Of a DNA stretch of 64,000 nucleotides, positions 1 to 64,000 are shown one piece after another (the stretch's first letter is position 1; each line of letters starts with the position of its first letter). Both the position numbers and the translations under genes were made by a program. Source of the DNA: an uncultured Actinomycetota bacterium (GTDB lineage Bacteria > Actinomycetota > Actinomycetes > Mycobacteriales > Pseudonocardiaceae); the NCBI GenBank assembly GCA_963730945.1, contig CAVSTV010000006.1, positions 25,612 through 89,611 on the forward strand, in the 5' to 3' direction. The notes below the pieces were generated by a model. The model saw only the letters and a program-made list of their open reading frames with translations, searched no databases and was not told the origin of the DNA.

Positions 1-353
1 TGATGGAGGCCGCGGCGACCCGGGCCGTGCACGCCGACCCGGCCACCGCGGCGCAGGCGTTCATCGGGGTGCTGGACCATTGGGACCGGGTCGGCGACTG
101 GTCCCAGCAGTGGCTGAACCTGCGCTATGTCGTGCGGTTGCTGGTGCGCCTTGGCGCCGCCGACGACGCCGTCACGCTGCACCACGCGCTGGGCGCGGCC
201 GGCAAACCGTCGCCGCTCGACGGGACCGATCTGGCCGCTCTCGCCGGCTCCCTCGGTCCGGAGCGGTTCGCCGACGCGGCCCGGCGGGGATCGGATCTGA
301 CCGGTGCGGCCGCCGTCTCGTACGCCCGCACCGGCCTGCGCCGATACGTCTGA
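1..353 (+). CDS. 3' end of a probable SARP/BTAD-type (AfsR-like) transcriptional regulator, truncated by the window edge
   Basis: Frame-3 ORF open at the window edge; helical TPR-like tail (HWDRVGDWSQQWLNLR...GPERFADAARRG) recalled from ATPase/BTAD regulators found upstream of this methyltransferase type. Confidence 0.45.
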   Translation, partial: MEAAATRAVHADPATAAQAFIGVLDHWDRVGDWSQQWLNLRYVVRLLVRLGAADDAVTLHHALGAAGKPSPLDGTDLAALAGSLGPERFADAARRGSDLTGAAAVSYARTGLRRYV

Positions 354-450
354 GCTGCGCATTTCACGCGTTCTCAAGTCCTGCCGAAGCCGCGGCACGC
401 AGTCTTCTCTCCACACCGGAAACCCGGAACACAACGGAGTGGAGAAGATC

Positions 451-1275
451 ATGACGAACGCTGTTGCGAGCGACGCCGACCGCGAGCTGAAGGCGAAGCA
501 CCGCGCGCTCTGGGCGTCCGGGGACTACCCGGCGGTGGCCGCCGAGCTGATCCCGTCGCTGGGCCCCGCGCTGGTGGCGGCCTGCGGGATCCGGGCCGGC
601 CAGCGGGTGCTCGACGTCGGTGCCGGATCCGGCAACGCCGCCATCCCGGCGGCCGAGCGCGGCGCCGTGGTCACCGCCTCGGACCTGACTCCCGAGCTGT
701 TCGACGCCGGCCGCACGATCGCCGCCGACCGCGGGGTCGAGCTGGACTGGGTGGAGGCCGACGCCGAGGCGCTGCCCTTCGCCGACGACGGCTACGACGT
801 GGTGATGTCGTGCGTCGGGGCGATGTTCGCGCCGCACCACCAGGTCACCGCCGACGAGCTGATCAGGGTCTGCCGGCCAGGCGGCACCATCGGAATGATC
901 AACTGGACGCCGGAGGGCTTCATCGGCAACGTGTTCGCGACCATGAAGCCGTACGCGCCGCCGCCCCCGCCCGGCGCCACGCCGGCGCCCCGCTGGGGCG
1001 ACGAGCAGCACGTCCGGGAGCTGTTCGGTGACCGGGTCGTCGACCTCGACGTCCAGCGCCGGACCGTCGTCATGGACCACTGCCCCGACCCGACCGCGTT
1101 CCGCGAGTACTGGAAGCGCAACTACGGGCCGACCATCGCGGTCTACCGGTTCAACGCCGCCGACCCCGAGCGGGTCGCGCAGCTGGACCGGGACTTCCTG
1201 GATTTCCTCACCACGTGGAACCGAGGCGGTACCTACACGGCCGAGTACCTGCTGGTCACCGCGCGCAAGCGGTAG
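451..1275 (+). CDS. Class I SAM-dependent methyltransferase
   Basis: Motif I VLDVGAGSG, EADAEALPF, YDVVMSCVGAMF; GGAG RBS before ATG 451. Confidence 0.9.
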   Translation: MTNAVASDADRELKAKHRALWASGDYPAVAAELIPSLGPALVAACGIRAGQRVLDVGAGSGNAAIPAAERGAVVTASDLTPELFDAGRTIAADRGVELDWVEADAEALPFADDGYDVVMSCVGAMFAPHHQVTADELIRVCRPGGTIGMINWTPEGFIGNVFATMKPYAPPPPPGATPAPRWGDEQHVRELFGDRVVDLDVQRRTVVMDHCPDPTAFREYWKRNYGPTIAVYRFNAADPERVAQLDRDFLDFLTTWNRGGTYTAEYLLVTARKR

Positions 1276-1314
1276 CCGGTCGGCGCCGCGGAGAGAAGCG
1301 GGAGGAGGAGTTCC

Positions 1315-2037
1315 GTGATGGGGGTTGCCACCGCGAGCGCGTCGACGACGCGCACCGGTTTCCGGGACGCGCTCGCCGTGGTCGTCGCGTACGTGCCGTT
1401 CGCGCTGGCGCTCGGCGCGGCCATGGCGGCCACCAGGTTGGACCCGCTGGTCGCCTGGTCCTCCTCGGCGCTGCTGTTCGGCGGCACCGCGCAGCTGGTC
1501 GCCGTCGGGCTGCTCGACGACGGCGCCGACGCGGCGGTGGTCATCGCCTGCGCGCTCGTGGTCAACCTGAGGATGCTGCTCTACAGCGCCTCGCTCGCCC
1601 CGCACGTGCGCGCCTGGCCGGGACGGTGGCGCTGGCCGGCGGCCTACCTGCTGGCCGATCCGGTGTACGCGCTGGCCATCGGCAGGTTCACCGGCCCGGG
1701 TCGCAGCGACGGGTGTCGGGACCGGCTCGCCTACTACCTCGTGGCCGGGGGCACCCTGTGGATCGGCTGGCAGCTGCTCACCGGAGCCGGGATCCTGCTG
1801 GCCGGGGCGCTGCCCGCATCGCTGGGGCTGGAGGTGGCGGCGCCGCTGACCTTCCTGCTCCTGCTGCTGCCGATGCTCACCGGTCGGGCCGCGTACGCCG
1901 CCGCCGCGGTCGGTGCCGCGGTCGCGGTGGCGGCCGCCGGGCTGCCGCTGGGACTGGGCCTGCTCGCCGGGGCGACGGCCGGCATGGTCGCGGGTGCACT
2001 GGTCTCAGGCGTACTGGTTGGGGGCCGCCGTGCGTGA
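1315..2037 (+). CDS. azlC: AzlC-family branched-chain amino acid exporter permease
   Basis: S..LFGGTAQL, VNLRMLLYSASL, LLADPVYA motifs; hydrophobic; overlaps the AzlD-like gene. Confidence 0.85.
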   Translation: MMGVATASASTTRTGFRDALAVVVAYVPFALALGAAMAATRLDPLVAWSSSALLFGGTAQLVAVGLLDDGADAAVVIACALVVNLRMLLYSASLAPHVRAWPGRWRWPAAYLLADPVYALAIGRFTGPGRSDGCRDRLAYYLVAGGTLWIGWQLLTGAGILLAGALPASLGLEVAAPLTFLLLLLPMLTGRAAYAAAAVGAAVAVAAAGLPLGLGLLAGATAGMVAGALVSGVLVGGRRA

Positions 2038-2353
2038 GCTGCTCATCCTCGCCGCGATCGGGCTGGGGACCTACGCGATGCGCGCGGTGTTCCTGGTGAC
2101 CGCCCGCTCGGCGCCACCCGCCGGGGTGGCGCGGCTGCTGCCGCATCTCGGGCCCGCGGTGCTGGCCGCCATCACGCTGCCGACCCTGCTCGCCCCGCGG
2201 GGTGCGGTCGCCGCGGCCGAGACGCTGCCCGCCCTGGGCGCCGCGGCCGTGACCTGGCTGCTGTGGCGGCGCACCGGACGACTGCCGGCGGCGCTGTTCG
2301 GCGGCCTGGGCGTCTGGTGGCTCGCGGGCGCGATGCTGACCGCCGCCACCTGA
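2030..2353 (+). CDS. azlD: AzlD-domain membrane protein
   Basis: GLGTYAMRAVFL, LLPHLGPAVLAAI motifs; GTG start overlaps the azlC stop. Confidence 0.8.
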   Translation: MRELLILAAIGLGTYAMRAVFLVTARSAPPAGVARLLPHLGPAVLAAITLPTLLAPRGAVAAAETLPALGAAAVTWLLWRRTGRLPAALFGGLGVWWLAGAMLTAAT

Positions 2354-2404
2354 CCGGCACCCACGGCCCGGCCACCACGCCCGGGCGAATCCGCCGGGGC
2401 GGGG

Positions 2405-4793
2405 TCAGCCGATGCGTCGAGGGACGAGCGCGGTGACCGCCGCGCTCTCCCGGTGCGCGGTGTTGTGACGCTCCAGCCACTGCGCGAAGTCCGCGGCCGC
2501 GGTCGGCCGCAGGTGCAGGTAGCCCTGCGCCGAGTCGGCGCCGACCTCACGCAGGAACTGCTGCTGGTCGACGCGCTCGACGCCCTCCGCCACGACCTGC
2601 AGCCCGAGCCGGCCGGCCAGCCGCACGATCGCCTCCACGATGGTCTTGTCGGCGATGTGCGACGGCCCCGCCGACAGGAACGATTTGTCGATCTTGACGA
2701 TGGTCAGCGGCACGAGGCGCAGGGTGCTCAGCGCCGAGTAGCCGGTGCCGAAATCGTCGACGGCGATCGCGACCTCCAGGGCGGCGATAGCCTGCAGCGC
2801 GTGCCGGACCGCGGCCGAGTCCAGCACCATCCCCTCGGTGATCTCCACGACCAGCCGGCTCGGCTCCATCGCGAAATCCGCGACGCAGGAGCGCACTATG
2901 TCGATGAAGCCCGGGTCGGTCAGCTGCGCGGCCGACACGTTGACGTGCACCGCGAGCCGACCGGACGGGCCGCACCAGGCCGCGGCGTCGGAGCAGGCCC
3001 GGCGCAGCACCAGCTCGCCGATGTCGACGATCGCGCCGGTGCGCTCTGCGGTCGGCACGAACTCCGCGGGATGCAGCAACCCCCGGGTCGGGTGAAGCCA
3101 CCGCACCAGGGCCTCGACGGCCACGCACCGGCCGTCCTGCACCGACACGATGGGCTGGTAGTGCACCACGAGTTGATCGGCGGCGGCCGCCGCTGCGAGC
3201 TCGGACTCGAACACGGCCCGCCCGTCCTCCCGCAGCAGGCTGGGATCGAACACCTGCACCCGGTTCTTGCCCTTGGCCTTCGCCGCGTACATGGCGATGT
3301 CGGCGCGCTGCACGAGCTGCTCGCCGCCGACATCACCGGGTCCGGCGAAGGCCAGGCCCACGCTCGCACCCACCTGCGCCAGCCGCCCGCGCAGCGTCAC
3401 CGGCGCCGCGATGCGCTCGACGAGGCGCTGCCCGATGAGGACGGCGTCGGAGGCGGCGTCGGCCAGCAGCACCGCGAACTCGTCACCCCCGAGCCGCGCG
3501 CACAGGTCATCGGGCCGGACACCGGCCCGCAGCCGGGCGGCCACGGTGCGCAGCAGCTCATCGCCCGCGGAATGGCCCAGGTCGTCGTTCACGATCTTGA
3601 AGTCGTCCAGGTCCAGGAACAGCAGCGCGACGTGCCGGGTCCGCGACGGCGAGGGCGGCCCCCAGCGCGGCGGTGAACGCGGCCCGGTTGACCAGGCCGG
3701 TCAACGGGTCCGCGCTGGCCTGGGTGGCCAGGTCCTGATGGGCCGTGCTGTTGCGCAACGCCAACGCCACCTCGTTGGTCATCGAGCCGACCGACACCAC
3801 CGCTTCGGGGGGTACCCCGCTCGCGGCGCCGAGCAGGATCCAGCTGCCGGCATCGTGGGCGAGCGGCAAGCCCAGCCAGGTGCCGTCGAGACCGGTGGCC
3901 GCGACCAGCGGACGGCTGTCCGGCAGCGGCTGTACACCGCCACCGTGGTCCGCGGGCAGGACCGAGGGCGGCACCGTGCGCAGAGCCGACGGCGGCCCGC
4001 CGGCCTGGTAGCAGACCGTCGTACCGCGATCGGTCTGCATGACCACCAGCATCCGCAACCCGGGGGTCGCGGCACAGATCGCGTCGCAACACTCGTCGGC
4101 CAGCAGCCGGATCTGCGCCCGGCCGGTCACCCCGATGAGTCGGCTGCTCAGCTGCAACAGCGCGGCGTCGCGCTCCCGGGACTGCTCCTGGGCGTGCAGG
4201 CTGCGCGCCAGGTACCGGGCCACCCCGACAGTCAGGAACATGATCGGGACCGCGCCGAGGATGCCCAGGACCTCGGTCATCGGCGACGCGTCGGGACGTC
4301 CCGGCAGCGTCGGCCACACCGAGAGGGCCGTCACCACCGCCGCCGCCACGAACCCCGTGTGCAGCACCGCCCCACGGGTGGAGCCGTAGAGCGCGCGCAG
4401 CCACAGGGAGGCGAACACGTAGGTGAAGATGCTCGCCGGGTGGCTCGCGGCCACCGACGTCGCCAGGACCAGCACCGCCTCCATCCCGCCGAGCAGCACC
4501 GGGGCGCGGCCGGACAGGTAGCGGTAGCCCCACACCGCGACCAACCCGGGGTAGGCGACGGCGTCGATCAGGAACGGCAGCGACCCCGACGTCGCGATCA
4601 GGCCGGGCAGCGACAGCAGCAGCGACACCAACGCGAGCACGGTGAACAACCATCGCGTCCGCGCCACCAGGCCGTCCGGCCGGCGCAGCCACGCCCATCG
4701 CGCCCTCGGCTCCGCCCGCGCCCCCACGTCCACCGCCACCGCCACCGCCACCGTCCCGAACTCGATCCGGATCAGGCGGAGCTCAGGGTTCAC
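2405..4793 (-). pseudogene. Membrane-anchored GGDEF-EAL diguanylate cyclase/phosphodiesterase, split by a frameshift near 3635 (start uncertain)
   Basis: ORF 3558-4937 has TM helices, a GAF-like region and DPLTGLVNR; the reading continues in another frame as HVALLFLDLDDFKIVNDDLGH...GGDEF...EAL-type (VEALVRW, DDFGTGYS) in ORF 2405-3592. Confidence 0.85.
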
Positions 4794-4944
4794 CGGAGCA
4801 ATGACCTGTTGGGCCTGGCAGATGAGCCTAACTTTGCCAAGGCGCTCGGCGAACACTGTGCGCCCTTCACGATCGGGCGGCCAATCGTGGCGGCGACGAG
4901 GGGTCCAGGCCGGCCGACCAGCGACCGACCTGGACACTTGACGG

Positions 4945-5484
<540 letters not shown>

Positions 5485-5703
5485 AATAGCCGGCAGGTCC
5501 TCCTACCTACGGATCTGCGGTCGGGGATGCCCGGATAGGTAGCACTCACGGATGTCGGCTCCGGACGGCGCGGCCACCATCGATCCCGTCAACAACCCGT
5601 CGCACCTCCTCCCGACCTCGAGAGGCAGCCCCATGTCCAGCTCCACCCTGCGCCGCCGGACGGCCACCTTCGTCCTGATCATGGCCGCCGGCCTCGGCGG
5701 CGC

Positions 5704-6426
5704 ATGATGCGCGCTTTCCTGGCCGCCCGCGACGCCGCCGCGCTGGCCGCCCTGCCCGCTCCGCCGCGGTTCTACCCCGGCGCCGTCCCCCGCCGGCCCG
5801 GCGAGCCGGCGCCGGACCTTTCCGACTACCGCATCGTGCACCGGGCCATGACCGTGGATCTCGACCGGCTCGCCGTCGCCGCCGCCGAGCTCGTCGACCG
5901 GCCCGATCCCGCCCGGCTGGCCGCGCTGCGCCACTACCTGCACGCCGTGTCCGGGGAGATCGAGAGCCACCACCAGGTCGAGGACGAGCACATCTGGCCG
6001 TTGCTGGCCGCCGTGGCCGCCGACCCGGCGGGGCTGGCGGGGCTGAGCGACGACCACGAGCGGCTCGACCCGCTGCTGCGCCGCGCCCGCGAGCTCACCG
6101 GCGCCGAGCGCGCCACCTGGGAGCTCGCCACGGTGCTGCGCGAGGCGTCCGACCTGCTCACCCGGCACGTCGTCGACAAGGAGCGGGTGGTCTTCGAGCT
6201 CATCGCCGACCACGTGCGCGTCGCGGACTACCAGCGGCTGCAGCGCAGCTTCCGGGAGAACCTGACGCCGCGGCTGCTGCCCTTCCTCATGCCCTGGACC
6301 GTGCGGCACGCCACCGCCGAGGAGCGGCCGCACCTGCTCGCGTCGGCCGGGGCGCCGATGCGCCTGCTGCTGCGCCTGGTCGAGGGCCGCTTCCGCGCCC
6401 GCGAGGCGCTGCTGTTCGGTGCTTGA
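5704..6426 (+). CDS. Hemerythrin/HHE cation-binding domain protein
   Basis: H-R-A-M, HHQVEDEHIWP, DDHERL, RHVVDKE iron-ligand pattern (the last HxxxE appears as HVVDKE). Confidence 0.8.
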   Translation: MMRAFLAARDAAALAALPAPPRFYPGAVPRRPGEPAPDLSDYRIVHRAMTVDLDRLAVAAAELVDRPDPARLAALRHYLHAVSGEIESHHQVEDEHIWPLLAAVAADPAGLAGLSDDHERLDPLLRRARELTGAERATWELATVLREASDLLTRHVVDKERVVFELIADHVRVADYQRLQRSFRENLTPRLLPFLMPWTVRHATAEERPHLLASAGAPMRLLLRLVEGRFRAREALLFGA

Positions 6427-6536
6427 TCAGCGCCTGCGGGCCGGAGCTTCACATGGAGCGTGTTGCCGAATCCTCAGCAACCGTCAGGGCACGCCCGAGC
6501 CGCCATCGGGCACCCCGGACGGTTCGGCGACGTCAA

Positions 6537-6596
6537 GATCACCGCCTGCGGTCGCTGAGCTGCACGGATGAAGCTAATCGACCGCAGACGCCGATC
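6537..6596. repeat. Imperfect GATC-ended palindrome between convergent genes (REP-like or bidirectional terminator)
   Basis: CTGCGGTCG 6546-6554 pairs with CGACCGCAG 6579-6587; inner AGCT/AGCT; outer GATC ends. Confidence 0.5.
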
Positions 6597-6604
6597 ATGA
6601 CTGA

Positions 6605-9226
6605 TCATGGCGGCGGCGCCGGGTCCATCCGGCGGGCGGCCGCGGCGGCGTCGCGGCGGGACCGGACGCCGAGCTTGTCGAAGATGGCCGCCACGTGGTG
6701 GTCCACGGTCCGCACCGACAGCACCAGCCGGGCCGCGATCTCCGGGTTGGTCATGCCCTCGGCGAGCAGGGCCAGCACGTTGAGCTGGCGCTCGGTCAAC
6801 CCGGCCGGGTTGGACCGGGTGCTCGCAGCCGGGCCGCGTGGCACCCGGGTGACCCCGAGCGCGGCGAGGCGCTCGCGCACCACCCTCGATGCCGCCACCG
6901 CGCCGAGCTCATCGAGGGTGCGCAGCGCCGCCACCGTCGGCTCGACCTCGCCCGATTCGGACAGCTCCAGCGCCTGCTCGTAGGGGTCACCGATCCGCGC
7001 CCACGCCGCCGCGGCGGCCTCCCAGTCCCCGTCCAGCCCGGCGGCCCAGGGCTGCGGGCAGCCCGGGAACGACCCGGCGTCGAGCCCGGCCCGGGCCAGG
7101 TAGCGCAGCAGCTCCCCGATCACCGGTGCCGCACCCGCCCGGTCCCGGCGGCTCAGCAGCACCTCGGCGACCGGCCGGGCGCGGTCGGGTTGCCCGGTCA
7201 GCCAGGCCCACTCGACGATCGCGGTCCCGGCGAACGCCAGCCCGAACAGCGAACGCTGCTCGCTCGCCCGTCGCCACGCCTCCGCCAGCAGCGGCCCGGC
7301 CTCGGGGCGGCCGCGGCGGGCGAGCAGCCGCGCGTAGGGCGGGACGCTGTAGACGTAGAGCATGCCGACCTCGTCGGTCGCGGCGACCAGGTCGCGCAGC
7401 GCGTCCTCGGCCGGCCGCCAGTCGCCGCGGCGGATCTGCAGCAGGCAGCGGTGCACGTCGAGGTTGTAGGCGTGCGACCAGAAGCCGCGGACCCGGGTGA
7501 ACTCCAGCCCGGCCTCGACGACCTCGGCCAGCTCGTCGAGCTGCCCGAACCGGTAGAGGTGCTCGACGAGGTTGGTGTAGCCGCGCGCGGTGGCCTCGTC
7601 CAGGTCGGCGTCGAGCGCGAGCGCGAGGCTCTCCCGCAGCGGCACCAGCCCGGCCGGCCCCTCCAGGTCGGCGCGGGCCACGCCCAGGTAGTTCAGGCAC
7701 ATCGCCACCAGGTCCAGCCGGCCGGCCGGGCCGGCCAGCGCCCGGGCCCGGTCCAGCAGCGCCACCGCGGCCTCCGACCGTTCGGTGAGCGCGAGGATCG
7801 CCCCCCGCGAGCTGAGCGCGTGGGCCAGCGCGGCCGGCGGCGCGCCCGCCGACTCCAGCACGGCCACCGCCCGCTCGACCGCCTGCTCGGACCGGTCGGT
7901 GTCGCCGGCCATGTAGAGGTGCCGCGACAGCCGCACCAGGGCCTCGCCGAGCGCGCCGCGGACGTCGAGCTGCTCGTAGCGGCGCACCGCCTGCTCGGCG
8001 AAACCGACCGCGTCGTGGAACCGGTTGGCGTTGTAGAGCTCCCACGCGTAGTCGTCGAGCAGCCGGGCGTGCTCGGCCGGCGCCAGCTGGTCCGCGGTGC
8101 GCAGCGCGGCCTCGAAGTGGGCCAGCGCCTGGCGGTGCGAGCCCAGCCGGGCGGCTTCCCGGCCCGCGGCGGGGGCGAACGCGGCGACGGTCTCCCGGTC
8201 GTCGGCCTCCAACGCGTGGTGCACCAGCCGGTCGAGGTGCCGGTCCGGCTGGGCCAGCAACGCCCGCACGACCGCGCGGTTGAGCAGCCGCCGCCGGATC
8301 GCCGGCATGCTGGTCTCGATGGCCCGCCGCGCCAGCTCGTGCCGGAACGCCAACCCGGCGCCGCGCACCTGCAGCATGCCGCGTTCCTCGGCCTCGTCCA
8401 GCACCTCCAAGCCGGCGCCCAGCAGCGTCTCGGCCAGCTCGAAGCCCACCTGGGTGGGCACCACGGCCAGCTGTTCCAGGGCGTCCCGGCAGCCGGGGGT
8501 GAGCTGGCCGAGGCGGGCCACCACGGCGTCGGCGACGGTGCGCGGCACCCCGCCGGCCGGGGCGGCCAGCGCCTCGGTGACGAAGAACGGGTTGCCCCCG
8601 GTGAGCGCGTGCAGGGCCGCGTCGTCGCGGTCCGCCCCGTTCGGTCCGGCCCCCCGGACGAGCGCGCCGACCCCCGCCGCGGACAGCGGCTCCAGCGGCA
8701 ACCGGTGCACCGGGATGCCGGCGAGCTCCCCGAGCAGCGCCCGCAGCGGATGCGCAGGGCCGACCTCGTCGACGCGGAAGGTCAGCACCAGCACCCCGGG
8801 TACGTCGGTGATCCGGCGCGCGAGATAGCGCACGACGTCCAGGGTGGCGTCGTCCACCCAGTGCACGTCCTCCACCACCAGCACGGTGGCCCGGGCCCGC
8901 CCGAGCTCGGCGACCGACGCCGCGAAGACGGGTTCGACGGCGGTCTCGTCGAGCGCCCGCTCCAGCGGACCACCGGTCCCGTTCACCGCGTCGCGCAGCG
9001 GGCCGAGCGGCCGCCGGGTGTGCAGGTCGTCGCAGGCCCCGACCAGGACCCGCACGCTGCGGTCCACGGCAGCGAGGAACGCCCGGACCAGCGTGCTCTT
9101 GCCGATCCCGGCCTCACCGCTGACCAGCACCACCGACCCGTGCCCGGCCGCGGCGGCCGCGACGGCGTCCAGCAGCGCCTCGACCTGGCCGTCGCGTTCC
9201 AGCACGGCCCCGGCCACGGGCGCCAT
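6605..9226 (-). CDS. Large ATP-binding LuxR-family (LAL-type) transcriptional regulator
   Basis: Walker A GEAGIGKS, Walker B VVEDVHW, GGNPFFVTE, TPR-like middle, C-terminal LuxR HTH (LTERQLNVL...SVRTVDHHV). Confidence 0.9.
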   Translation of the reverse strand: MAPVAGAVLERDGQVEALLDAVAAAAAGHGSVVLVSGEAGIGKSTLVRAFLAAVDRSVRVLVGACDDLHTRRPLGPLRDAVNGTGGPLERALDETAVEPVFAASVAELGRARATVLVVEDVHWVDDATLDVVRYLARRITDVPGVLVLTFRVDEVGPAHPLRALLGELAGIPVHRLPLEPLSAAGVGALVRGAGPNGADRDDAALHALTGGNPFFVTEALAAPAGGVPRTVADAVVARLGQLTPGCRDALEQLAVVPTQVGFELAETLLGAGLEVLDEAEERGMLQVRGAGLAFRHELARRAIETSMPAIRRRLLNRAVVRALLAQPDRHLDRLVHHALEADDRETVAAFAPAAGREAARLGSHRQALAHFEAALRTADQLAPAEHARLLDDYAWELYNANRFHDAVGFAEQAVRRYEQLDVRGALGEALVRLSRHLYMAGDTDRSEQAVERAVAVLESAGAPPAALAHALSSRGAILALTERSEAAVALLDRARALAGPAGRLDLVAMCLNYLGVARADLEGPAGLVPLRESLALALDADLDEATARGYTNLVEHLYRFGQLDELAEVVEAGLEFTRVRGFWSHAYNLDVHRCLLQIRRGDWRPAEDALRDLVAATDEVGMLYVYSVPPYARLLARRGRPEAGPLLAEAWRRASEQRSLFGLAFAGTAIVEWAWLTGQPDRARPVAEVLLSRRDRAGAAPVIGELLRYLARAGLDAGSFPGCPQPWAAGLDGDWEAAAAAWARIGDPYEQALELSESGEVEPTVAALRTLDELGAVAASRVVRERLAALGVTRVPRGPAASTRSNPAGLTERQLNVLALLAEGMTNPEIAARLVLSVRTVDHHVAAIFDKLGVRSRRDAAAAARRMDPAPPP

Positions 9227-9236
9227 GCTTCCAGGG

Positions 9237-9746
9237 CTATCGGCCCAGGCGCCACCGGACCCAGGGCGTGCCGAACTCGCTGGGCACCATCCCCAACCGG
9301 GCGAGCACGCACTGCGAGGCGTGGTTGTCGGCGTCGGTGAACGCCACCACGCCGCCTACGCACAGGGCGTCGTCGAGCACCGCGCGCGCGGCCTCGGTGG
9401 CCAGGCCGCGGCCCCGGTAGCCCGGGTCCAGGCTGAACAGCAGCTCCACCTGCCGGTCGACCTGGCGCAGCCCGGCGGTCCCGAGCACCGGGCCGGCCGC
9501 CGAGCGGCGCAGCGCCCAGATGCCGTAGCCGGCGCGGGCGAAGTCCCGCTCGCTCCCCGCCACCACCTCCTCGACGGTGCGCAGCGGGAGCGGCCCGCCG
9601 TCCCAGAGGTGCCGGCCGACGGCGGGTTCGTTCCAGTGCCGGTGCAGCGGCTCAACGTCGGCGGTGCACACCGGGGTGAGGACGAGGCGCGGGGTGCGCA
9701 ACATCCGCCCGGGCCCGGCGGGGGTGCCTGCGGGGGTGGCGGTCAC
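9237..9746 (-). CDS. GNAT N-acetyltransferase, RimJ/RimL-like (ATG 9704 is an alternative start)
   Basis: LRTPRLVL, YRGRGLATEAARA acetyl-CoA motif, DNHASQCVLARLG. Confidence 0.85.
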   Translation of the reverse strand: MTATPAGTPAGPGRMLRTPRLVLTPVCTADVEPLHRHWNEPAVGRHLWDGGPLPLRTVEEVVAGSERDFARAGYGIWALRRSAAGPVLGTAGLRQVDRQVELLFSLDPGYRGRGLATEAARAVLDDALCVGGVVAFTDADNHASQCVLARLGMVPSEFGTPWVRWRLGR

Positions 9747-9790
9747 GCCACCTGTCTACCGGCGGCCGCCGGGTGCGGCGTCGGGATCGG

Positions 9791-12433
9791 CTACCCAGCC
9801 CGACCGGTCGCGCTACCCATGTCTGACGCCACCTCGCCGGCCTGCAGGGCCCGGGCCCTGGCCACGGCCTCCCGGCGGGTACGGGCGCCGAGCCGGGTCA
9901 GGATGGCCGATACGTGGTGGTCGACGGTGCGCACCGACAACAGCAGCCGCTCGGCGATCTCGGCGTTGGTGGCTCCGGCCACGAGCAGCTCGAGGACGTC
10001 GAGCTGGCGCTGGGTGAGCCCAGCGGGGTTCGGTCGGCTCGCCGACCGCGGGCCGCGCGGCGGGCGGGTCACCCCGAGCTGCCGCAGCCGGCTGCGGACG
10101 AGCTCGGCCGCGGCGGCCGCACCGAGCCCGTCGAGCACCCGCAGCGCCTCCAGGGTGGGCTCCACCTCGCCGGACTCGGCGAGCTCCAGGGCCCGCTCGT
10201 AGGGATCGCCGCGCTCGTGCCAGGCCGCGGCGGCCGCTCGCCAGTCCCCGCGCAGCCCGGCGGCGTACTCCTCGGGGCAGCCCTCGAACGGCTCGGCGGG
10301 CAGCCCGGCCCGGGCCAGGTAGCGCAGCAGCTCGCCGCGCAGCCGGGTCCAGCCCGGCGAACCCATCGACGGCAGCAGCGCCGCAGCCACCTCCCGGGCC
10401 CGCTCGGGTCGCCCGGTCAGCCACGCCCATTCGACCAGCGCCCGGCCCGCGTGGTTCATGCCCAGCGGCGCCCGCTGGGCGCGGGCCCGCCGCCACGCCT
10501 GGGCCAGCAGCTCCTCGGCCTCGGCCCGGCCGCGGCGGGCCAGCAGCCGACCGTGCACGGCCAGCATCGCGGCGTCGAACATGCTGGGGTCGGTTCCCCG
10601 CTGCGCCAGGTCACGCAGACCGGCCTCGGCGGCGTCCCAATCGCCGCGGTGCAACCGGGTGATGTGCTGCTGCAGCTCGCTCAGGAAGCAGTACTGCCAG
10701 AGCCCGTGCTCGGTGGCGAACGCGAGGCCGGTGTCGGCGTTGTCCGCGAAACCGGCCCAGTCGCCGAAGGTGTGGAGCATCTCGCCGAGGTTGACGTAGG
10801 CCCGCGCGGCGGCCTCGTGGCTGTCGCGGGCCAGCGCGACCGCCAGGCCGGCGCGCAGGTCGGCCTCGCCGCCGGCTCGGTCGCCGAGGTCGGCCCGGGA
10901 CAGGCCGAGGTAGTTCAGGCACAGCGACTCCAGCTCGGGCCGGTCCGCCGCGGCGGCGAGCGTCCTGGCCCGCGCCAGGGCCGGTATCGCGGCGGCCGAC
11001 CGGCCGGTGAGCGTCAGCAGCGCGGCCTGGTAGGTCGACGCGGCGGCGAGCGCGGGCGCCGATGCGGTCCCGCTCAGCAGCTCGACCGCTTCGGTGATCA
11101 CCCGCTCGGCCTCGTCGCTGTCGCCGGTCATGAAGATGTGCCGGGACAGCCGCACCATGGCCTCACCGGTGGCGACCGGGTCGTCGAGCCGCGCGTAGCG
11201 CCGCACCGCGTCGCGGCCGGCGGCCACCGCCTCGGCGAAGCGGTGCGCGAGGTAGAGCTCCCAGGAGTGGTCGGCGACGAGCCGGGCGTGCTCGCCGGGG
11301 GGCAGCCGGTCGCCGTAGGGCAGCGCGGCCGCGAGCAGGGCCAGCGCCTGGCGGTGCGAGCCGGCGGTGGCCGCCGCCCGACCGGCCCGCGGGGCGAACT
11401 CCGCCACGGTGTCCCCGTCGTCGGCCTGCACGGCGTGGTGCACGAGCCGCTCCAGGTCAGGGCCGGCGCCGCCGGCGGCACCGGCGCGCAGCGCCCGCAC
11501 CACCTCCTGGTGCAGCGCCCGGCGGCGCAGCCGGGGCAGCGCGCCCTCCACGGCGCGGCGGGCCAGCTCGTGGCGGAACCCGAGCACCGCCCCGCGGACC
11601 TCGACGATCCCGCGCTCCTCGGCCTCGGCCAGCTGGGCCAGCCGGTCGCGCAGCAGCGCCTCGGCGAGCGGGAAGTCGACCGCGTTCGGCACGACCGAGA
11701 GCTGTTCGAGCGCCGCCACGCAGCCGGGGGTGAGCCGGCGCAGCCGCGCGAGCACGGCGTCGGCCACGCTGTCCGGGATCACCCCGGTCGGGACGGCCAG
11801 CGCCTCGGTCACGAAGAAGGGGTTGCCGCCGGTGGCCGCGAACAGCGACGGACCGTCACGGTCGGCCGGACGGGCCAGCTCCGCCACCGCCGCCCCGGAC
11901 AGCGGGGCCAGCCGCAGCCACCGGGTGGGCGGGCCCGCGGCCAGCGCCCCGAGCAGCCGCTGCACCGGGTGCCCGGTCAGCACCGCATCGTCGCGGACGC
12001 TGATCACCAGCACGGCGGGCAGGTCGGCCATCCGCGGCGCCAGGTAGCGCAGCACGTCGAGGGTGGCGTCGTCGGCCCAGTGCACGTCCTCGACGGCGAG
12101 CACGGTCGGCCGCCGCCGCGACAGCTCCTCGACCACCGCGCCGTACACCGCGTCCGGCGGCCCGTCGAGGGCCCGGTCCAGGGGTCCACCGGTGCCACCG
12201 GCGGCGTCGCGCAGCGGGCCGAGCGCGCGCGGGGCGAGCAGGTCGTCACAGTGCCCGGTGAGCACCCGGACCTGCGGGTCCAGCCGGTCGAGGAACGCCC
12301 GGACCAGGCTGGTCTTGCCGATGCCGGGCTCGCCGCTGATCACCGCGATGCCACCGCGGCCGGCCGCGGCCGCGGCGGACATGCCCAGCAGCTCGTCGAG
12401 GTGGTCCTGGCGCTCCAGGAGCCCGGCCGGCAT
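9791..12433 (-). CDS. Second LAL-type ATPase/LuxR regulator, paralogue of 6605-9226
   Basis: GEPGIGKT, AVEDVHWAD, GGNPFFVTE, LTQRQLDVL...SVRTVDHHV. Confidence 0.9.
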   Translation of the reverse strand: MPAGLLERQDHLDELLGMSAAAAAGRGGIAVISGEPGIGKTSLVRAFLDRLDPQVRVLTGHCDDLLAPRALGPLRDAAGGTGGPLDRALDGPPDAVYGAVVEELSRRRPTVLAVEDVHWADDATLDVLRYLAPRMADLPAVLVISVRDDAVLTGHPVQRLLGALAAGPPTRWLRLAPLSGAAVAELARPADRDGPSLFAATGGNPFFVTEALAVPTGVIPDSVADAVLARLRRLTPGCVAALEQLSVVPNAVDFPLAEALLRDRLAQLAEAEERGIVEVRGAVLGFRHELARRAVEGALPRLRRRALHQEVVRALRAGAAGGAGPDLERLVHHAVQADDGDTVAEFAPRAGRAAATAGSHRQALALLAAALPYGDRLPPGEHARLVADHSWELYLAHRFAEAVAAGRDAVRRYARLDDPVATGEAMVRLSRHIFMTGDSDEAERVITEAVELLSGTASAPALAAASTYQAALLTLTGRSAAAIPALARARTLAAAADRPELESLCLNYLGLSRADLGDRAGGEADLRAGLAVALARDSHEAAARAYVNLGEMLHTFGDWAGFADNADTGLAFATEHGLWQYCFLSELQQHITRLHRGDWDAAEAGLRDLAQRGTDPSMFDAAMLAVHGRLLARRGRAEAEELLAQAWRRARAQRAPLGMNHAGRALVEWAWLTGRPERAREVAAALLPSMGSPGWTRLRGELLRYLARAGLPAEPFEGCPEEYAAGLRGDWRAAAAAWHERGDPYERALELAESGEVEPTLEALRVLDGLGAAAAAELVRSRLRQLGVTRPPRGPRSASRPNPAGLTQRQLDVLELLVAGATNAEIAERLLLSVRTVDHHVSAILTRLGARTRREAVARARALQAGEVASDMGSATGRAG

Positions 12434-12511
12434 GAGCCGATCGTCGCACCGGGCACCGCGGACCGGAAGGCATACCGGCCCGGTCGCCGCGGACGCCCGG
12501 CCGTCGGGAGG

Positions 12512-13396
12512 TCAGCGGGCCGGGACGCCCAGGATCCCCCGGGCCTGGGTGATCGTGGCCGGCGCCCGGCCCAGCCGCTCGATCAGCGCGACGGCCGCGT
12601 CCAGCAGCTCGATGTCGGTCGGCACCGCGGGGCCCGCGTAGTCCTCGAGGCCGACCCGGACGTGGCCGCCGCGGCGGATCGCCAGCTCGGCCAGCCCGCA
12701 GCCCACGACGTCACCGCCGAGCACGGCCACCGACCACGGCAGACCTGAGGGCTCCAGCAGTTCGAAGTAGGCCTGCAGGCCGGCCTCGGTGGGCGGCAGC
12801 CCGAACTCGAGCGCGCCGCCGAAGTACAGCTTGACCATCGCTCCGGGCGGCACCCGGCCCGCCCGGTGCAGGGCCAGCGTGGTGCGCAGGAAGCCGGGCT
12901 CGAACACCGAGATGCTGGGCGCCGCGCCCAGCTCGCCGCTGCGGGCGAACATGTACTCGATGTCGGCGTAGGAGTTCACGTACGGCCCGGCCATGGCCTC
13001 GGCCGGTGCCGTTCCCGCGATGGTCAGCCCCACGTTGACCGATCCCGGGTCGACCAGGGTCATGCCGCCGAGGCCGCGCCGGGCCAGCTCCTCGACGTGC
13101 CGCCACCGGGTCTGCACCGTGATGCCGCGGGCCCCCGCGGCCATCGTCGGGTAGAGCAGGGCGTCCGGGTGCCGGTCGAGCACCGGCGTCCACGCGGCCA
13201 GGTACGGCTCGACGGCGTGCACCCCGTCGGGGGTGAACATCGGCTCGTCGTTGTGGTTGTGCACGATCGACGCGCCGCGCTCGATCGCGGCCAGGGCGAC
13301 CTCGGCGATCTCGTCCGGGCGGCGCGGCACGTGCGGGTTCACCGAGCGCGGCGTCGACCCGTTCACCGCGAGCTCGACGATGACCGGCGCGCTCAT
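12512..13396 (-). CDS. Beta-keto acid cleavage enzyme (BKACE/DUF849, 3-keto-5-aminohexanoate cleavage family)
   Basis: VELAVNG, VHNH metal motif, GGHVRVGLED; ATG overlaps the RraA stop. Confidence 0.85.
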   Translation of the reverse strand: MSAPVIVELAVNGSTPRSVNPHVPRRPDEIAEVALAAIERGASIVHNHNDEPMFTPDGVHAVEPYLAAWTPVLDRHPDALLYPTMAAGARGITVQTRWRHVEELARRGLGGMTLVDPGSVNVGLTIAGTAPAEAMAGPYVNSYADIEYMFARSGELGAAPSISVFEPGFLRTTLALHRAGRVPPGAMVKLYFGGALEFGLPPTEAGLQAYFELLEPSGLPWSVAVLGGDVVGCGLAELAIRRGGHVRVGLEDYAGPAVPTDIELLDAAVALIERLGRAPATITQARGILGVPAR

Positions 13397-14100
13397 CCCC
13401 CGTCCGCGCCGGCGATCGGGTGCTGCTGCTCGGCGAGCAGGGCGTCGATCCCGGTGGCCGCGGGCAGGCGCTGTCCGGCCGCGATGGCCGCCCGCCACCC
13501 GGTCTCCCGGTCGGCCACCACGCCGGTCAGCTCGACCACCGGACCGACCTGCTCCCGCGGGACGACGACGATCCCGCTGGAGTCCGCGCGGACCACGTCA
13601 CCGGGGTGCACCATGACGCCGCCGACCTGCACCGCCACGTTGATCGCGCCCGGGCCCTGGTTGGAGCCGGTGGCCGGGTGGGCGTTGCGCGCGAACGTCG
13701 GCAGGCCGGCCTCGTCGATACCGTCGAGGTCCCGCACCGCGCCGTCGACCACGAGCCCGACGCAGCCGAGGTCGGAGATCGTCGCCCCGACGATGTCGCC
13801 GATGACCGCGGCGTCCTGGCGCCCGCCGCCGTCGACCACCAGCACGTCCCCGGACTCGATCATGTCCGATGCCTTGAGCACGTACAGGATGTCGCCGGGC
13901 CGGGTCCACACGGTGACGGCCGGGCCGCACATCTCGCGGCCACCGGCGAGCCGGGAGATCCCGGGCGCCACCACGCCGACCGGCGCGCCCGAGTCGGCGA
14001 TCTGCGTGGTCGAGAACCGCGCCAGCGCGGCCACCGCGGCCGCATCCGGCCGCTCGACCTTCTCGTTGATCACGTTCTGCTGCGGGTGCGACTTGCTCAT
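13393..14100 (-). CDS. RraA-family protein / HMG aldolase-like
   Basis: MCGPAVTV, GDVLVVDGGG, AVIGDI, GLVVDGAVRD, VHPGDVVRADSSGIVVVP. Confidence 0.85.
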   Translation of the reverse strand: MSKSHPQQNVINEKVERPDAAAVAALARFSTTQIADSGAPVGVVAPGISRLAGGREMCGPAVTVWTRPGDILYVLKASDMIESGDVLVVDGGGRQDAAVIGDIVGATISDLGCVGLVVDGAVRDLDGIDEAGLPTFARNAHPATGSNQGPGAINVAVQVGGVMVHPGDVVRADSSGIVVVPREQVGPVVELTGVVADRETGWRAAIAAGQRLPAATGIDALLAEQQHPIAGADGG

Positions 14101-14807
14101 GGCCCCTCCCGGCTCCCGATGGCCTCGATCAACCCGGCCGGCGTGTGCGGGACGGGGGGTTCGGCAACGCCGACGATGAAGTTGTGCTGCGCGGACCGGA
14201 CGTCGGCCGACCACCCCGACGCCGTGAGGTCGCTCGCGAGCACCCCCGCGTCGTGGAACACCTTCACGATCCGGAAGCCGCGGCCGTCGTCGAGCCGCCG
14301 CAGCGCCGCGGGGGCGGGCTGGTCGGCGAGAAGCTGGTCGTTGACGGCCTCGGCGGGCCCGTCGTCGACGAAGATCGCCTTTCCGCCGGGGGCGAGCGTG
14401 TCCGCGACGGCGTTCCAGAAGGCGGGCAACCGGGCCGGTGGGACGTGCGAGAGCCAGAAGGCGAAGAACACCGTGTCGTAGCGGCGCGGCGGTTGCCACT
14501 CGAACACGTTCGCCCGCACGAACTCGACATCGGCGCAGGCGGGGCGCGCGCGAGCGATGGCCAGCGCCTCGGGTGCGGTGTCGAGCGCTGTCACCGAACG
14601 TGCCCGCGGGGCCAGCACCGCGGTCCACTGGCCCGTCCCGCAGGCCAGCTCCAGCACGTCGCCGGCGATCGGGAGCTCGTCGGCGCCGGCCAGCAGCGCT
14701 CGCAGGTCGGCCCGCTCGGCGTAGACCCGGTCGTACTCGGTGGCCCGGGCCCGGTAGTACTCGACCTGCTCGGCCAGCAGGTCGTGGTCGGGACGCACGA
14801 TCCGCAC
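14097..14807 (-). CDS. Class I SAM-dependent methyltransferase
   Basis: EQVEYYRARATEYD, VLELACGTGQWT, YDTVFFAFWLSHVP. Confidence 0.85.
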   Translation of the reverse strand: MRIVRPDHDLLAEQVEYYRARATEYDRVYAERADLRALLAGADELPIAGDVLELACGTGQWTAVLAPRARSVTALDTAPEALAIARARPACADVEFVRANVFEWQPPRRYDTVFFAFWLSHVPPARLPAFWNAVADTLAPGGKAIFVDDGPAEAVNDQLLADQPAPAALRRLDDGRGFRIVKVFHDAGVLASDLTASGWSADVRSAQHNFIVGVAEPPVPHTPAGLIEAIGSREGP

Positions 14808-14860
14808 CGTACCCGGCGTTCAGCCGAGCGCGCCGTGGGCATGATCAGCGTTTGCGACGA

Positions 14861-15157
14861 TCAACCGGCATCAAGCCGGCGGCCCGCCGTCGTTCCGCTC
14901 CGGGACTCGAGGTCCGACAGCCCCGAAACCAGGTCCTGGATATCGGGCAACAACGACCCGCGCTCCGCGCGTGTCCTACGCAGTCGCCGGCGATAGACGG
15001 TGAGGACCCCCGACGTGGCCATCTCGGAGACCTCGACCAGACGGTCGGGCTGTTCGCCCCGCAGCAGGTCCGCCGCCCGCCCGGCAGCGGGCGCGCCGGA
15101 TGAATCCAGTAGCCGCCGGATCTCCGCTACGGACAGGACTTGTCCGGACGAGGTCAC
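14861..15157 (-). CDS. Hypothetical protein or gene fragment in a lower-GC patch
   Basis: 98-aa ORF with protein-like composition; no family recognised. Confidence 0.25.
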   Translation of the reverse strand: MTSSGQVLSVAEIRRLLDSSGAPAAGRAADLLRGEQPDRLVEVSEMATSGVLTVYRRRLRRTRAERGSLLPDIQDLVSGLSDLESRSGTTAGRRLDAG

Positions 15158-15278
15158 GCCATCACGCCTCGAGTCGAACGGGCCTGAAGAGGTCAGCTGT
15201 GCCCATCTCGGTCCCTACCATGCCAAACCTCCCGATGTCGCTCGTCACCGTCGGGTCCGCCGAGCAACCGTGACGCCG

Positions 15279-15809
15279 TCAGGGAGACAGCGGGTCCACC
15301 ATGACCGTCGATCGGTAGCACGGTTCGAACTCCGCAGTCCATCCGGCGATTCCCGCCCCTGATCGTCTCCTCGTCGTCGAAGTCCGGCGGTGCATCGTCG
15401 CCGCCCGGCACATCTCCGACATACAGTTCGGCGGAGCGAGCCCGCAAGCCGAGGACGCTACGATTCCCCATCAGCGCGTGCAGGGTCCAGCTGGTTCTGT
15501 CGATGGCCGGTATCCACTGTTCGACTCTTCTGTGCAGCGGACTCCGCGTGTCACCCGACGACCGGGAGAAATCCATGACCTCCTGCGCAACCAGTATCGC
15601 GGTGTTCCCTTCCTGGATGTTGAGCGCGCCCTTGCAGTCGAAGAGCAGCCGGGCTTCAGACCATAGGGGACTCAATTGCACGTCCAGAACGGCACATCCT
15701 CGAGAGCACCCTGCTCGCGAAGCCCGTCGACTTCCACCGATTCGAGCACCAGAGAACGACGTCGGTCACGCAGGAACTGGTCAATTATCAAGGTCCGTAC
15801 CCTCACCGC
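15279..15809 (-). pseudogene. Degraded actinobacterial hypothetical protein (possibly immunity-like) with two frameshifts
   Basis: Rejoined reading ...LREQGALEDVPF/LDVQLSPLWSEARLLFDCKGALNIQEGNTAILVA...YVGDVPGGDDAPPDFDDEETIR/AGIAGWTAEFEP...DPLSP*; shifts near 15690 and 15358; visibly lower GC. Confidence 0.5.
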
Positions 15810-16168
15810 TCCATGACGTAGCAATGACGACGGCTCGGCCGACGGCTTGCCCACCATCGATACACGGTCCCATTCCGGTACGCGGGCAACCCGCCGGGGG
15901 GACCGGCTGGGCCGCACGCGGCGTCTGCCGATCGTTGCGAGCGGCACCTGAATCGCCCGAGCCCGTCGCTGGTGTGCCCTTCGCCGCGATCATCGCGGAC
16001 CTGAGGGCCTCTGCAGAAAGATCACAGTGACGACCTGCTGGTACCGGCCAAGTCCGTGGCGCGCTGAACCGAACCCGCGCGGGCTCCGTGTCCGAGATGA
16101 GGCCGGTGCGCTCGCCAGCACCGGGTAGTCGGTCAGCCCGGTCCGACCGGGCGTTGGGGGTAACGAGC

Positions 16169-16498
16169 ATGAGCGTGGACATGGGCTACCAGACCGGCGG
16201 CCTGCGCCAGGGCGGTAACCAGGCGGCGGGCGCCGGGCAGACCGCAGCCGGCGCGGCCGGGATCTTGCGCGGGGTCAACTGCCCGTCGGCGTCGTTGGGG
16301 GTGGTGGCCGGGGCCGACGCGCTGGCCGCGGCGGTGGCCCGGGCCCGCGACGCGCACGCCGCGCTGGGCGACCGGGTGCACGCCGATCACGAACAGCTCG
16401 ACGCCCGCGCCGGGCAGGCAGCCGGCGACGGTGAGGGGCTGACCACGGGCACGACGGCGATCGCCCACACCGGTGCCCCGGGCGCGACGGCCCGGTGA
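16169..16498 (+). CDS. Small Ala/Gly-rich helical protein resembling type VII secretion-associated (EspC/WXG100-like) proteins
   Basis: 109 aa MSVDMGYQTGGLRQGG...LAAAVARARDAH...; stop overlaps the next GTG (GTGA); family resemblance is by recollection only. Confidence 0.4.
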   Translation: MSVDMGYQTGGLRQGGNQAAGAGQTAAGAAGILRGVNCPSASLGVVAGADALAAAVARARDAHAALGDRVHADHEQLDARAGQAAGDGEGLTTGTTAIAHTGAPGATAR

Positions 16499-16692
16499 CC
16501 GCTCCGGCCGGGACCGTCGACCTGTCGTTGCCGGACCACCCGACGCTGGTCGCCGTCGGCATGCTCGAACACTTCAGCGAGAACGTCTGGAAACGCAGAT
16601 CATGGATCGCGCAATGGAGTCGACCCCGATCGACGTCGAATGCTACCGGCCGGCGTGCTCGAGGAATCGGCGACCGATCGTCTCGGCGGTAG
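16495..16692 (+). pseudogene. Truncated N-terminus of a translationally coupled downstream gene, running into unrelated sequence near 16560
   Basis: MTAPAGTVDLSLPDHPTLVAVG in high-GC codons, then an abrupt composition change. Confidence 0.35.
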
Positions 16693-16701
16693 GCTCACGT
16701 G

Positions 16702-17226
16702 ATGCGACCTCTTCGGTATTCCATCAATGTCACATTGGACGGGTGCTGTGATCATCGTGCCGTGCTCGCGGACGAAGACCTGCATCGTCACGCGGTGGAA
16801 AACCTCGCCCGGGCCGATGCCCTCCTCTTCGGCCGAGTGACGTACGAAATGATGGAGGCGGCGTTCCGGCCGCCGACGACGGAACCCTTTGCCCAGGCGA
16901 TCGACGCGGCAAAGAAGTACGTCGTGTCGAGCACCCTGGACCGGGTCGATTGGAACGCGGAGCTCGTGCGCGGGGATCTGGGGAAGGCCGTTGCGCAGCT
17001 GAAGCGGGAGTCGGGAAAGGGGCTGTTCGCGGGAGGCGTGAAGCTCCCGCTGGCGCTGGCGGAGCTGGGACTGATCGATGAGTACGAGTTCGTGGTGCAT
17101 CCCAGGTTGGTGGGCCACGGGCCGACGTTGTTCGCGGGGCTGACGAAGTACGTCGACCTGAAGCTCGTGGGCCGGCTGGAGTTGGACTCGGGGGCGGTGG
17201 CGCTGCGGTACGAGCCGAGAAGCTAG
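16702..17226 (+). CDS. Dihydrofolate reductase-family (RibD C-terminal domain) protein
   Basis: INVTLDG, LLFGRVTYEMM, KYVVSSTL, GLIDEYEFVVHPRLVGHGPTLF. Confidence 0.9.
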   Translation: MRPLRYSINVTLDGCCDHRAVLADEDLHRHAVENLARADALLFGRVTYEMMEAAFRPPTTEPFAQAIDAAKKYVVSSTLDRVDWNAELVRGDLGKAVAQLKRESGKGLFAGGVKLPLALAELGLIDEYEFVVHPRLVGHGPTLFAGLTKYVDLKLVGRLELDSGAVALRYEPRS

Positions 17227-17289
17227 TCGTGGAGCGACTCGAGCAGGCCGCTCCCCATGGCTCGACTCCAGCTGATGCCCGCCCGCTGC

Positions 17290-18606
17290 TCAGCCGCGCA
17301 CCCGGGCTGACACTGCGCGCACCGCCGCCGTCGCCGTCCGCCGGTCCACCCGGGTCGGCTCACCGTCGGCCACGACCTGCTCCCCGGCCACCCACACATC
17401 CCGCACCGTTCGCGAACCGCCCGCCCACACCAGGTTGGACAGCAGCTGCGCGTCGTCCTCCGGCGCCACGAACGCGGGGAGGTCGAGATCCACGTGCACC
17501 AGGTCGGCCCAGCGCCCCGGCTCGAGCGCGCCGAGGTCGTCGCGCCCGATGGCGGCCGCACCGTCCCGGGTGGCCATCAGCAGCAGCTCCGCGGCGGTCA
17601 GCGCGGCGGCGTCACCGCTGCTGACCCGAGCCAGCAGCCCGGCCAGCCGGGCCTCCGCCCACAGGTCGAGATCGTCGCCCGACGCCGGCCCGTCGGTGCC
17701 CAGCCCGACCCGCACGCCGGCCCGGCGCAGCGCGCCGACCCGGGCGATCCCGGCGGCCAGCTTGGCGTTCGACCCCGGGCAGTGCGCCACGGCGGCGCCG
17801 CTGGCGGCCAGCAACGCCACGTCCGCATCGGACAGGTGCACCGCGTGCGCGGCCAGCAGCCGGCCGTCGAGCAGCCCCAGCCGGTCCAGCAGCGCCGGCA
17901 CCGAGCCGTGCTCGGCCCGCTGCACGGCATCCTCGGCGGCCGACTCGGCCACGTGGATGTGCACCAGCGCACCGCGTTCCCGGGCGTGCGCGCCGATCGA
18001 CTCCAGCGCGTGCACCGGCAGCGTGTACGCCGAGTGCGGTCCGTAGCCCAGCTCGATCCGCGCACCCGGCCCGGAGCGCAGCCCGACCGCGTCGATGCGG
18101 GCCGAGATGTCGTCGCGCATCTGCTCCCAGCTGCCCAGCCGTTCCCACCCGGGCGCGGCGATGATCCCCGGCGTCAACAGCACCCGGGAGCCGACCGCGG
18201 TCACCGCGTCCAGCACCGCATCGGTGAAGAAGTACATCTCCACGCTGGTGGTGCAGCCGGTGCGCAACAGCTCCACGCAGCCCGCGGTCATCGCCGCGTG
18301 CACGTCGACGCCGGTCAACCGGCCCTCGGCCGGCCACATCACCTCGTGCAGCCAGCGCAGCAGCGGCAGGTCGCCACCGAGGCCGCGCAGCGGGGTCATC
18401 GGGGTGTGTGCGTGCGTGTTGACCAGTCCCGGCAACAGCGCCCCCGGCAGCGCCCGCACCGGGGCGTCGGTGGCCGGCGCCCCGGCACGCGGGCCGACGT
18501 GACCGATCCGGCCCGCCGCGTCCACGTCCACCACCGCGTCCCGCAGCACCGTGCAGCCCGGGTCGCAGGGCAGCACGACCGGGGCGGACAGCCGGACCGC
18601 GGGCAT
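17290..18606 (-). CDS. Amidohydrolase, MTA/SAH deaminase (MtaD/TrzA-like) family
   Basis: LVNTHAH, GPHSAY, HIHVAES, AAHAVH, HCPGSNAKL, GLGTDGPAS. Confidence 0.9.
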   Translation of the reverse strand: MPAVRLSAPVVLPCDPGCTVLRDAVVDVDAAGRIGHVGPRAGAPATDAPVRALPGALLPGLVNTHAHTPMTPLRGLGGDLPLLRWLHEVMWPAEGRLTGVDVHAAMTAGCVELLRTGCTTSVEMYFFTDAVLDAVTAVGSRVLLTPGIIAAPGWERLGSWEQMRDDISARIDAVGLRSGPGARIELGYGPHSAYTLPVHALESIGAHARERGALVHIHVAESAAEDAVQRAEHGSVPALLDRLGLLDGRLLAAHAVHLSDADVALLAASGAAVAHCPGSNAKLAAGIARVGALRRAGVRVGLGTDGPASGDDLDLWAEARLAGLLARVSSGDAAALTAAELLLMATRDGAAAIGRDDLGALEPGRWADLVHVDLDLPAFVAPEDDAQLLSNLVWAGGSRTVRDVWVAGEQVVADGEPTRVDRRTATAAVRAVSARVRG

Positions 18607-18610
18607 CGTC

Positions 18611-19276
18611 CTAGCGCCGCGGCTCGAGCAGCGAGCGCAACGAGCGGAACGGCGGCAGCCAGGCGCCGGTGTCGGGCAGCGTGTCCAGGGTGATCCGGGG
18701 CAGCGGTTCTCGGAAGACGCCCTCGATGTCCTCCAGGTCGATGAACTCGATCACCTCGGAGGCCAGCGCGAAGCTGGCGTGCTCGCGGAAACCGATGACG
18801 GTGATCGCGGTGCCGGCCCGTTCGAGCTCCTCCAGCGGCTCCCGGAACGCCCGACCGTCGCCGGAGGCGACCACCACCCGGGTCAGCTTGCCCTCGCCCG
18901 CACGCAGCTGGATGTGGGCCAGCATGTCGTCGTCGATATCGGAGTCTTCGGTCGTCTTGGGTTTGGCGAAGACGGCGAAGCCGACGTTGCGCAGCGCCTC
19001 CACCCACGGCCGCACCACCTCGGTGCTGCCCGGCACGACGTTGGTGAACACGGTGGCCTCGGCCACTGCGTCGACCCCGGCGAGATCCAGCAACCAGCGT
19101 CCGACCGCATCGAACCGCGGCCGGAACGCCGAGGTCGGGCGCGCGCCCAGCAGCGAGCCGAGGCTCATGTCCATGTTCGGGGCGTCCCAGACCAGCAGCA
19201 CGCGCGCGCTCGGACCGGTCGGTGCGACGGTGGGAAAGGCCGTACCCGGCGTGGCGGTGCTCAGCGGCGCGATCAT
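18611..19276 (-). CDS. NYN domain protein (Rv0207c-like)
   Basis: LVWDAPNMD, DIDDDML, VASGDGRAF; lies near trmB as in mycobacteria. Confidence 0.85.
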   Translation of the reverse strand: MIAPLSTATPGTAFPTVAPTGPSARVLLVWDAPNMDMSLGSLLGARPTSAFRPRFDAVGRWLLDLAGVDAVAEATVFTNVVPGSTEVVRPWVEALRNVGFAVFAKPKTTEDSDIDDDMLAHIQLRAGEGKLTRVVVASGDGRAFREPLEELERAGTAITVIGFREHASFALASEVIEFIDLEDIEGVFREPLPRITLDTLPDTGAWLPPFRSLRSLLEPRR

Positions 19277-19342
19277 GACATCGGTGCCGGCGGCCGGTTC
19301 GGGATCATGTCATCGACCCTATCCGGATATCGTGACGACTTG

Positions 19343-19780
19343 ATGGACACGACTTCGCTTGACCCGGACGAGATCGCCGTCCGCTCGGCCGACGCGATGC
19401 ACCGCGCCGACGTGGCCGGACGCGAGGCCGGGGTGCGGCTGCTGGACGTGGGCGCCGGGCGGGCCCTGGTCGGGCTCACCGTCGAGCCGCGGCACGTCAA
19501 CGGGCACGGCATCTGTCACGGCGGCTACCTGTTCCTGCTGGCCGACGCCGCGCTCGCCTACGCCAGCAACAGCTACGGCGTCTCGGCCGTCGCTGCCGGC
19601 GCCGACATCGCGTTCCTGCGCCCGGTGCTGCTGGGCGCCGAGGTCGAGGCGCAGGCCGTCGAGCGGGCCCGTTCCGGCCGGTCGGGCCTCTACGACGTCA
19701 CCGTCCGGGTGGGCGGCGAGGCGGTGGCCGAGTTCCGCGGCCGGACCCGGCAGGTCCCGGGGCTGGCCGCTCCGACCTGA
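19343..19780 (+). CDS. paaI: PaaI-family hot-dog thioesterase
   Basis: NGHGICHGGYLFLLADAALAYASNS, GRSGLYDVTV. Confidence 0.85.
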   Translation: MDTTSLDPDEIAVRSADAMHRADVAGREAGVRLLDVGAGRALVGLTVEPRHVNGHGICHGGYLFLLADAALAYASNSYGVSAVAAGADIAFLRPVLLGAEVEAQAVERARSGRSGLYDVTVRVGGEAVAEFRGRTRQVPGLAAPT

Positions 19781-19805
19781 GCGGATCGGCGTCGCGGAGC
19801 TCGAC

Positions 19806-21005
19806 TCAGGTGGACGGGGGCAGGAAAGCCGGGCGCTGGCTCGGGTCCGGCTCGTCGTAGTAGCGGTGGAAGACCCCGGTCAGGCTGCCGGACACCGGTG
19901 GCACGATCCAGCTCCAGTCCGCCGGGCAGTGCCGCCCGGCGTACTGCTCCCTGGCCACGTGCAGCAGGAACCGCTCGGACTCGGTGTGATGATCGGCCAT
20001 CGTCACCCCGGCCACGTCGAACGAGTGCTGCACCGCGTGCACCAGCTCGACCAGCGCCCGGTCCCGCCACATCGTGCGGTCCGATGCGGTGTCCAGCCCG
20101 AGCTCCCGCGCGATCACCGGGAGCAGGTTGTAGCGATCGGCGTCGGTGAGGTTGCGGGCCCCGATCTCGGTGCCGAGGTACCAACCGTTGAACGGGGTGG
20201 CCGGGTAGGTGACGCCGCCGATGACCAGCGGCATGTTGCTGATCGCCGGCACCGCGTGCCAGCGCAGCCGCAGCGCCGCGAACCACTCGTGATCGGGATG
20301 GATCAACGGCACCTCGAGCACCGCGTCCGGGGGCAGCTCGACGATCTCCGGTCCGGCCCCGCCGCGGGACACCAGCAGCGGCAGCACGTCGAACCGGCCC
20401 GGCGGATCGGGCCGGGACCAGCCCAGCTCGACGGCGCGGTCGGTGAGCTCGACGTAGCGGCGGTCGCCGCGCACGTCACCGGAGGGCAGGCTGTGTCCGG
20501 CGTAGCGGATCAGCTGGTCGTTGTGGATGCGCGGGCCGGGATGGTCCGGCCGGTCCGGCGCGAAGATCGTGATCGTCGACCTGATCCGGCCGCCGCGGGT
20601 GGCGTCGCGCAGGTGCTCGACGCATTCGGCACCGACCTCGGCCGGGGCGCCGACCTCGCGGCGATCCCGGATGCGCAGGCTGTTCCAGTACAGCCTGCCG
20701 ATGCAGCGGGCCGAGTTCCGCCAGGCGACCCTGGCCCCGAACGTCAGTTCCGCGGAGGTGTGGTGGTAGCAGCCGGTCCTGGCGATCTCGCCGCGGACCT
20801 GGGCGAGCCGGCTGCTGAGCGGCATCGGGGGCGAGGTCTCGGCGTAGAACTGGGTCAGGAACTCGGTGGCCGCTTCCGGGTCCACCGCGGCCGGTGCCGG
20901 TGGCGCGGCGTCGATGAGCGGTGCGGTGCTGTGGGCCGGGCAGCGAGCGGTCGGCATGTCCGTCGCGGGTGTGGCGGTGTTCTCGGGCGCAGAAAGTACC
21001 GTCAC
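19806..21005 (-). CDS. nos: Bacterial nitric oxide synthase, oxygenase domain only
   Basis: AWRNSARCIGRLYW heme-thiolate motif, NDQLIRYAG, PFNGWYLGTEIGARNL, DHHT, ADWSWIVPP. Confidence 0.95.
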   Translation of the reverse strand: MTVLSAPENTATPATDMPTARCPAHSTAPLIDAAPPAPAAVDPEAATEFLTQFYAETSPPMPLSSRLAQVRGEIARTGCYHHTSAELTFGARVAWRNSARCIGRLYWNSLRIRDRREVGAPAEVGAECVEHLRDATRGGRIRSTITIFAPDRPDHPGPRIHNDQLIRYAGHSLPSGDVRGDRRYVELTDRAVELGWSRPDPPGRFDVLPLLVSRGGAGPEIVELPPDAVLEVPLIHPDHEWFAALRLRWHAVPAISNMPLVIGGVTYPATPFNGWYLGTEIGARNLTDADRYNLLPVIARELGLDTASDRTMWRDRALVELVHAVQHSFDVAGVTMADHHTESERFLLHVAREQYAGRHCPADWSWIVPPVSGSLTGVFHRYYDEPDPSQRPAFLPPST

Positions 21006-21144
21006 ACGGCCTCCTTACGTCAGGTGGCCGGCAGCGAGCCGGCGGGGGATGCAGAACCCCGGTGCGGTGCTCGGCACCCGGTCCCGGACTGGTCTTCCTT
21101 TCCGTGGCGATCCCCCCGCCGCTGTCCGCTCCCTTTACTACACG

Positions 21145-21942
21145 TCACCTGGCGTGATCGGAAGATCGCGGAGCGATGTTACGGCGATAGAGGAGGTCCC
21201 GGACCGCACGGCCTTCCGAGCGGGCCCGCTGCTCGAACTTCGTCTCCGGCCGCCACGGCGGTCGCGGGGCCCATCGGTCGACGTCGTGAGCTGCGGCGTT
21301 GTCCAGCAGTGGCTCCGCGTCACAGACCGCGCGCATGTCGAGCGCGTAGTCCTCCCAGTCGGTGGCCAGATGCAGCGTTCCGCCACGCCGGAGACGACAC
21401 GCCGCCAGCGCCACGAACGTGGGTTGGATCAGGCGCCGCTTGTGATGGCGCCGCTTGGGCCAGGGATCGGGGAAGTAGACGCGGATGCCGGCCAGCGAGT
21501 CCGGCGGCACCCGCTCCCGCAACAGCGTGACCGCGTCGCCCCGGATCGGGATGACGTTGCGCAGCCCGGCGTCGGCGATGCGCATCAGCAGCTGGGCCAG
21601 CCCGGGCTCGAACACCTCGACCGCAAGATGATCGACGTCGGGGGCGGCCGCGGCCATCTCGACGGTCGACTCGCCCATCCCGGAGCCGATCTCCAGCACC
21701 AGCGGCGCGGTCCGGCCGAACCAGGCCGGCGGATCGAACGGGTCGGTGCCGGCCACCAGCTCGTCGACCTCGTGCCCGAGCTGCGGCCACCAGCGATCCC
21801 AGGCCCGCTGCTGACCCGCAGTCAGCCGGTTGCGCTGGTGGACGAAGCTCGGGATCGGCCTCGTGCTCGCCTGTTCCACCTCGGTCAACGCGATCCTGTC
21901 CTCTTCGCTCAGCTGCTGGTCGGAGCCCTCCCGACCACGCAT
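21145..21942 (-). CDS. trmB: tRNA (guanine46-N7)-methyltransferase
   Basis: LEIGSGMG, YFPDPWPKRRHHKRRL, HLATDWEDYA, TKFE. Confidence 0.95.
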   Translation of the reverse strand: MRGREGSDQQLSEEDRIALTEVEQASTRPIPSFVHQRNRLTAGQQRAWDRWWPQLGHEVDELVAGTDPFDPPAWFGRTAPLVLEIGSGMGESTVEMAAAAPDVDHLAVEVFEPGLAQLLMRIADAGLRNVIPIRGDAVTLLRERVPPDSLAGIRVYFPDPWPKRRHHKRRLIQPTFVALAACRLRRGGTLHLATDWEDYALDMRAVCDAEPLLDNAAAHDVDRWAPRPPWRPETKFEQRARSEGRAVRDLLYRRNIAPRSSDHAR

Positions 21943-22094
21943 TTCAGTATGGCTCGCGCGGAGCGGGCGGGTCCGGGCGGTCCGCCGTCGGCGAGCCGGC
22001 TCGGCCCGTCGGGCGAGCGGTCGTCACCGACCTGTGACCGGACATGGGTAGGGGTACGGATCCGGGCGCCGCGGCGGCCGGGGATTCTCTCGGC

Positions 22095-24623
22095 ATGAAC
22101 GTCGACAGCGCCGAGCAGTACGCCCGTCTCGTCGTCGAGCTGCGCCGGCTCGGGCAACGGTTGGACGGCATCGGCGACGAGCTGGAGCAGTTGCAGGCCG
22201 GAGCGGCCGGGGGCGACCCGTCGCGCGAGCCGCAGACCGGCTCGGTCCCCAACCCGGTGGGCCGGGCGTCGGCGGCCGGTGTGGTGGAGCCGGTGAGCGC
22301 ACCATCCGGTGCCCCGCACCCCGGCTCTCCGTATCCCGGCTCTCAGGGTCCCGGCAGGTCGTATCCCGGCTCTCCGCATCCCGGTGCTACGTCTTCCGGT
22401 GCCTCGTCTCCCGAGTCCCCGTATCCCGGTACTCCGTCTCCTTGGTTCCCGTATCCCGGTTCCGCACATCCCGGTTCGCCCTCCACCGGTTCGCAGTACG
22501 CCGATCATCCGTACGCCGGCGGTCCGTACCCGGATGGCCCGTACCCGGGTGGTCCGTACTCCGGAGCGCAGCAGCCCGGAGTCTCGTTCCCCGGCGGCCA
22601 CCTTCCGGGCGGCCAGGACGCCGCCGGCCCGGGTCCCGGTGGTCCCGTTCCCGGCGGCCCCGTTCCCGGCGGCCCGCCGATCGGGTGGGCGCCACCGCCG
22701 CTGGGCGGGTTCCGGCCACCGCCGTCCGCCGGCCCGCGCGGACCGTCGCGGCAGCCGCTGTTCAGCCCGCTCAGCCAGCTGTCCGGCGCCCGGCTGCTGG
22801 CCTGGGCCGGGGGCGCGGTCACGCTCGTCGGTGTCGTCCTGCTGCTCGTACTGGCCGCTTCCCGCGGCTGGTTCGCGCCGCCGGTACGGGTCGGTGGCGG
22901 CGCGGTGCTCGGGCTCGTGCTGGTCGGGCTCGGCGCGCGGCTGCACCGCAAGGAGAGCGCGCGGACCGGAGCCCTCGCGCTGGTCGCCACCGGCTTCGCC
23001 ACGCTGTACCTGGTGGTGGTCGCGGCCAACGCGATCTACGACTACCTGGACACCATCCCGGCCCTGCTGCTGGCGCTGCTGGTCGCGGGCGGCGGGCTCG
23101 GCCTCGCGGATCGGTGGCGCTCGCAGCTGCTCGGCGGCGGCGTCGTGGTGGGCGCGGCCGTGCTGGCGCCGTTCGTCAGCATCGACTGGCGACTGGTGGC
23201 CCTGGTGCTGGCCCTGCAGCTGGCGGCCCTGCCGGTGCTGCTGCGTCGGCGCTGGCCGGTGCTGATGTTGCTGGCGGCGGGCGGACCGGTGCTGTACGGA
23301 GCCGCGATCGGGCTGGCCGACGGCGACACGGCCGCGCCCACCACGATCGCCGTGGTGCTCGGCGTGCTCGCGGTCGGCCTCGGCACCGCGTCGCTGGCCA
23401 CCGGATCGTTGCCGAGCAAGCCGGTGGCGACGCTCGTGGCGGTCGCCGGGCTGCCCGCGATCGCGGCCGGCTCCACGCTCGGCGGCTGGATCGGGGCGGC
23501 GACCGCCGCGGGGGCGGCGGTGGCCCTCGGGCTGCTCGCGCTCCGCCCGGGAGCCGACCGGCTGATCAGCCCGGTGGCGGCGGCCGCGGCCGCGGTGGCG
23601 CTGTTCGCCGCGACCACGATCGCCTTCGACGGGACCGCGCTGACCTCGGTCGTGCTCGGCCAGGCCATCGTCGCCGCGGTCCTCGGGGCCGTGTTCCGGG
23701 CCCGGCTCCCGCTGATCGTGGGCATGCTCTACGCGACGTACGGGGTGCCGCGGGCGCTCGGCCGGGACGCTCCGCTGGTGGGGCTGATCCGGTTCCCGGA
23801 GTCTCCCTACCAGGGCCCCGACATGATCGATGCGCTGCTGACCGGGGCCGTGGTGTCGGCGCTGGTACTGGGTCTGGCGGTGGCCGTGCTGGTCGCCACC
23901 GGTCGGGTCGGGTGGGTCCGGCCGGACGCGCAGTCGGCCCGGCTGTGGGTGCTGATCGGGCTCGTCGGGCTCTACGGCGCCACCTCGCTGACGGTCACGC
24001 TCGCACTGCTGGTCTCGCCGGATCGGACCGGTTTCACCGCCGGACACGCCCTGGTGTCGGTGTCCTGGACGGTGATGGCGCTCGCCCTGCTGGCCCGCGG
24101 GATCAGCCGGTCCGCGCTGCGCATCACCGGGCTGGTGCTGGTCGCGGCGGCGGTGGCGAAGCTGGTGCTGTTCGACCTCGTCGCGCTGGACGGGATCGCC
24201 AGGGTGGCCGCGTTCCTCGGGGCCGGGCTGATCCTGCTGGCCGCGGGCACCCGGTACGCCAGGATGGTCGCCGAAGCCACGGCGCTGCCCACCGCGGCGA
24301 TCCCGCACACCGCGGCCCCGCACACCGCAGCCCCGCACACCGCAGCCCCGCACACCGCAGCCCCGCACACCGCAGCCCCGCACACCGCAGCCCCGCACAC
24401 CGCAGCCCCGCACACCGCAGCCCCGCACACCGCGGCCCCGCACACCGCAGCCCCGCACCTGGCGACCTCGGACCCGGCGGCGGGCCCCGCCCGGAACGCG
24501 GTCCCGACCGCGGCCCAGAACCCGGCCACCCCGTTCCCGGCCGGGCCGCCCGCACCGTCCGACCACCGCCGCCCCGGCCCGCCCGACGCGCACTCCTGGG
24601 GCCCGCTCGACGAGCGTCGCTGA
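22095..24623 (+). CDS. DUF2339-like multi-pass membrane protein with Pro-rich repeat termini (in-frame ATG also at 22044)
   Basis: RLLAWAGGAVTLVGVVLLL, AKLVLFDLVAL, RVAAFLGAGL; many TM segments. Confidence 0.75.
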   Translation: MNVDSAEQYARLVVELRRLGQRLDGIGDELEQLQAGAAGGDPSREPQTGSVPNPVGRASAAGVVEPVSAPSGAPHPGSPYPGSQGPGRSYPGSPHPGATSSGASSPESPYPGTPSPWFPYPGSAHPGSPSTGSQYADHPYAGGPYPDGPYPGGPYSGAQQPGVSFPGGHLPGGQDAAGPGPGGPVPGGPVPGGPPIGWAPPPLGGFRPPPSAGPRGPSRQPLFSPLSQLSGARLLAWAGGAVTLVGVVLLLVLAASRGWFAPPVRVGGGAVLGLVLVGLGARLHRKESARTGALALVATGFATLYLVVVAANAIYDYLDTIPALLLALLVAGGGLGLADRWRSQLLGGGVVVGAAVLAPFVSIDWRLVALVLALQLAALPVLLRRRWPVLMLLAAGGPVLYGAAIGLADGDTAAPTTIAVVLGVLAVGLGTASLATGSLPSKPVATLVAVAGLPAIAAGSTLGGWIGAATAAGAAVALGLLALRPGADRLISPVAAAAAAVALFAATTIAFDGTALTSVVLGQAIVAAVLGAVFRARLPLIVGMLYATYGVPRALGRDAPLVGLIRFPESPYQGPDMIDALLTGAVVSALVLGLAVAVLVATGRVGWVRPDAQSARLWVLIGLVGLYGATSLTVTLALLVSPDRTGFTAGHALVSVSWTVMALALLARGISRSALRITGLVLVAAAVAKLVLFDLVALDGIARVAAFLGAGLILLAAGTRYARMVAEATALPTAAIPHTAAPHTAAPHTAAPHTAAPHTAAPHTAAPHTAAPHTAAPHTAAPHTAAPHLATSDPAAGPARNAVPTAAQNPATPFPAGPPAPSDHRRPGPPDAHSWGPLDERR
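24303..24458 (+). repeat. 15-bp tandem repeat CCGCACACCGC(A/G)GCC, 10 full units plus a partial, encoding (PHTAA)10
   Basis: Counted directly; units differ only at one wobble base. Confidence 0.97.
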
Positions 24624-24734
24624 CCCTCACCCCGCCCGCACGACCGGCGGGTGCGAGGTGACCGGCGTTCGCGATCGCACCGGGATCCGCGCAAGCGCAC
24701 GCGCCGCCGCGACCGGTCGTGCCACCGTGCGGCC

Positions 24735-25556
24735 ATGCCGGAGCACCACGCGCCCGCTCGGGGCGGGCCCGACCGATACGCCGACGCCGTCCGGGCCCGC
24801 CGGGCGGAGCTGCGCGCCCAGCTGCGACGGCTGGGCGGCAGCCACCGCCACGAGTTGCGCGGTGCGCTTGCCCTGAGCCACGTGGTCACCGCGGCCGAGA
24901 CGGCCGCGGCGCTGGCCGCGCTCGGACGGGAGATCGGCCAGCACATCGACCACGCCGACTCGACGGCACGGCAGCGGGTACCGGCCACGTTCGCCGCGGC
25001 CCTCGACGACTGCGCCCGGTCGATGTCCGGCGGCTGGGCGGTGGCGTTGCGACCGGCGTTGCGCCGGATCGCCTCCGAGCGCTCGCTGCACGTGGACCCC
25101 GACTGGCCGCGCCTGCCCGCACCCCGACCGTTGTCGCTACCGGCGCCGCCACCACCGGTCCGAACGCTCGCGGCGGTGGGCACGGGGCTGGCGCACGGGG
25201 CCGCGCTGGGGCGGTTGCTGCTGGTCCCGCTGGTGGTGTTGCCGCTGTGCGGGCTGCCGCTGGTGGGCGGACCGGCGCTGGTCCCGCTGGCCGTCGGCGC
25301 CGCGATCACCGCGACCGCGCTCGCCACCCGGTCCCGTCGCGCCGCGGCCGACCGGTCTCGGCTGCGACGACACGTCGAGGCGGTCCTCGCGGCGGCCGGC
25401 ACCGCCCTCGACGCGGACCTGGGCCGACGGCTGATCGAGCTCGAGCACAGTGCGGGGGCAACTCTGGACGCCGCCGTGTCGCGGCGCCGCGCGGAGCTGG
25501 AGGCCGAGCTGGTGGAGCTGGCGCCCACCCGACCAGCGGCGGTGTCCGGTGGATGA
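24735..25556 (+). CDS. Hypothetical membrane protein, possibly Rv0210-like
   Basis: Two TM segments followed by RAAADRSRLRRHV; position in the trmB-pck block. Confidence 0.6.
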   Translation: MPEHHAPARGGPDRYADAVRARRAELRAQLRRLGGSHRHELRGALALSHVVTAAETAAALAALGREIGQHIDHADSTARQRVPATFAAALDDCARSMSGGWAVALRPALRRIASERSLHVDPDWPRLPAPRPLSLPAPPPPVRTLAAVGTGLAHGAALGRLLLVPLVVLPLCGLPLVGGPALVPLAVGAAITATALATRSRRAAADRSRLRRHVEAVLAAAGTALDADLGRRLIELEHSAGATLDAAVSRRRAELEAELVELAPTRPAAVSGG

Positions 25557-25857
25557 CCGCCGCCCCGCATCGATACCCGACGACGGGTTCGCGGACCCTC
25601 CGTTCGGATACCGGGCCGACGTCGCCACCGGCATCGACTCCGACGCCGACGGGCACCCGGACACCCTCGTCACCGACGACGGCATCGACCTCATCCTGCT
25701 CACCGACATCGACGGCGACCGCTTCGCCGACCGGGTGCTGCGCATCGGCCCGGACGGCGTGGTCCGGGAGGTCGGTTTCCGGTCCACCGACCGGCCCGTC
25801 GAGGCCGGCCGCGATTCGACCGACGACGACCCGCCGACCTGGGCGGATCCGGACTGA
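25549..25857 (+). CDS. Small acidic protein with DxDxDG repeats (DUF6802-like)
   Basis: IDSDADGHPDT and TDIDGDRFAD; GTG overlaps the upstream stop. Confidence 0.55.
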   Translation: MDDRRPASIPDDGFADPPFGYRADVATGIDSDADGHPDTLVTDDGIDLILLTDIDGDRFADRVLRIGPDGVVREVGFRSTDRPVEAGRDSTDDDPPTWADPD

Positions 25858-25946
25858 CCGGCTCGACCGCCGGTGTACCCGCCCGGCGGCGGCGACTCGC
25901 CGAGCCCACCGGGCACCACCCCGGCCGGCTGGCTTAGATTCCGCGG

Positions 25947-27459
25947 GTGTCCCTCGAGCGCATCGACCCCGAGTTCCGGGCCATCCCGCTCGCGCTGCTG
26001 GCCGACGCGGCCCTCGAGCCAGGCCCGCGAGCTGGGTGCCGAGCACGCCGACCTGCGGGTCGAACGGATCGTCTCGCAGTCGTTGCAGCTGCGCGACGGC
26101 CAGGTCATCGGCGTCGTCGACGCCACCACCGTCGGGCTCGCGGTGCGGGTGCTCGTCGAGGGGGTCTGGGGTTTCGCCTCGCACGTGGAGCTGACCGCGG
26201 ACCGGGCCGCGGCCGTGGCCGAGCACGCGGTCGCGGTGGCGCGCACGCTCACCCCGGTCGCGGTCGAGCGGGTGGATCGGGCCGCGGAACCGGTGCACGC
26301 CGACGCGGTCTGGGTGTCGCCGTACGCCGTCGACCCGTTCACCGTCCCGACCGGGGAGAAGGTCGAGTTGCTGACCGACTGGTCGCAGCGGCTGCTGGCG
26401 GCCGACGGCGTCGACCACGTGCGGGCCGCGGTGACGATGGTGCGCGAGAACAAGTTCTACGCCGACCTCGCGGGCACCAGCACCACCCAGCAGCGGGTTC
26501 GCATCGCGCCGACGCTCACCGCCATCGCCGTCGACCGGGCCGCCGGCGGCTTCGAGACGATGGATTCGCTGGCCCCGCCGTCCGGCCGCGGCTGGGAGTA
26601 CGTCACCGGCGACGGCTGGGACTTCGCCGGCGAGCTGGCGACGATCCCGGAGCTGCTGACCGAGAAGGCGAAGGCGCCCAGCGTCGCGGCCGGCCGCTAC
26701 GACCTGGTGATCGACCCGACCAACCTGTGGCTGACCATCCACGAGTCCGTCGGGCACGCCACCGAGTACGACCGCGCGATCGGCTACGAGGCCGCCTACG
26801 CGGGCACCAGCTTCGCCACTCCCGACCTGCTGGGCACGCTGCGCTACGGCTCCGAGCTGATGCACGTCACCGGCGACCGCACCCAGGAGCACGGCCTGGC
26901 CAGCACCGGGTTCGACGACGACGGCGTGGCCACCACCGAATGGGACCTGGTGCGGGACGGGATCCTGGTCGGCTACCAGCTCGACCGCACGTTCGCGCCG
27001 CGGCTGGGCCTGGACCGCAGCAACGGCTGCGCGTTCGCCGATTCCCCCCATCACGTGCCCATCCAGCGCATGGCCAACGTATCGCTGCGCCCCGACCCGG
27101 GCCGCGACACCAGCACCGACGAGCTGATCGCCGGCGTCGAGCGCGGCATCTACGTCGTCGGGGATAAGTCCTGGTCGATCGACATGCAGCGCTACAACTT
27201 CCAGTTCACCGGGCAGCGGTTCTACGCCATCGAGGGCGGTCGGCTCGCCGGGCAGCTGCGCGACGTCGCCTATCAGGCCACCACGACCGACTTCTGGGGC
27301 TCGCTCGACGGCCTCGGCGGCGCCTCCACCTGGATGCTGCAGGGTGCGATGAACTGCGGAAAGGCGCAGCCGGGACAGATCGCCGCGGTCAGCCACGGCT
27401 GCCCGTCCGCCCGGTTCCGCGGGGTGAGCGTGCTGAACACGCGGGAGGAGGGCCGGTGA
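25947..27459 (+). pseudogene. tldD: TldD-family metalloprotease, frameshifted near 26016
   Basis: Start reads MSLERIDPEFRAIPLALLADAAL, then continues in another frame as SQARELGAEHADLR; HESVGHATE metal motif; MNCGKAQPGQ C-terminal motif. Confidence 0.9.
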
Positions 27460-27544
27460 GCGAGCTTGCGAGCGAACCGATGTCACAGCGCCAGCGCGCT
27501 CAGCCGCTTCTCGATGGGCTGACCGAGCGCAGCGAGGGAATGCG
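27456..27544. repeat. Actinobacterial REP-like intergenic element
   Basis: GAGCGAGCTTGCGAGCGAACC...TCAGCC/GGCTGA hairpin...GACCGAGCGCAGCGAGGGA inserted between otherwise coupled tldD and pmbA. Confidence 0.6.
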
Positions 27545-28930
27545 ATGAGCACGCGGATGCGGGCGCAGGAGGTCGTGGAGCGCACGCTGGCGGCCGCGGC
27601 GGCGCTGCACGGCTGCGCGGTGCTGGTCAGCGAGTCGAGCGAGGCCGTGCTGCGCTGGGCGAACTCGACGATGACCACCAACGGGCACAGCACCTCGAGC
27701 TCGGTCACGGTGATCGCCTTCGTGGCCCTCGACGGCGGCACGGCGGCCGGGGTGGCCGCCAGCAGCGCGGCGGTCACCGACCCCGGCCAGCTGGAGGTGC
27801 TGGTGCGCCGCGCCGAGGCCGCGGCCCGTGATGCCGGGCCGGCCGAGGACGCGATGCCGCTGCCGGAGCCGACCGAGGCCGACCCGAGCTGGGACGACGA
27901 CGCCGGCGCCACCTCGATCGGCGTCTTCTCGGCGTTCGTCGAAGGGCTGGCCGAGGTGCTCGCCGGACCGCAGCGGCAGTACGGCTTCGCCACGCACAGC
28001 GTCACGACCAGCTGGCTCGGCACCTCCGCCGGGGTGCGCCGGCGTTGGGTGCAGCCGACCGGTTCGGTGGAACTCAACGCGAAGACCGCCGATCTGAGCA
28101 GCTCCGCGTGGGCCGGGGTGTCCACCATGGACTTCACCGACGTCGATGTGGTGGCGCTCGCGGCCTCAGCGGGGGCCCGGTTGGCCTGGGGGCAGCGCAA
28201 GATCGAGCTCCCGGCCGGGCGCTACGAGACGCTGCTACCCACCTCGGCCGTCGCCGATCTGATGCTCTTCCTGGCGTGGTCGATGGACGGCCGCCCGGCA
28301 CACGAGGGCCGCAGCGCGCTCGCCGGCCCGGACGGCCCGCGCACCGGCGAACGGCTCACCGAGCTACCACTCACGCTGACCTGCGATCCGGGCGCGCCGG
28401 GCCTGGAGTACCAGCCGTTCGTCTCGACCGCGTGGTCCGGCGACGGGATCAGCATCTTCGACAACGGAGCCCCGAGCCGCCGCGTGGACTGGGTGCGCGC
28501 CGGCGTGGTCAACGAGCTGGGCTACTCCCGGGCCGAGGCCGCCGAGTTCGGCACCACGTTCACCCCGATGGGCGGGAACCTGCTGCTCACCGGCGGTTCC
28601 CAGGCGAGCCTCGAGGATCTGGTCGGGCGCACCGAACGCGGCCTGCTGCTGACCTGCCTCTGGTACGTGCGCGAGGTCGACCCGGCCACCCTGCTGCTGA
28701 CCGGGCTGACCCGGGACGGGGTGTACCTCGTGGAGAAGGGCGAGGTCGTCGCCGAGGTGGACCACAACTTCCGCTTCAACTACTCCCCGCTCGACGTGCT
28801 GCGCCGCACCACCGAGGTCGGCGCCACCCGGCGCACCCTGCCTCGGGAGATGGACGGCTACACGCGGGCGGCGATGCCCCCGATGCGGGTGCCGGAGTTC
28901 AACATGTCGTCAGTGTCGCTGGGCCGTTAG
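27545..28930 (+). CDS. PmbA/TldE-like partner of TldD
   Basis: LRWANSTMTTNG, LPAGRYETLLP, GLLLTCLWYVREVDP, LLTGLTRDGVYLVE. Confidence 0.85.
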   Translation: MSTRMRAQEVVERTLAAAAALHGCAVLVSESSEAVLRWANSTMTTNGHSTSSSVTVIAFVALDGGTAAGVAASSAAVTDPGQLEVLVRRAEAAARDAGPAEDAMPLPEPTEADPSWDDDAGATSIGVFSAFVEGLAEVLAGPQRQYGFATHSVTTSWLGTSAGVRRRWVQPTGSVELNAKTADLSSSAWAGVSTMDFTDVDVVALAASAGARLAWGQRKIELPAGRYETLLPTSAVADLMLFLAWSMDGRPAHEGRSALAGPDGPRTGERLTELPLTLTCDPGAPGLEYQPFVSTAWSGDGISIFDNGAPSRRVDWVRAGVVNELGYSRAEAAEFGTTFTPMGGNLLLTGGSQASLEDLVGRTERGLLLTCLWYVREVDPATLLLTGLTRDGVYLVEKGEVVAEVDHNFRFNYSPLDVLRRTTEVGATRRTLPREMDGYTRAAMPPMRVPEFNMSSVSLGR

Positions 28931-29270
28931 CCCGCCGTTAGCCCTCGTCAGCCAGGTCGCCAGGGCCGTTGGGTTAGCGTTAGCCCGCCTTTGCGCGCGG
29001 CTTCGGTGATCGTTCCGAGCGGCACATGGTGGATCCGAGCAGGTCGTTCCTGTGACTCCCGCAATGATCAGTGCCGCCTGACGAGCCCGGCTGTCCTCGA
29101 CCCGGCATGGACACCCCGGTGTGGGCCGGGCCCACTCCCCCGCGACCGACACCGGGTCGCGTGGACTGCCGGGCTGTTGACTGTTGTTGCTCATGCTGGC
29201 GTCACTCCAGATGCGCGCGTCGTAGCGAGCGGCATCGTCACTGTGGCGGCCGGATCGTCCCGATGTCGCG

Positions 29271-29477
29271 GCGCGGGTGTCCGTCGTTGTCGGCGCCGGC
29301 GCACAGGTGCTGCCGCGCCGCTCCCGCTCCTCGGCGCCGAGGAGCCTGCGGTGCGGGTCGGCTTGCACTCGTCTGCCCTGGTCCATCTGAGCAGGACTCA
29401 TGTTCACGTTGCGTCGCTCACGTGCACTCGCGATCGTCTGCACGGCCAGTGACGGGACGTGTGCATGTCGAACGCCG
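29271..29477 (+). repeat. Left arm of a ~208-bp inverted repeat flanking the DUF222/HNH gene
   Basis: Reverse complement of 31511-31719; manual alignment gives 7 substitutions and 2 single-base indels. Confidence 0.95.
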
Positions 29478-29538
29478 TCCTAACAGCGGTGTCGATTCTT
29501 GCAGTCGCGCGCCGCGGCGGTTCGGTTCGCGGTCGTTG

Positions 29539-31400
29539 TCAGAAGGGTGGGTCGTCGGGGATCGGGTGGCCCGGCGGTGCTGGTTCGGGTGGGGCGGGTG
29601 GTGGTTCGGGTTCGGGGTCGTCGGGGAAGTAGTCGCGGTAGTCGTGGGGTCGGCTGGTGTGGCGGTGCCCGGTGGGGGTGATCCAGATCAGGGTGCCGTC
29701 GGGGTGGGAGATGACGTGCCAGCCGGGTTGGTCTTTCAGCGCGTGGTGTTGGGGGCAGAGGCCGTGCAGGTTGGCCTCGTTGGTGTCGCCGTCTTGGGCC
29801 CAGGGTTGGAGGTGGTCGAGGTCGCAGTCGATGGCGCGGCGGTTGCAGATGGGGAATCGGCAGGTCACGTCCCGGGCTTTGACGAAGTCGTGGAGGGCGG
29901 CGGGTGGTCGGTAGGTGCGGCGGCCGTGGTCGAGCAGGGCACCGCTGACCGGGTCGGTGATCAGGCGTTTCCAGACGGCGTCGGTGGCGGTGTGGCGGGC
30001 GAGGTCGGCGGGGATGGGGCCGTAGCCGACGAGTTCGGCGGGTAGCTGGTGGGTGCCGGTGAGGGTGTCGAGTCCGATGACGATCTGCACCAGTGGCTTC
30101 CCACCACCACTGCCGCTGTTGTTGCTGCCGGCGGCGCCGCAGGTGCAGCCGGTGCGACGAGCGGGGTTGGTGCGGGGTGGCCACCCGGCCGGCCGGCGGT
30201 CCGGTCGGCGGGCTCCTCGGGTGTCGCCGCCGGTGCCGGTGTCGGTGCCGGTGTCGGTGTCGGTGTCGGTGGCCGCGGTCGGCGTTGTGGCCGCACCGGT
30301 GTCATCGGTGTGTACACCGGCCATATCGCCGGTGCCGGTGTCGCTGTCGGTCGCGGTGTCGCTGTCGGTCGCGAACTCGTCATCGGTCGCGGGCTCGTCA
30401 TCGGTCGCGGGCTCGTCATCGGTCGCGGGCTCGTCATCGGTCGCGGTGCTCGTCATCGGTCGTGGTGTTGTCGGTGGCGCTGTCCGCGGTGTCGTCGTCG
30501 GTGGCGGTGTCGTCGTAGTGGGTGTGGGTGAGGCGGCCGGTGATGAGGTCGACGAGTAGGTCGGCGCGGCGGGCGTCCATAGGCCGGGGGTCGTCGGGGC
30601 CAAGGCTGCGGGCCAGGCGGGTCAGGGTGTGCCAGCCGGTGGCGGCGTCGGTGGCCGAGAGCAGCGCCCACAGGCTGGACATGCCGTCCTCGTCGTGGTG
30701 CACCGCGACCCGGCGTTCGCGGTGCGCGGCGCCGTGGCGCCGGTTGGCGCCGTCGGGGTCCACGCGCAGCACGGCACGGCGTACCGCGGCCCGGAACTGG
30801 GTCCAGGTTTGTGTCCCGGCGGCGGGCAGCACCCGGTCCTGGACCTGGCGGGCCTGCTCGGGGCTCAGCACGGTGAGCAGTTCGCACAGCACCCGGGCTT
30901 GGCCGGCGTCGATGGTGCCGGCCTGCCACGCGGCCAGGGTGTCGGGCAGGGTGCGGGTCAGGATGATCGACTGGGCCAGTTCGGTGCTGGCCGCGGGGCG
31001 GCTGATCCCGAGGGCGAGGCCGAGTTCATCGGGGGCCCACCGCGAGGCCACGCTGGGGCGGGGGCAGGATGACGGCTTGGGGTTCGTCGCCGGGGCGGCG
31101 GCGGGCGAACTCGGCGATCAGGCGGGTGCGGCGGGCTTGGGCCCAGCGGGTGAGGTGGTCGAACGCGACGATGGTGTCCAGCAGCGCGGTGTCGGTGAGC
31201 AGCGCCGGTTCGGCGGCGGCGTGCTCGGCGTCGAGGGCGAGCTCGCCGTCGGGCAGGCACTCGGCCAGGCCGTAGGTGGGGGCGTCGTCGTCGGGTTGGG
31301 AGTAGACGCCGGGGGCGGTGGGGATGTAGTCGTGGTTGCGGGCGGCGCGTTCGGTGGGGGTGATCGCGAACACCTCAGTCGGATCCGCGGTGTCGAACAT
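29539..31400 (-). pseudogene. DUF222 (13E12-repeat family) HNH endonuclease, with two apparent frameshifts (~31060 and 30447)
   Basis: Three consecutive ORF pieces: MFDTAD...RWAQARRTRLIAEFARRR; SRWAPDELGLALGIS...RRADLLVDL; AELVGYGPIPA...RDVTCRFPIC...CDLDH...N..NLHGLCPQHHALK. Confidence 0.9.
30367..30460 (-). repeat. 18-bp tandem repeat (TDDEPA) x5 inside the DUF222 linker; the first unit on the coding strand has 19 bp and shifts the frame
   Basis: ACCGATGACGAGCCCGCG units; the aberrant unit is ACCGATGACGAGCACCGCG. Confidence 0.9.
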
Positions 31401-31408
31401 GTGTTCGA
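31393..31408. promoter_or_regulatory. LexA (SOS) box overlapping the DUF222 start codon, with an adjacent TATACT -10 element
   Basis: TCGAAC-ATGT-GTTCGA matches the actinobacterial consensus TCGAAC-N4-GTTCGA; minus-strand TATACT at 31413-31408. Confidence 0.85.
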
Positions 31409-31510
31409 GTATAGCGGCCAGAACTGCGGTTATCAAGCCGAATGACGGGCTCCTTGACGGGATCCTTCGACCTCGTACGACGCGCCCGCCGCACGCTGCC
31501 CGGTGACGCC

Positions 31511-31719
31511 CGGCGTTCGACATGCACACGCCCCGTCACTGGCCGTGCAGACGATCGCGAGTGCACGCGAGCGACTCCAACCTGAACATGAGTCCTGCTC
31601 AGATGGACCAGGACCGACGAGGGCAAGCCGACCCGCACCGCAGGCTCCTCGGCGCCGAGGAGCGGGAGCGGCGCGGCAGCACCTCGTGCGCCGGCGCCGA
31701 CAACGACGGACACCCGCGC
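31511..31719 (-). repeat. Right arm of the ~208-bp inverted repeat
   Basis: Reverse complement of 29271-29477; contains the same 20-bp palindrome GCTCCTCGGCGCCGAGGAGC (31644-31663). Confidence 0.95.
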
Positions 31720-31934
31720 GCGCCGCGCAATCGTGAGACCGCCCGGTCGCCCGAAGGTGCGACGGTGATTCGGCCTGCCGTGGGCGAACCGCTCATTGAC
31801 CGGGCTGAGCGACTCGCCGCGCTACGGCGTGGCTTCCGACCCTGGACGAGTCCGATGCCGTTCACTGTGGGCACGCGGGGGTCGGTGAGTTCCCGGTCGG
31901 CCGCCGCGGTGCTGGTGAGCGAGAGGGGCCGGCC

Positions 31935-32231
31935 GTGCCGTACGAGGTCGTAAGCGCGTACACGCTGCTCGTCGGCGACGTCCATTCATCGCCCACGGTC
32001 AGCGTGCACACCAAGGCCGACGACGCCTGGCGGGCGCTGGACACCGAGGTCCGCAGCCGCTGCGGGATGCGACCCCGGCCGCGCCGCGAGATGGACGCCG
32101 ACGCCGCTACCCGGCTGGCCAACGCGTGGCGTGCCGGCGACCCGGAATGCCGCTACTGGAACCTCACCGTGCACCGGTTGCCGGTCCCGGTGCCGGTGAT
32201 CGCCCAGCTGCCGCTGGCCCTCGCCCGCTGA
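31935..32231 (+). CDS. Hypothetical protein
   Basis: 98 aa, GAGAGG RBS, high-GC3 codon usage. Confidence 0.55.
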   Translation: MPYEVVSAYTLLVGDVHSSPTVSVHTKADDAWRALDTEVRSRCGMRPRPRREMDADAATRLANAWRAGDPECRYWNLTVHRLPVPVPVIAQLPLALAR

Positions 32232-32258
32232 CGTCCGCTCACGCCGGACCCCGGCATC

Positions 32259-33140
32259 ATGGTGCCGGTGTTCCCGCTGCCCGCCCGGCTCGCCGCGAGC
32301 GCGGCCGTCGATCCGGAACGCCGGGACTGGCTCGCCGGACTGCCCGACGCCGTGCACGGCCTGGCCGCGCGCTGGGCGTTGACCCTCGGCCCGCCGTTCC
32401 AGCCCGGCGGTGAGGTGTCCTGGGTGGCGCCGGCCCGGGACCCGGCCGGGCGCGATCTCGTACTCAAGATCGGCTGGCGACATGTCGACGCCGCGCAGGA
32501 GGCGGCCGGGCTGCGCGCCTGGTCCGAGCGTGGCGCGGTGCGGTTGTACGCGGCGCACGACGAGGGCGCCCACTGCGGGCTGCTGCTCGAACGCTGCCGG
32601 CCGGGCACCACGCTGGCGATGGGCCGATCCGGGTCCGAGCAGGACGAGGTGGTGGCCGTGCTGCTGCGCCGGCTGTGGCACGAACCCCCACCCGGACACC
32701 CGTTCCGATCGCTGGTGCAGCTCTGCGACGAATGGGCCGCGGAGTTCGAGATCGACTACGCCCGCCAGCCGAACGCCCTCGATCCCGGCATCGCCCGGGC
32801 CGGGATGGAGCTGTTCCGCGGCCTGCCCCGCGAGCACCGACCCGACCTGCTGCTCACCACCGACCTGCACGCGGGCAACGTGCTCGCCGCGCACCGCGAA
32901 CCGTGGCTGGTGATCGACCCGAAACCGCACGTCGGGGACCCGACCTACGACGTGCTGCAACACCTGCTCAACTGTCCCGAGCGGCTGACCGCCGATCCCG
33001 GCGGCCTCGCCGACCGGCTCTCGGCGCTGCTCGATCTCGACGCGCACCGGGTCCGGCGCTGGCTGTTCGCCCGCTGCGTGCAGGAATGCGTGCAGCAGCC
33101 CTGGCTGCGACCGGTGGCGAGCGCGATCGCCCCGACCTGA
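32259..33140 (+). CDS. Aminoglycoside/hydroxyurea resistance kinase family (APH(6)-like) phosphotransferase
   Basis: VLKIG, LLLERCRPG, DLHAGNVL Brenner motif, VIDPKP..GDP.YD. Confidence 0.85.
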   Translation: MVPVFPLPARLAASAAVDPERRDWLAGLPDAVHGLAARWALTLGPPFQPGGEVSWVAPARDPAGRDLVLKIGWRHVDAAQEAAGLRAWSERGAVRLYAAHDEGAHCGLLLERCRPGTTLAMGRSGSEQDEVVAVLLRRLWHEPPPGHPFRSLVQLCDEWAAEFEIDYARQPNALDPGIARAGMELFRGLPREHRPDLLLTTDLHAGNVLAAHREPWLVIDPKPHVGDPTYDVLQHLLNCPERLTADPGGLADRLSALLDLDAHRVRRWLFARCVQECVQQPWLRPVASAIAPT

Positions 33141-33147
33141 CGGCCGG

Positions 33148-33546
33148 TCACTCGTGGTCGTGCTCGGCGGCCTCGGCATCGGCTTTCGTCGCGTGCACGG
33201 TGCCGTCGGGGTGTTCCGGCGGTGCGTACAGCGAGTAGAGCCGCAGCTCGGAGTCGCCGACGTTGCGGACGTTGTGCCAGGTAGCGGCGGGCACGATGAT
33301 CGCCCAGTCGTCCTCGACCGCCCGCGTCTCGTCGACGGCGTCCCCGGACCTCCCGAGGTCGACCTCGCCCCGCCCCTGCTCGATGCGCAGGAACTGGTCG
33401 AGGTGGCCGTGCGCCTCCCAGCCGATGTCCTCTCCCGGCTGCAGGCACATCAGCGTGAGCTGGGTGTGACCGCCGGTGAAGAGGACCCTGCGGAAGTCGG
33501 AGTTGTCGAGGGTGAGCTTCTCGATGTCGCTGATCCAGCCGAGCAT
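33148..33546 (-). CDS. Cupin domain protein
   Basis: NSDFRRVLFTG, EAHGHLDQFLRIEQG, WHNVRN, LYSLYAPPEH. Confidence 0.9.
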   Translation of the reverse strand: MLGWISDIEKLTLDNSDFRRVLFTGGHTQLTLMCLQPGEDIGWEAHGHLDQFLRIEQGRGEVDLGRSGDAVDETRAVEDDWAIIVPAATWHNVRNVGDSELRLYSLYAPPEHPDGTVHATKADAEAAEHDHE

Positions 33547-33601
33547 GTGCTCCTTCTACCCGACCACGACGCAGTACACGCGATCGGATATCCCAGCCGG
33601 G

Positions 33602-34069
33602 CTAGATGTTGTGATGGGGCTGGTCGTGATGGCGCTGGTCGTAGGGGCCCTGGTTGGGGTGCGTGCTGATCTCGTTGGCCGGGCGGGTGTCGACGCCGCG
33701 ATCGGCCAGTCGCTCCTGCACCTGCTCGGAGATGGTGTCCGAGCGCCGACGCTCGCGGACCCGGATCAGCACCAGCATCGAGATCCCGTACGCGATGCCC
33801 AGCACCAGCAGCACCACCCCGAGCCGCGTGATGAACCGTTGCAGCGGCTCGGCCGGCCCGAGATCGATCCCGAGGATCATTGCCAGCACGCCCAGGGTGA
33901 TCAGGTGGAAGAGCACCGACAGCAGCAGGTTCACCGAGCGGGTGACCGAGCGGTCCTGGAAGACCTCCTGCAGGAACGGCTCACCCGCGGTCACCAACAA
34001 CCGTCCGACCAGGAAGGTCAGGCCGATCGACACCAATAGCAGGGTGATGTACTGCGCGTTCTCGTCCAT
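33602..34069 (-). CDS. Hypothetical membrane protein (3 TM)
   Basis: GEPFLQEVF...SVNLLLSVLFHL...LGVVLLVLG; GGAG RBS. Confidence 0.7.
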   Translation of the reverse strand: MDENAQYITLLLVSIGLTFLVGRLLVTAGEPFLQEVFQDRSVTRSVNLLLSVLFHLITLGVLAMILGIDLGPAEPLQRFITRLGVVLLVLGIAYGISMLVLIRVRERRRSDTISEQVQERLADRGVDTRPANEISTHPNQGPYDQRHHDQPHHNI

Positions 34070-34150
34070 CGGAGCTCCCCGATACGGGTGTCTGCGAAGC
34101 GATCGTCTTCGCAGCAGTGCGACTGCCGAGTCGTCGGTAGCGTGTGCAGG

Positions 34151-34933
34151 ATGACCTCGACCGACACCGCACGCAAGGCCGCGGAGCTGCTTCGGCTGCA
34201 CACCGACCCCGACCTCCTCGTTGTCGTCAACGTCTGGGACGCGATTTCCGCGGCCGTGGTCGCCGCACAACCCGGTTGCCGGGCCATCGCGACAGCCAGT
34301 CACTCCATAGCGGCCACGCTGGGGTACCCGGATGGCGAGCAGATACCCGTCGATTCCATGATTGACATGGTCGGACGCATCGCCGCCGCCGTCGAGCTGC
34401 CGGTCACCGCCGATCTGGAGGCCGGCTACGGCGACGCCGGTGAGACGGTGCGCAAGGCGATCGGGGTCGGCGTGGTCGGGGCCAACCTCGAGGACCAGAT
34501 GCGGCCGTTGCCCGCGGCGGTCGAGGCCGTCACCGCGGCGGTCAAGGCCGGCGAGGCCGAGGGTGTGCCCTTCGTGCTCAACGCCCGCACGGATGCGTTC
34601 CTGCGGGCCGGCGACCGTGATCGCGATGCGGTGCTCGCCGAGGCGATCGAGCGTGGACGGGCCTTCCTGGACGCCGGTGCCGCCTGCGTGTTCGTGCCCG
34701 GCCTGCTCGATGAGCCGACGGTCACCGCGCTGGTCGACGGGATCGGCCGGCACCGGATCAGCGTGATCAACGTGCCGGGGTCGTTGCCACCGCAGCGGTT
34801 GGCCGAGCTGGGGGTGGCCAGGGTGTCGTACGGGCCGTTCACCCAGCGCTCCGTGCTCACCCACCTGGCCGAGCTGGCCGGCGAGCTGCTGGCCGGCGGT
34901 GTGCTCCCGGACGGCATTCGCCCGCTGAACTGA
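34151..34933 (+). CDS. Isocitrate lyase/PEP mutase-family protein
   Basis: NVWDAISA, ATASHSIA, LPVTADLEAGYG, GANLED, LNARTD. Confidence 0.9.
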   Translation: MTSTDTARKAAELLRLHTDPDLLVVVNVWDAISAAVVAAQPGCRAIATASHSIAATLGYPDGEQIPVDSMIDMVGRIAAAVELPVTADLEAGYGDAGETVRKAIGVGVVGANLEDQMRPLPAAVEAVTAAVKAGEAEGVPFVLNARTDAFLRAGDRDRDAVLAEAIERGRAFLDAGAACVFVPGLLDEPTVTALVDGIGRHRISVINVPGSLPPQRLAELGVARVSYGPFTQRSVLTHLAELAGELLAGGVLPDGIRPLN

Positions 34934-35231
34934 CGTCCGGGCCGGCGCTCCGATCGGCACGCAGACATCGATGACGAACGCGTTATCAACCGGAGACGTC
35001 GGCATGACCGACGTGGACCGACACCGGGATATGCCGGTCGTGCAACCGTTTGCCGAGCCTTCTGAATCGATTACCTGATCGGTCCTGTGAGTGAATCGAC
35101 AGCGCCGCCCGGTGAGGAATCGGAGCGCCGCCGGTACGGTCGGTAATCCACCTTTATCCCAGTACACCCGGTCCGAGAGCCGGGTGTGCTCAGCATTCCC
35201 CGGGGCCTGCGCCGCCGGTGAGCGAGGACAC

Positions 35232-37055
35232 ATGACTGCTGCGACCGTGCCCGGAATCGACCACACGCCGACGACGAACACTCGCCTGCTGTCCTGGGTC
35301 CGGGAGGCAGCCGAGCTCATGAGGCCCGATCGCGTCGTGTGGTGCGACGGGTCCGACGCGGAATGGGATCGCCTGACCACCGATCTGGTCGATTCGGGAA
35401 CGTTCAAGCGACTGAATGAGCAGAAGAAACCGAATTCATTCTGGGCGGTCTCGGATCCGGATGACGTGGCGCGCGTCGAGGATCGCACGTTCATCTGTTC
35501 CGCGACGCCCGCGGGTGCCGGGCCGACGAACAACTGGGTCGATCCGGCCGAAATGAAAGCCACGATGTCCGACGTCTATCGCGGCTGCATGCGAGGCCGG
35601 ACGATGTACGTGATTCCGTTCTGCATGGGCCCATTGGACGCGCCGACCCCGATGCTCGGGGTGGAGATCACCGACTCCGAGTACGTGGTGGCCTCGATGA
35701 AGATCATGACGCGGATGGGCGCTTCGGTGTTGCCGCTGTTCGCCGAGACCGGCGACCGCTTCGTGCGCTGCCTGCACTCGGTCGGCGCCCCACTGGAGCC
35801 CGGGCAGGCCGATGTCCCGTGGCCGTGCAACCCGACCAAGTACATCAGCCACTTCCCGGAGACCCGCGAGATCTGGAGCTACGGCTCGGGTTACGGCGGC
35901 AATGCGCTGCTGGGGAAGAAGTGCTACGCGCTGCGGATCGCCTCGGCCATCGCGCACGACGAGGGCTGGCTCGCCGAGCACATGCTGATCCTCAAGTTGA
36001 TCAGCCCCGAGGACAAGGCGTACTACATCGCGGCCGCGTTCCCCTCGGCCTGCGGGAAGACCAATCTGGCGATGCTGCAGCCCACCGTCCCGGGCTGGCG
36101 CGCCGAGACCCTCGGCGACGACATCGCCTGGATGCGTTTCGGCGAGGACGGCCGGCTGTACGCGGTGAACCCGGAGTTCGGCTTCTTCGGGGTGGCGCCG
36201 GGCACCAACTGGAAGACCAACCCGAACGCGATGAAGACCATCGATCAGGGCAACTCGCTGTTCACCAACGTCGCGCTCACCGACGACGGTGACATCTGGT
36301 GGGAGGGCCTCGAGGGCGACCCGCAGCACCTGACCTCGTGGAAGGGCGAGGACTGGACCCCGAACTCGGACGCGCAGGCCGCGCACCCGAACTCGCGCTA
36401 CACCACCCCGCTGTCCCAGTGCCCGGTGCTGGCCCCGGAGTGGGAGGACCCGCAGGGGGTGCCGATCTCGGCGATCGTCTTCGGGGGCCGCCGGGCCAGC
36501 ACGGTGCCGCTGGTCACCGAGGCCCGCGACTGGCAGCACGGCACCTTCATCGGGGCCACGCTTTCCAGCGAGACCACCGCCGCGGCGGCCGGCAAGGTCG
36601 GCAACGTGCGCCGCGACCCGATGGCCATGCTGCCGTTCCTGGGCTACAACGCCGGCGCCTACTTCCAGCACTGGATCGACGTCGGCAAGGGGGCCGACGC
36701 CGCCAAGCTGCCCCGGATCTTCTACGTCAACTGGTTCCGGCGCGGCGACGACAAGCGCTTCCTGTGGCCCGGGTTCGGCGAGAACAGCCGGGTGCTCAAG
36801 TGGATGGTGCAGCGCCTAGAGGGCACCGCCGGCGCCGGCGAGACCGCGATCGGCTACGTCCCGACCGCGGAGCACCTCGACGTCGAGGGCCTGGACGCGG
36901 ATCCGGCCGACCTCGACGCCGCGCTGGACGTCGACGTCGAGGAGTGGAAGGCCGAGATCCCGCTGATCGAGGAGTGGTTCGACAAGATCGGCGACAGCCT
37001 CCCCACCTCCATGCGCGACGAGCTGGAGGCCCTCAAGCTCCGCCTCGGCCGGTAG
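35232..37055 (+). CDS. pckG: Phosphoenolpyruvate carboxykinase (GTP)
   Basis: [55 protein letters not shown]. Confidence 0.97.
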
Positions 37056-37109
37056 CCGCCGGCCCGGCCCCCGGCGCCCCCCCCGGCGCCTGGCCCGACC
37101 CGCACATTC

Positions 37110-37162
37110 GGAACGAACGGCACTTTCGCACGCACCTAGCGTGCGAAAGTGCCGTTCGTTCC
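37110..37162. repeat. Perfect 24-bp-arm palindrome (REP-like, probable terminator function)
   Basis: GGAACGAACGGCACTTTCGCACGC-ACCTA-GCGTGCGAAAGTGCCGTTCGTTCC; a second copy lies at 49662-49713. Confidence 0.9.
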
Positions 37163-37332
37163 TGTCCGGTGGGGCGAGAGCGCAGGACCCGCGCCGGTGG
37201 ACACGCGTCGGTCACAGCTCGGTTCCCGCGGCGCTCAGGCGCTGACAGCGCGGCATCCGCGTCCTATCGTCAGGCCCCAAACCGGCGTCGCGGGGTTCGG
37301 CGTCGTGCGCGCGGACGAGAGGGGCAGGCGTC

Positions 37333-39550
37333 GTGGCCACCACCGAGTTCCCGACGGATTCACCAGGCACGGAACCAGGCACGGAACGCCGAACGGCCCT
37401 GGTTCCGCGATCCGAAGCAGCTGGCCATCTGGTCCGCGGTCGCCGTGGTCGGGGCGATCGCCTGGGGCATCCTGGCGTTGAGCCGGGGCGAGGAGATCTC
37501 CGCGGCCTGGCTGGTCTTCGCCGCGCTGGCCTCCTACGCCATCGCCTACCGCTTCTACGCGCGCTTCATCGTGCGCAAGGCGCTGCGGGTCGACCCCACC
37601 CGGGCCACCCCGGCCGAGCGGCTCAACGACGGACAGGACTACCACCCGACCGACCGCCGGGTGCTGTTCGGCCACCACTTCGCGGCCATCGCCGGGGCCG
37701 GCCCGCTGGTCGGGCCGGTGCTGGCGGCGCAGATGGGCTACCTGCCCGGGACGATCTGGATCATCATCGGGGTGATCTTCGCCGGTGCCGTGCAGGACAT
37801 GGTCACGCTGTTCTTCTCCACCCGCCGCGGCGGCCGCAGCCTCGGCCAGATGGCCCGCGAGGAGATCGGCCCGGTGGGTGGGGCCGCGGCGCTGATCGCG
37901 GTGCTGGCCATCATGATCATCCTGCTGGCGGTGCTCGCGCTGGTCGTGGTGCAGGCGCTGGCCGACTCGCCGTGGGGCACCTTCTCGCTGGCCATGACCA
38001 TCCCGATCGCCCTGTTCATGGGCTTCTACCTGCGCTACATGCGCCCGGGGAAGATCCTCGAGGGCTCGGCCATCGGCGTCGCGCTGCTGCTGCTGGCCAT
38101 CATCGCCGGCGGCTGGGTGCAGGAGTCCGCGGCGGCCGAGGCGTTCACCCTGAGCGCCAACCAGCTGACCCTCTCTCTGGTGATCTACGGTTTCCTGGCC
38201 TCGATCCTGCCGGTCTGGATGCTGCTGGCCCCTCGGGACTACCTGTCCAGCTTCATGAAGATCGGCGTCATCGTCATGCTGGCGGCCTCGATCCTGCTGG
38301 CCTGGCCGACGATCCAGACCGAGGCCATCACCAACTTCGCGGTCACCGGCACCGGCCCGGTGTTCGCCGGCTCGCTGTTCCCGTTCGTGTTCATCACGAT
38401 CGCCTGCGGCGCGCTGTCCGGCTTCCACTCGCTGATCGCCTCCGGCACCACCCCGAAGCTCATCGAGTCCGAGTCGCAGATCCGGATGATCGGCTACGGG
38501 GCGATGCTCACCGAGTCGTTCGTGGCCATCATGGCGTTGGCCGCGGCGTGCGTGCTCGACCCCGGCCTGTACTTCGCGATGAACATGCCGGGCACCGTGC
38601 TCGGCACCACCGTCGAGACGGCATCGGCCGCGGTGGCGAACATCGGCTACACGATCACCCCGCAGGACCTGGCGGCGGCCGCCGCCGCGGTCGAGGAGGA
38701 GAAGCTGTTCGGGCGCACCGGCGGCGCGCCCACGCTGGCCGTCGGGCTGGCCCAGATCTTCTCCGAGGTCATCGGCGGCGAGGGGCTGAAGGCCTTCTGG
38801 TACCACTTCGCGATCATGTTCGAGGCGCTGTTCATCCTGACCACGGTGGACGCCGGCACCCGCGTCGGGCGCTTCATGCTGCAGGACACGGTGGGCAACC
38901 TGTGGCCGCGCTACCGGGACACCACCTGGAAGCCGGCCTCCTGGTCAGCCAGCGCGATCATCGTCGGGCTCTGGGGCTACCTGCTCTGGGCCGGGGTCAA
39001 CGACCCGCTGGGCGGCATCTACCAGCTGTTCCCGCTGTTCGGCATCGCCAACCAGCTGCTCGCCGCGGTGGCGCTGGCCGTGTGCACCACGCTGCTGATC
39101 AAGTCCGGGCGGGCGAAGTACGCCTGGATCACCATCGTGCCGCTCGCCTTCGACGCCGCGGTCACGCTCACCGCGGCCTTCCAGAAGATCTTCTCCGCGG
39201 ACCCGAAGTTGGGCTTCTGGGCGCAGCGCAACCAGTACCAGGACGCGCTGGACGCCGGGAAGACCAGCCTGGGCACGGCCAAGACCCCGGAGGCCATGCA
39301 GCAGGTCGTGTTCAACACGACCCTGGACACCGCGCTCACCGCGCTGTTCGCCGCCCTGATCGTGATCGTGCTGGCCGACGCGATCCGGGTGTGGATCGCG
39401 GCCTTCTCCGGCCGGCCGCTCTCCAGCGGCTCGGAGGATGAGTACGTCGAGTCGAAGCTGTGGGCGCCGGCCGGGCTGATCCCGACCAAGGAGGAGCGCG
39501 AGTACCAGCGTGAGCGGGCGCTGGCCGGCAGTTCTGCGGAGCGCGGATGA
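37333..39550 (+). pseudogene. cstA: Carbon starvation protein A (CstA/BtsT peptide or pyruvate transporter), with an apparent frameshift in the first ~25 codons
   Basis: RBS plus GTG MATTEFPTDS in one frame; body WFRDPKQLAIW...FGHHFAAIAGAGPLVGPVLAAQMGY...TTVDAGTR in the +1 frame. Confidence 0.88.
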
Positions 39551-39744
39551 GCGATCGGATGGGGTCGCGGTTGCGCCACGCGGCCCGGGAGGCGTGGCAG
39601 GTGCTGCGCGGCGTCATGGGTGAACGCGCCTACGAGAACTATCTGGCGCACCACGCCGCAACGCATCCAAATGAGACCCCGTTGAGTGAGCGCGAGTTCT
39701 GGCGGCGCCAGGGTGACCGGGAGCCGCCGGCCCGCTGCTGCTGA
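39547..39744 (+). CDS. YbdD/YjiX (DUF466) CstA-associated small protein
   Basis: AYENYLAHH..HP...SEREFWR...RCC; ATGA overlap with cstA. Confidence 0.9.
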   Translation: MSDRMGSRLRHAAREAWQVLRGVMGERAYENYLAHHAATHPNETPLSEREFWRRQGDREPPARCC

Positions 39745-40064
39745 GCCGGCGCGCACCCCACCGTTCGCCTTGCAGCTCGGCCGTTCGGAGCCACCCGCCG
39801 CCGCTGGCCGATATCCGCTGGGCGACCCGATGTGACCGCCCGGCTACGCTTTGGCGTGCCTTGTCGGTCCCCGGAGGCAGATCTGTGCCGATCCACCGGC
39901 CGATCGGTTCCACCACCCATTCGAGTGCCGAACGACCGCTGAGAGTGACCGTTCGTATACGTCCTGATTGCGTGCCGTCCAACCGGGGCGCAACATTCCG
40001 TGGACATATCCGATACGAAGGGTGATCATCGCCAGCACACGGCGGTGACAGGCGGAGGTGGCAG

Positions 40065-41990
40065 GTGCTCGAAGTCGGACCGGCGAACGAGAACGGGGAG
40101 AGCGGCGAAGCCGCGGACCTCGCCGTTTTCGTCGACCGTCTCGCCGCCGCGAGCGCGGATCGGCTGACCGCGACGGCCCGGGTACAGATCCGCCGGGCCA
40201 TCCTCAACGGCACCGCGCCGCCCGGCATCCGGCGGCTCGCCGAGGCGCTGGCTGCCTCGGTGGACCGGGCCGAGCGAGCCCGGCCCGGGGCGACGCCGTC
40301 GCCGCTTCGACCCGCAGGGAGCAGCGCCACCGTGGCCGCCGCCGTCCGGGCGAACACGCTGGTCGTGCTGGAGGACTTCGATGTCCACTCGCTGGCGGAC
40401 GCGGTCGACAGGCTGCTGGCCGACGGCAAGCGTGTGGTGATCACCGGAGCCGATCAGCAGGACTGGGACCAGCTGCGTCTCGCGCTGCCCGCGGGTACCG
40501 CCGGCCGGGTGCTCGACGAGCTGCCCGCACTGGGTGCCGGCGAGCTGCGCGAGCTGCGCAGCCTGCTCGCGACGTCGACACCGATCCGGCGGGCGCGCTC
40601 CGCTCAGCAGCTGCCGGCCATCACCGACCTGCCGTCCCCGGCCGAGGTCGCGCAGCTGTGCGAGCAGGCCCAGCGATCGACCGAGCCGAGCCCCGGCGCC
40701 GCGATGGTGCCGAGGCTGCTCGCCGAGGTGGATCCCGCCCGCCGGGCCGCGGTCACCTCCGTCGCGCAGCTCGTCGACCGCTCGTTGCGGGCGCTGCCGA
40801 CCACGGCCGAGACCCGGTGGGCCTGGCGGCTGCTGTCGGATCTCGTGCTCGCCCAGCACCGCACGGTCTTCGAGGGCATGCTCGAGGACACCGCGCAGGC
40901 CGTCGCCGCGGTGGATCACAGCCGCAACGCCGCTCCCGTGACGTTCCCCGCGCAGCCCGACGCCGGCGTGCTGAGCCTGCTGCGGCAGTACCGCGATTTC
41001 TTGGCCGGCGGTGGTCGCTGCCGCACCTACTTCCGGTCGAGCCTGCAGCGCGAGGTGCAGCCGGTGCTCGGCGCGATCCGGGTGGACGGGCGGGCGCCGG
41101 AGACCGAGGCCGACGTCCAGCGCGCCGTGGAGTACCTCGAGCTGGGCGAGTGGCTGCGCCGGGTGTGCGCCGGCTGTGTCGAGATGGGCATCCCGGCACC
41201 GCGCGACGACGTCGGGCTGCGCCGCCTCAGCGACGTGCTGCTGCGGGTCGCGGCCGCGGTCCGGTCGGTCAGCGCGTTGCGGCACGACGTGCTGTTCCTG
41301 GCCGCGGACTCGCCGCTGTCGGTGCCCGACGTCGAGTCGGCCGCCAACGTGGCCGCCGCGGTGCTGGACTTCGAGCGCAACAACACCGGTGTGGACGCCG
41401 GTCGGCGGTTGTACGAGATGGCCGACCGGCTGGCCGGCCGCTGCCCGATCACCGCCATGTCGCCCGAGCACGAGCGGGTCTGCACGGCACTGCGCGCGCG
41501 CGACGTCGCGGGCTACGCCGATGCCGTGGAGTCGCTGGTCGCGGCCCGCCGCGAGCAGCGCGACGAGGAACGTCGAACGACGCTGCTGCTGCGCCTCGGT
41601 GCGGTCGCGCCGCGCCTGGCCGCGGCCTGGTCCGCGCTGGCCGACCACAGCCCGGCTGCGCTCGGGATGGCGATCTTCCTGCCGATGGAGCAACTGCTGG
41701 CCCAGATTCCGCCACCCGACAGTGCCGATGTGCTGCTGGTCCTCGGCGCCGACGCCCTCGGTGTGGAGCACCTGCTGCTCACCGCGGCCGCGCCGCGAAT
41801 GCTCGCCGCGATCGGGTCCGGCGAGCGCGCGGGGTCGGCCCCGTCGCTGCTCAGCGTGCTGCGGCGGGCGGATGCGCTGTTGATCCGGAGCAAGAACCCG
41901 AGCCCGCCGCCGGCTGCGGTGGTGCCCATCTCGGCCGCCGCGCAGCCGCGGGCCACCCGGGCGGCGGCGATGGGTCAGGCCGGCGCCTGA
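40065..41990 (+). CDS. Hypothetical protein, probable degenerate superfamily-1 helicase derivative
   Basis: NTLVVLE..., LLADGKRVVITG and DVLLVLGADALG resemble SF1 motifs I, Ia and II with the catalytic residues lost. Confidence 0.6.
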   Translation: MLEVGPANENGESGEAADLAVFVDRLAAASADRLTATARVQIRRAILNGTAPPGIRRLAEALAASVDRAERARPGATPSPLRPAGSSATVAAAVRANTLVVLEDFDVHSLADAVDRLLADGKRVVITGADQQDWDQLRLALPAGTAGRVLDELPALGAGELRELRSLLATSTPIRRARSAQQLPAITDLPSPAEVAQLCEQAQRSTEPSPGAAMVPRLLAEVDPARRAAVTSVAQLVDRSLRALPTTAETRWAWRLLSDLVLAQHRTVFEGMLEDTAQAVAAVDHSRNAAPVTFPAQPDAGVLSLLRQYRDFLAGGGRCRTYFRSSLQREVQPVLGAIRVDGRAPETEADVQRAVEYLELGEWLRRVCAGCVEMGIPAPRDDVGLRRLSDVLLRVAAAVRSVSALRHDVLFLAADSPLSVPDVESAANVAAAVLDFERNNTGVDAGRRLYEMADRLAGRCPITAMSPEHERVCTALRARDVAGYADAVESLVAARREQRDEERRTTLLLRLGAVAPRLAAAWSALADHSPAALGMAIFLPMEQLLAQIPPPDSADVLLVLGADALGVEHLLLTAAAPRMLAAIGSGERAGSAPSLLSVLRRADALLIRSKNPSPPPAAVVPISAAAQPRATRAAAMGQAGA

Positions 41991-42026
41991 GATCGGCGCC
42001 GGCCCGGCCGAGCTCAGCGACCGCGC

Positions 42027-42977
42027 TCAGCGACCGGGTGTGAGGTCGGGGGTAGTGCGGCGTCGACCGATCTCGCGGAGTGTGGCGATCGCGGCGAGGG
42101 CGGCGGGTGCGCGTTGACCGCGCATGACGGCCGCCTGAATGTGCCGGACGGGCACCTCGCCGGCCAGCGGCACGGCTTTGATCTGAGCGGGGTCGAGCAG
42201 GACGTTGAGCCGGTGCGCGAGGGTGATGCCGTGACCGGCCGCGACGAATGCCTGGGCTTCGATCGGCTCGTCGCCGTGACCGGCGTGAGCCACGGGCGGG
42301 TGCAGGCCGACGCCGTGCAGCACGTGGTCGACGAAGCGGGCCGCGGAGCCGTGGTGGGCGCGGATCCAGGTGTCGTGGCCGAGCTGGATCGGGGTGACAG
42401 CCGGGGCGGCGGCACGGGGATGGGTGGTGGGCAACAGCGCGCAGGGTGGGTCGTCGAACAGCGGAATGATCTCGACATCGGGCGGCGGCGGGGGCGCGGG
42501 TTCGAAGGCGTGCTCGAACACGATCGCGACGTCCAGTTCGGCGGCGGCCAGCCCGCGTAGCGCCGCGGGGCGATCGACCAGCACGTCCTCGATCACCTGT
42601 CGCCGACCGCGGAAGAGTTCGGGGTGGCGCTCCTCCATACGAGCACCGAGTTCGGCGGACAGGTGCACGAGCGCGGTGAGGAAGGAGCCGAGCCGGACGC
42701 GGCCGGTGCGCAGCCCGACCAGGTCGGCGATCTGGGCTTCGGCGAGCTGTAGTCGGTCGAGGATCGCGTCGGTGTGCCCGGCCAGTACTCGTCCGGCTTC
42801 GGTGGGATGGACGCCGTGCTGGGTGCGCCGCACCAGCTGTGCGCCGAGGCGCCGTTCGAGCAGTGAGATCTGCCGGGACACCGCCGGTTGGGTGAGACCG
42901 AGGGCGTGTGCGGCCGCGGAGAACGAGCCGTGGGTGAGCACCGCGTTCAGGGTGGCCAGCTTGCCGACGTCCAGCAT
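42027..42977 (-). CDS. LysR-family transcriptional regulator
   Basis: SFSAAAHALGLTQPAVSRQISLLE HTH; divergent from the MFS gene. Confidence 0.93.
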   Translation of the reverse strand: MLDVGKLATLNAVLTHGSFSAAAHALGLTQPAVSRQISLLERRLGAQLVRRTQHGVHPTEAGRVLAGHTDAILDRLQLAEAQIADLVGLRTGRVRLGSFLTALVHLSAELGARMEERHPELFRGRRQVIEDVLVDRPAALRGLAAAELDVAIVFEHAFEPAPPPPPDVEIIPLFDDPPCALLPTTHPRAAAPAVTPIQLGHDTWIRAHHGSAARFVDHVLHGVGLHPPVAHAGHGDEPIEAQAFVAAGHGITLAHRLNVLLDPAQIKAVPLAGEVPVRHIQAAVMRGQRAPAALAAIATLREIGRRRTTPDLTPGR

Positions 42978-43046
42978 GCACAGATTTTAGAACCTCTATG
43001 CCCATTACTGATGAATTGGCATAACCCTGACGGGAAACCCGATCCG

Positions 43047-44210
43047 GTGATCGGGATTCGGGAACGGCGGGCGCGTGGCGCCACCACAGCGATCTTCTTC
43101 ATGACCGGGTGGGTCTACGCGGCCTGGGCCACCCGGATCCCGTCGATCAAGGAAGAGCTCGGCCTGTCCGACGGTGCGCTCGCGCTGGCCATCATCGGGC
43201 TGGAGGCCGGCGCGATCGTCGGGCTTCCGGCCGGTGGGGCGCTGGTCGCCCGCCTCGGCAGCCGCCGCGCGCTGCGACTCGGCTTCGCCGGGCTTCCGAC
43301 CGCCCTGTTCGCGGTCGCGCTGACCTCGGGGTTGGCCGGGCTGACCGCGGCGCTGGCCGTCATGGCCGCGGCCACCAGCGTCGTCGACGTCGCGATGAAT
43401 GCTCAAGGCATCGAGCTCGAACGGCGCTACGAGCGGCCGGTGCTGTCGGGTCTGCACGCCGGCCACCCGTTCGGGCTCGTCGCGGGCGGGATCGCCGGAA
43501 CCGCCGCAGCCGCCGGCGGTGTCCCGGTGGCGGTGCACTTCGCGTACGCCGCCGGCGTCGCGCTCGTGGTCGCGATGACGGCCACGGTGGTACTGGTTCG
43601 CGAGCCTGTGCGGCACGGGCAGCCGACGTTCGTCCGACCGAGCGGACGCCTGCTGCTGCTCGGGCTGGTCGCGTTCTGCGCCTTCCTGCTCGACGGCGCC
43701 GCGTACACCTGGAGCGCCGTACACCTGCGCAGCGAGTACGACGGATCCGCGGGCCTCGCCGCGGCGGCCTTCACCGTCTTCGCCGGCACCCTGGCGATCG
43801 GGCGCCTGTTCGGCGACCGGCTGGTGGCCCGCTGGGGGCGCGTTCGGGTCGTGCAGGGCTGCGGGGCCGTGGCCGCGGTCGGCATCGCCCTGGCCGCGCT
43901 CGCACCCACGGGCGGGCTGAGCATCGCGGGCTGGGCGCTGTTCGGGCTCGGACTCGCCCCGGTGGCCCCGACCATCCTGGGTGCGGCACCGGCGGTGAAC
44001 ACCGGGGCGCCCGCGGTGGCGATCGCTGCGGTCACCACGGTCGGCTACCTCGGCTCGTTCACCGGTCCACCCGCGATCGGCGCGCTCGCCGAACTGATCG
44101 GCCTGTCCGCCGCGCTGGGCCTGGCCGTCGTGGTCAGCGCGCTACTGGTCCTGCTGGCACGCCCTGGCCTGAGCACGAACACGACGGCCGAGCGAATCAA
44201 AGGGCGATGA
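43047..44210 (+). CDS. MFS transporter
   Basis: WATRIPSIK, DVAMNAQG, GRLFGDRLVARWG; about 12 TM segments. Confidence 0.9.
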   Translation: MIGIRERRARGATTAIFFMTGWVYAAWATRIPSIKEELGLSDGALALAIIGLEAGAIVGLPAGGALVARLGSRRALRLGFAGLPTALFAVALTSGLAGLTAALAVMAAATSVVDVAMNAQGIELERRYERPVLSGLHAGHPFGLVAGGIAGTAAAAGGVPVAVHFAYAAGVALVVAMTATVVLVREPVRHGQPTFVRPSGRLLLLGLVAFCAFLLDGAAYTWSAVHLRSEYDGSAGLAAAAFTVFAGTLAIGRLFGDRLVARWGRVRVVQGCGAVAAVGIALAALAPTGGLSIAGWALFGLGLAPVAPTILGAAPAVNTGAPAVAIAAVTTVGYLGSFTGPPAIGALAELIGLSAALGLAVVVSALLVLLARPGLSTNTTAERIKGR

Positions 44211-44505
44211 CGTCGAGCAGGGTCACCGGATCGTCGCCGTCGGCCGCCCGCTGCCAACCGCGGTCGCCGACCGGCCGGTACAACGTCCACCGCCCCAGCT
44301 CCGGATCGTCGCTGTGCAACCGCGCCACCGCGACCGACGGCCACGACGCGTCGAGCTCCGGGTAGGTGGGCGCCCGCCGGTCGTGCACGATGATCTCGTC
44401 GCCCTGGATGGTGTAACCGACCTGCCGATGATCGCGGTCGGTGGCCGGTACCCGGGCCGCGCACCACTGCGACAACCGATGACGGATCTCCTCGGGCACG
44501 GGCAT
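44197..44505 (-). CDS. DUF3024-like protein
   Basis: WCAARVP...VGY..QGDEIIVHDRRAP...VARL...WTLY. Confidence 0.6.
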   Translation of the reverse strand: MPVPEEIRHRLSQWCAARVPATDRDHRQVGYTIQGDEIIVHDRRAPTYPELDASWPSVAVARLHSDDPELGRWTLYRPVGDRGWQRAADGDDPVTLLDVIAL

Positions 44506-44544
44506 ACCCAGCATCGTTGCCGCTGCAGCGGCTAGCGTCGAGCC

Positions 44545-45123
44545 ATGGACTCCTATCCGGTCAGTCGCTTCGGCCATGTCGAGCTCGAGGACATGCCCGA
44601 CGATCTTCGGCAGCGGATCGGCGTGATCGCCGACAAGTCGGGTTTCGTGCCCAACGTCTTCCGCGCGCTGGCGCGCCGACCTGCCGAGCTGCGGGCCTTC
44701 CTGGACTACCACGACGCGCTGATGGACTCCTCCGAGGGCCTGTCCAAGGCCGAGCGCGAGCTGATCGTGGTGGCGACGTCGGGGGCGAACCACTGCACGT
44801 ACTGCGTGGTGGCGCACGGGGCGATCCTGCGGGTGCGGGCCAAGGACCCGGAGATCGCCGACCGGGTGGCGAGCAACCCGTGGGGCGTGCAGCTGTCGCC
44901 GCGGGAACGCGCGATCGTCGACCTGGCGTTGCTGATCGCCCTGGACTCGGCCGCGCTCACCGACGCCGAGCTGGACGATGCGCGGCTGGCCGGGCTGTCC
45001 GAGGAGGAGATCTGGGACATCGGCGCGATCACCGCGCTGTTCGCGATGTCCAACCGGCTGGCCCACCTGACCGCGCTGCGGCCGAACCCCGAGTTCTTCT
45101 TGATGGGACGGCTCGCGACCTGA
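44545..45123 (+). CDS. Peroxidase-related AhpD/CMD-family protein
   Basis: GFVPNVF, ERELIVVATSGANHCTYCVVAHG (CxxC), FAMSNRLA. Confidence 0.9.
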   Translation: MDSYPVSRFGHVELEDMPDDLRQRIGVIADKSGFVPNVFRALARRPAELRAFLDYHDALMDSSEGLSKAERELIVVATSGANHCTYCVVAHGAILRVRAKDPEIADRVASNPWGVQLSPRERAIVDLALLIALDSAALTDAELDDARLAGLSEEEIWDIGAITALFAMSNRLAHLTALRPNPEFFLMGRLAT

Positions 45124-45137
45124 CCACCGGTTACGCC

Positions 45138-45186
45138 GAGTGGACGCAGCGAGTGGACGCTGGTGAGTGGACGTTGCGAGTGGACG
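45138..45186 (+). repeat. Four intergenic direct repeats of GAGTGGACG with a 13-14-bp period
   Basis: Copies start at 45138, 45151, 45165 and 45178, upstream of the glycosyltransferase. Confidence 0.85.
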
Positions 45187-45245
45187 CGACGTGACGTTGC
45201 GCTCCAGCGCGTGCGTGGGTGGCGTGGCTCCAGCACGATGCGCGC

Positions 45246-46349
45246 ATGTCGAACCTGTTCGGGCAACGGGTGGCCCTCGTGTCCTACCGCCTCGGTACGG
45301 CCGACGGGGTGTCGGTGACGGCCGGGCAATGGATTCGCGCCCTGCATCGGCTCGGGACCAGGGTGCGCACCGTGGCCGGCGACGGCCGACCGGACTTGCT
45401 GGTCCGCGGGCTGGCCGTGGATTCGCGCCGCCCCCCGGCGCAGGGCGAGCTGGCGGCCGCGCTCGACGACGTCGACCTGGTGGTGGTCGACAACCTCTGC
45501 TCGCTGCCGATGAACCGGGCGGTCGGTGAGTCGGTGGCCACCTACCTGCGGGGACGCCCGGCGGTGCTGCGCCATCACGACCTGCCGTGGGAGCGCGAAC
45601 GCTACGCCGACTGCACCGAATGGCCGCCCGACGACCCGGCCTGGCGGCACGTGACGATCAACGAGCTGGCCCGCCGCGCGCTGTGGCAGCGCCGCCGGAT
45701 CACCGCCAGCACCGTCTACCACGGCTTCGCCGAGCGGCCCTGCCCCGAGCAGCGCGACGCGGTCCGGCGCCGGCTGCGGGTCGGGGCCCAGCCGCTGCTC
45801 CTGCAGCCGACCAGGGCGATCGCCCGCAAGGGCATCAAGATCGGGCTGGATCTCACCCGGGCGCTCGGCGGCACCTACTGGCTCACCGGCCCGACCGAGG
45901 ACGGCTATCAGGACGAGCTGGATGCGTTGCTGGCCGGCGGCCGGGTGCCGGTGCGGCGGCGGCTCCCGTCCGGGGTGGCGATGGCCGGCGCCTACGCGGC
46001 CTGCGATGCGGTGGTGCTGCCCTCGACCTGGGAGGGTTTCGGGCTGCCGCTGATCGAATCGGCGCTGCACCGGAAGCCGATCGCGGTCGGCGACTTCCCG
46101 GTGGCCCGCGAGCTGGCCGCGTTCGGCTTCCGATGGTTTCGGGCCGACGATCCGGGGCCGCTGCGGGCCTGGCTGGCCGACCCGGACCCGGCCCTGCTCG
46201 ACCACAACGAGGCCCTGGCCCGGACCCGGTTCGGCATGGACGCGCTGGCCCGCCGGTTGGAGCAGGTGCTGTCCGGGGCCCCGGTGGGCGAGCACCCCGG
46301 ATCGACGGCCGCGGCCGAACCGGTCGACGGTGACTACCGCACGGCGTGA
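45246..46349 (+). CDS. GT4 glycosyltransferase (MggS-like subfamily by motif)
   Basis: RLGTADGVSV, HHDLPWER, QPTRAIARKG, PSTWEGFGLPLIES. Confidence 0.85.
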   Translation: MSNLFGQRVALVSYRLGTADGVSVTAGQWIRALHRLGTRVRTVAGDGRPDLLVRGLAVDSRRPPAQGELAAALDDVDLVVVDNLCSLPMNRAVGESVATYLRGRPAVLRHHDLPWERERYADCTEWPPDDPAWRHVTINELARRALWQRRRITASTVYHGFAERPCPEQRDAVRRRLRVGAQPLLLQPTRAIARKGIKIGLDLTRALGGTYWLTGPTEDGYQDELDALLAGGRVPVRRRLPSGVAMAGAYAACDAVVLPSTWEGFGLPLIESALHRKPIAVGDFPVARELAAFGFRWFRADDPGPLRAWLADPDPALLDHNEALARTRFGMDALARRLEQVLSGAPVGEHPGSTAAAEPVDGDYRTA

Positions 46350-46446
46350 CCCGCCCGTTTCCGACACCGGTCGGGGACGCACTGCCCAGCGGCCCTGGGC
46401 TGTGTCACGATGCGGGCCTCGACCGCTCCAGAAGGGGACCTGCCGC

Positions 46447-46956
46447 ATGCGCCTGCTCGACCGCCTCATCGCCCGCGCGCTGCGCGGCCCGCTGCAGGCC
46501 ATGATCGATGATCGGGTGGCCGAGCGGGTGGCGCAGCAGGTCGAGGAGCTCAAGCTCGACGCGTTGTACTCCTACCGCTGGCACGGCGACCGCTCCCGGC
46601 TGCGCATCCCGGACACCGCCGTGGTCAACAACGCGCTGTTCAACATGTCCGGCGGCACGATCACCATCGGCGAGCACGCGTTCTTCGGCCACGACGTCGC
46701 CGTGCTCACCGGCACCCACGACATCGAGCAGTTCGGGCGGGCCCGGCAGCTGGCGTTCCCGCGCTCCGGGCGCGACGTCGTGATCGGCGACGGCGTCTGG
46801 CTGGCCAGCCACGTGCTGGTGCTGGGCCCGGTGACGATCGGCGAGCACGCCGTGGTCGCCGGTGGCTCGCTGGTGCGCGACGACGTCGAGCCGTACGCGG
46901 TGATGGCCGGCCGGCCGGCAAAGATGATCAAGAAGCTGACTCCGCCCACCGGATGA
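46447..46956 (+). CDS. Hexapeptide-repeat O-acetyltransferase
   Basis: ITIGEHAFFG, VVIGDGVWLA, VTIGEHAVVAGGSLV, AGRPAK. Confidence 0.88.
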   Translation: MRLLDRLIARALRGPLQAMIDDRVAERVAQQVEELKLDALYSYRWHGDRSRLRIPDTAVVNNALFNMSGGTITIGEHAFFGHDVAVLTGTHDIEQFGRARQLAFPRSGRDVVIGDGVWLASHVLVLGPVTIGEHAVVAGGSLVRDDVEPYAVMAGRPAKMIKKLTPPTG

Positions 46957-47459
46957 GGCTCGAGATCGGCGCCGGGGAGAAGCCGCACCCCGACTACGAC
47001 CTGCACGTCGACATGCTGGGGCTGCCCGACATCGAGGTGCGCTGCGGCATCGATCGGCTGCCGTTCGCCAGCGGCTCGATCGACGCGCTGCGCGCCAACC
47101 ACGTGCTGGAGCACCAGAGCTACGAGCTGATCTCGCCCACGCTGCGCGAGTGGGCCCGGGTGTTGCGGCCCGGCGCCCGGCTGGACATCGGGGTACCGGA
47201 CGCGCGCTTCGTGGCCGAGCAGTGGGCCCGCGGCGAGATCGACACCGCCGAGGCCAACCACTGGATCCTGGGCGGGCACTCGGAGCGGGCCGCCCACCAG
47301 GGTGTCGACGGCCGTGGGGTGCCACTGTGGATCTGGAACGCCCACCACACGATGTTCGACGCCGACTCGCTGCGGGCCGCGGTCGAGGAGTTCTTCACCG
47401 TCGACGAGCTGTTCACCTACGACATCCGCAACCTGCGGCTCTACGGGCACCGGCGCTGA
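46953..47459 (+). CDS. Small SAM-dependent methyltransferase
   Basis: RLEIGAG, LPFASGSID, HVLEH, ARVLRPGARL; ATGA-coupled to the acetyltransferase. Confidence 0.8.
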   Translation: MRLEIGAGEKPHPDYDLHVDMLGLPDIEVRCGIDRLPFASGSIDALRANHVLEHQSYELISPTLREWARVLRPGARLDIGVPDARFVAEQWARGEIDTAEANHWILGGHSERAAHQGVDGRGVPLWIWNAHHTMFDADSLRAAVEEFFTVDELFTYDIRNLRLYGHRR

Positions 47460-47460
47460 G

Positions 47461-48144
47461 GTGGCGGGCGGTCCGCGCCGCAACCGGGTCGATCCGTTCG
47501 GCGACCTGCACGCGGTGCGCGAGCGCGGCCTGTTCGCCGGCAACCGCGGCTGCCTGGTCGATGCCCGCGGTGAGCTGGTCCGCCACCACCGCGGCTCGCT
47601 GTGGATCACCTGCCGCACCGCGTTCCGCGGGCGCCGGGTCGGGCTGGCCCGCCCGGGCCGCTGGACCCCGCTGTTCTTCCTCGACGACGCGGTGGCGCTG
47701 GCCGCGGGCCACCGGCCGTGCGGGGAGTGCCGGCACGGCGCCTACCTGGCCTACCGGGACGGGGTGGGCGCGGCGCTGGGCCGGCCGGTGCGTGCCGCCG
47801 AGCTCAACCGGCGGCTGGCCGCGGAGCGGCTGGGGCCCGGCCGCGGACTGTCCCGGGCTGCCGACCGCAAGCTCTGGACCGGCGCCGCCGACACCCTGCC
47901 CGACGGCGCGGTGGTGATCCTCGACGGTCCGCGGCTGCTCAGCGGCGGTCAGCTGCTCGCCTTCGCCTTCGACGGCTGGCGCGATCCCGTCCCGTGTCCC
48001 GATGGGGAGCTGGCGGTCCTCACCCCGCGAACGTCGGTGCTCGCGCTCCGCCACGGTTTCTCCCCGCAGCTGCACCCGAGCGCGCAGCCGCCTTCGATCG
48101 CGCGGGGCACACACTCGGCTGCGGCAGATCCGCCACGCCGGTAG
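47461..48144 (+). CDS. Conserved hypothetical protein with an Ada-like Cys motif
   Basis: NRVDPFG, GNRGCL, LFFLDDAVALAAGHRPCGECR. Confidence 0.75.
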   Translation: MAGGPRRNRVDPFGDLHAVRERGLFAGNRGCLVDARGELVRHHRGSLWITCRTAFRGRRVGLARPGRWTPLFFLDDAVALAAGHRPCGECRHGAYLAYRDGVGAALGRPVRAAELNRRLAAERLGPGRGLSRAADRKLWTGAADTLPDGAVVILDGPRLLSGGQLLAFAFDGWRDPVPCPDGELAVLTPRTSVLALRHGFSPQLHPSAQPPSIARGTHSAAADPPRR

Positions 48145-48231
48145 CGGCAGATCCACCACACACCGATCGCCGGCGCTGTGCACGCGATCCGCGGGCGGGC
48201 CGCACCGATCCGGGGGCTTGCTGTCCGCAGT

Positions 48232-48290
48232 CATGATCGTAGAGCAGGAATCGCGGCCCCAGCAGCGATTTTTCCTGCTGCACGATCATG
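48232..48290. repeat. CATGATC-ended imperfect palindrome (REP-like)
   Basis: CATGATCGT..AGCAGGAA.TCGC / GCGA..TTCCTGCT..ACGATCATG. Confidence 0.65.
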
Positions 48291-48439
48291 TGCGCCGGGC
48301 GGAACCAGGCGTTCTGGCGGTCGCGACCATGCACCTGGGTGAGTGCATGATCAGCGGGACATGAGGGCTGTCGAGCCCGGGAACGACCCTGGTGTCCCAC
48401 TCGCGCTGCTCGAGCGACGCCGTGCTGCCCGCCGCTGGG

Positions 48440-48640
48440 TGGCACGGTGTCCGCGTCACGCAGAGACCGGGAGTCGACGATCGCCGCGGTGGCAGCGGGT
48501 CGCGTCTCTTGTCCGCGCGCACGAGATCGCGCAGGGCGTCGCGGATCTGCTCCCACACGTCGTGGCGGGCCCAGCGCCCGAACAGGCCATGGACGGTCCG
48601 GTGCTGCGGGAAGTCCCGCGGCAGCGCCGCCCAGGCGACG
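48440..48640 (-). mobile_element. Internal fragment of an IS5-family transposase, frameshifted
   Basis: GVAWAALPRDFPQHRTVHGLFGRW...DALRDLVR...RDPLP / TAAIVDSRSLRDADTV, including the first catalytic Asp of the DDE motif. Confidence 0.8.
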
Positions 48641-48730
48641 CCTCGGTGCTCGCGCTCAGCCACGGCTCCGGCCGGAGCTGCAGCTGGGGCGGGTGGGCGG
48701 TGAGGTCGGCGGTGCCGCAGCGACCGGGCG

Positions 48731-49612
48731 TCAGATGCGTTCCAGCTCGGTCCCGTCGAAGAGCGGTTGGATGTCGATCTCGGCCTGGTCGGCGGCCAGC
48801 GTTTCGTCGTCCGGCGCCGGTCCGGTCGTCTCGGCCGCGTCCAGCATGTCGGCCAGCAACTCGTAGTCGCTGGAGGTGTTCACGAACAGGCCCGGCCGGC
48901 CCAGCACGTAGCGCACGGCCCGCTGCAGCGCATCGCGCTCACGGATCGGCTCGTACCAGCTGCGACCCGATTCCGCCGACGGGTCGGTCCAGCGCCGTCG
49001 CGCGATCGATTTGATGGTCTGCACCGCCACGCTGCGGGCCTCGCAGGCGGCCAGCAACTGCTCGACGTCGCGGCGGTAGTCCGCCAGCTGGCGGAGCGAG
49101 AAGTTGTAGGGCAGCAGGACCGAGTCGAAGTCGAAGCGCTCGATGCTCGCCAGGTGCATGCTCGCGATCCGCAACCCGTGCCCGGTCACGCCGATCGCCT
49201 TGACCAGGCCCTCGTCGCGCGCGGACACCAGCGCCTCGACCGCCCCGCCCGGGCCGTGCGCCGTCTCCCACTCGTCGGGCTCGACCAGGTTGTGCAGCTG
49301 GATCAGGTCCACCGAGTCGACGCCGAGCCGGCCCAGCGACTCCTCCAGCTCGCGGCGGGCCCCGGCGGCCGTCCGCTCGCCGGTCTTGGTGGCCAGGAAG
49401 AAGTCGTCCCGCCGGGTGGCGAGCCAGGGCGCCAGCCGCAGCTCGGCGTCGCCGTAGGACCGGGCCACGTCGAGGTGGTTGACCCCGTGGGCATCCAGCA
49501 GCGGCAGCAGCGAGTCCGCCGTCGCCTGGTCGACCTCCCCGAGTGCCGCCGCTCCGAAGATCACTCGGCTGCTCCGGTGGCCGGTCCGTCCGAACGGAAT
49601 GCGCTCGATCAT
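48731..49612 (-). CDS. Aldo/keto reductase
   Basis: FGRTGHRSSRVIFGAA, LDVARSYGDAE, FLATKT, DLIQLHNL, IGVTGH. Confidence 0.9.
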   Translation of the reverse strand: MIERIPFGRTGHRSSRVIFGAAALGEVDQATADSLLPLLDAHGVNHLDVARSYGDAELRLAPWLATRRDDFFLATKTGERTAAGARRELEESLGRLGVDSVDLIQLHNLVEPDEWETAHGPGGAVEALVSARDEGLVKAIGVTGHGLRIASMHLASIERFDFDSVLLPYNFSLRQLADYRRDVEQLLAACEARSVAVQTIKSIARRRWTDPSAESGRSWYEPIRERDALQRAVRYVLGRPGLFVNTSSDYELLADMLDAAETTGPAPDDETLAADQAEIDIQPLFDGTELERI

Positions 49613-49661
49613 CCCCCGAGCCTAGAGCGTGTCCCGCCACCGTGTGGGGCGCGCCAGGGCG

Positions 49662-49713
49662 GCACGAACGGCACTGTCGCTCGCACCTAGCGTGCGAAAG
49701 TGCCGTTCGCTCC
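49662..49713. repeat. Degenerate second copy of the 37110-37162 palindrome
   Basis: GCACGAACGGCACTGTCGCTCGC-ACCTA-GCGTGCGAAAGTGCCGTTCGCTCC. Confidence 0.88.
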
Positions 49714-49739
49714 GATCGGTGGGTCGCGGGAGTGATCAG

Positions 49740-50522
49740 CTACAGCACCTTCGACAGGAACGCCCTGGTGCGCTCCTGCTGCGGGTTGCCCAGCACGTCG
49801 CGCGGGTTGCCGGCCTCGACGATCCGGCCCTCGTCCATGAACACCAGGGTGTCGCCGACCTCGCGGGCGAACCCCATCTCGTGGGTGACCACGACCATCG
49901 TCATGCCCTCGCCGGCCAGCGCGCGCATCACGTCCAGCACCTCGCCGACCAGCTCCGGGTCCAGCGCCGAGGTCGGCTCGTCGAACAGCATCAGTCGCGG
50001 TTTCATGGCCAGCGCCCGCGCGATCGCCACCCGCTGCTGCTGGCCACCGGACAGCTGCGCGGGGTAGGAGTCGTACTTGGCGTCCAGGCCGACCCGGTCC
50101 AGCAGGGCGCAGGCCCGGTCGCGGGCGGCGGCGCGCGGCTCCCGGCGCACCGTGCGCGGGGCCTCCATCACGTTCTCCGCCGCGGTCTTGTGCGGGAACA
50201 GGTTGAACCGCTGGAACACCATGCCGATGTCGCGCCGCTGCCGGGCGACCTCGGACTCGCGCAGCTCGTGCAGCTTGCCGCCGGCTTCGCGGTAGCCGAT
50301 CAGCTCGCCGTCCACCCGCATCCGGCCGGCGTCGATCCGCTCCAGGTGGTTGATGCAGCGCAGGAACGTCGACTTGCCCGATCCGGACGGGCCGATCACG
50401 CAGGCCACCTCGCCGGGCTGCACGACGAGGTCGATGCCGCGCAACACCTCGACCCGGCCGAAGCTCTTGTGGATGTCGGTGGCCTCGACCATGGGCGTGT
50501 GCTGTGTCGACTGTTCGCTCAC
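49740..50522 (-). CDS. Polar amino acid ABC transporter ATP-binding protein
   Basis: [36 protein letters not shown]. Confidence 0.95.
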
Positions 50523-51430
50523 CGCGTCTCCTCCGGCAGCCGCCGCGTGAACAGTCGCGGACCGGTCGGCCCGCGACTGCTGCCGCGCCCGAAGTACCGC
50601 TCGATGTAGCCCTGCCCGATCGAGAGAATCGAGGTCAGGGCCAGGTACCAGGCGGCGGCCACGATGAGCAGCGGGATGGTCTGGAAGTTGGTGGAGTAGA
50701 TCCGCTGCACCGAGGTGAGCAGCTCGAAGTAGCCGATCACCACGACCAGCGAGGTGGTCTTGAGCATCGAGATCGTCTCGTTGCCGGTCGGCGGGATGAT
50801 CACCCGCATGGCCTGCGGGAGCACGATCCGGCGCAGCGTCTGGGCCCGCGACATGCCCAGCGCGCCGGCCGCCTCGGTCTGGCCCTCGTCCACCGAGACC
50901 AGCCCGCCGCGCACGATCTCGGCCATGTAGGCGGCCTCGTTCAGCCCGAGCCCGAGCAGGCACGCGGTGAACTGGTTGATCAGCTGGTTGGTGTCGAACG
51001 AGACGAACTCCGGCCCGAACGGCACGCCCAGCGACAGCCGGGGGTAGAGCGCGGCCAGGAAGTTCCAGAACAGCAGCTGCGCGATCAGCGGGGTCCCGCG
51101 GAACAGCCAGATGTAGACCGCCGACACCCCGGACAGCACCGGATTGGGCGACAGCCGCATCACGGCCAGCGCGATGCCGCCGACGATCCCGATGACCATC
51201 GACAGCGCGGTCAGGATCAGCGTGTTGCGCAACCCGCTCAGCACCGGATCGGAGAACAGGTAACGCCCCACCACCGGCCAGCGGAAACCGTCGTTGGTCA
51301 ACACGGTGTTGACCAACATCGCCGCGAGCACCAGCAGCACCGCGACGGCGAGCCACCGCCCCGGATGGCGGACCGGGACGGCCTCGATCGCCGGTGGGCG
51401 CTTCGCCGGGCCAGCGGGCGCGTCGGTCAC
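50519..51430 (-). CDS. Polar amino acid ABC transporter permease
   Basis: [36 protein letters not shown]. Confidence 0.93.
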
Positions 51431-51435
51431 CTCGG

Positions 51436-52359
51436 TCAGCTCCGGACCTCGGATGTCGGGATCGCGCCGTTGGACACGTTCCACTTCTCCAGGATCGTCG
51501 CGTAGCTGCCGTCGTCGATCAGCGACTGCACGGCACCCTGCACGGCCTTGCCGTAGTCGCCCTGGTTCTTGGCCAGCACGACGCCGTAGGGCGCGGTGTC
51601 GTAGGGCTCGCCGACGGTCTCCACCGCACCCTCGGTGGTCTTCTCCGCGTAGGCGACGACCGGCGAGTCGGCCAGCATGGCCACGATCTTGTTCGAGGTC
51701 AGCGCGAGCGTGACATCGGTCTGGGCCTGCAGCTCGGTCACCGCGATCGGGGCCTTGCCGGTGGTGGTGCACTCGGTGTTGCGGGCGGTGAGGTCGTCCA
51801 CCTGCGTGGTGCCGGCCTGCACCCCGACGGCCTTGCCGCACAGGTCGTCGGCGTTGATGCCGTCCGGGTTGCCGGTCTTGACCGCCAGGCTGGTACCCGC
51901 GGAGAAGTAGCTGACCATGTCCACGGTCTGGACCCGCTCGTCGGTGATCGAGAACGAGGACATGGCCAGCTCGTACTTGCCGCCCTCGACGCCGGGGATG
52001 ATCCCGGAGAACTGGCTGTTCTGGAACTCGGCGGTGAGCCCGAGCTTCTGCGCGATCGCGGTGCCGAGATCCACGTCCAACCCGATGATCGTGCTGCCGT
52101 CGGTGTCGGTGAACTCGTTGGGCGGGTACGAGGCGTCCGTGCCGAAGACGATCTTGCCGTCGGCGGCGACATCGGCCGGGACCAGCGCCGCGAGCGCCTC
52201 GTCCTTGGCCGGCGCCGGGGCGGCCGAGGTACCCGAGGGTGCGGGCGACTCCGACGCGGAGGACCCGCTGCCGTCGCCGCCCGCTCCGCAACCGGCCAGC
52301 ACGAAGGCGAGGGTGGTCGCCGCCAGGGCGGCGGGGATGGATCCTGGGATTCGGGTCAT
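51436..52359 (-). CDS. Amino acid ABC substrate-binding lipoprotein
   Basis: LAGC lipobox, [26 protein letters not shown]. Confidence 0.93.
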
Positions 52360-52591
52360 GACTACCTCCGGGGAGACAGCTCAGGCGATTACGCGGCGAT
52401 GCTGCCACTTCACCCGGCCGTGGTACCCGTTGGAGCGGTCACCATTGCGTGACAAGACGGTGTGCACTTTGTCCGCGATGTCGTGTGACGTCCGGGCCTA
52501 CTGTGGGTACCCCCGGGAACCGGCAGCCGCTGCCGAGACGTTCAACCCATACCGCTCGCCCCAGCGCGAGCACCCCTAGACGGAGGACCGC

Positions 52592-52984
52592 ATGCCCCTG
52601 TTCAAGAAGTTGGCCACGCTGGCCACCGCGGCCGCGGCCGCTCGCAGCTACGCCAAGAAGAACCCGGACAAGGCGGCCAAGTACGTGGACCAGGCGGCCC
52701 AGTTCGTCGACAAGCAGACGAAGGGCAAGTACTCCAGCCAGATCAGCGGCGCCGCCCGCAAGGCCAAGAACGCCGCCGGCGTCACGCACAGCCCCGGTGT
52801 CGACCCGGCCGCCAACGGCTACGGGCCTGGCCAGAGCTACGGCAGCACCACCAGCTACGGCAGCCGCGACCCGAACCCGAGCTACCCGAGCACGCCGCCG
52901 GCCAGCACGCCGCCGCCCAGCACGCCGCCCACGTCCACCACACCGCCCACGTCCACCACACCGCCCACCACGCCCCAGCCCTGA
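52592..52984 (+). CDS. MT0933-like 'antitoxin' family protein with a Thr/Pro-rich repeat tail
   Basis: DQAAQFVDKQTKGKYSSQI motif; GGAGG RBS; 15- and 18-bp repeats at ~52890-52977. Confidence 0.75.
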   Translation: MPLFKKLATLATAAAAARSYAKKNPDKAAKYVDQAAQFVDKQTKGKYSSQISGAARKAKNAAGVTHSPGVDPAANGYGPGQSYGSTTSYGSRDPNPSYPSTPPASTPPPSTPPTSTTPPTSTTPPTTPQP

Positions 52985-53007
52985 CGTTTCGACCCGGTCC
53001 GAACCGC

Positions 53008-53052
53008 CGATCGAACGTTACGTGTCGATGATCGCCACGTAACGTTCGATCG
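53008..53052. repeat. Perfect 17-bp-arm inverted repeat (terminator or REP-like)
   Basis: CGATCGAACGTTACGTG-N11-CACGTAACGTTCGATCG. Confidence 0.85.
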
Positions 53053-53202
53053 CGTCGTCAGCGGCTCGACCGGCCCGCTTCCCGTGCCAGGATGTCGGTA
53101 GGCGCCGGACAGCCCGCTGCTCCACCGGGCGTCGGGACCGGCGCTCGAGGACACCCGCGTCGCCACGAACGGCGTCGGGTCCGTGAGCACTGGGAGGCAC
53201 AC

Positions 53203-54423
53203 GTGTCGGTTCCGCAAGCCTGGACTCCGCCCACATCGGACGCGTTCGCCCAGACCGTCAGCCGCGAGCAGGTGATCGCCGGTCTGAAGGGGACGGACGA
53301 GGGCGGTAAAGATCTTGTCCAGCTGTTGACGCCCGAGGGTGTACGGGTCGGCGACGCCCGGTTCGACAGCTACGTCTCCGATGTCGACGTCGCCGGCCTG
53401 CAGGACCTCTACCGGGACATGGTTCTGGTCCGCCGCTTCGACCGCGAGGCCAACGCGCTGCAGCGCCAGGGCCAGCTCGGGATCTGGGTGCCGCTGCTCG
53501 GTCAGGAAGCCGCGCAGATCGGCGCCGGTCGCGCGCTGGCGCCGCACGACATGGCGTTCCCCTCCTACCGCGAGCACGGGGTGGCCTGGACCCGCGGCAT
53601 CGACCCGACCGAGCTGCTGGGCATCTTCCGCGGCACCGACCAGGGCAGCTGGGACCCGAAGGCCACCGGCTTCCACCTCTACACCATCGTGATCGGCAAC
53701 CAGTGCCTGAACGCGACCGGCTACGCGATGGGCCAGCGTTTCGAGTCCAAAGTGGGCGAAGGGTCTGGCGATGGATCAGATGGCAGCGAGGCGACGATCT
53801 GCTTCTTCGGCGACGGCGCCACCAGCCAGGGTGACGTGCACGAGGGCTTCGTCTGGGCCGCGGTCTACGACGCGCCGGTCGTCTTCTACTGCCAGAACAA
53901 CCAGTGGGCCATCTCCGAGCCGACCGAGCGGCAGAGCCGGGTGCCGCTCTACAAGCGCGCGCAGGGCTACGGCTTCCCCGGCATCCGGGTCGACGGCAAC
54001 GACGTGCTGGCCTGCCTCGCGGTCACCCGGTGGGCGCTGGAGGAGTGCCGCACCGGCAACGGACCGGTACTGATCGAGGCCTTCACCTACCGGATGGACG
54101 CGCACACCACCTCCGACGACCCGTCGCGCTACCGGCTCGCGGACGAGCTGGAGCTGTGGAAGCTCAAGGACCCGATCGAGCGGGTGCGGGTCAACCTGGT
54201 GCGCTCCAACGGCGTCGAGCAGGAGTTCTTCGACTCCGTGCAGGCCGAGTCCGACGAGCTCGCGACCCGGTTCCGGCAGTTCTGCGTCGACATGCCGCCA
54301 CCCGCCCCGGACCGGATGTTCTCCCAGGTCTACGCGGAGGGCTCGCCCCAGATCGACGCGCAACGCGAGGCCTTCCTCGCGTACCACTCGACTTTCTCGG
54401 TGGCCGAAGAAGGAGCCCGGTGA
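53203..54423 (+). CDS. pdhA: 2-oxo acid dehydrogenase E1 alpha subunit (PdhA/BkdA type)
   Basis: GQEAAQIG, FGDGATSQGD..E TPP motif, QNNQWAIS, YRMDAHTTSDDP. Confidence 0.92.
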   Translation: MSVPQAWTPPTSDAFAQTVSREQVIAGLKGTDEGGKDLVQLLTPEGVRVGDARFDSYVSDVDVAGLQDLYRDMVLVRRFDREANALQRQGQLGIWVPLLGQEAAQIGAGRALAPHDMAFPSYREHGVAWTRGIDPTELLGIFRGTDQGSWDPKATGFHLYTIVIGNQCLNATGYAMGQRFESKVGEGSGDGSDGSEATICFFGDGATSQGDVHEGFVWAAVYDAPVVFYCQNNQWAISEPTERQSRVPLYKRAQGYGFPGIRVDGNDVLACLAVTRWALEECRTGNGPVLIEAFTYRMDAHTTSDDPSRYRLADELELWKLKDPIERVRVNLVRSNGVEQEFFDSVQAESDELATRFRQFCVDMPPPAPDRMFSQVYAEGSPQIDAQREAFLAYHSTFSVAEEGAR

Positions 54424-55397
54424 TGGCGGTGCTGACCCTGGCCAAGGCCCTCAACGACGGGCTGCGCGCGGCGATGGAGCGCGACCCGAAGGTACTGGTG
54501 ATGGGCGAGGACGTCGGCAAGCTCGGGGGCGTGTTCCGGGTGACCGACGGGCTGCAGAAGGACTTCGGCGAGCAGCGGGTGCTCGACACCCCGCTGGCCG
54601 AGAGCGGGATCATCGGCACCGCGGTCGGGCTGGCCATCCGCGGCTTCCGGCCGGTGTGCGAGATCCAGTTCGACGGTTTCGTGTTCCCCGGCTACGACCA
54701 GATCGTCTCCCAGCTGGCCAAGCTGCACTTCCGCTCGCAGGGCCGGGTGCCGATGCCGGTGGTGGTACGCATCCCGTTCGGCGGCGGGATCGGTGCGGTC
54801 GAGCACCACAGCGAGTCGCCGGAGGCGCTGTTCGCGCACGTCGCCGGCCTGAAGGTGGTCGCCTGCTCGAACGCGCAGGACGCCTACTGGATGATCCAGC
54901 AGGCCATCGCCTGCGACGATCCGGTGATCTTCTTCGAGCCGAAGCGGCGGTACTGGGAGAAGGCGGAGGTGGATCCCGGCGCCGAGCCGGTACCGCTGTT
55001 CAGCTCCCGGGTGCTGCGGACCGGATCCACGCTGACCCTCGTCGGCTACGGGCCGGTGGTCCGGACCTGCCTGGAGGCAGCCACCGCCGCCGAGGCCGAC
55101 GGGCTCGACCTCGAGGTGATCGACCTGCGCACGCTGTCCCCGCTCGACCTGGGCCCGGTGGTCGAGTCGGTGCGCCGCACCGGGCGACTGGTGGTGGTGG
55201 CCGAGGCCGCGCCGGAGACGTCGGTGAGCTCCGAGGTCGCGGCCCGCGTGCAGGAGCTGTGCTTCCACTCGCTGGAGGCGCCGGTGCTGCGGGTCACCGG
55301 CTTCGACACGCCCTACCCGCCGTCGAAGTGCGAGGAAGAGTTCCTGCCCGACCTGGATCGGGTGCTGGACGCCGTCGACCGCTCGCTGGCCTGGTGA
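54423..55397 (+). CDS. pdhB: 2-oxo acid dehydrogenase E1 beta subunit
   Basis: GEDVGKLGGVFRVTDGL, DTPLAESGI, EIQFDGF, HHSESPE. Confidence 0.93.
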   Translation: MAVLTLAKALNDGLRAAMERDPKVLVMGEDVGKLGGVFRVTDGLQKDFGEQRVLDTPLAESGIIGTAVGLAIRGFRPVCEIQFDGFVFPGYDQIVSQLAKLHFRSQGRVPMPVVVRIPFGGGIGAVEHHSESPEALFAHVAGLKVVACSNAQDAYWMIQQAIACDDPVIFFEPKRRYWEKAEVDPGAEPVPLFSSRVLRTGSTLTLVGYGPVVRTCLEAATAAEADGLDLEVIDLRTLSPLDLGPVVESVRRTGRLVVVAEAAPETSVSSEVAARVQELCFHSLEAPVLRVTGFDTPYPPSKCEEEFLPDLDRVLDAVDRSLAW

Positions 55398-56791
55398 TCG
55401 GCGTGCGGCGCGAGTTCGCGATGCCGGACGCCGGCGAGGGGCTGACCGAGGCCGACGTTCTCAGCTGGCGGGTGGCCGCAGGGGACACGGTGGCGGTGAA
55501 CCAGATCCTGGTCGAGATCGAGACGGCGAAGGCGGCGGTCGAGCTGCCGTCACCGTGGTCGGGCACGGTCGCCGAGCTGCTGGCACAGCCGGGGGACACG
55601 GTGCCGGTGGGGACGCCGATCATCGTCATCGAGACGGCCGAGGCGGGCACGGCGGCCACCCCGGCGAGCGCGGTAGCGGCGGAGGCGGACGCGGCGGCCG
55701 AGGGGACCGGAGCGAAGATCGGTGAGGCCGGGGTGGACGGGCGGATCGCCACCCTGGTGGGGTACGGCCCCCGACCCGGCTCGGTCACCCGCCGCCCGCG
55801 CCGCCCGGCTGTCCCCCCGCCCTCCGTCGAGTTCAACACCAGTCCGGATTCACACGATCAAGAGCGGACTGATGTCGACGTCGGTGGGTCGCCCGCGCGG
55901 CCCGGCGGGCTGGTGCCGCTGGCCAAGCCGCCGGTGCGCAAGCTCGCCCGCGACCTGGGCGTCGACCTGGCCGCCGTCACCGGCACCGGGGCGGGCGGGG
56001 TGATCACGCGCGAGGACGTCGAGTCGTACGCGCAGGCGCCGCGCTCGGCCGCTGCGGCCGCGGCGGCCGCGGCGGTGCCGACCCCGAGCCTCGGCGGGAT
56101 CCGCCGGGAACCGATCCGCGGGGTCCGCAAGGCGACCGCGGCGGCCATGGTGAGCAGCGCGTTCACCGCCCCGCACGTCACCGAGTTCCTGGCCGTCGAC
56201 GTCACCGCGACGATGGAGCTGCGCGGGCGGTTGCGGTCCTCCCGCGAGTACGCCGATGTCGCGCTGAGCCCGCTGGCCTTCGTCGCGAAGGCGGTCTGCC
56301 TCGCGGCCCGGCGCACGCCCGAGATCAACGCCAGGTGGGACGAGGCGGCCGGCGAGATCGTCTACTTCGACCGGATGCAGCTCGGGATCGCCGCGGCCAC
56401 CCCGCGCGGGCTGCTGGTGCCCAAGATCCGCGACGCCGACCTGCTGTCGTTGCGGGAGCTGGCGCTCGCGCTGGGTGCGCTCACCGCGACCGCCCGCGCC
56501 GGGAAGACGCCGCCGGCCGACCTCGCGGGTGGGACTTTCACCATCACCAACGTCGGCGTGTTCGGCGTGGACACCGGCACCCCCATCCTCAATCCGGGCG
56601 AGGCGGCGATCCTGGCCGTCGGCGCGATCAAGCCATCACCCTGGGTGGTCGAGGGCGAGCTGGCGGTGCGCACGGTCGGGCAGCTCGCGCTGTCGTTCGA
56701 TCATCGACTGGTCGACGGCGAGCAGGGTTCCCGGTTCCTGGCCGACGTCGGCGCCCTGCTCACCGACCCGGGGCTGGCGCTCACCTGGTGA
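55394..56791 (+). CDS. Dihydrolipoamide acyltransferase E2
   Basis: Lipoyl domain ETAKAAVEL, peripheral-subunit binding PPVRKLA...GVITREDV, catalytic FDHRLVDG. Confidence 0.93.
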   Translation: MIGVRREFAMPDAGEGLTEADVLSWRVAAGDTVAVNQILVEIETAKAAVELPSPWSGTVAELLAQPGDTVPVGTPIIVIETAEAGTAATPASAVAAEADAAAEGTGAKIGEAGVDGRIATLVGYGPRPGSVTRRPRRPAVPPPSVEFNTSPDSHDQERTDVDVGGSPARPGGLVPLAKPPVRKLARDLGVDLAAVTGTGAGGVITREDVESYAQAPRSAAAAAAAAAVPTPSLGGIRREPIRGVRKATAAAMVSSAFTAPHVTEFLAVDVTATMELRGRLRSSREYADVALSPLAFVAKAVCLAARRTPEINARWDEAAGEIVYFDRMQLGIAAATPRGLLVPKIRDADLLSLRELALALGALTATARAGKTPPADLAGGTFTITNVGVFGVDTGTPILNPGEAAILAVGAIKPSPWVVEGELAVRTVGQLALSFDHRLVDGEQGSRFLADVGALLTDPGLALTW

Positions 56792-56861
56792 CGGGACTGT
56801 CGCCATCGTCACCAAGCGACACCGAGTTGTGACGGGATAGCGGGAGCACCGTTGCCTTCTC

Positions 56862-57368
56862 GTGCGTTACTTCGGTATGCCGTTCGTACTGCTGTACCTC
56901 GTGGTCGAGATCGTCGCGCTGGTCGCGCTCGGTTCGGCGATCGGAGTCGGTGCGACGCTGCTGGTGTTGCTGGCCGGTTCGCTGATCGGGCTCTGGCTCG
57001 CCCGTCGCGAGGGGGTCCGGGCCGCGCAGGCGATCGCCCAGGCGATGACCGCCCGACAGGTGGCGCACGTCGAGCTCACCGACGGGTTGCTGGTCGCGGC
57101 CGGCGGCGTGCTGCTGTTCGTGCCCGGCCTGGTCACCGATCTCGCCGGCCTGTTGCTGCTGTTGCCGCCGACGCGAGCACTTGTGCGGCGCCGGCTGGTC
57201 CGGGCGGCCGAGGACCGGGCGCCCGAACTGCGGACCGCCCGGATCCGTGCCCGCGGACCGATCGTGGACGGCGAGGTCGTCGAGCAGCCGCGCACGACCC
57301 GCCCCGACGGCATGCCCAAGATCATCGAAGGCACGGTCGTCGAGGTCCCGCAGAACCGCGCGAGCTGA
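56862..57368 (+). CDS. fxsA: FxsA-family membrane protein
   Basis: VEIVAL, GLWLARREG, GGVLLFVPGLVTDLAGLLLL.PPTR. Confidence 0.88.
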   Translation: MRYFGMPFVLLYLVVEIVALVALGSAIGVGATLLVLLAGSLIGLWLARREGVRAAQAIAQAMTARQVAHVELTDGLLVAAGGVLLFVPGLVTDLAGLLLLLPPTRALVRRRLVRAAEDRAPELRTARIRARGPIVDGEVVEQPRTTRPDGMPKIIEGTVVEVPQNRAS

Positions 57369-57394
57369 CCCGCCCGCCCGGCGGGCGGGGCTCA

Positions 57395-57877
57395 TCAGAC
57401 GGTGCGATCGCTCCAGCGCGGTTCGACCCGGGCCCAGCCGTCGGCCCAGTCGCGGTCGTCGCACACGGCCAGCCGATGGCGCCAGATCGCGCCGGCGACC
57501 AGCAGCATGCTCCAGCAGAGCACCAGGGTGACCACGAGCACGAACAGCCCGGCCTCCCGACGGTCCCTCGGGTCGGGTGTGGCGGACGCGTCGACCCGGT
57601 GGGCCACCGCTTCGGCGCGCGCCAGGGCGCTGACGGCGTCGGGGCCGACCGGCCGACCGCTCATCCACGGCGAGCCGGCGTCCGCCATGATCTGCGACAC
57701 CGCGGGCGTGAGCTCGACGGTGCCCGGCTCCGCCGCGATCATCCCGACCGTCAATGCGACCGGTACTGCCATTAGGGCGAGAGCATACTGCGCCCTTCGC
57801 AGTAGTAACCGCGCGTGATCGGTGTATCGCGGCAGCGTTACGCCGTCCCGGCGGTCACGGGGTGTATCGGCATCCAC
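57395..57877 (-). CDS. Rv1733c-like membrane protein (start uncertain)
   Basis: Two TM segments and a C-terminal DWADGWARVEPRWS motif. Confidence 0.55.
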   Translation of the reverse strand: MDADTPRDRRDGVTLPRYTDHARLLLRRAQYALALMAVPVALTVGMIAAEPGTVELTPAVSQIMADAGSPWMSGRPVGPDAVSALARAEAVAHRVDASATPDPRDRREAGLFVLVVTLVLCWSMLLVAGAIWRHRLAVCDDRDWADGWARVEPRWSDRTV

Positions 57878-58074
57878 GTCATGGCTGTCGCTCGGTAGCT
57901 CGTTGAATGTTACGTATAGCGACAGCAGCACGGCGTTTCATGACGTTCCGTTACCGAGATCGGACCGATCGTGATCGTCGACGAGCCTTCCGATCGCGCG
58001 GTATAGGGCTGTCTCGGCCACGCGCCAGACAGCGCGAGAATCGCCTCGATCCCATCGTCCGCAATACTCGCGCG

Positions 58075-58902
58075 GTGGCGCACCCGGTCCGGAGCCTGCG
58101 GCGACTGGTCCGCAGGGGTTCCTCGGACGCGCCCGGACGCGTGGTCGACCTGCTCGGGCGGATCGGGCTCGTCGGCTACGGCGTGGTGCACCTGCTCATC
58201 GCCTGGCTCGCGATGCAGGTCGCGTTCGGGGTGGCGGACCTCGCGCCGGACGCGCGGGGGGCGGTGGGCACGATCGCCGACCGACCCGGCGGGGTGCAGG
58301 TGCTCGGACTGCTCGTGGTCGGGCTGCTCGCGTTCGCGCTCTGGCAGCTGGTGGCGGCCGCGGTGGGCTTCCATTGGGTGCGGGGCGGCGAGCGGGTGCG
58401 CAAGCGGGTCGGCGCGGTGGCCAAGGCGATCGCCATGGCCGGGCTGGCCACGATCGTCGTCCGCTACCTGGCCGGCAGGCGGTCGGGCTCCAGGGCCGGC
58501 GCACTGGCCGTCGACGTGCTCGCGCTGCCGGCCGGCCGGATCCTGCTCGGGCTGGTGGCCGGGATCATCCTGGTGATCGCCGGCGCGATGGTCTACACCG
58601 GCGTGCGCCGCACCTTCATGGGCGATCTCGACGTGCACCGGCTCACGCCGGCCGCCCGCCGGCTGATCGAGGTGGTCGGCGCGATCGGGCACCTGGCCAG
58701 AGCGCTCGCCCTCGCCGTGGTCGGCGTGCTGGCCGGGGCGGCGGCGCTGTTCGCCGATCCGGCGCGGGCCGGCGGCCTCAACGCGGCCCTGCGCACACTG
58801 GGTGCCACCGCGCTGGGCGATTGGCTGCTGGTCGTGGTGGCGGCCGGATTCGCCGCGTACGGACTGTTCTGCATCGCCGACGCGGGCACCCGGCGCGCCT
58901 GA
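58075..58902 (+). CDS. DUF1206 domain membrane protein (start uncertain)
   Basis: GRIGLVGYGVVHLLIAWLA, ARAGGLNAALRTL, GFAAYGLFC. Confidence 0.8.
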   Translation: MAHPVRSLRRLVRRGSSDAPGRVVDLLGRIGLVGYGVVHLLIAWLAMQVAFGVADLAPDARGAVGTIADRPGGVQVLGLLVVGLLAFALWQLVAAAVGFHWVRGGERVRKRVGAVAKAIAMAGLATIVVRYLAGRRSGSRAGALAVDVLALPAGRILLGLVAGIILVIAGAMVYTGVRRTFMGDLDVHRLTPAARRLIEVVGAIGHLARALALAVVGVLAGAAALFADPARAGGLNAALRTLGATALGDWLLVVVAAGFAAYGLFCIADAGTRRA

Positions 58903-59027
58903 TCGCGTTCTCTTCGGCTCTCTAGCGTGGCCGGCAGAGTGCCGTATAGGAGCCGATCGGCGACACGCCATCGCCTTCGATAGCCGGTTCTACGGTCCGG
59001 GCAAGACTCGCCGATACCGTCCGTTGC

Positions 59028-60218
59028 ATGGATCCGGTGCGCAATCCGTTCGCCCCTGGCGCTGGTCAGCGGCCGCCCGAGCTCGCCGGGCGGGACCGCG
59101 AGCTGGACGCGTTCGAGATCGTCCTGGAGCGGGTGGCCCGCGGTCGCCCCGAGCGCAGCCTGGTGCTCACCGGCCTGCGCGGCGTCGGCAAGACGGTGCT
59201 GCTCGGCGAGCTGCGCTCGATGGCCATGCGGGCCGGCTGGGGTGCGGGCAAGATCGAGGCCCGCCCGGAGGCCGATCTGCGCCGCCCGCTGTCGGCCGCC
59301 CTGCACCGCGCGATCCGCGATCTCGCCGTGCAACATCCCAGTCCGGACCGGGTGGACGAGGTGCTCGGCGTGCTCAAGGCGTTCGCCCTGCGCTCGTCGC
59401 CGGACGGGGCCAAGCTGCGCGAGCGCTGGCAGCCGGGCATCGACGTGCCACCCACGAGCGGGCGCGCGGACTCCGGGGACATCGAGATCGATCTGGTCGA
59501 GCTGTTCACCGAGGTCGCCCAGCTCGCCGGTGACGTCTCCACCGGGGTGGCCATCCTCATCGACGAGATGCAGGACCTTCGCCCCGACGACATCTCGGCG
59601 CTGTGCGCGGCCTGCCACGAGCTGTCCCAGTCGCGGGCGCCGCTGGTGGTCGTCGGGGCGGGCCTCCCGCACCTGCCGGCCGTCCTGTCGGCGTCGAAGT
59701 CCTACTCCGAACGGCTCTTCAAGTACGTCCGGATCGGGCAGCTCGATCGGGCGGACGCGGACTTCGCGCTACTCGCTCCGGCCGAGCGCGAAGAGGCCTC
59801 GTTCGATGTCGACGCGCTGGACGCGCTCTACGCCGCATCGGGCGGCTACCCGTACTTCGTTCAGGCCTACGGCAAGGCCGCCTGGGACGCCGCGCCGCGC
59901 AGCCCGATCGGCGCGGCCGACGTCAAGATGGCCGCACCGGAGGCGGAGCTGGAGCTCGCGGTCGGCTTCTTCGGCTCCCGGTTCGAGCGGGCCACCCCGG
60001 CCGAACGCGAGTACCTGCGGGCCATGGCAGAGCTGGCCGACGGTCGCGACGAGCCGGTCGGCACCTCGATCATCGCCGAGCATCTGGCCCGGCGGTCCTC
60101 GTCGCTCTCGCCGGCCCGCGACAGCCTGCTCAAGAAGGGCTTGGTGTTCTCCGCGCAGCGCGGACAGATCGCGTTCACGGTGCCGCATTTCGGCCGCTAC
60201 CTGCTCGCGCAGGCCTAG
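59028..60218 (+). CDS. AAA+ ATP-binding protein with a C-terminal winged helix
   Basis: NPFAPGAG..PPELAGR, GLRGVGKT, ILIDEMQ, SGGYPYFVQ, LLKKGLVFS. Confidence 0.88.
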   Translation: MDPVRNPFAPGAGQRPPELAGRDRELDAFEIVLERVARGRPERSLVLTGLRGVGKTVLLGELRSMAMRAGWGAGKIEARPEADLRRPLSAALHRAIRDLAVQHPSPDRVDEVLGVLKAFALRSSPDGAKLRERWQPGIDVPPTSGRADSGDIEIDLVELFTEVAQLAGDVSTGVAILIDEMQDLRPDDISALCAACHELSQSRAPLVVVGAGLPHLPAVLSASKSYSERLFKYVRIGQLDRADADFALLAPAEREEASFDVDALDALYAASGGYPYFVQAYGKAAWDAAPRSPIGAADVKMAAPEAELELAVGFFGSRFERATPAEREYLRAMAELADGRDEPVGTSIIAEHLARRSSSLSPARDSLLKKGLVFSAQRGQIAFTVPHFGRYLLAQA

Positions 60219-60297
60219 CATCTGCTCCTAATGGGTGAATCCGTTCGGCGGCGGGGAAGACGGTAACGATCAACCGACTCCTGCCGATTTCCACTAC

Positions 60298-60347
60298 AGC
60301 CCCGTGGTGCTGTCGGACCCCCGACCTGACAGCGCCACGGGGCTTTC
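60298..60347 (+). terminator. Strong stem-loop followed by TTT, between the ATPase and groES-like genes
   Basis: AGCCCCGTGGTGCTGTC pairs with GACAGCGCCACGGGGCT (one G-U pair); 13-nt C-rich loop. Confidence 0.55.
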
Positions 60348-60419
60348 CGCTGCCGCTGCGCCGACTGCCGGCGACGGCCGGAATCGGACATGCAGTCGGG
60401 ACGTCGTAGCATCGGGCCG

Positions 60420-60737
60420 GTGCAGGACCCCAAACTCGAGATCCAGATGCTGCACGACCGTGTGATGGTGAGGGCCGACGGTGCCGGCGAGCGCACCAGC
60501 AATGCCGGGATCGTCATCCCGGCGACCGCGGAAGTTCCCAAGCGCCTGGTCTGGGGAGAGGTGTTCGGCGTCGGCAACCACGTCCGCACGGTGAAAGTCG
60601 GTGATCGGGTGCTGTACGCCCGGGACGACCAGTTCGAGGTCGACGTCCAGGGCATCACCTATCTGGTCCTGCGCGAACGCGAGGTGCACGCGGTGGCGGC
60701 CGAGCGGACCGAGCACGGAACGGGCCTCTACCTGTGA
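60420..60737 (+). CDS. GroES/Cpn10-family co-chaperonin paralogue with no adjacent groEL
   Basis: MLHDRVMV, AGIVIPATA, GEVFGVG, VKVGDRVLY, YLVLREREV. Confidence 0.85.
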   Translation: MQDPKLEIQMLHDRVMVRADGAGERTSNAGIVIPATAEVPKRLVWGEVFGVGNHVRTVKVGDRVLYARDDQFEVDVQGITYLVLREREVHAVAAERTEHGTGLYL

Positions 60738-60804
60738 CGATCCGGCAGCGGTGGTGGCCAAGGCTCCGGGGACGCGGCCGGAGACGGTGGGGGCAACGGA
60801 CTCC

Positions 60805-63445
60805 ATGCCCGAGCGGCAGCCCGCGCCCGGCGAGGTACCGGTCAGCCCATCCGGTGACGCCTCCGCCGGGGACGCGCCGGACACCCACCTCGACCAGCCC
60901 GCGCATGGTGAACCGACCGATCCGGACGGGGTCGCGCCGGCCGCGACGGGCCGCGCCGACGATCCGGACGCCATCGCGCCCGCGGGGCCCGAGCAGCCCA
61001 CCGCGACCGGCCCGGCGAACGACGCCGCGCCCGACGGCGCCGTCGGTGATCCGGACGCCGAGCCGGCAGGCACCGAATCGGGACCGGTGACCACGACACC
61101 GCAGGGGTTCCCACAGTCCCAACAACGGCCTCCGGCTCAACAGCCGATGGCCCCGCAACAGGCCATGGCTCAACCGCCCGTTGCTCAACAACAGCCCATG
61201 GCTCCACCGCAGATGGCCCACACCCCGCATGGCCCCACCGCACATGGCCCCACCGCACGGGGCCCCACCGAACATGGCGCCGCAGCCGCTGGCTCCGCCG
61301 CCCACGACCGGACCCCGCGCCGAGGACCAATCACCGGTGCCGCCGCGCTCGACCGCGACCGCGGCGCCGCCCGTCGGCATCACCGCTCGCGACCCCGACG
61401 ACGAGCCCACCAGCCCGCTCGAGGATGCCCCGACGGTGCAGACCGCGGTCAGCCGATCCGACCCGCGGCCGGCGCCGACCCAGCCCGACCCGGACACCGG
61501 CGAGCAGCCCACCGTCGCGGTGGCGGCCCTGGCCCGGGCGGTCGCCGAGTACGAGCGGCCCGACGACGAGGAGACCACGGAGACCATCCCGCGTCCCGAG
61601 GTCGCGGCCGCCGCCCCGCCGCCGTCCGACGCTGCGGCGCCCGCCAACGCGCCGGAGCAGCCCACCGGGTCGCCCGCCACGGCCGACACCGAGCAGCTGT
61701 CCGGGCCACCAGGCTCGCCACCGCCCGCTGGCCCCGACGCGGCCGGCTCCACCGACGGCCCGCCCCCCACCCGGCGGCGGCGCGCGCTGCTGATCGCCGG
61801 CGTGGTGATCGGGCTGCTCGCGCTGCTGTACGGCGGCGACCTGGCGCTGGGGGCGGGCAAGATCCCGCGCGGCGTGCTCGTCACCGGCATCCCGGTCGGC
61901 GGTCTCCCACTGGCCGACGCCGAGCGGCAGCTGCGGGGCCAGATCGAGCCGCGCGGCCGGCAGCCGATCGCGGTGCAGGTCGGCCAGGCCAGCAGCGAGA
62001 TCGACCCGACCGCGGCCGGGCTGAGCATCGACTGGCCGGGCACGATGGCGCGGGCCGCCGATCAGCCGTTCAACCCGATCACGCGGATCGCGTCGCTGTT
62101 CACCGAGCGCGAGGTCGGCGTGGTCAGCACGACCGACTCCGAGGCGCTCGATGCGGCGCTGGCCGCGCTGGTCCCGATCGTCGATCATCCGCCGATCGAG
62201 GGCACGGTCGCCTTCGAGGGCGCCACACCGGTGCCGGTGCAACCGGTTCCCGGTCAGCAGCTCGACGTGCCCGCCGCCGAGTCGGTGCTGCAGCGCGAGT
62301 GGGCCTTCGGCCGCCCGGTGCCGCTGCCCATCATCGTGCTGCCGCCGATCACCAGCCCCGAGGACGTCGCCGACGCGATCGAGGACGTGGCGAAACCCGC
62401 CGTGTCGGCACCGGTGGTGGTGACCGGCGAGGGCGGGGTCGAGGGCAACCTGACGCCGGAGGCGATCGCCGGCGTGCTCAGCTTCCGGGCCGATCCGGAC
62501 GGGCTCGTACCGGAGATCAACATCGAGGCCGCGGCGGAGGCGCTCAAGCCCCAGCTCGCCGCCTCGGAGACCCCCGGTCGGGATGCCTCGCTCGACTTCT
62601 CCTCGGGGCGGCCGGTGGTCAGCCCGTCCAAGGACGGCCGCGGGGTCGACTACGCGGCCACGCTCAAGGACCTGCTGACGGTGCTCACCGGCAGCGGCGA
62701 GCGGAAGATCACCGCGATCTACGCCGACCAGCCGGCCGAGCTCACCACCGAGAAGCTGAACGAGCTCGGGATCACCGGGGTCATCGGCGAGTTCACCACC
62801 CGCGGCTTCGCCCCGGACTCCGGCCGCAACATCCGGCGGGCCGCCCAGGTGATCAATGGGAAGATCGTGCAGCCGGGCAAGACCTTCAGCCTGAACGGCG
62901 CGACCGAGCCCCGCAACGCCTCCAACGGCTACGTCGAGGCCGGCATCATCTCCGACGGCCACGCTTCGCGGGGCGTCGGCGGCGGCGTCTCACAGGTGGC
63001 GACGACGCTGTACAACGCGGCCTACTTCGCGGGCATGGTCGACGTGGAGCACAAGGAGCACAGCTTCTACATCAGCCGCTACCCACCCGGCCGCGAGGCG
63101 ACCGTCTTCGACGACAAGATCGACATGAAGTTCCGCAACGACAACCCGACCGGCGTCATGATCCAGACGGTCTGGACCCCGCAGTCGATCACCGTTCGGC
63201 TGTTCGGGACCAAGCGCTACGAGGTGACCTCCACCCCGGGGCCGCGGACCAGCCCGACCGAGCCGCAGAAGGTCAAGATCGGCGACGGCGAGCCGTGCAG
63301 CGAGAGCAAGGGCGCGCCCGGCTTCACCGTCACCGACACCCGCACGCTGCGGGAGATCAGCACCGGGCAGGTGCGCACCGAGACCCGGACCGTCAAGTAC
63401 AACCCGTCGCCCATCGTCGAGTGCGAAGAGGACGACGACGACTGA
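60805..63445 (+). pseudogene. VanW-family protein with peptidoglycan-binding repeats and a long low-complexity N-terminus; apparent frameshift at ~61213-61228 (start uncertain)
   Basis: TM helix, then FSLNG, GGGVSQVATTLYNAAYFAG, HSFYISRYP.GREATV; the N-terminal Pro/Gln-rich part lies in a different frame from the body. Confidence 0.8.
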
Positions 63446-63533
63446 CATTAGCCCGGACGGATCGCGACCCTTTCGTGACCGGCGTCGGCTTCGTACTCTC
63501 GATCCATCAACGGCGATGGATCGGGGTCGGTGC

Positions 63534-63962
63534 ATGCGGATCGCGGACATACTGCGCAGCAAGGGCAGCACGGTGGCGACGGTGGCGCCCACGGCCACCC
63601 TCGCCGATCTGATCGGTGAGCTGGCCGAGCACAACGTCGGGGCGCTGCCGGTCGTCGACGGCGACGGGCAGCTGGTCGGCATCGTCTCCGAGCGCGACGT
63701 GGTGCGCCAGCTGCATGCGAACGGCCCCGACGTGCTCTACCTGCAGATCTCCGAGTTCATGACCGCCGGCGTGACGACCTGCTCGCCCGGGGACAAGGTG
63801 GCCGACATGGCGCGGATCATGACCGCGGGCCGCTTCCGGCACCTGCCGGTGCTGGCCGACGGAAAGCTGACCGGGATCGTCAGCATCGGCGACCTGGTCA
63901 AGGCGCGCATCGACCTGCTGGAATCGGAGCGCGAGCAGCTGCAGTCCTACATCGCCGGCTGA
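63534..63962 (+). CDS. CBS domain protein
   Basis: NVGALPVV..GIVSERDVVR and RHLPVL..GIVSIGDLVK CBS pair. Confidence 0.92.
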   Translation: MRIADILRSKGSTVATVAPTATLADLIGELAEHNVGALPVVDGDGQLVGIVSERDVVRQLHANGPDVLYLQISEFMTAGVTTCSPGDKVADMARIMTAGRFRHLPVLADGKLTGIVSIGDLVKARIDLLESEREQLQSYIAG

Positions 63963-64000
63963 TCCGCGGGTTGATCGGCCCCGGTCGAACCGGCCTCATC

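Follow-up and report, generated by a model that had tools for sequence, protein, structure and literature searches.

Why a nuclease gene with a LexA box at its start should lie between two long inverted repeats is the question raised by this locus. DUF222/HNH repeats of the 13E12 type are abundant in Actinomycetota, including Mycobacterium tuberculosis, are SOS induced, and are a driving force of gene conversion and of large inversions. To our knowledge, neither their function nor their mode of spread has been established. The copy described here lies in a 64,000-nucleotide window, meaning the whole stretch of DNA that was analyzed, from a metagenome-derived Pseudonocardia genome (6.24 Mb, 19 contigs, 93% complete). 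A first-pass annotation had proposed either that the repeats are the ends of a self-mobilizing or invertible unit or that they are two copies of a dispersed element that targets these nucleases or is mobilized by them. We favor, with moderate confidence, a different reading, in which the locus is a decaying REP13E12-type unit with an upstream hairpin module and a local inverted duplicate of it, rather than a module bounded by inverted repeats or capable of programmed inversion.

The flanks of the locus indicate an insertion. On the left is pmbA (27545 to 28930, plus strand), which encodes a TldE-type metallopeptidase (PF19289/PF01523), and on the right is a conserved 98-amino-acid gene without a Pfam match, here called orfX (31935 to 32231, plus strand), with an APH(6)-like kinase gene on its 3′ side (32259 to 33140). 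The neighborhood as a whole consists of housekeeping genes and encodes NO synthase, a TrmB-like methyltransferase, DUF2339, TldD, PmbA, the APH-like kinase, a cupin, PEP mutase, and CstA. In congeners, the pmbA ortholog (72 to 79% amino acid identity) is followed directly, 100 to 430 bp behind, by the orfX ortholog, and homology to the window ends at 28926 to 28938 and restarts at 31917 to 31933 (blastn/tblastn, loci L031 to L039). Thus, the ~2.98-kb block from 28939 to 31916 (no strand assigned), which is absent from the pmbA-orfX spacer of seven congeners, is an insertion relative to them, and the empty site that the first-pass annotation suggested seeking in relatives exists. No transposase or recombinase was found within ~10 kb of the locus by gene neighborhood and Pfam, in agreement with that annotation.

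The inverted repeats themselves are real. Arm L (29271 to 29477, plus strand) reads as the reverse complement of arm R (31511 to 31719, minus strand), and the two are 95.7% identical over 209 aligned nucleotides, with 7 substitutions, 2 indels, and three gapless blocks at 96 to 100%. The ~95% identity estimated earlier by hand was therefore close, and the reported decay of similarity over ~20 nt outward was also recovered by alignment, from ~29250 on the left and to ~31742 on the right. Inspection of the outer ends (29250 to 29271 and 31719 to 31742) revealed no target site duplication, as had been said before. A chimeric fold-back created during assembly is an alternative for which the 19-contig, 93%-complete, metagenome-derived genome and the coverage of matching soil metagenome short contigs, only ~2- to 4-fold, leave room; beyond these fragments, the sequencing runs yielded only paralogs from relatives. 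The differences between the arms and the 2 kb of unique-orientation sequence between them are unlike a fold-back chimera, however, and short contigs of run X1 match 29332 to 29480 and both gene ends at 98 to 100%. We consider an artifact extremely improbable.

Whether the arms are dispersed was addressed at the level of the whole arm. A search of the 6.24-Mb genome with the 208-bp sequence found just two occurrences, both at this locus, and arm-specific 24- to 26-mers were absent from the metagenome collection. The full-length arm is therefore peculiar to the locus, and its candidacy as a dispersed repeat was rejected, as only a core of ~62 nt recurs elsewhere. A coding cause of arm conservation was likewise rejected: outward open reading frames (MSPAQMDQ...) have no Pfam match, their codon periodicity is weak, and the lengths of loop indels are not divisible by three.

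The gene between the arms is broken. It extends from 31400 to 29539 on the minus strand, and although it had been described as a single gene, its frame is split into three pieces (31400 to 31026, 31051 to 30434, and 30603 to 29539) by 1-nt insertions at 31069 and 30447, as defined by pairwise alignment to the intact paralog on contig C14 (C14:232938-234872). PF02720 (DUF222) matches two of the fragments (E values of 3.6e-18, 66 bits, and 9.5e-07), and the locus is also among the 24 matches of a genome-wide DUF222 search. The HNH residues, said earlier to be intact, are indeed visible as D-H...N...H-H in the translation of the C-terminal piece (29539 to 30603), but the PF01844 match falls below the cutoff (E value of 0.0074; 16.8 bits versus 21.4). 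Internal 12/18-nt tandem repeats at 30216 to 30520 on the minus strand (direct-repeat families D1 to D3) encode a T/D/E/P-rich linker of TDDEPA units, and one of the frameshifts falls within them. As the assembly is metagenome derived, the two frameshifts could be assembly errors.

The start of the gene carries a putative SOS promoter. A perfect LexA box matching TCGAAC-N4-GTTCGA, TCGAACATGTGTTCGA, was confirmed at 31393 to 31408 (no strand) by pattern search, which found no second match in the window; 0.08 matches would be expected by chance. The box overlaps the ATG (31400 to 31398, minus strand), an arrangement also found in units of genomes G127, G122, G051, G065, G068, and G013, and it meets a TATACT -10 element (31408 to 31413, minus strand). 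Judged from that layout, the predicted LexA-controlled mRNA is probably leaderless. LexA/SOS control of 13E12/DUF222 genes has been reported before (PMC3381160), and the locus resembles REP13E12 of M. tuberculosis and other Actinomycetota in several further respects: a multicopy gene joins DUF222 (PF02720) to a C-terminal HNH motif, here a weak match, the LexA box lies at the promoter or start, the repeat unit has approximately the length of the gene and ends near the stop codon, and paralogs appear to be homogenized by recombination (PMC3381160, PMC13061034, PMC13157036). It differs in that the copy here is frameshifted, so that the coding frame is not intact, and in the noncoding sequence upstream, described below.

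Three paralogs define the extent of the shared unit. The segment in common, 29513 to 31449 on the minus strand (blastn), comprises the gene and ~40 bp of promoter; it stops ~40 bp 5′ of the ATG and at or just past the stop codon. Nucleotide identity to the copy described here (contig C6) is 98.7% for C14, ~93% for C8, and ~90 to 92% for C9, and all three paralogs are intact, with open frames of 677 to 744 codons. None of the three is surrounded by inverted repeats, and the hairpin core described next is absent from each. Upstream of the C8 paralog lies a 43-nt palindrome that is unrelated to the arms.

Each arm is centered on one hairpin of ~62 to 72 nt. Copy L lies at 29305 to 29376 on the plus strand (covariance model R1, 80.4 bits, E value of 1e-16) and copy R at 31613 to 31684 on the minus strand (80.4 bits); the fold of copy L comprises helices P1 (GCCG/CGGC) and P2 (CCGC/GCGG) and an apical helix (CTCCTCG/CGAGGAG). 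The predicted folding energy over 85 nt is approximately -46 to -49 kcal/mol. Model R1 found no further core in this genome. Across 83 distinct cores, the stem cells comprised 1,023 Watson-Crick, 27 A-C, 5 G-U, and 24 other combinations. In the covariation test, 96.2% of cells were paired, versus 29 to 47% in slid controls. Double-sided changes were found at 8 of 13 pairs, with 26 double-change cells against 4.0 expected, a value reached in none of 500 shuffles, and RNAalifold recovered the same helices. The internal loops are invariant across orders. A known RNA family was rejected, as Rfam 15 covariance models gave nothing at an E value of ≤1 for positions 27000 to 34000 or of ≤0.1 for the core at seven other loci. 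Literature searches by topic and by sequence words found no description of the hairpin or of such an upstream module in REP13E12. We conclude that the hairpin is an uncatalogued, strongly conserved and strongly covarying DNA or RNA element that is not in Rfam.

How the hairpin relates to DUF222 genes depends on the genus. Of 137 Pseudonocardia genomes, 33 contain the core, which also occurs across many further orders of actinobacteria. Its 35 fixed bases are matched at no fewer than 119 sites spread over many genera, with few copies per genome (1 to 12). At 22 of the 40 Pseudonocardia loci fetched, a core is followed 40 to 300 bp on by a co-oriented DUF222 gene, and arm R matches these 22 loci in both orientation and position. 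All six cores of G122 and all six of G127 go with one high-scoring DUF222 subfamily, and the repeated unit of G127 runs from 20 to 60 nt 5′ of the core to the stop codon. DUF222 units of Phytohabitans likewise carry the module at the same 40- to 300-bp distance; the locus differs from REP13E12 as described so far in having this module and, in addition, an inverted duplicate of it. Entire DUF222 subfamilies in these two genera, Pseudonocardia and Phytohabitans, have the hairpin at their 5′ boundary. Beyond Pseudonocardia, most copies have no DUF222 neighbor, and the phylum-wide scan found one near only ~16 of 80 core loci. The second of the original proposals, that of a dispersed element associated with the nucleases, holds for the hairpin at the center of the arm and for its association within the genus, but not for the arm as a whole or for most hairpins outside Pseudonocardia. 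Cores also adjoin IS110, IS3, HNH_2, and integrase genes. The phage collection contained no core, and two matches on plasmids are unannotated or lie within a "hypothetical protein."

The first of the original proposals was that the arms serve as terminal inverted repeats for the HNH nuclease, or as flip-flop recombination sites, of a self-mobilizing or programmed invertible DUF222 module. Inverted repeats do bracket a single nuclease gene, homologous recombination across 208-bp repeats is physically possible, and gene conversion and recombination concentrate at 13E12 genes (PMC13061034, PMC13157036), hot spots that in M. tuberculosis drive inversions (PMC13157036). The inverted pair here, however, is the only one in the genome and the only one among ~130 loci scanned with model R1; the three paralogs have no arms, and in congeners an inverted partner is likewise missing from ~35 further DUF222 units that carry this hairpin. 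Terminal repeats are thus missing from C14, C8, and C9, and the interior holds only a broken DUF222/HNH gene, with neither a target site duplication nor a recombinase. Moreover, there is no invertase within ~10 kb, and since promoter, LexA box, and ATG are all contained between the arms, inversion would not switch the gene, and a flip would alter no relation between promoter and open reading frame. The proposal is largely refuted, and we consider it very improbable.

Alternatively, the hairpins may have been there first, as one or two copies of a mobile noncoding element, and a DUF222 cassette consisting of the gene and its 40-bp promoter may have inserted beside or between them, with the hairpin acting as a site preferred for cutting or landing by the DUF222/HNH nuclease or by break repair. 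The paralogs lack the core, and paralog homology stops 61 nt inward of the arms. The DUF222 subfamily of the resident gene (65 bits, with a long T/D-rich linker), moreover, differs from the usual core carriers, and the cassette may thus have landed between preexisting elements and not own arm R. The same order of events is favored by a core family far wider than its DUF222 link (the ~16 of 80 loci above), by cores that adjoin other mobile genes, and by a locus of congener G011 (L050/L187), in which a convergent DUF222 gene has a core immediately beyond its 3′ end, such that the layout of arm L may not be pure accident. In G127 and G122, however, the core is a variant (GCTG/CAGC, GGCCC/GGGCC) that moves together with the DUF222 unit, and because the repeat boundary lies 5′ of the core, the core there belongs to the duplicating unit. 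This genome also lacks other core copies that might have been sources, and no empty site with arms only was among the sites seen. We regard prior residence of the hairpins as possible but unlikely.

The hairpin might instead act in RNA, as a terminator, insulator, or 3′-end stabilizer, with the arms shielding a toxic SOS nuclease gene from read-through on either side and the inverted repeat arising as a by-product. Most cores are intergenic, frequently near the 3′ ends of genes or flanked by convergent ones, and upstream neighbors across the phylum are more often co-oriented (28 plus versus 15 minus), with the element shortly past the gene. The predicted hairpin is also stable, and DUF222 promoters look leaderless, which would place the hairpin outside the mRNA of the gene itself. 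On neither strand does a U tract follow the hairpin, however, and invariant internal loops across orders would be atypical of a terminator. Moreover, the non-Watson-Crick cells favor the strand antisense to DUF222 (27 A-C to 5 G-U), and insertions within integrase genes would go unexplained. A role of this kind is decidedly doubtful.

The insertions in integrase genes concern a second form of the element. An ORF-less form of 337 nt occupies one codon position, after the RHxxAT box, in at least seven different tyrosine-recombinase genes. It has precise boundaries, a single orientation, no target site duplication, and no clear terminal inverted repeat (occupied L240 versus empty L242; junctions in seven integrase genes), and its excision in silico restores the host reading frame. 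The ORF-less and ORF-bearing forms have only the 62-nt core in common. A genome-level link between ORF-less elements and core-linked DUF222 genes was rejected: ORF-less copies are present in G131 in the absence of core-linked DUF222, which gives no support for a cis requirement.

The hairpin family resembles several known systems in part. Like REP/REPIN (BIME) sequences, it is a short structured repeat, mostly intergenic and in multiple copies per genome, with compensatory stem changes; unlike REPs, which are species specific, its sequence is conserved across orders, its copy number is low, and it forms no inverted doublets outside the window. REPIN-like doublets were rejected as a common form, as the only doublets among the ~130 loci were direct tandem ones. 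The 337-nt form is like IS200/IS605, IS91-type elements, and PATEs in lacking target site duplication and clear terminal repeats and in having an oriented, strand-biased hairpin, but no common tetranucleotide precedes its left end (CTCG, CTCA, TTCA, CTGC, and ATGC), and no HUH transposase gene was seen to adjoin the copies. Its targeting of one codon position within tyrosine-recombinase genes is more like that of an intron or homing endonuclease. Homing introns and free-standing HNH genes similarly insert repeatedly at a single conserved site within a gene family, and the same module is linked elsewhere with an HNH nuclease gene. Unlike homing introns, the 337-nt form has stem mismatches that favor the strand antisense to the host gene, and splice site hallmarks are absent by eye; a group I or II intron was rejected, as there was no Rfam match or signature, no U at the 5′ junction, and no G at the 3′ end. 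Tentatively, the hairpin could define a new class of site-specific mobile element in Actinomycetota that folds on one strand and leaves no target site duplication, with ORF-less and DUF222-HNH forms, a nuclease that recognizes the folded hairpin, and copying by break repair. Jointly with that proposal, the ORF-less forms of ~337 nt would home to the tyrosine-recombinase codon position and to other sites. We think the two together rather improbable.

We therefore return to the decaying unit as the reading that we favor. A selfish unit of the REP13E12 type would have inserted between pmbA and the small conserved gene and would now be in decay. The Pseudonocardia unit would consist of an upstream noncoding hairpin module and a leaderless, LexA-repressed DUF222/HNH gene and would end at the stop codon. 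Arm R would be the native upstream module in its usual place and orientation, and arm L would be a second, inverted copy of ~210 to 230 bp just beyond the 3′ end of the gene, produced by a local one-off event. The source of arm L may have been an inverted duplication, or else a second, convergent unit that lost its gene by deletion and left only its upstream module behind. Duplication or gene conversion, reaching from ~40 bp 5′ of the ATG to the stop codon, may have kept the gene body 90 to 99% like its three paralogs. A one-off arm L, a broken gene, and homology limited to the paralog segment together argue that the arms are not transposon termini or a programmed switch, and at most, RecA-dependent recombination between them may occasionally invert the segment. 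The hairpin would then be a separate, widely dispersed, and probably mobile structured family that DUF222 units carry or adjoin at their 5′ boundary.

The locus itself reveals no transposon-like DUF222 element, and its arms instead led to the hairpin family, a new dispersed structured element for cataloguing. Should the hairpin represent a new class of site-specific element, the window would have caught a cassette between two hairpin elements, and the long-sought explanation for the spread of DUF222/13E12 repeats would be at hand. Ultimately, the hairpin is a testable candidate for a cis-acting partner of the DUF222/HNH nucleases.

The inverted repeat around the DUF222/HNH gene is confirmed. 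Arm L (29271-29477) and arm R (31511-31719) were 95.7% identical over 209 nt in a gapped self-comparison, and a repeat search of the window gave three gapless blocks, 29271-29304/31686-31719 (100%), 29305-29411/31578-31684 (96%), and 29413-29477/31511-31575 (97%). A 251-nt arm L query matched the 6.24-Mb, 19-contig genome at the two arms alone, giving an arm copy number of two, both at this locus. When relatives were searched with arm L, only ~60 nt from the arm centre matched, at 83 to 92% identity, and the sequence common to both arms outside this core (110 nt on the 3' side and 37 to 57 nt on the 5' side) was found nowhere else. A covariance model of the hairpin core, R1, likewise recovered both arms from the genome at 80.4 bits each, and the third-best match scored 22.9 bits.

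The arms lie within a block that relatives lack. In seven congeners, pmbA is followed after 100 to 430 bp by an orthologue of orfX, the 98-aa gene at 31935-32231, and the spacer is without ~2.98 kb present in the window. These are distant relatives (~78% in nucleotides; pmbA 72 to 79% identical in amino acids), and their nucleotide homology ends at 28926-28938 and restarts at 31917-31933, such that the extra segment reaches roughly 340 and 200 bp beyond the two arms. Short direct repeats (GGGCCGTTAGCCC / CGTTAGCCC) occupy 28921-28986 in that segment, left of arm L and directly after the pmbA stop. As the first-pass annotation had stated, no transposase or recombinase lies near the arms (within ~10 kb). 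We note that a bacterial nitric-oxide synthase oxygenase-domain gene (PF02898, E 2e-138) is found ~8 kb upstream (19809-21014, minus strand).

The same annotation placed a single gene with a perfect LexA box on its start between the arms; the box was upheld, but the gene is not one open frame. At 31393-31408, TCGAACATGTGTTCGA matches the LexA box perfectly, and no other match occurs in the window, against 0.08 expected. On the minus strand, the box overlaps the ATG (31400-31398) and abuts a TATACT -10 (31408-13), and thus the mRNA is probably leaderless. Neither the gene nor its regulation is unusual for a member of the 13E12 family, whose SOS control is already known (PMC3381160). On the minus strand, however, the coding region is split over three frames, as overlapping ORFs (31529-31026, 31051-30434, and 30603-29539), where one gene had been claimed. 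Paralogues found by tblastn of the genome (C14:232938-234872, C8:86101-88236, and C9:319720-321807) are open over 677 to 744 codons, and when aligned with the C14 copy (98.7% identity across 1878 nt) the window copy shows exactly two single-base insertions, at 31069 and 30447, both outside homopolymer runs. As assembled, and judged by its reading frames, the gene is a pseudogene. The two frameshifts may instead be sequencing errors, as the genome looks metagenome-derived; a contig of a different organism lacks the extra base at 31069, which does not decide the matter. Tandem repeats of 12/18 nt (30216-30520) encode a T/D/E/P-rich linker (TDDEPA units) that varies in repeat number among the four paralogues, and one frameshift falls within it.

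Homology with the paralogues is confined to 29513-31449, which takes in the gene, ~40 bp of promoter, and no more than 26 nt past the stop. The arms sit 61 nt outside this segment on each side, and C14, C8, and C9 have no flanking inverted repeats. Because homology stops short of the arms and the paralogues lack them, the arms are not a shared feature of this DUF222 family in the host genome. An unrelated, near-perfect 43-nt palindrome (GAACGAACGGCACGTTCGC...GCGAACGTGCCGTTCG) lies ~95-135 nt upstream of the C8 paralogue, and therefore another hairpin adjoins a DUF222 gene.

Elsewhere in Pseudonocardia, the core often accompanies DUF222 genes. A consensus search was positive in 33 of 137 genomes, with 1 to 7 or more copies each, counts that are lower bounds as six candidates per genome were scored. 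In 22 of 40 fetched loci, the core was followed 40 to 300 bp on by a co-stranded DUF222/HNH gene. All six cores in each of two genomes, G122 and G127, lie upstream of co-oriented DUF222 genes, and the linked genes are the top-scoring subfamily among 32 and 50 DUF222 matches, respectively. The repeated unit of G127 runs from 20 to 60 nt before the core to the stop codon, and core-linked units repeat the LexA-box/ATG arrangement of the window ~115-275 bp downstream of the core. In one G127 locus (L102; C11, ~186-194 kb), a 1.9-kb insertion lies exactly between hairpin module and gene, at unit position ~4162. Arm R has the same relation to the window gene as the core has in the 22 loci, and thus, by this comparison, arm R is the ordinary upstream module of such a unit.

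Arm L has few parallels. Its sense, like that of its core, is the plus strand, and therefore it faces into the DUF222 gene from the 3' end. A core past the 3' end of a convergent DUF222 gene was seen at one other locus, in G011 (L050/L187), and a core upstream of DUF222 in opposite orientation at one, L049. Among ~130 loci scanned with R1, there was no inverted core pair besides that of the window; direct tandem doublets ~100-215 nt apart occurred in G013, G060, L130, and L164, and two cores on G096:C330 were parts of two different elements. From these comparisons, we conclude that the inverted pair is a one-off and the bracket a local curiosity. The tandem arrays (L082 of G060 at 4001-5134; L045, L046, and L043 of G013; L130; L164) mix full cores with half cores, in which GGTGGCGGCAGCGCAGC replaces the 3' half and is able to pair with the conserved 5' GCTGCCGC.

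The core is structured. Alignment A2, of 32 distinct cores, gave support for helices P1 (GCCG/CGGC) and P2 (CCGC/GCGG) and for a third, apical helix, P3, with 96.2% of cells paired and two-sided changes at 8 of 13 pairs. Double-change cells numbered 26 versus 4.0 in shuffles, no shuffle out of 500 came up to the real alignment, and pairing fell to 29-47% when the 3' partners were slid. RNAalifold predicted the same helices independently. Loop-length differences of 1, 2, and 4 nt rule out a coding explanation for the conservation. Rfam 15 gave no match at E <= 1, and literature searches by sequence or topic returned no description. On the DUF222-sense strand, stem cells of 83 distinct cores comprised 1023 Watson-Crick, 27 A-C, 5 G-U, and 24 other pairs. 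The excess of A-C over G-U (roughly 15 versus 5 independent events, moderately significant) suggests that the folding strand may be the complementary one, as RNA or single-stranded DNA, but copies tend to follow co-oriented genes (28 versus 15), which conflicts with that reading.

The core extends well beyond Pseudonocardia. A pattern of 35 fixed bases and one variable gap matched at least 119 stretches in species-representative genomes. Among the matches listed were Salinispora, Micromonospora, Phytohabitans, Pilimelia, Virgisporangium, Nonomuraea, Streptosporangium, Planobispora, Herbidospora, Frankia, Parafrankia, Pseudofrankia, Saccharothrix, and Pseudonocardia, and MAGs of Sporichthyaceae, Dermatophilaceae, and Acidimicrobiales. 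An Amycolatopsis plasmid also carries the core, and the phage collection had none. Homology between genera mostly stops 0 to 30 nt from the core. DUF222/HNH genes adjoin it at ~16 of 80 loci among the matches listed, chiefly in Pseudonocardia and Phytohabitans; the other genes beside the core are ordinary ones, although mobile-DNA genes are over-represented (tyrosine recombinases, IS110, IS3, HNH_2, TrwC relaxase, and Prim-Pol). In L126, L151, and L173, the 3' side of the core lies 147-148 nt from the end of an IS110-family transposase gene, and genes of the IS3 (rve) and HNH_2 types are similarly placed elsewhere (L133 and L130).

Such independence from DUF222 favors a history in which hairpin elements were present first and a DUF222 cassette landed between them, as does the resident gene belonging to a subfamily different from those that usually carry the core. 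We consider that order of events the main rival, though an unlikely one. In our preferred and more probable reading, a REP13E12-type unit entered the pmbA-orfX spacer and forms the block, with its hairpin module upstream of a leaderless, SOS-controlled nuclease gene. Its gene body would later have swapped sequence with paralogues, and gene conversion is frequent among 13E12 repeats (PMC13061034, PMC13157036). The gene would at present be in decay, and arm L may be local in origin, either an inverted duplication of the upstream module or the remnant of a deleted second, convergent unit. It is established that long perfect palindromes lack stability and usually undergo asymmetric deletion. RecA-dependent inversion between the arms is possible, and a flip would leave the gene's own regulation unchanged; the best sequencing run offers fragments of the locus at 2-4x only.

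Finally, the same core occurs in a 337-nt ORF-less element that interrupts tyrosine-recombinase genes. Its left part (~225 nt) starts AARTGRGCRGAGTTGC and its right part (~50 nt) ends ...TACCAGTT; a second subfamily ends ...GTTATCCACAGTT. Base-exact limits came from an occupied locus, L240 of G131 (...AGCAACCTCG, 337 nt, CCGATGCC...), versus an empty one, L242 of G140 (...AGCAACATCGCTGACGCC...), and that pair showed neither a target duplication nor a clear terminal inverted repeat. The insertion point is seven codons past the RH of the hxLRHxxAT box, and in every case the element runs in the direction of the gene. This site is interrupted in at least seven different integrase genes (G131, G008, L160, L169, L190/L111, L198, and G096), and L178 has the left junction only. 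Copies lie at L240 2633-2969 (G131), L051 4787-5122 (G008), and L252 ~100-440. In-silico removal left intact G131 and G008 proteins that are 28.5% identical to each other, while their elements are 79% identical; removal at the same boundaries restored the frame in four genes and was one base off in two. The insertion is site-specific, in a manner that recalls homing elements or those of the IS200/IS605 type, and the element has no Rfam intron signature. A group II intron (RF01999, 86.5 bits; RF00029, 50.9 bits) is present at L051 235-832, a few kb from the interrupted integrase of G008. As far as our literature searches reach, the upstream hairpin module of DUF222 units is undescribed, as are the cross-order conservation of the core and its ORF-less, integrase-targeting relatives. 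Ultimately, the 337-nt integrase-interrupting element may matter more than the inverted repeat.

Follow-up and report, generated by a model that had tools for sequence, protein, structure and literature searches.

The window, by which we mean the whole stretch of 64,000 nucleotides analysed, contains a lineage-specific insertion of about 3 kb (~28939-31916). Synteny with other species of the genus ends at 28926-28938 and resumes at 31917-31924; pmbA lies on one side of the insertion and a small ORF preceding an APH-like kinase gene on the other. The insertion holds a DUF222-HNH gene between two inverted arms, whose coordinates are given in Table 1 with those of the other features.

Table 1. 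Features of the locus and of related units elsewhere in the genome.
Feature	Position	Strand	Basis or remark
Left copy of the ~355-nt MITE-like element, nearly full length	29170..29488	+	nhmmer, model 21-380, E = 4e-49
Left arm of the inverted repeat	29271..29477	+	~96% identical to right arm
Hairpin motif, left copy	29303..29378	+	covariance model R1, 85.7 bits, E = 1e-15
Perfect 20-bp palindrome	29326..29345	.	window-specific hairpin tip
TGAG-CAGGA-CTCA and CGTGCA-N12-TGCACG stems	29388..29444	+	neither kept in the family
DUF222-HNH (13E12-type) gene unit	29537..31436	-	Pfam DUF222, HNH
Nuclease promoter and perfect LexA box	31393..31436	-	TTGATA, 17 nt, TATACT; LexA box TCGAACACATGTTCGA
Right copy of the element, truncated at both ends	31511..31736	-	nhmmer, model 125-371, E = 9e-36
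Hairpin motif, right copy	31611..31686	-	R1, 81.9 bits; palindrome at 31644-31663
Other copy of the gene unit	C8 86074-88200		shares exactly promoter and CDS
Other copy of the gene unit	C9 319799-321829		shares exactly promoter and CDS
Other copy of the gene unit	C14 232999-234874		shares exactly promoter and CDS

The enclosed gene runs on the minus strand from an ATG at 31400-31398 to a stop codon at 29539-29541, and two breaks interrupt its reading frame, near 31026-31051 and 30434-30603. PF02720 (DUF222) scores above its curated cut-off on two pieces of the gene (E = 3.6e-18 and 9.5e-07), while the match to PF01844 (HNH) is weak (16.8 bits, below the curated cut-off of 21.4; E = 0.0074). 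The order of the two domains, DUF222 then HNH, is that of the REP13E12 / DUF222-HNH family. Pfam finds only these two in the protein and no RuvC domain, and searches of the nuclease against PDB and NCBIfam returned no match. The LexA box abuts the -10 element TATACT and overlaps the ATG, which is leaderless; related genomes have the same layout of promoter, LexA box and start in their DUF222-HNH units. Inside the gene (30213-30520, minus strand), a long stretch of degenerate tandem repeats of 12 and 18 nt encodes an acidic, low-complexity linker rich in Thr, Asp and Pro (...ATDDEPATDDEP...) between the DUF222 and HNH parts, and its length varies among paralogues.

Few gene families of the actinobacteria are as expanded as the DUF222-HNH (13E12) genes, and we know of no explanation for their spread since they were described in the late 1990s. 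In M. tuberculosis these genes are induced by the SOS response and are located at inversion breakpoints. We counted 32 DUF222 matches in the genome of the window and 53 in that of a relative. The unit between the arms is one of four near-identical DUF222-HNH units in its genome, and the part common to them spans 29537-31414 only, that is, the promoter and the coding sequence to the stop codon. In the C8 and C14 copies the frame is open, over 831 and 690 aa respectively. None of the C8, C9 and C14 copies has arms or any flanking inverted repeats within 2.5 kb, and we therefore rejected the arms as ends of the gene unit. The gene resembles the REP13E12 / 13E12 genes of Mycobacterium tuberculosis in combining DUF222 with HNH, in being multi-copy and in carrying a LexA box at a leaderless start. 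LexA binding at 13E12 genes is known for M. tuberculosis only (PMC3381160).

The left arm is the reverse complement of 31511-31719, in three blocks of 100%, 96% and 97% identity; in a MAFFT alignment the arms differ by seven substitutions and two one-base indels. These are the only two occurrences of the arm sequence in the 6.24-Mb genome. An earlier note on this DNA, made from the letters alone, had described three substructures in each arm, and all three were found where it placed them: a perfect 20-bp palindrome (GCTCCTCGGCGCCGAGGAGC, starting at 29326 and 31644 and without a third copy in the genome), a TGAG-CAGGA-CTCA mini-hairpin (TGAGCAGGACTCA at 29388-29400, its complement at 31589-31601) and a CGTGCA-N12-TGCACG stem (29421-29444 and 31544-31567). 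The alignment also bears out its statement that the differences between the arms spare these motifs, since none of the nine falls inside them. Folding of the arm on the strand that runs from the outer end inwards gives -109.8 kcal/mol (z = -2.76), a value equalled by 1 of 200 shuffles; the opposite strand gives z = -1.89.

The arms are sister copies of a dispersed MITE-like element

The motifs are real, although the arm is not the self-contained structured unit that had been proposed. We built an nhmmer profile from seven copies in other species, and the homology that it detects exceeds the inverted repeat on both sides of the gene (Table 1). The left copy begins with cTGTTGACTG at about 29166, ends in ...GCCGTCCTAACA at 29489 and extends ~100 nt past the inverted repeat; its homology to the copies in G152, G140, G133 and G150 covers 29228-29487. 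The complete element is ~355 nt long and reads TGTTGMCCG, hairpin, DnaA box, GCCGTCCAACA. It lies in an unrelated context in each of the seven other species.

The element is short (<600 bp) and non-coding. Its copies differ by indels of 1, 2 and 20 nt that do not keep a frame, in line with the earlier statement that no credible ORF is conserved in the arm. Both outward ORFs of the arm share a peptide-like stretch across the hairpin, yet the indels at the hairpin tip are not multiples of three and the frames vary by species, for which reasons we rejected a coding reading.

Perfect 6-bp repeats (CCTTTG, ATCTCG, CACGGA and CAGGCC) flank four of the four complete copies that lie outside the replication-origin region (G152, G140, G133b and G111), and this makes the element MITE-like. 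Like the MITEs mobilised by DDE transposases of the IS481/IS3 type, which have TG...CA ends, it is a small non-coding sequence dispersed among unrelated contexts; it has 5'-TGTTG...CAACA-3' termini and is bordered by 6-bp direct repeats. It differs from them in its low copy number (one or two per genome) and in its short terminal inverted repeat, which is perfect over 5 bp and beyond that matches at ~9-10 of 13 positions. Unlike MITEs, it also contains a conserved DnaA box and a covarying hairpin that is found in unrelated mobile-element contexts as well. We did not find an autonomous partner of the element; the rve-type and IS110 transposases near the G140 copy have other ends. No target-site duplication was seen at the two window copies or at the G150 copy in the replication-origin region.

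Both window copies have lost 20 nt bearing the DnaA box GAGTTATCCACAG, which is present in all other copies. The CGTGCA/TGCACG stem exists only because of this loss. From their common derived deletion and their palindromic hairpin tip it follows that the two arms are sister copies. They are thus two oppositely oriented copies of a ~355-nt non-coding, MITE-like Pseudonocardia element, the left one nearly complete and the right one truncated, and they arose either by an inverted partial duplication or by gene conversion between two insertions. The suggestion that the repeat might be a non-autonomous element was therefore sound, though it applies differently: each arm on its own represents a dispersed element with TGTTG/CAACA ends, which elsewhere has 6-bp repeats at its borders.

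Two further copies have unusual settings. The dnaA-dnaN intergenic region is the chromosomal replication-origin region, and in G150 (L106, contig C29) an element copy with a 137-nt insert lies at ~4460-4935 between dnaA (5117-6829, minus strand) and dnaN (2177-3448, minus strand). The DnaA box conserved throughout the element family is a perfect one (TTATCCACA). At L257 (G140:C19, 3190-3300), the first ~50 nt of the element are followed by an inverted version of the next conserved stretch, the one upstream of the hairpin, and the motif GTGACGATC is repeated several times nearby; a listing of the ORFs at this locus identified no transposase. L257 could represent an ancestral version of the element or a rearranged one.

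A conserved hairpin is widespread in actinobacterial mobile DNA

The only evolutionarily conserved structure in the arm is an imperfect three-stem hairpin of ~50 nt, and the palindrome is its remodelled tip. The hairpin consists of a first stem, GCCG/CGGC; a U.G pair followed by a second stem, CCGN/N'CGG; an internal loop, TCCTC / CTGCGGT; and a variable tip stem closed by a YGGC-type loop. In other members of the family the tip stem has 5-7 covarying base pairs. The left window copy keeps the stems GCCG/CGGC and CCGC/GCGG and the unpaired TCCTC and CTGCGGT. Its tip has GAGGAG in place of the usual 3' half, and this pairs with the normally unpaired CTCCTC to give the perfect palindrome. Among the three substructures of the earlier note, the palindrome thus corresponds to a conserved structure, whereas the TGAG/CTCA and CGTGCA/TGCACG stems are specific to the window.

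Covariation in the hairpin is strong. In 48 distinct copies, 94.9% of the cells are paired and 7 of the 14 pairs show compensatory changes; for the last pair of stem 2, C-G, G-C and U-A are all seen. The covariation score of 0.229 compares with at most 0.05 for slid controls and was reached by none of 500 shuffles. Among the matches listed, 83 model-aligned copies from many genera gave 96.9% paired cells, 180 cells with a compensatory change and a score of 0.415 (controls, at most 0.067); this alignment (A2) was fitted to the model and many of its sequences are related to each other, so that the independent compensatory events number far fewer than the cells, tens at most. The earlier note had proposed covariation as a check, and the outcome differs between its motifs: for hairpin 2 and both small stems, RNAalifold on nine copies gave -5.6 kcal/mol, a covariation term of +0.37 and a single compensatory pair, and we rejected them as conserved structures. 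In the 3' half, RNAalifold places a weak stem around the DnaA box that is conserved in sequence without covariation. The register suggested by single-sequence folding (GCCG at columns 12-15 etc.) was likewise rejected, as it shows far less covariation than the adopted one.

Wobble pairs did not assign the folding strand, because the two signals contradict each other. A near-invariant T.G (77 of 83 copies) favours the strand co-directional with the downstream genes, and the sporadic A.C mismatches (28, vs 11 G.T) point to the opposite strand. We found no Rfam family at E <= 1 in 28500-32500 on either strand (cmscan) and no match at gathering score in 18 hairpin loci of other genera. The hairpin is thus absent from Rfam and represents an undescribed structured motif of actinobacterial mobile DNA.

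In Pseudonocardia, the hairpin is a marker of the 5' boundary of repeated DUF222-HNH units. Sequence matching arm positions ~33-108 is present in 28 of the 137 genomes of the genus, with 1 to 12 or more copies in each. In the genome of the window the covariance model finds only the two arms; in four further Pseudonocardia genomes, of 1 to 20 contigs each, it finds 6, 10, 2 and 2 copies. All 20 of these lie upstream of a Pfam DUF222 match on the same strand, at 215-475 nt in 16 cases and 1.1-2.3 kb in four. Since the four genomes hold 14-53 DUF222 genes each against these few hairpins, the hairpin is confined to one subfamily. Paralogous units within a genome are ~1.48 kb long and 87-93% identical; their 5' border falls at the hairpin (-100 to +8) and their 3' border exactly at the stop codon. 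The hairpin precedes the -10 element, LexA box and leaderless ATG by 45-210 nt. Our locus follows this common layout of the genus, its right-arm hairpin being on the strand of the nuclease promoter and ~190 nt upstream of it. The subfamily to which the window gene belongs is normally without a hairpin, and none was found near its C8, C9 and C14 copies. The papers that could be searched treat 13E12 genes as LexA-regulated and as recombination hot spots and describe no hairpin at the 5' edge of the unit; in this respect the Pseudonocardia units differ from 13E12 as described there. The hairpin at the edge of one large DUF222-HNH subfamily offers a concrete and cheap substrate for testing recognition by the nuclease.

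Beyond this genus the hairpin recurs widely as a module of mobile DNA in actinobacteria. When 185,579 species genomes were scanned for its exact pattern, it was found in at least 120 stretches, with Pseudonocardia, Nonomuraea, Streptosporangium, Micromonospora, Actinoplanes, Frankia, Kineococcus, Actinoallomurus and others among the matches listed. Only five of the 67 scorable hairpins among those listed have a DUF222 gene downstream, four of them in Pseudonocardia. As so few hairpins outside Pseudonocardia adjoin such a gene, the DUF222-HNH nuclease cannot be the universal partner. The recurrent neighbours in other genera are phage-type integrase genes, several of them truncated, that end 100-134 nt upstream of the hairpin; MobA/VirD2-type relaxase operons ~100 nt to 2 kb downstream; and IS elements. 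Among the matches listed, 4-5 of 80 loci of other genera have a MobA/VirD2-like relaxase gene downstream; the window has none. The hairpin thus occurs 5' of DUF222 genes, 5' of relaxase operons and 3' of integrase genes, and it is co-directional with the adjacent gene in every association recognised.

Several of these loci deserve a description of their own. In Micromonospora (L152, L168, L178), Actinoplanes (L165) and Kineococcus (L208), a relaxase operon lies ~100 nt to 2 kb downstream of the hairpin on the same strand, a position typical of an origin of transfer. In four metagenome-assembled genomes of Pseudonocardiaceae (L143, L199, L181, L212), different phage-type integrases break off ~120-134 nt upstream of the hairpin, at Pfam profile position ~140-145 of 172 and ahead of the catalytic tyrosine. 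Between the broken integrase and the hairpin lies a conserved flank with TTGCATC-N2-GATGCAA, and it looks as if the hairpin-bearing element targets or replaces integrase 3' ends.

Possible roles of the hairpin

We give about an even chance to the following reading as a whole: the arms are sister copies of a MITE-like element whose conserved hairpin acts as a DNA site for enzymes of mobile elements. A recognition site at the DNA level is the likeliest role of the hairpin, as we infer from its position upstream of the gene promoter and at unit borders, from its lack of a conserved promoter or T-tract terminator, and from its neighbourhood to nucleases, recombinases and relaxases. Conservation starts abruptly at the hairpin, so that no conserved promoter precedes it, and sequence upstream of it is not conserved between families. 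We found no sigma-70-like promoter in the arms, and no T-tract or terminator-like site in the arms or anywhere in 28900-32000; the hairpin is followed by a conserved CTTGCC and, unlike a Rho-independent terminator, has no T tract after its stem.

In such a scheme, the hairpin would extrude from duplex DNA or form on single-stranded DNA. Single-stranded DNA is abundant during the SOS response, and the promoter of the nuclease gene carries an SOS (LexA) box; the same response could thus induce the nuclease and supply the DNA on which the hairpin forms. The hairpin would serve DNA-processing enzymes of mobile elements, here the DUF222-HNH nuclease and elsewhere relaxases or recombinases, which might nick, recombine or prime at it, and the MITE carrying only the hairpin would be a non-autonomous vehicle of that site. 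The earlier proposal that the arm may be a substrate or recognition site of the HNH protein stays plausible, with indirect support from the strict linkage of hairpins to DUF222 genes in Pseudonocardia.

A bolder proposal makes the hairpin the cis-acting DNA site by which SOS-induced DUF222-HNH nucleases would copy both themselves and hairpin-only MITEs, without a DDE, HUH or tyrosine/serine recombinase. We hold it to be improbable; if true, it would account for the fuzzy border at the hairpin, the exact border at the stop codon and the recombination hot spots at 13E12 genes.

In form, the hairpin resembles the sites that function as folded single strands (integron attC, IS200/IS605 subterminal hairpins, oriT inverted repeats and single-strand origins), and it belongs to none of these classes. 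It shares with them the form of an imperfect hairpin in which the base and some unpaired or mismatched nucleotides are conserved and the tip varies, as well as a place at the border of a gene unit and a tie to SOS-controlled or DNA-processing enzymes. Its position ~100 nt upstream of MobA/VirD2-type relaxase operons in Micromonospora and Kineococcus recalls oriT. Unlike attC, it has no RYYYAAC/GTTRRRY boxes, its conserved ends being GCTGCCGCG ... CTTGCC, and the tyrosine recombinases near it are truncated phage-type integrases upstream of the hairpin and not an integron integrase. Unlike the hairpins of IS200/IS605, it has no Y1 transposase or TnpB beside it.

The hairpin, or the whole arm, could instead work as RNA, either as a cis element on read-through transcripts, insulating or terminating before the tightly repressed nuclease gene or stabilising 3' ends, or as an RNA partner to which the DUF222-HNH protein binds in the manner of omegaRNA. 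The strong covariation, the invariant unpaired nucleotides and the nearly invariant U.G would suit an RNA, as would the constant co-direction with the neighbouring gene and the fact that the arm strand reading towards the gene folds better than shuffles (z = -2.76). However, the leaderless promoter of the gene comes only after the hairpin, which is therefore not part of the nuclease mRNA, the sequence 5' of the hairpin varies between families, and the arms have neither a promoter-like site nor a T-tract terminator. The analogy with HEARO / the omegaRNA of IscB, which the earlier note had raised, holds in that a structured element lies upstream of, and on the same strand as, a gene for an HNH-domain protein. 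It fails in other respects. The window has no match to RF02033 or to any other Rfam family, and Rfam likewise gave none in the 18 further loci; the protein lacks RuvC and the other domains of IscB, which combines a split RuvC with HNH; and the element has no promoter of its own, sits upstream of that of the gene and is missing from most gene copies, three near-identical ones managing without an arm. We regard a role as RNA as unlikely, and an RNA partner of the HEARO/omegaRNA kind finds no support at this locus.

The locus could also be taken for a composite mobile or invertible module, with the 207-bp arms as terminal inverted repeats needed for movement or inversion and the DUF222-HNH gene as enzyme or cargo. 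A single gene enclosed by long, 96%-identical inverted repeats within a lineage-specific insertion has this appearance, and in M. tuberculosis 13E12 copies recombine with one another and so drive inversions (PMC13157036). Such a module is nevertheless very unlikely: the three other copies of the unit end at promoter and stop, the arm sequence recurs nowhere else in the genome, the left copy runs on past the inverted repeat, and in other species the arm family stands alone with its own ends and target duplications. The promoter, moreover, lies inside the segment flanked by the arms, so that inversion would not switch expression.

Alternatively, the hairpin may be a landing pad: DUF222-HNH units would recognise and cut pre-existing hairpins and insert at a set distance downstream, and the window would show an insertion beside a hairpin borne by the MITE. 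This would explain why a unit of a normally hairpin-free subfamily lies ~190 nt downstream of the right-arm hairpin, on the same strand and within the canonical range of spacing. It also agrees with the fuzzy 5' borders of the units, one of which falls within the 5' flank of the hairpin (L095), and with their exact 3' borders. Nonetheless, no unoccupied hairpin was found in the four further Pseudonocardia genomes, where all 20 have DUF222 downstream; the spacer from hairpin to promoter shows conservation among paralogues, as would be expected of a part of the unit; and the C8, C9 and C14 copies have no hairpin nearby. A landing pad is thus quite unlikely in our estimation.

To return to the reading of the hairpin as a DNA site, the copy in the window itself looks like a decayed relic, to judge from the frameshifted gene, the deletion of the DnaA box from both arms and the occlusion of the hairpin loop by the new palindrome. 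The window by itself carries a modest message, a pseudogene flanked by two copies of a small mobile element that have decayed, and it is the wider hairpin family that deserves follow-up.

Some arrangements in that family are of separate interest. Tandems of two or more hairpins, 210-215 nt apart, occur in three genera, Nonomuraea (L145), Streptosporangium (L203) and Pseudonocardia (L160/L035-L037, G013). The second copy of the tandem is of a variant type, with TGCTC / CTGCACT instead of TCCTC / CTGCGGT, a compensatory change within the 'internal loop'. In Pseudonocardia G013, a degenerate tandem array of ~110-nt repeats also lies upstream of the hairpin. The hairpin had no match in the phage collection and two in the plasmid collection, both of them uninformative. 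One of these loci (L258) is on the 92.5-kb plasmid pAmyja1 of Amycolatopsis japonica, where the hairpin at 5001-5063 falls inside a CDS annotated as 'hypothetical protein', a call that may be spurious, and is surrounded by a run of small co-directional genes.
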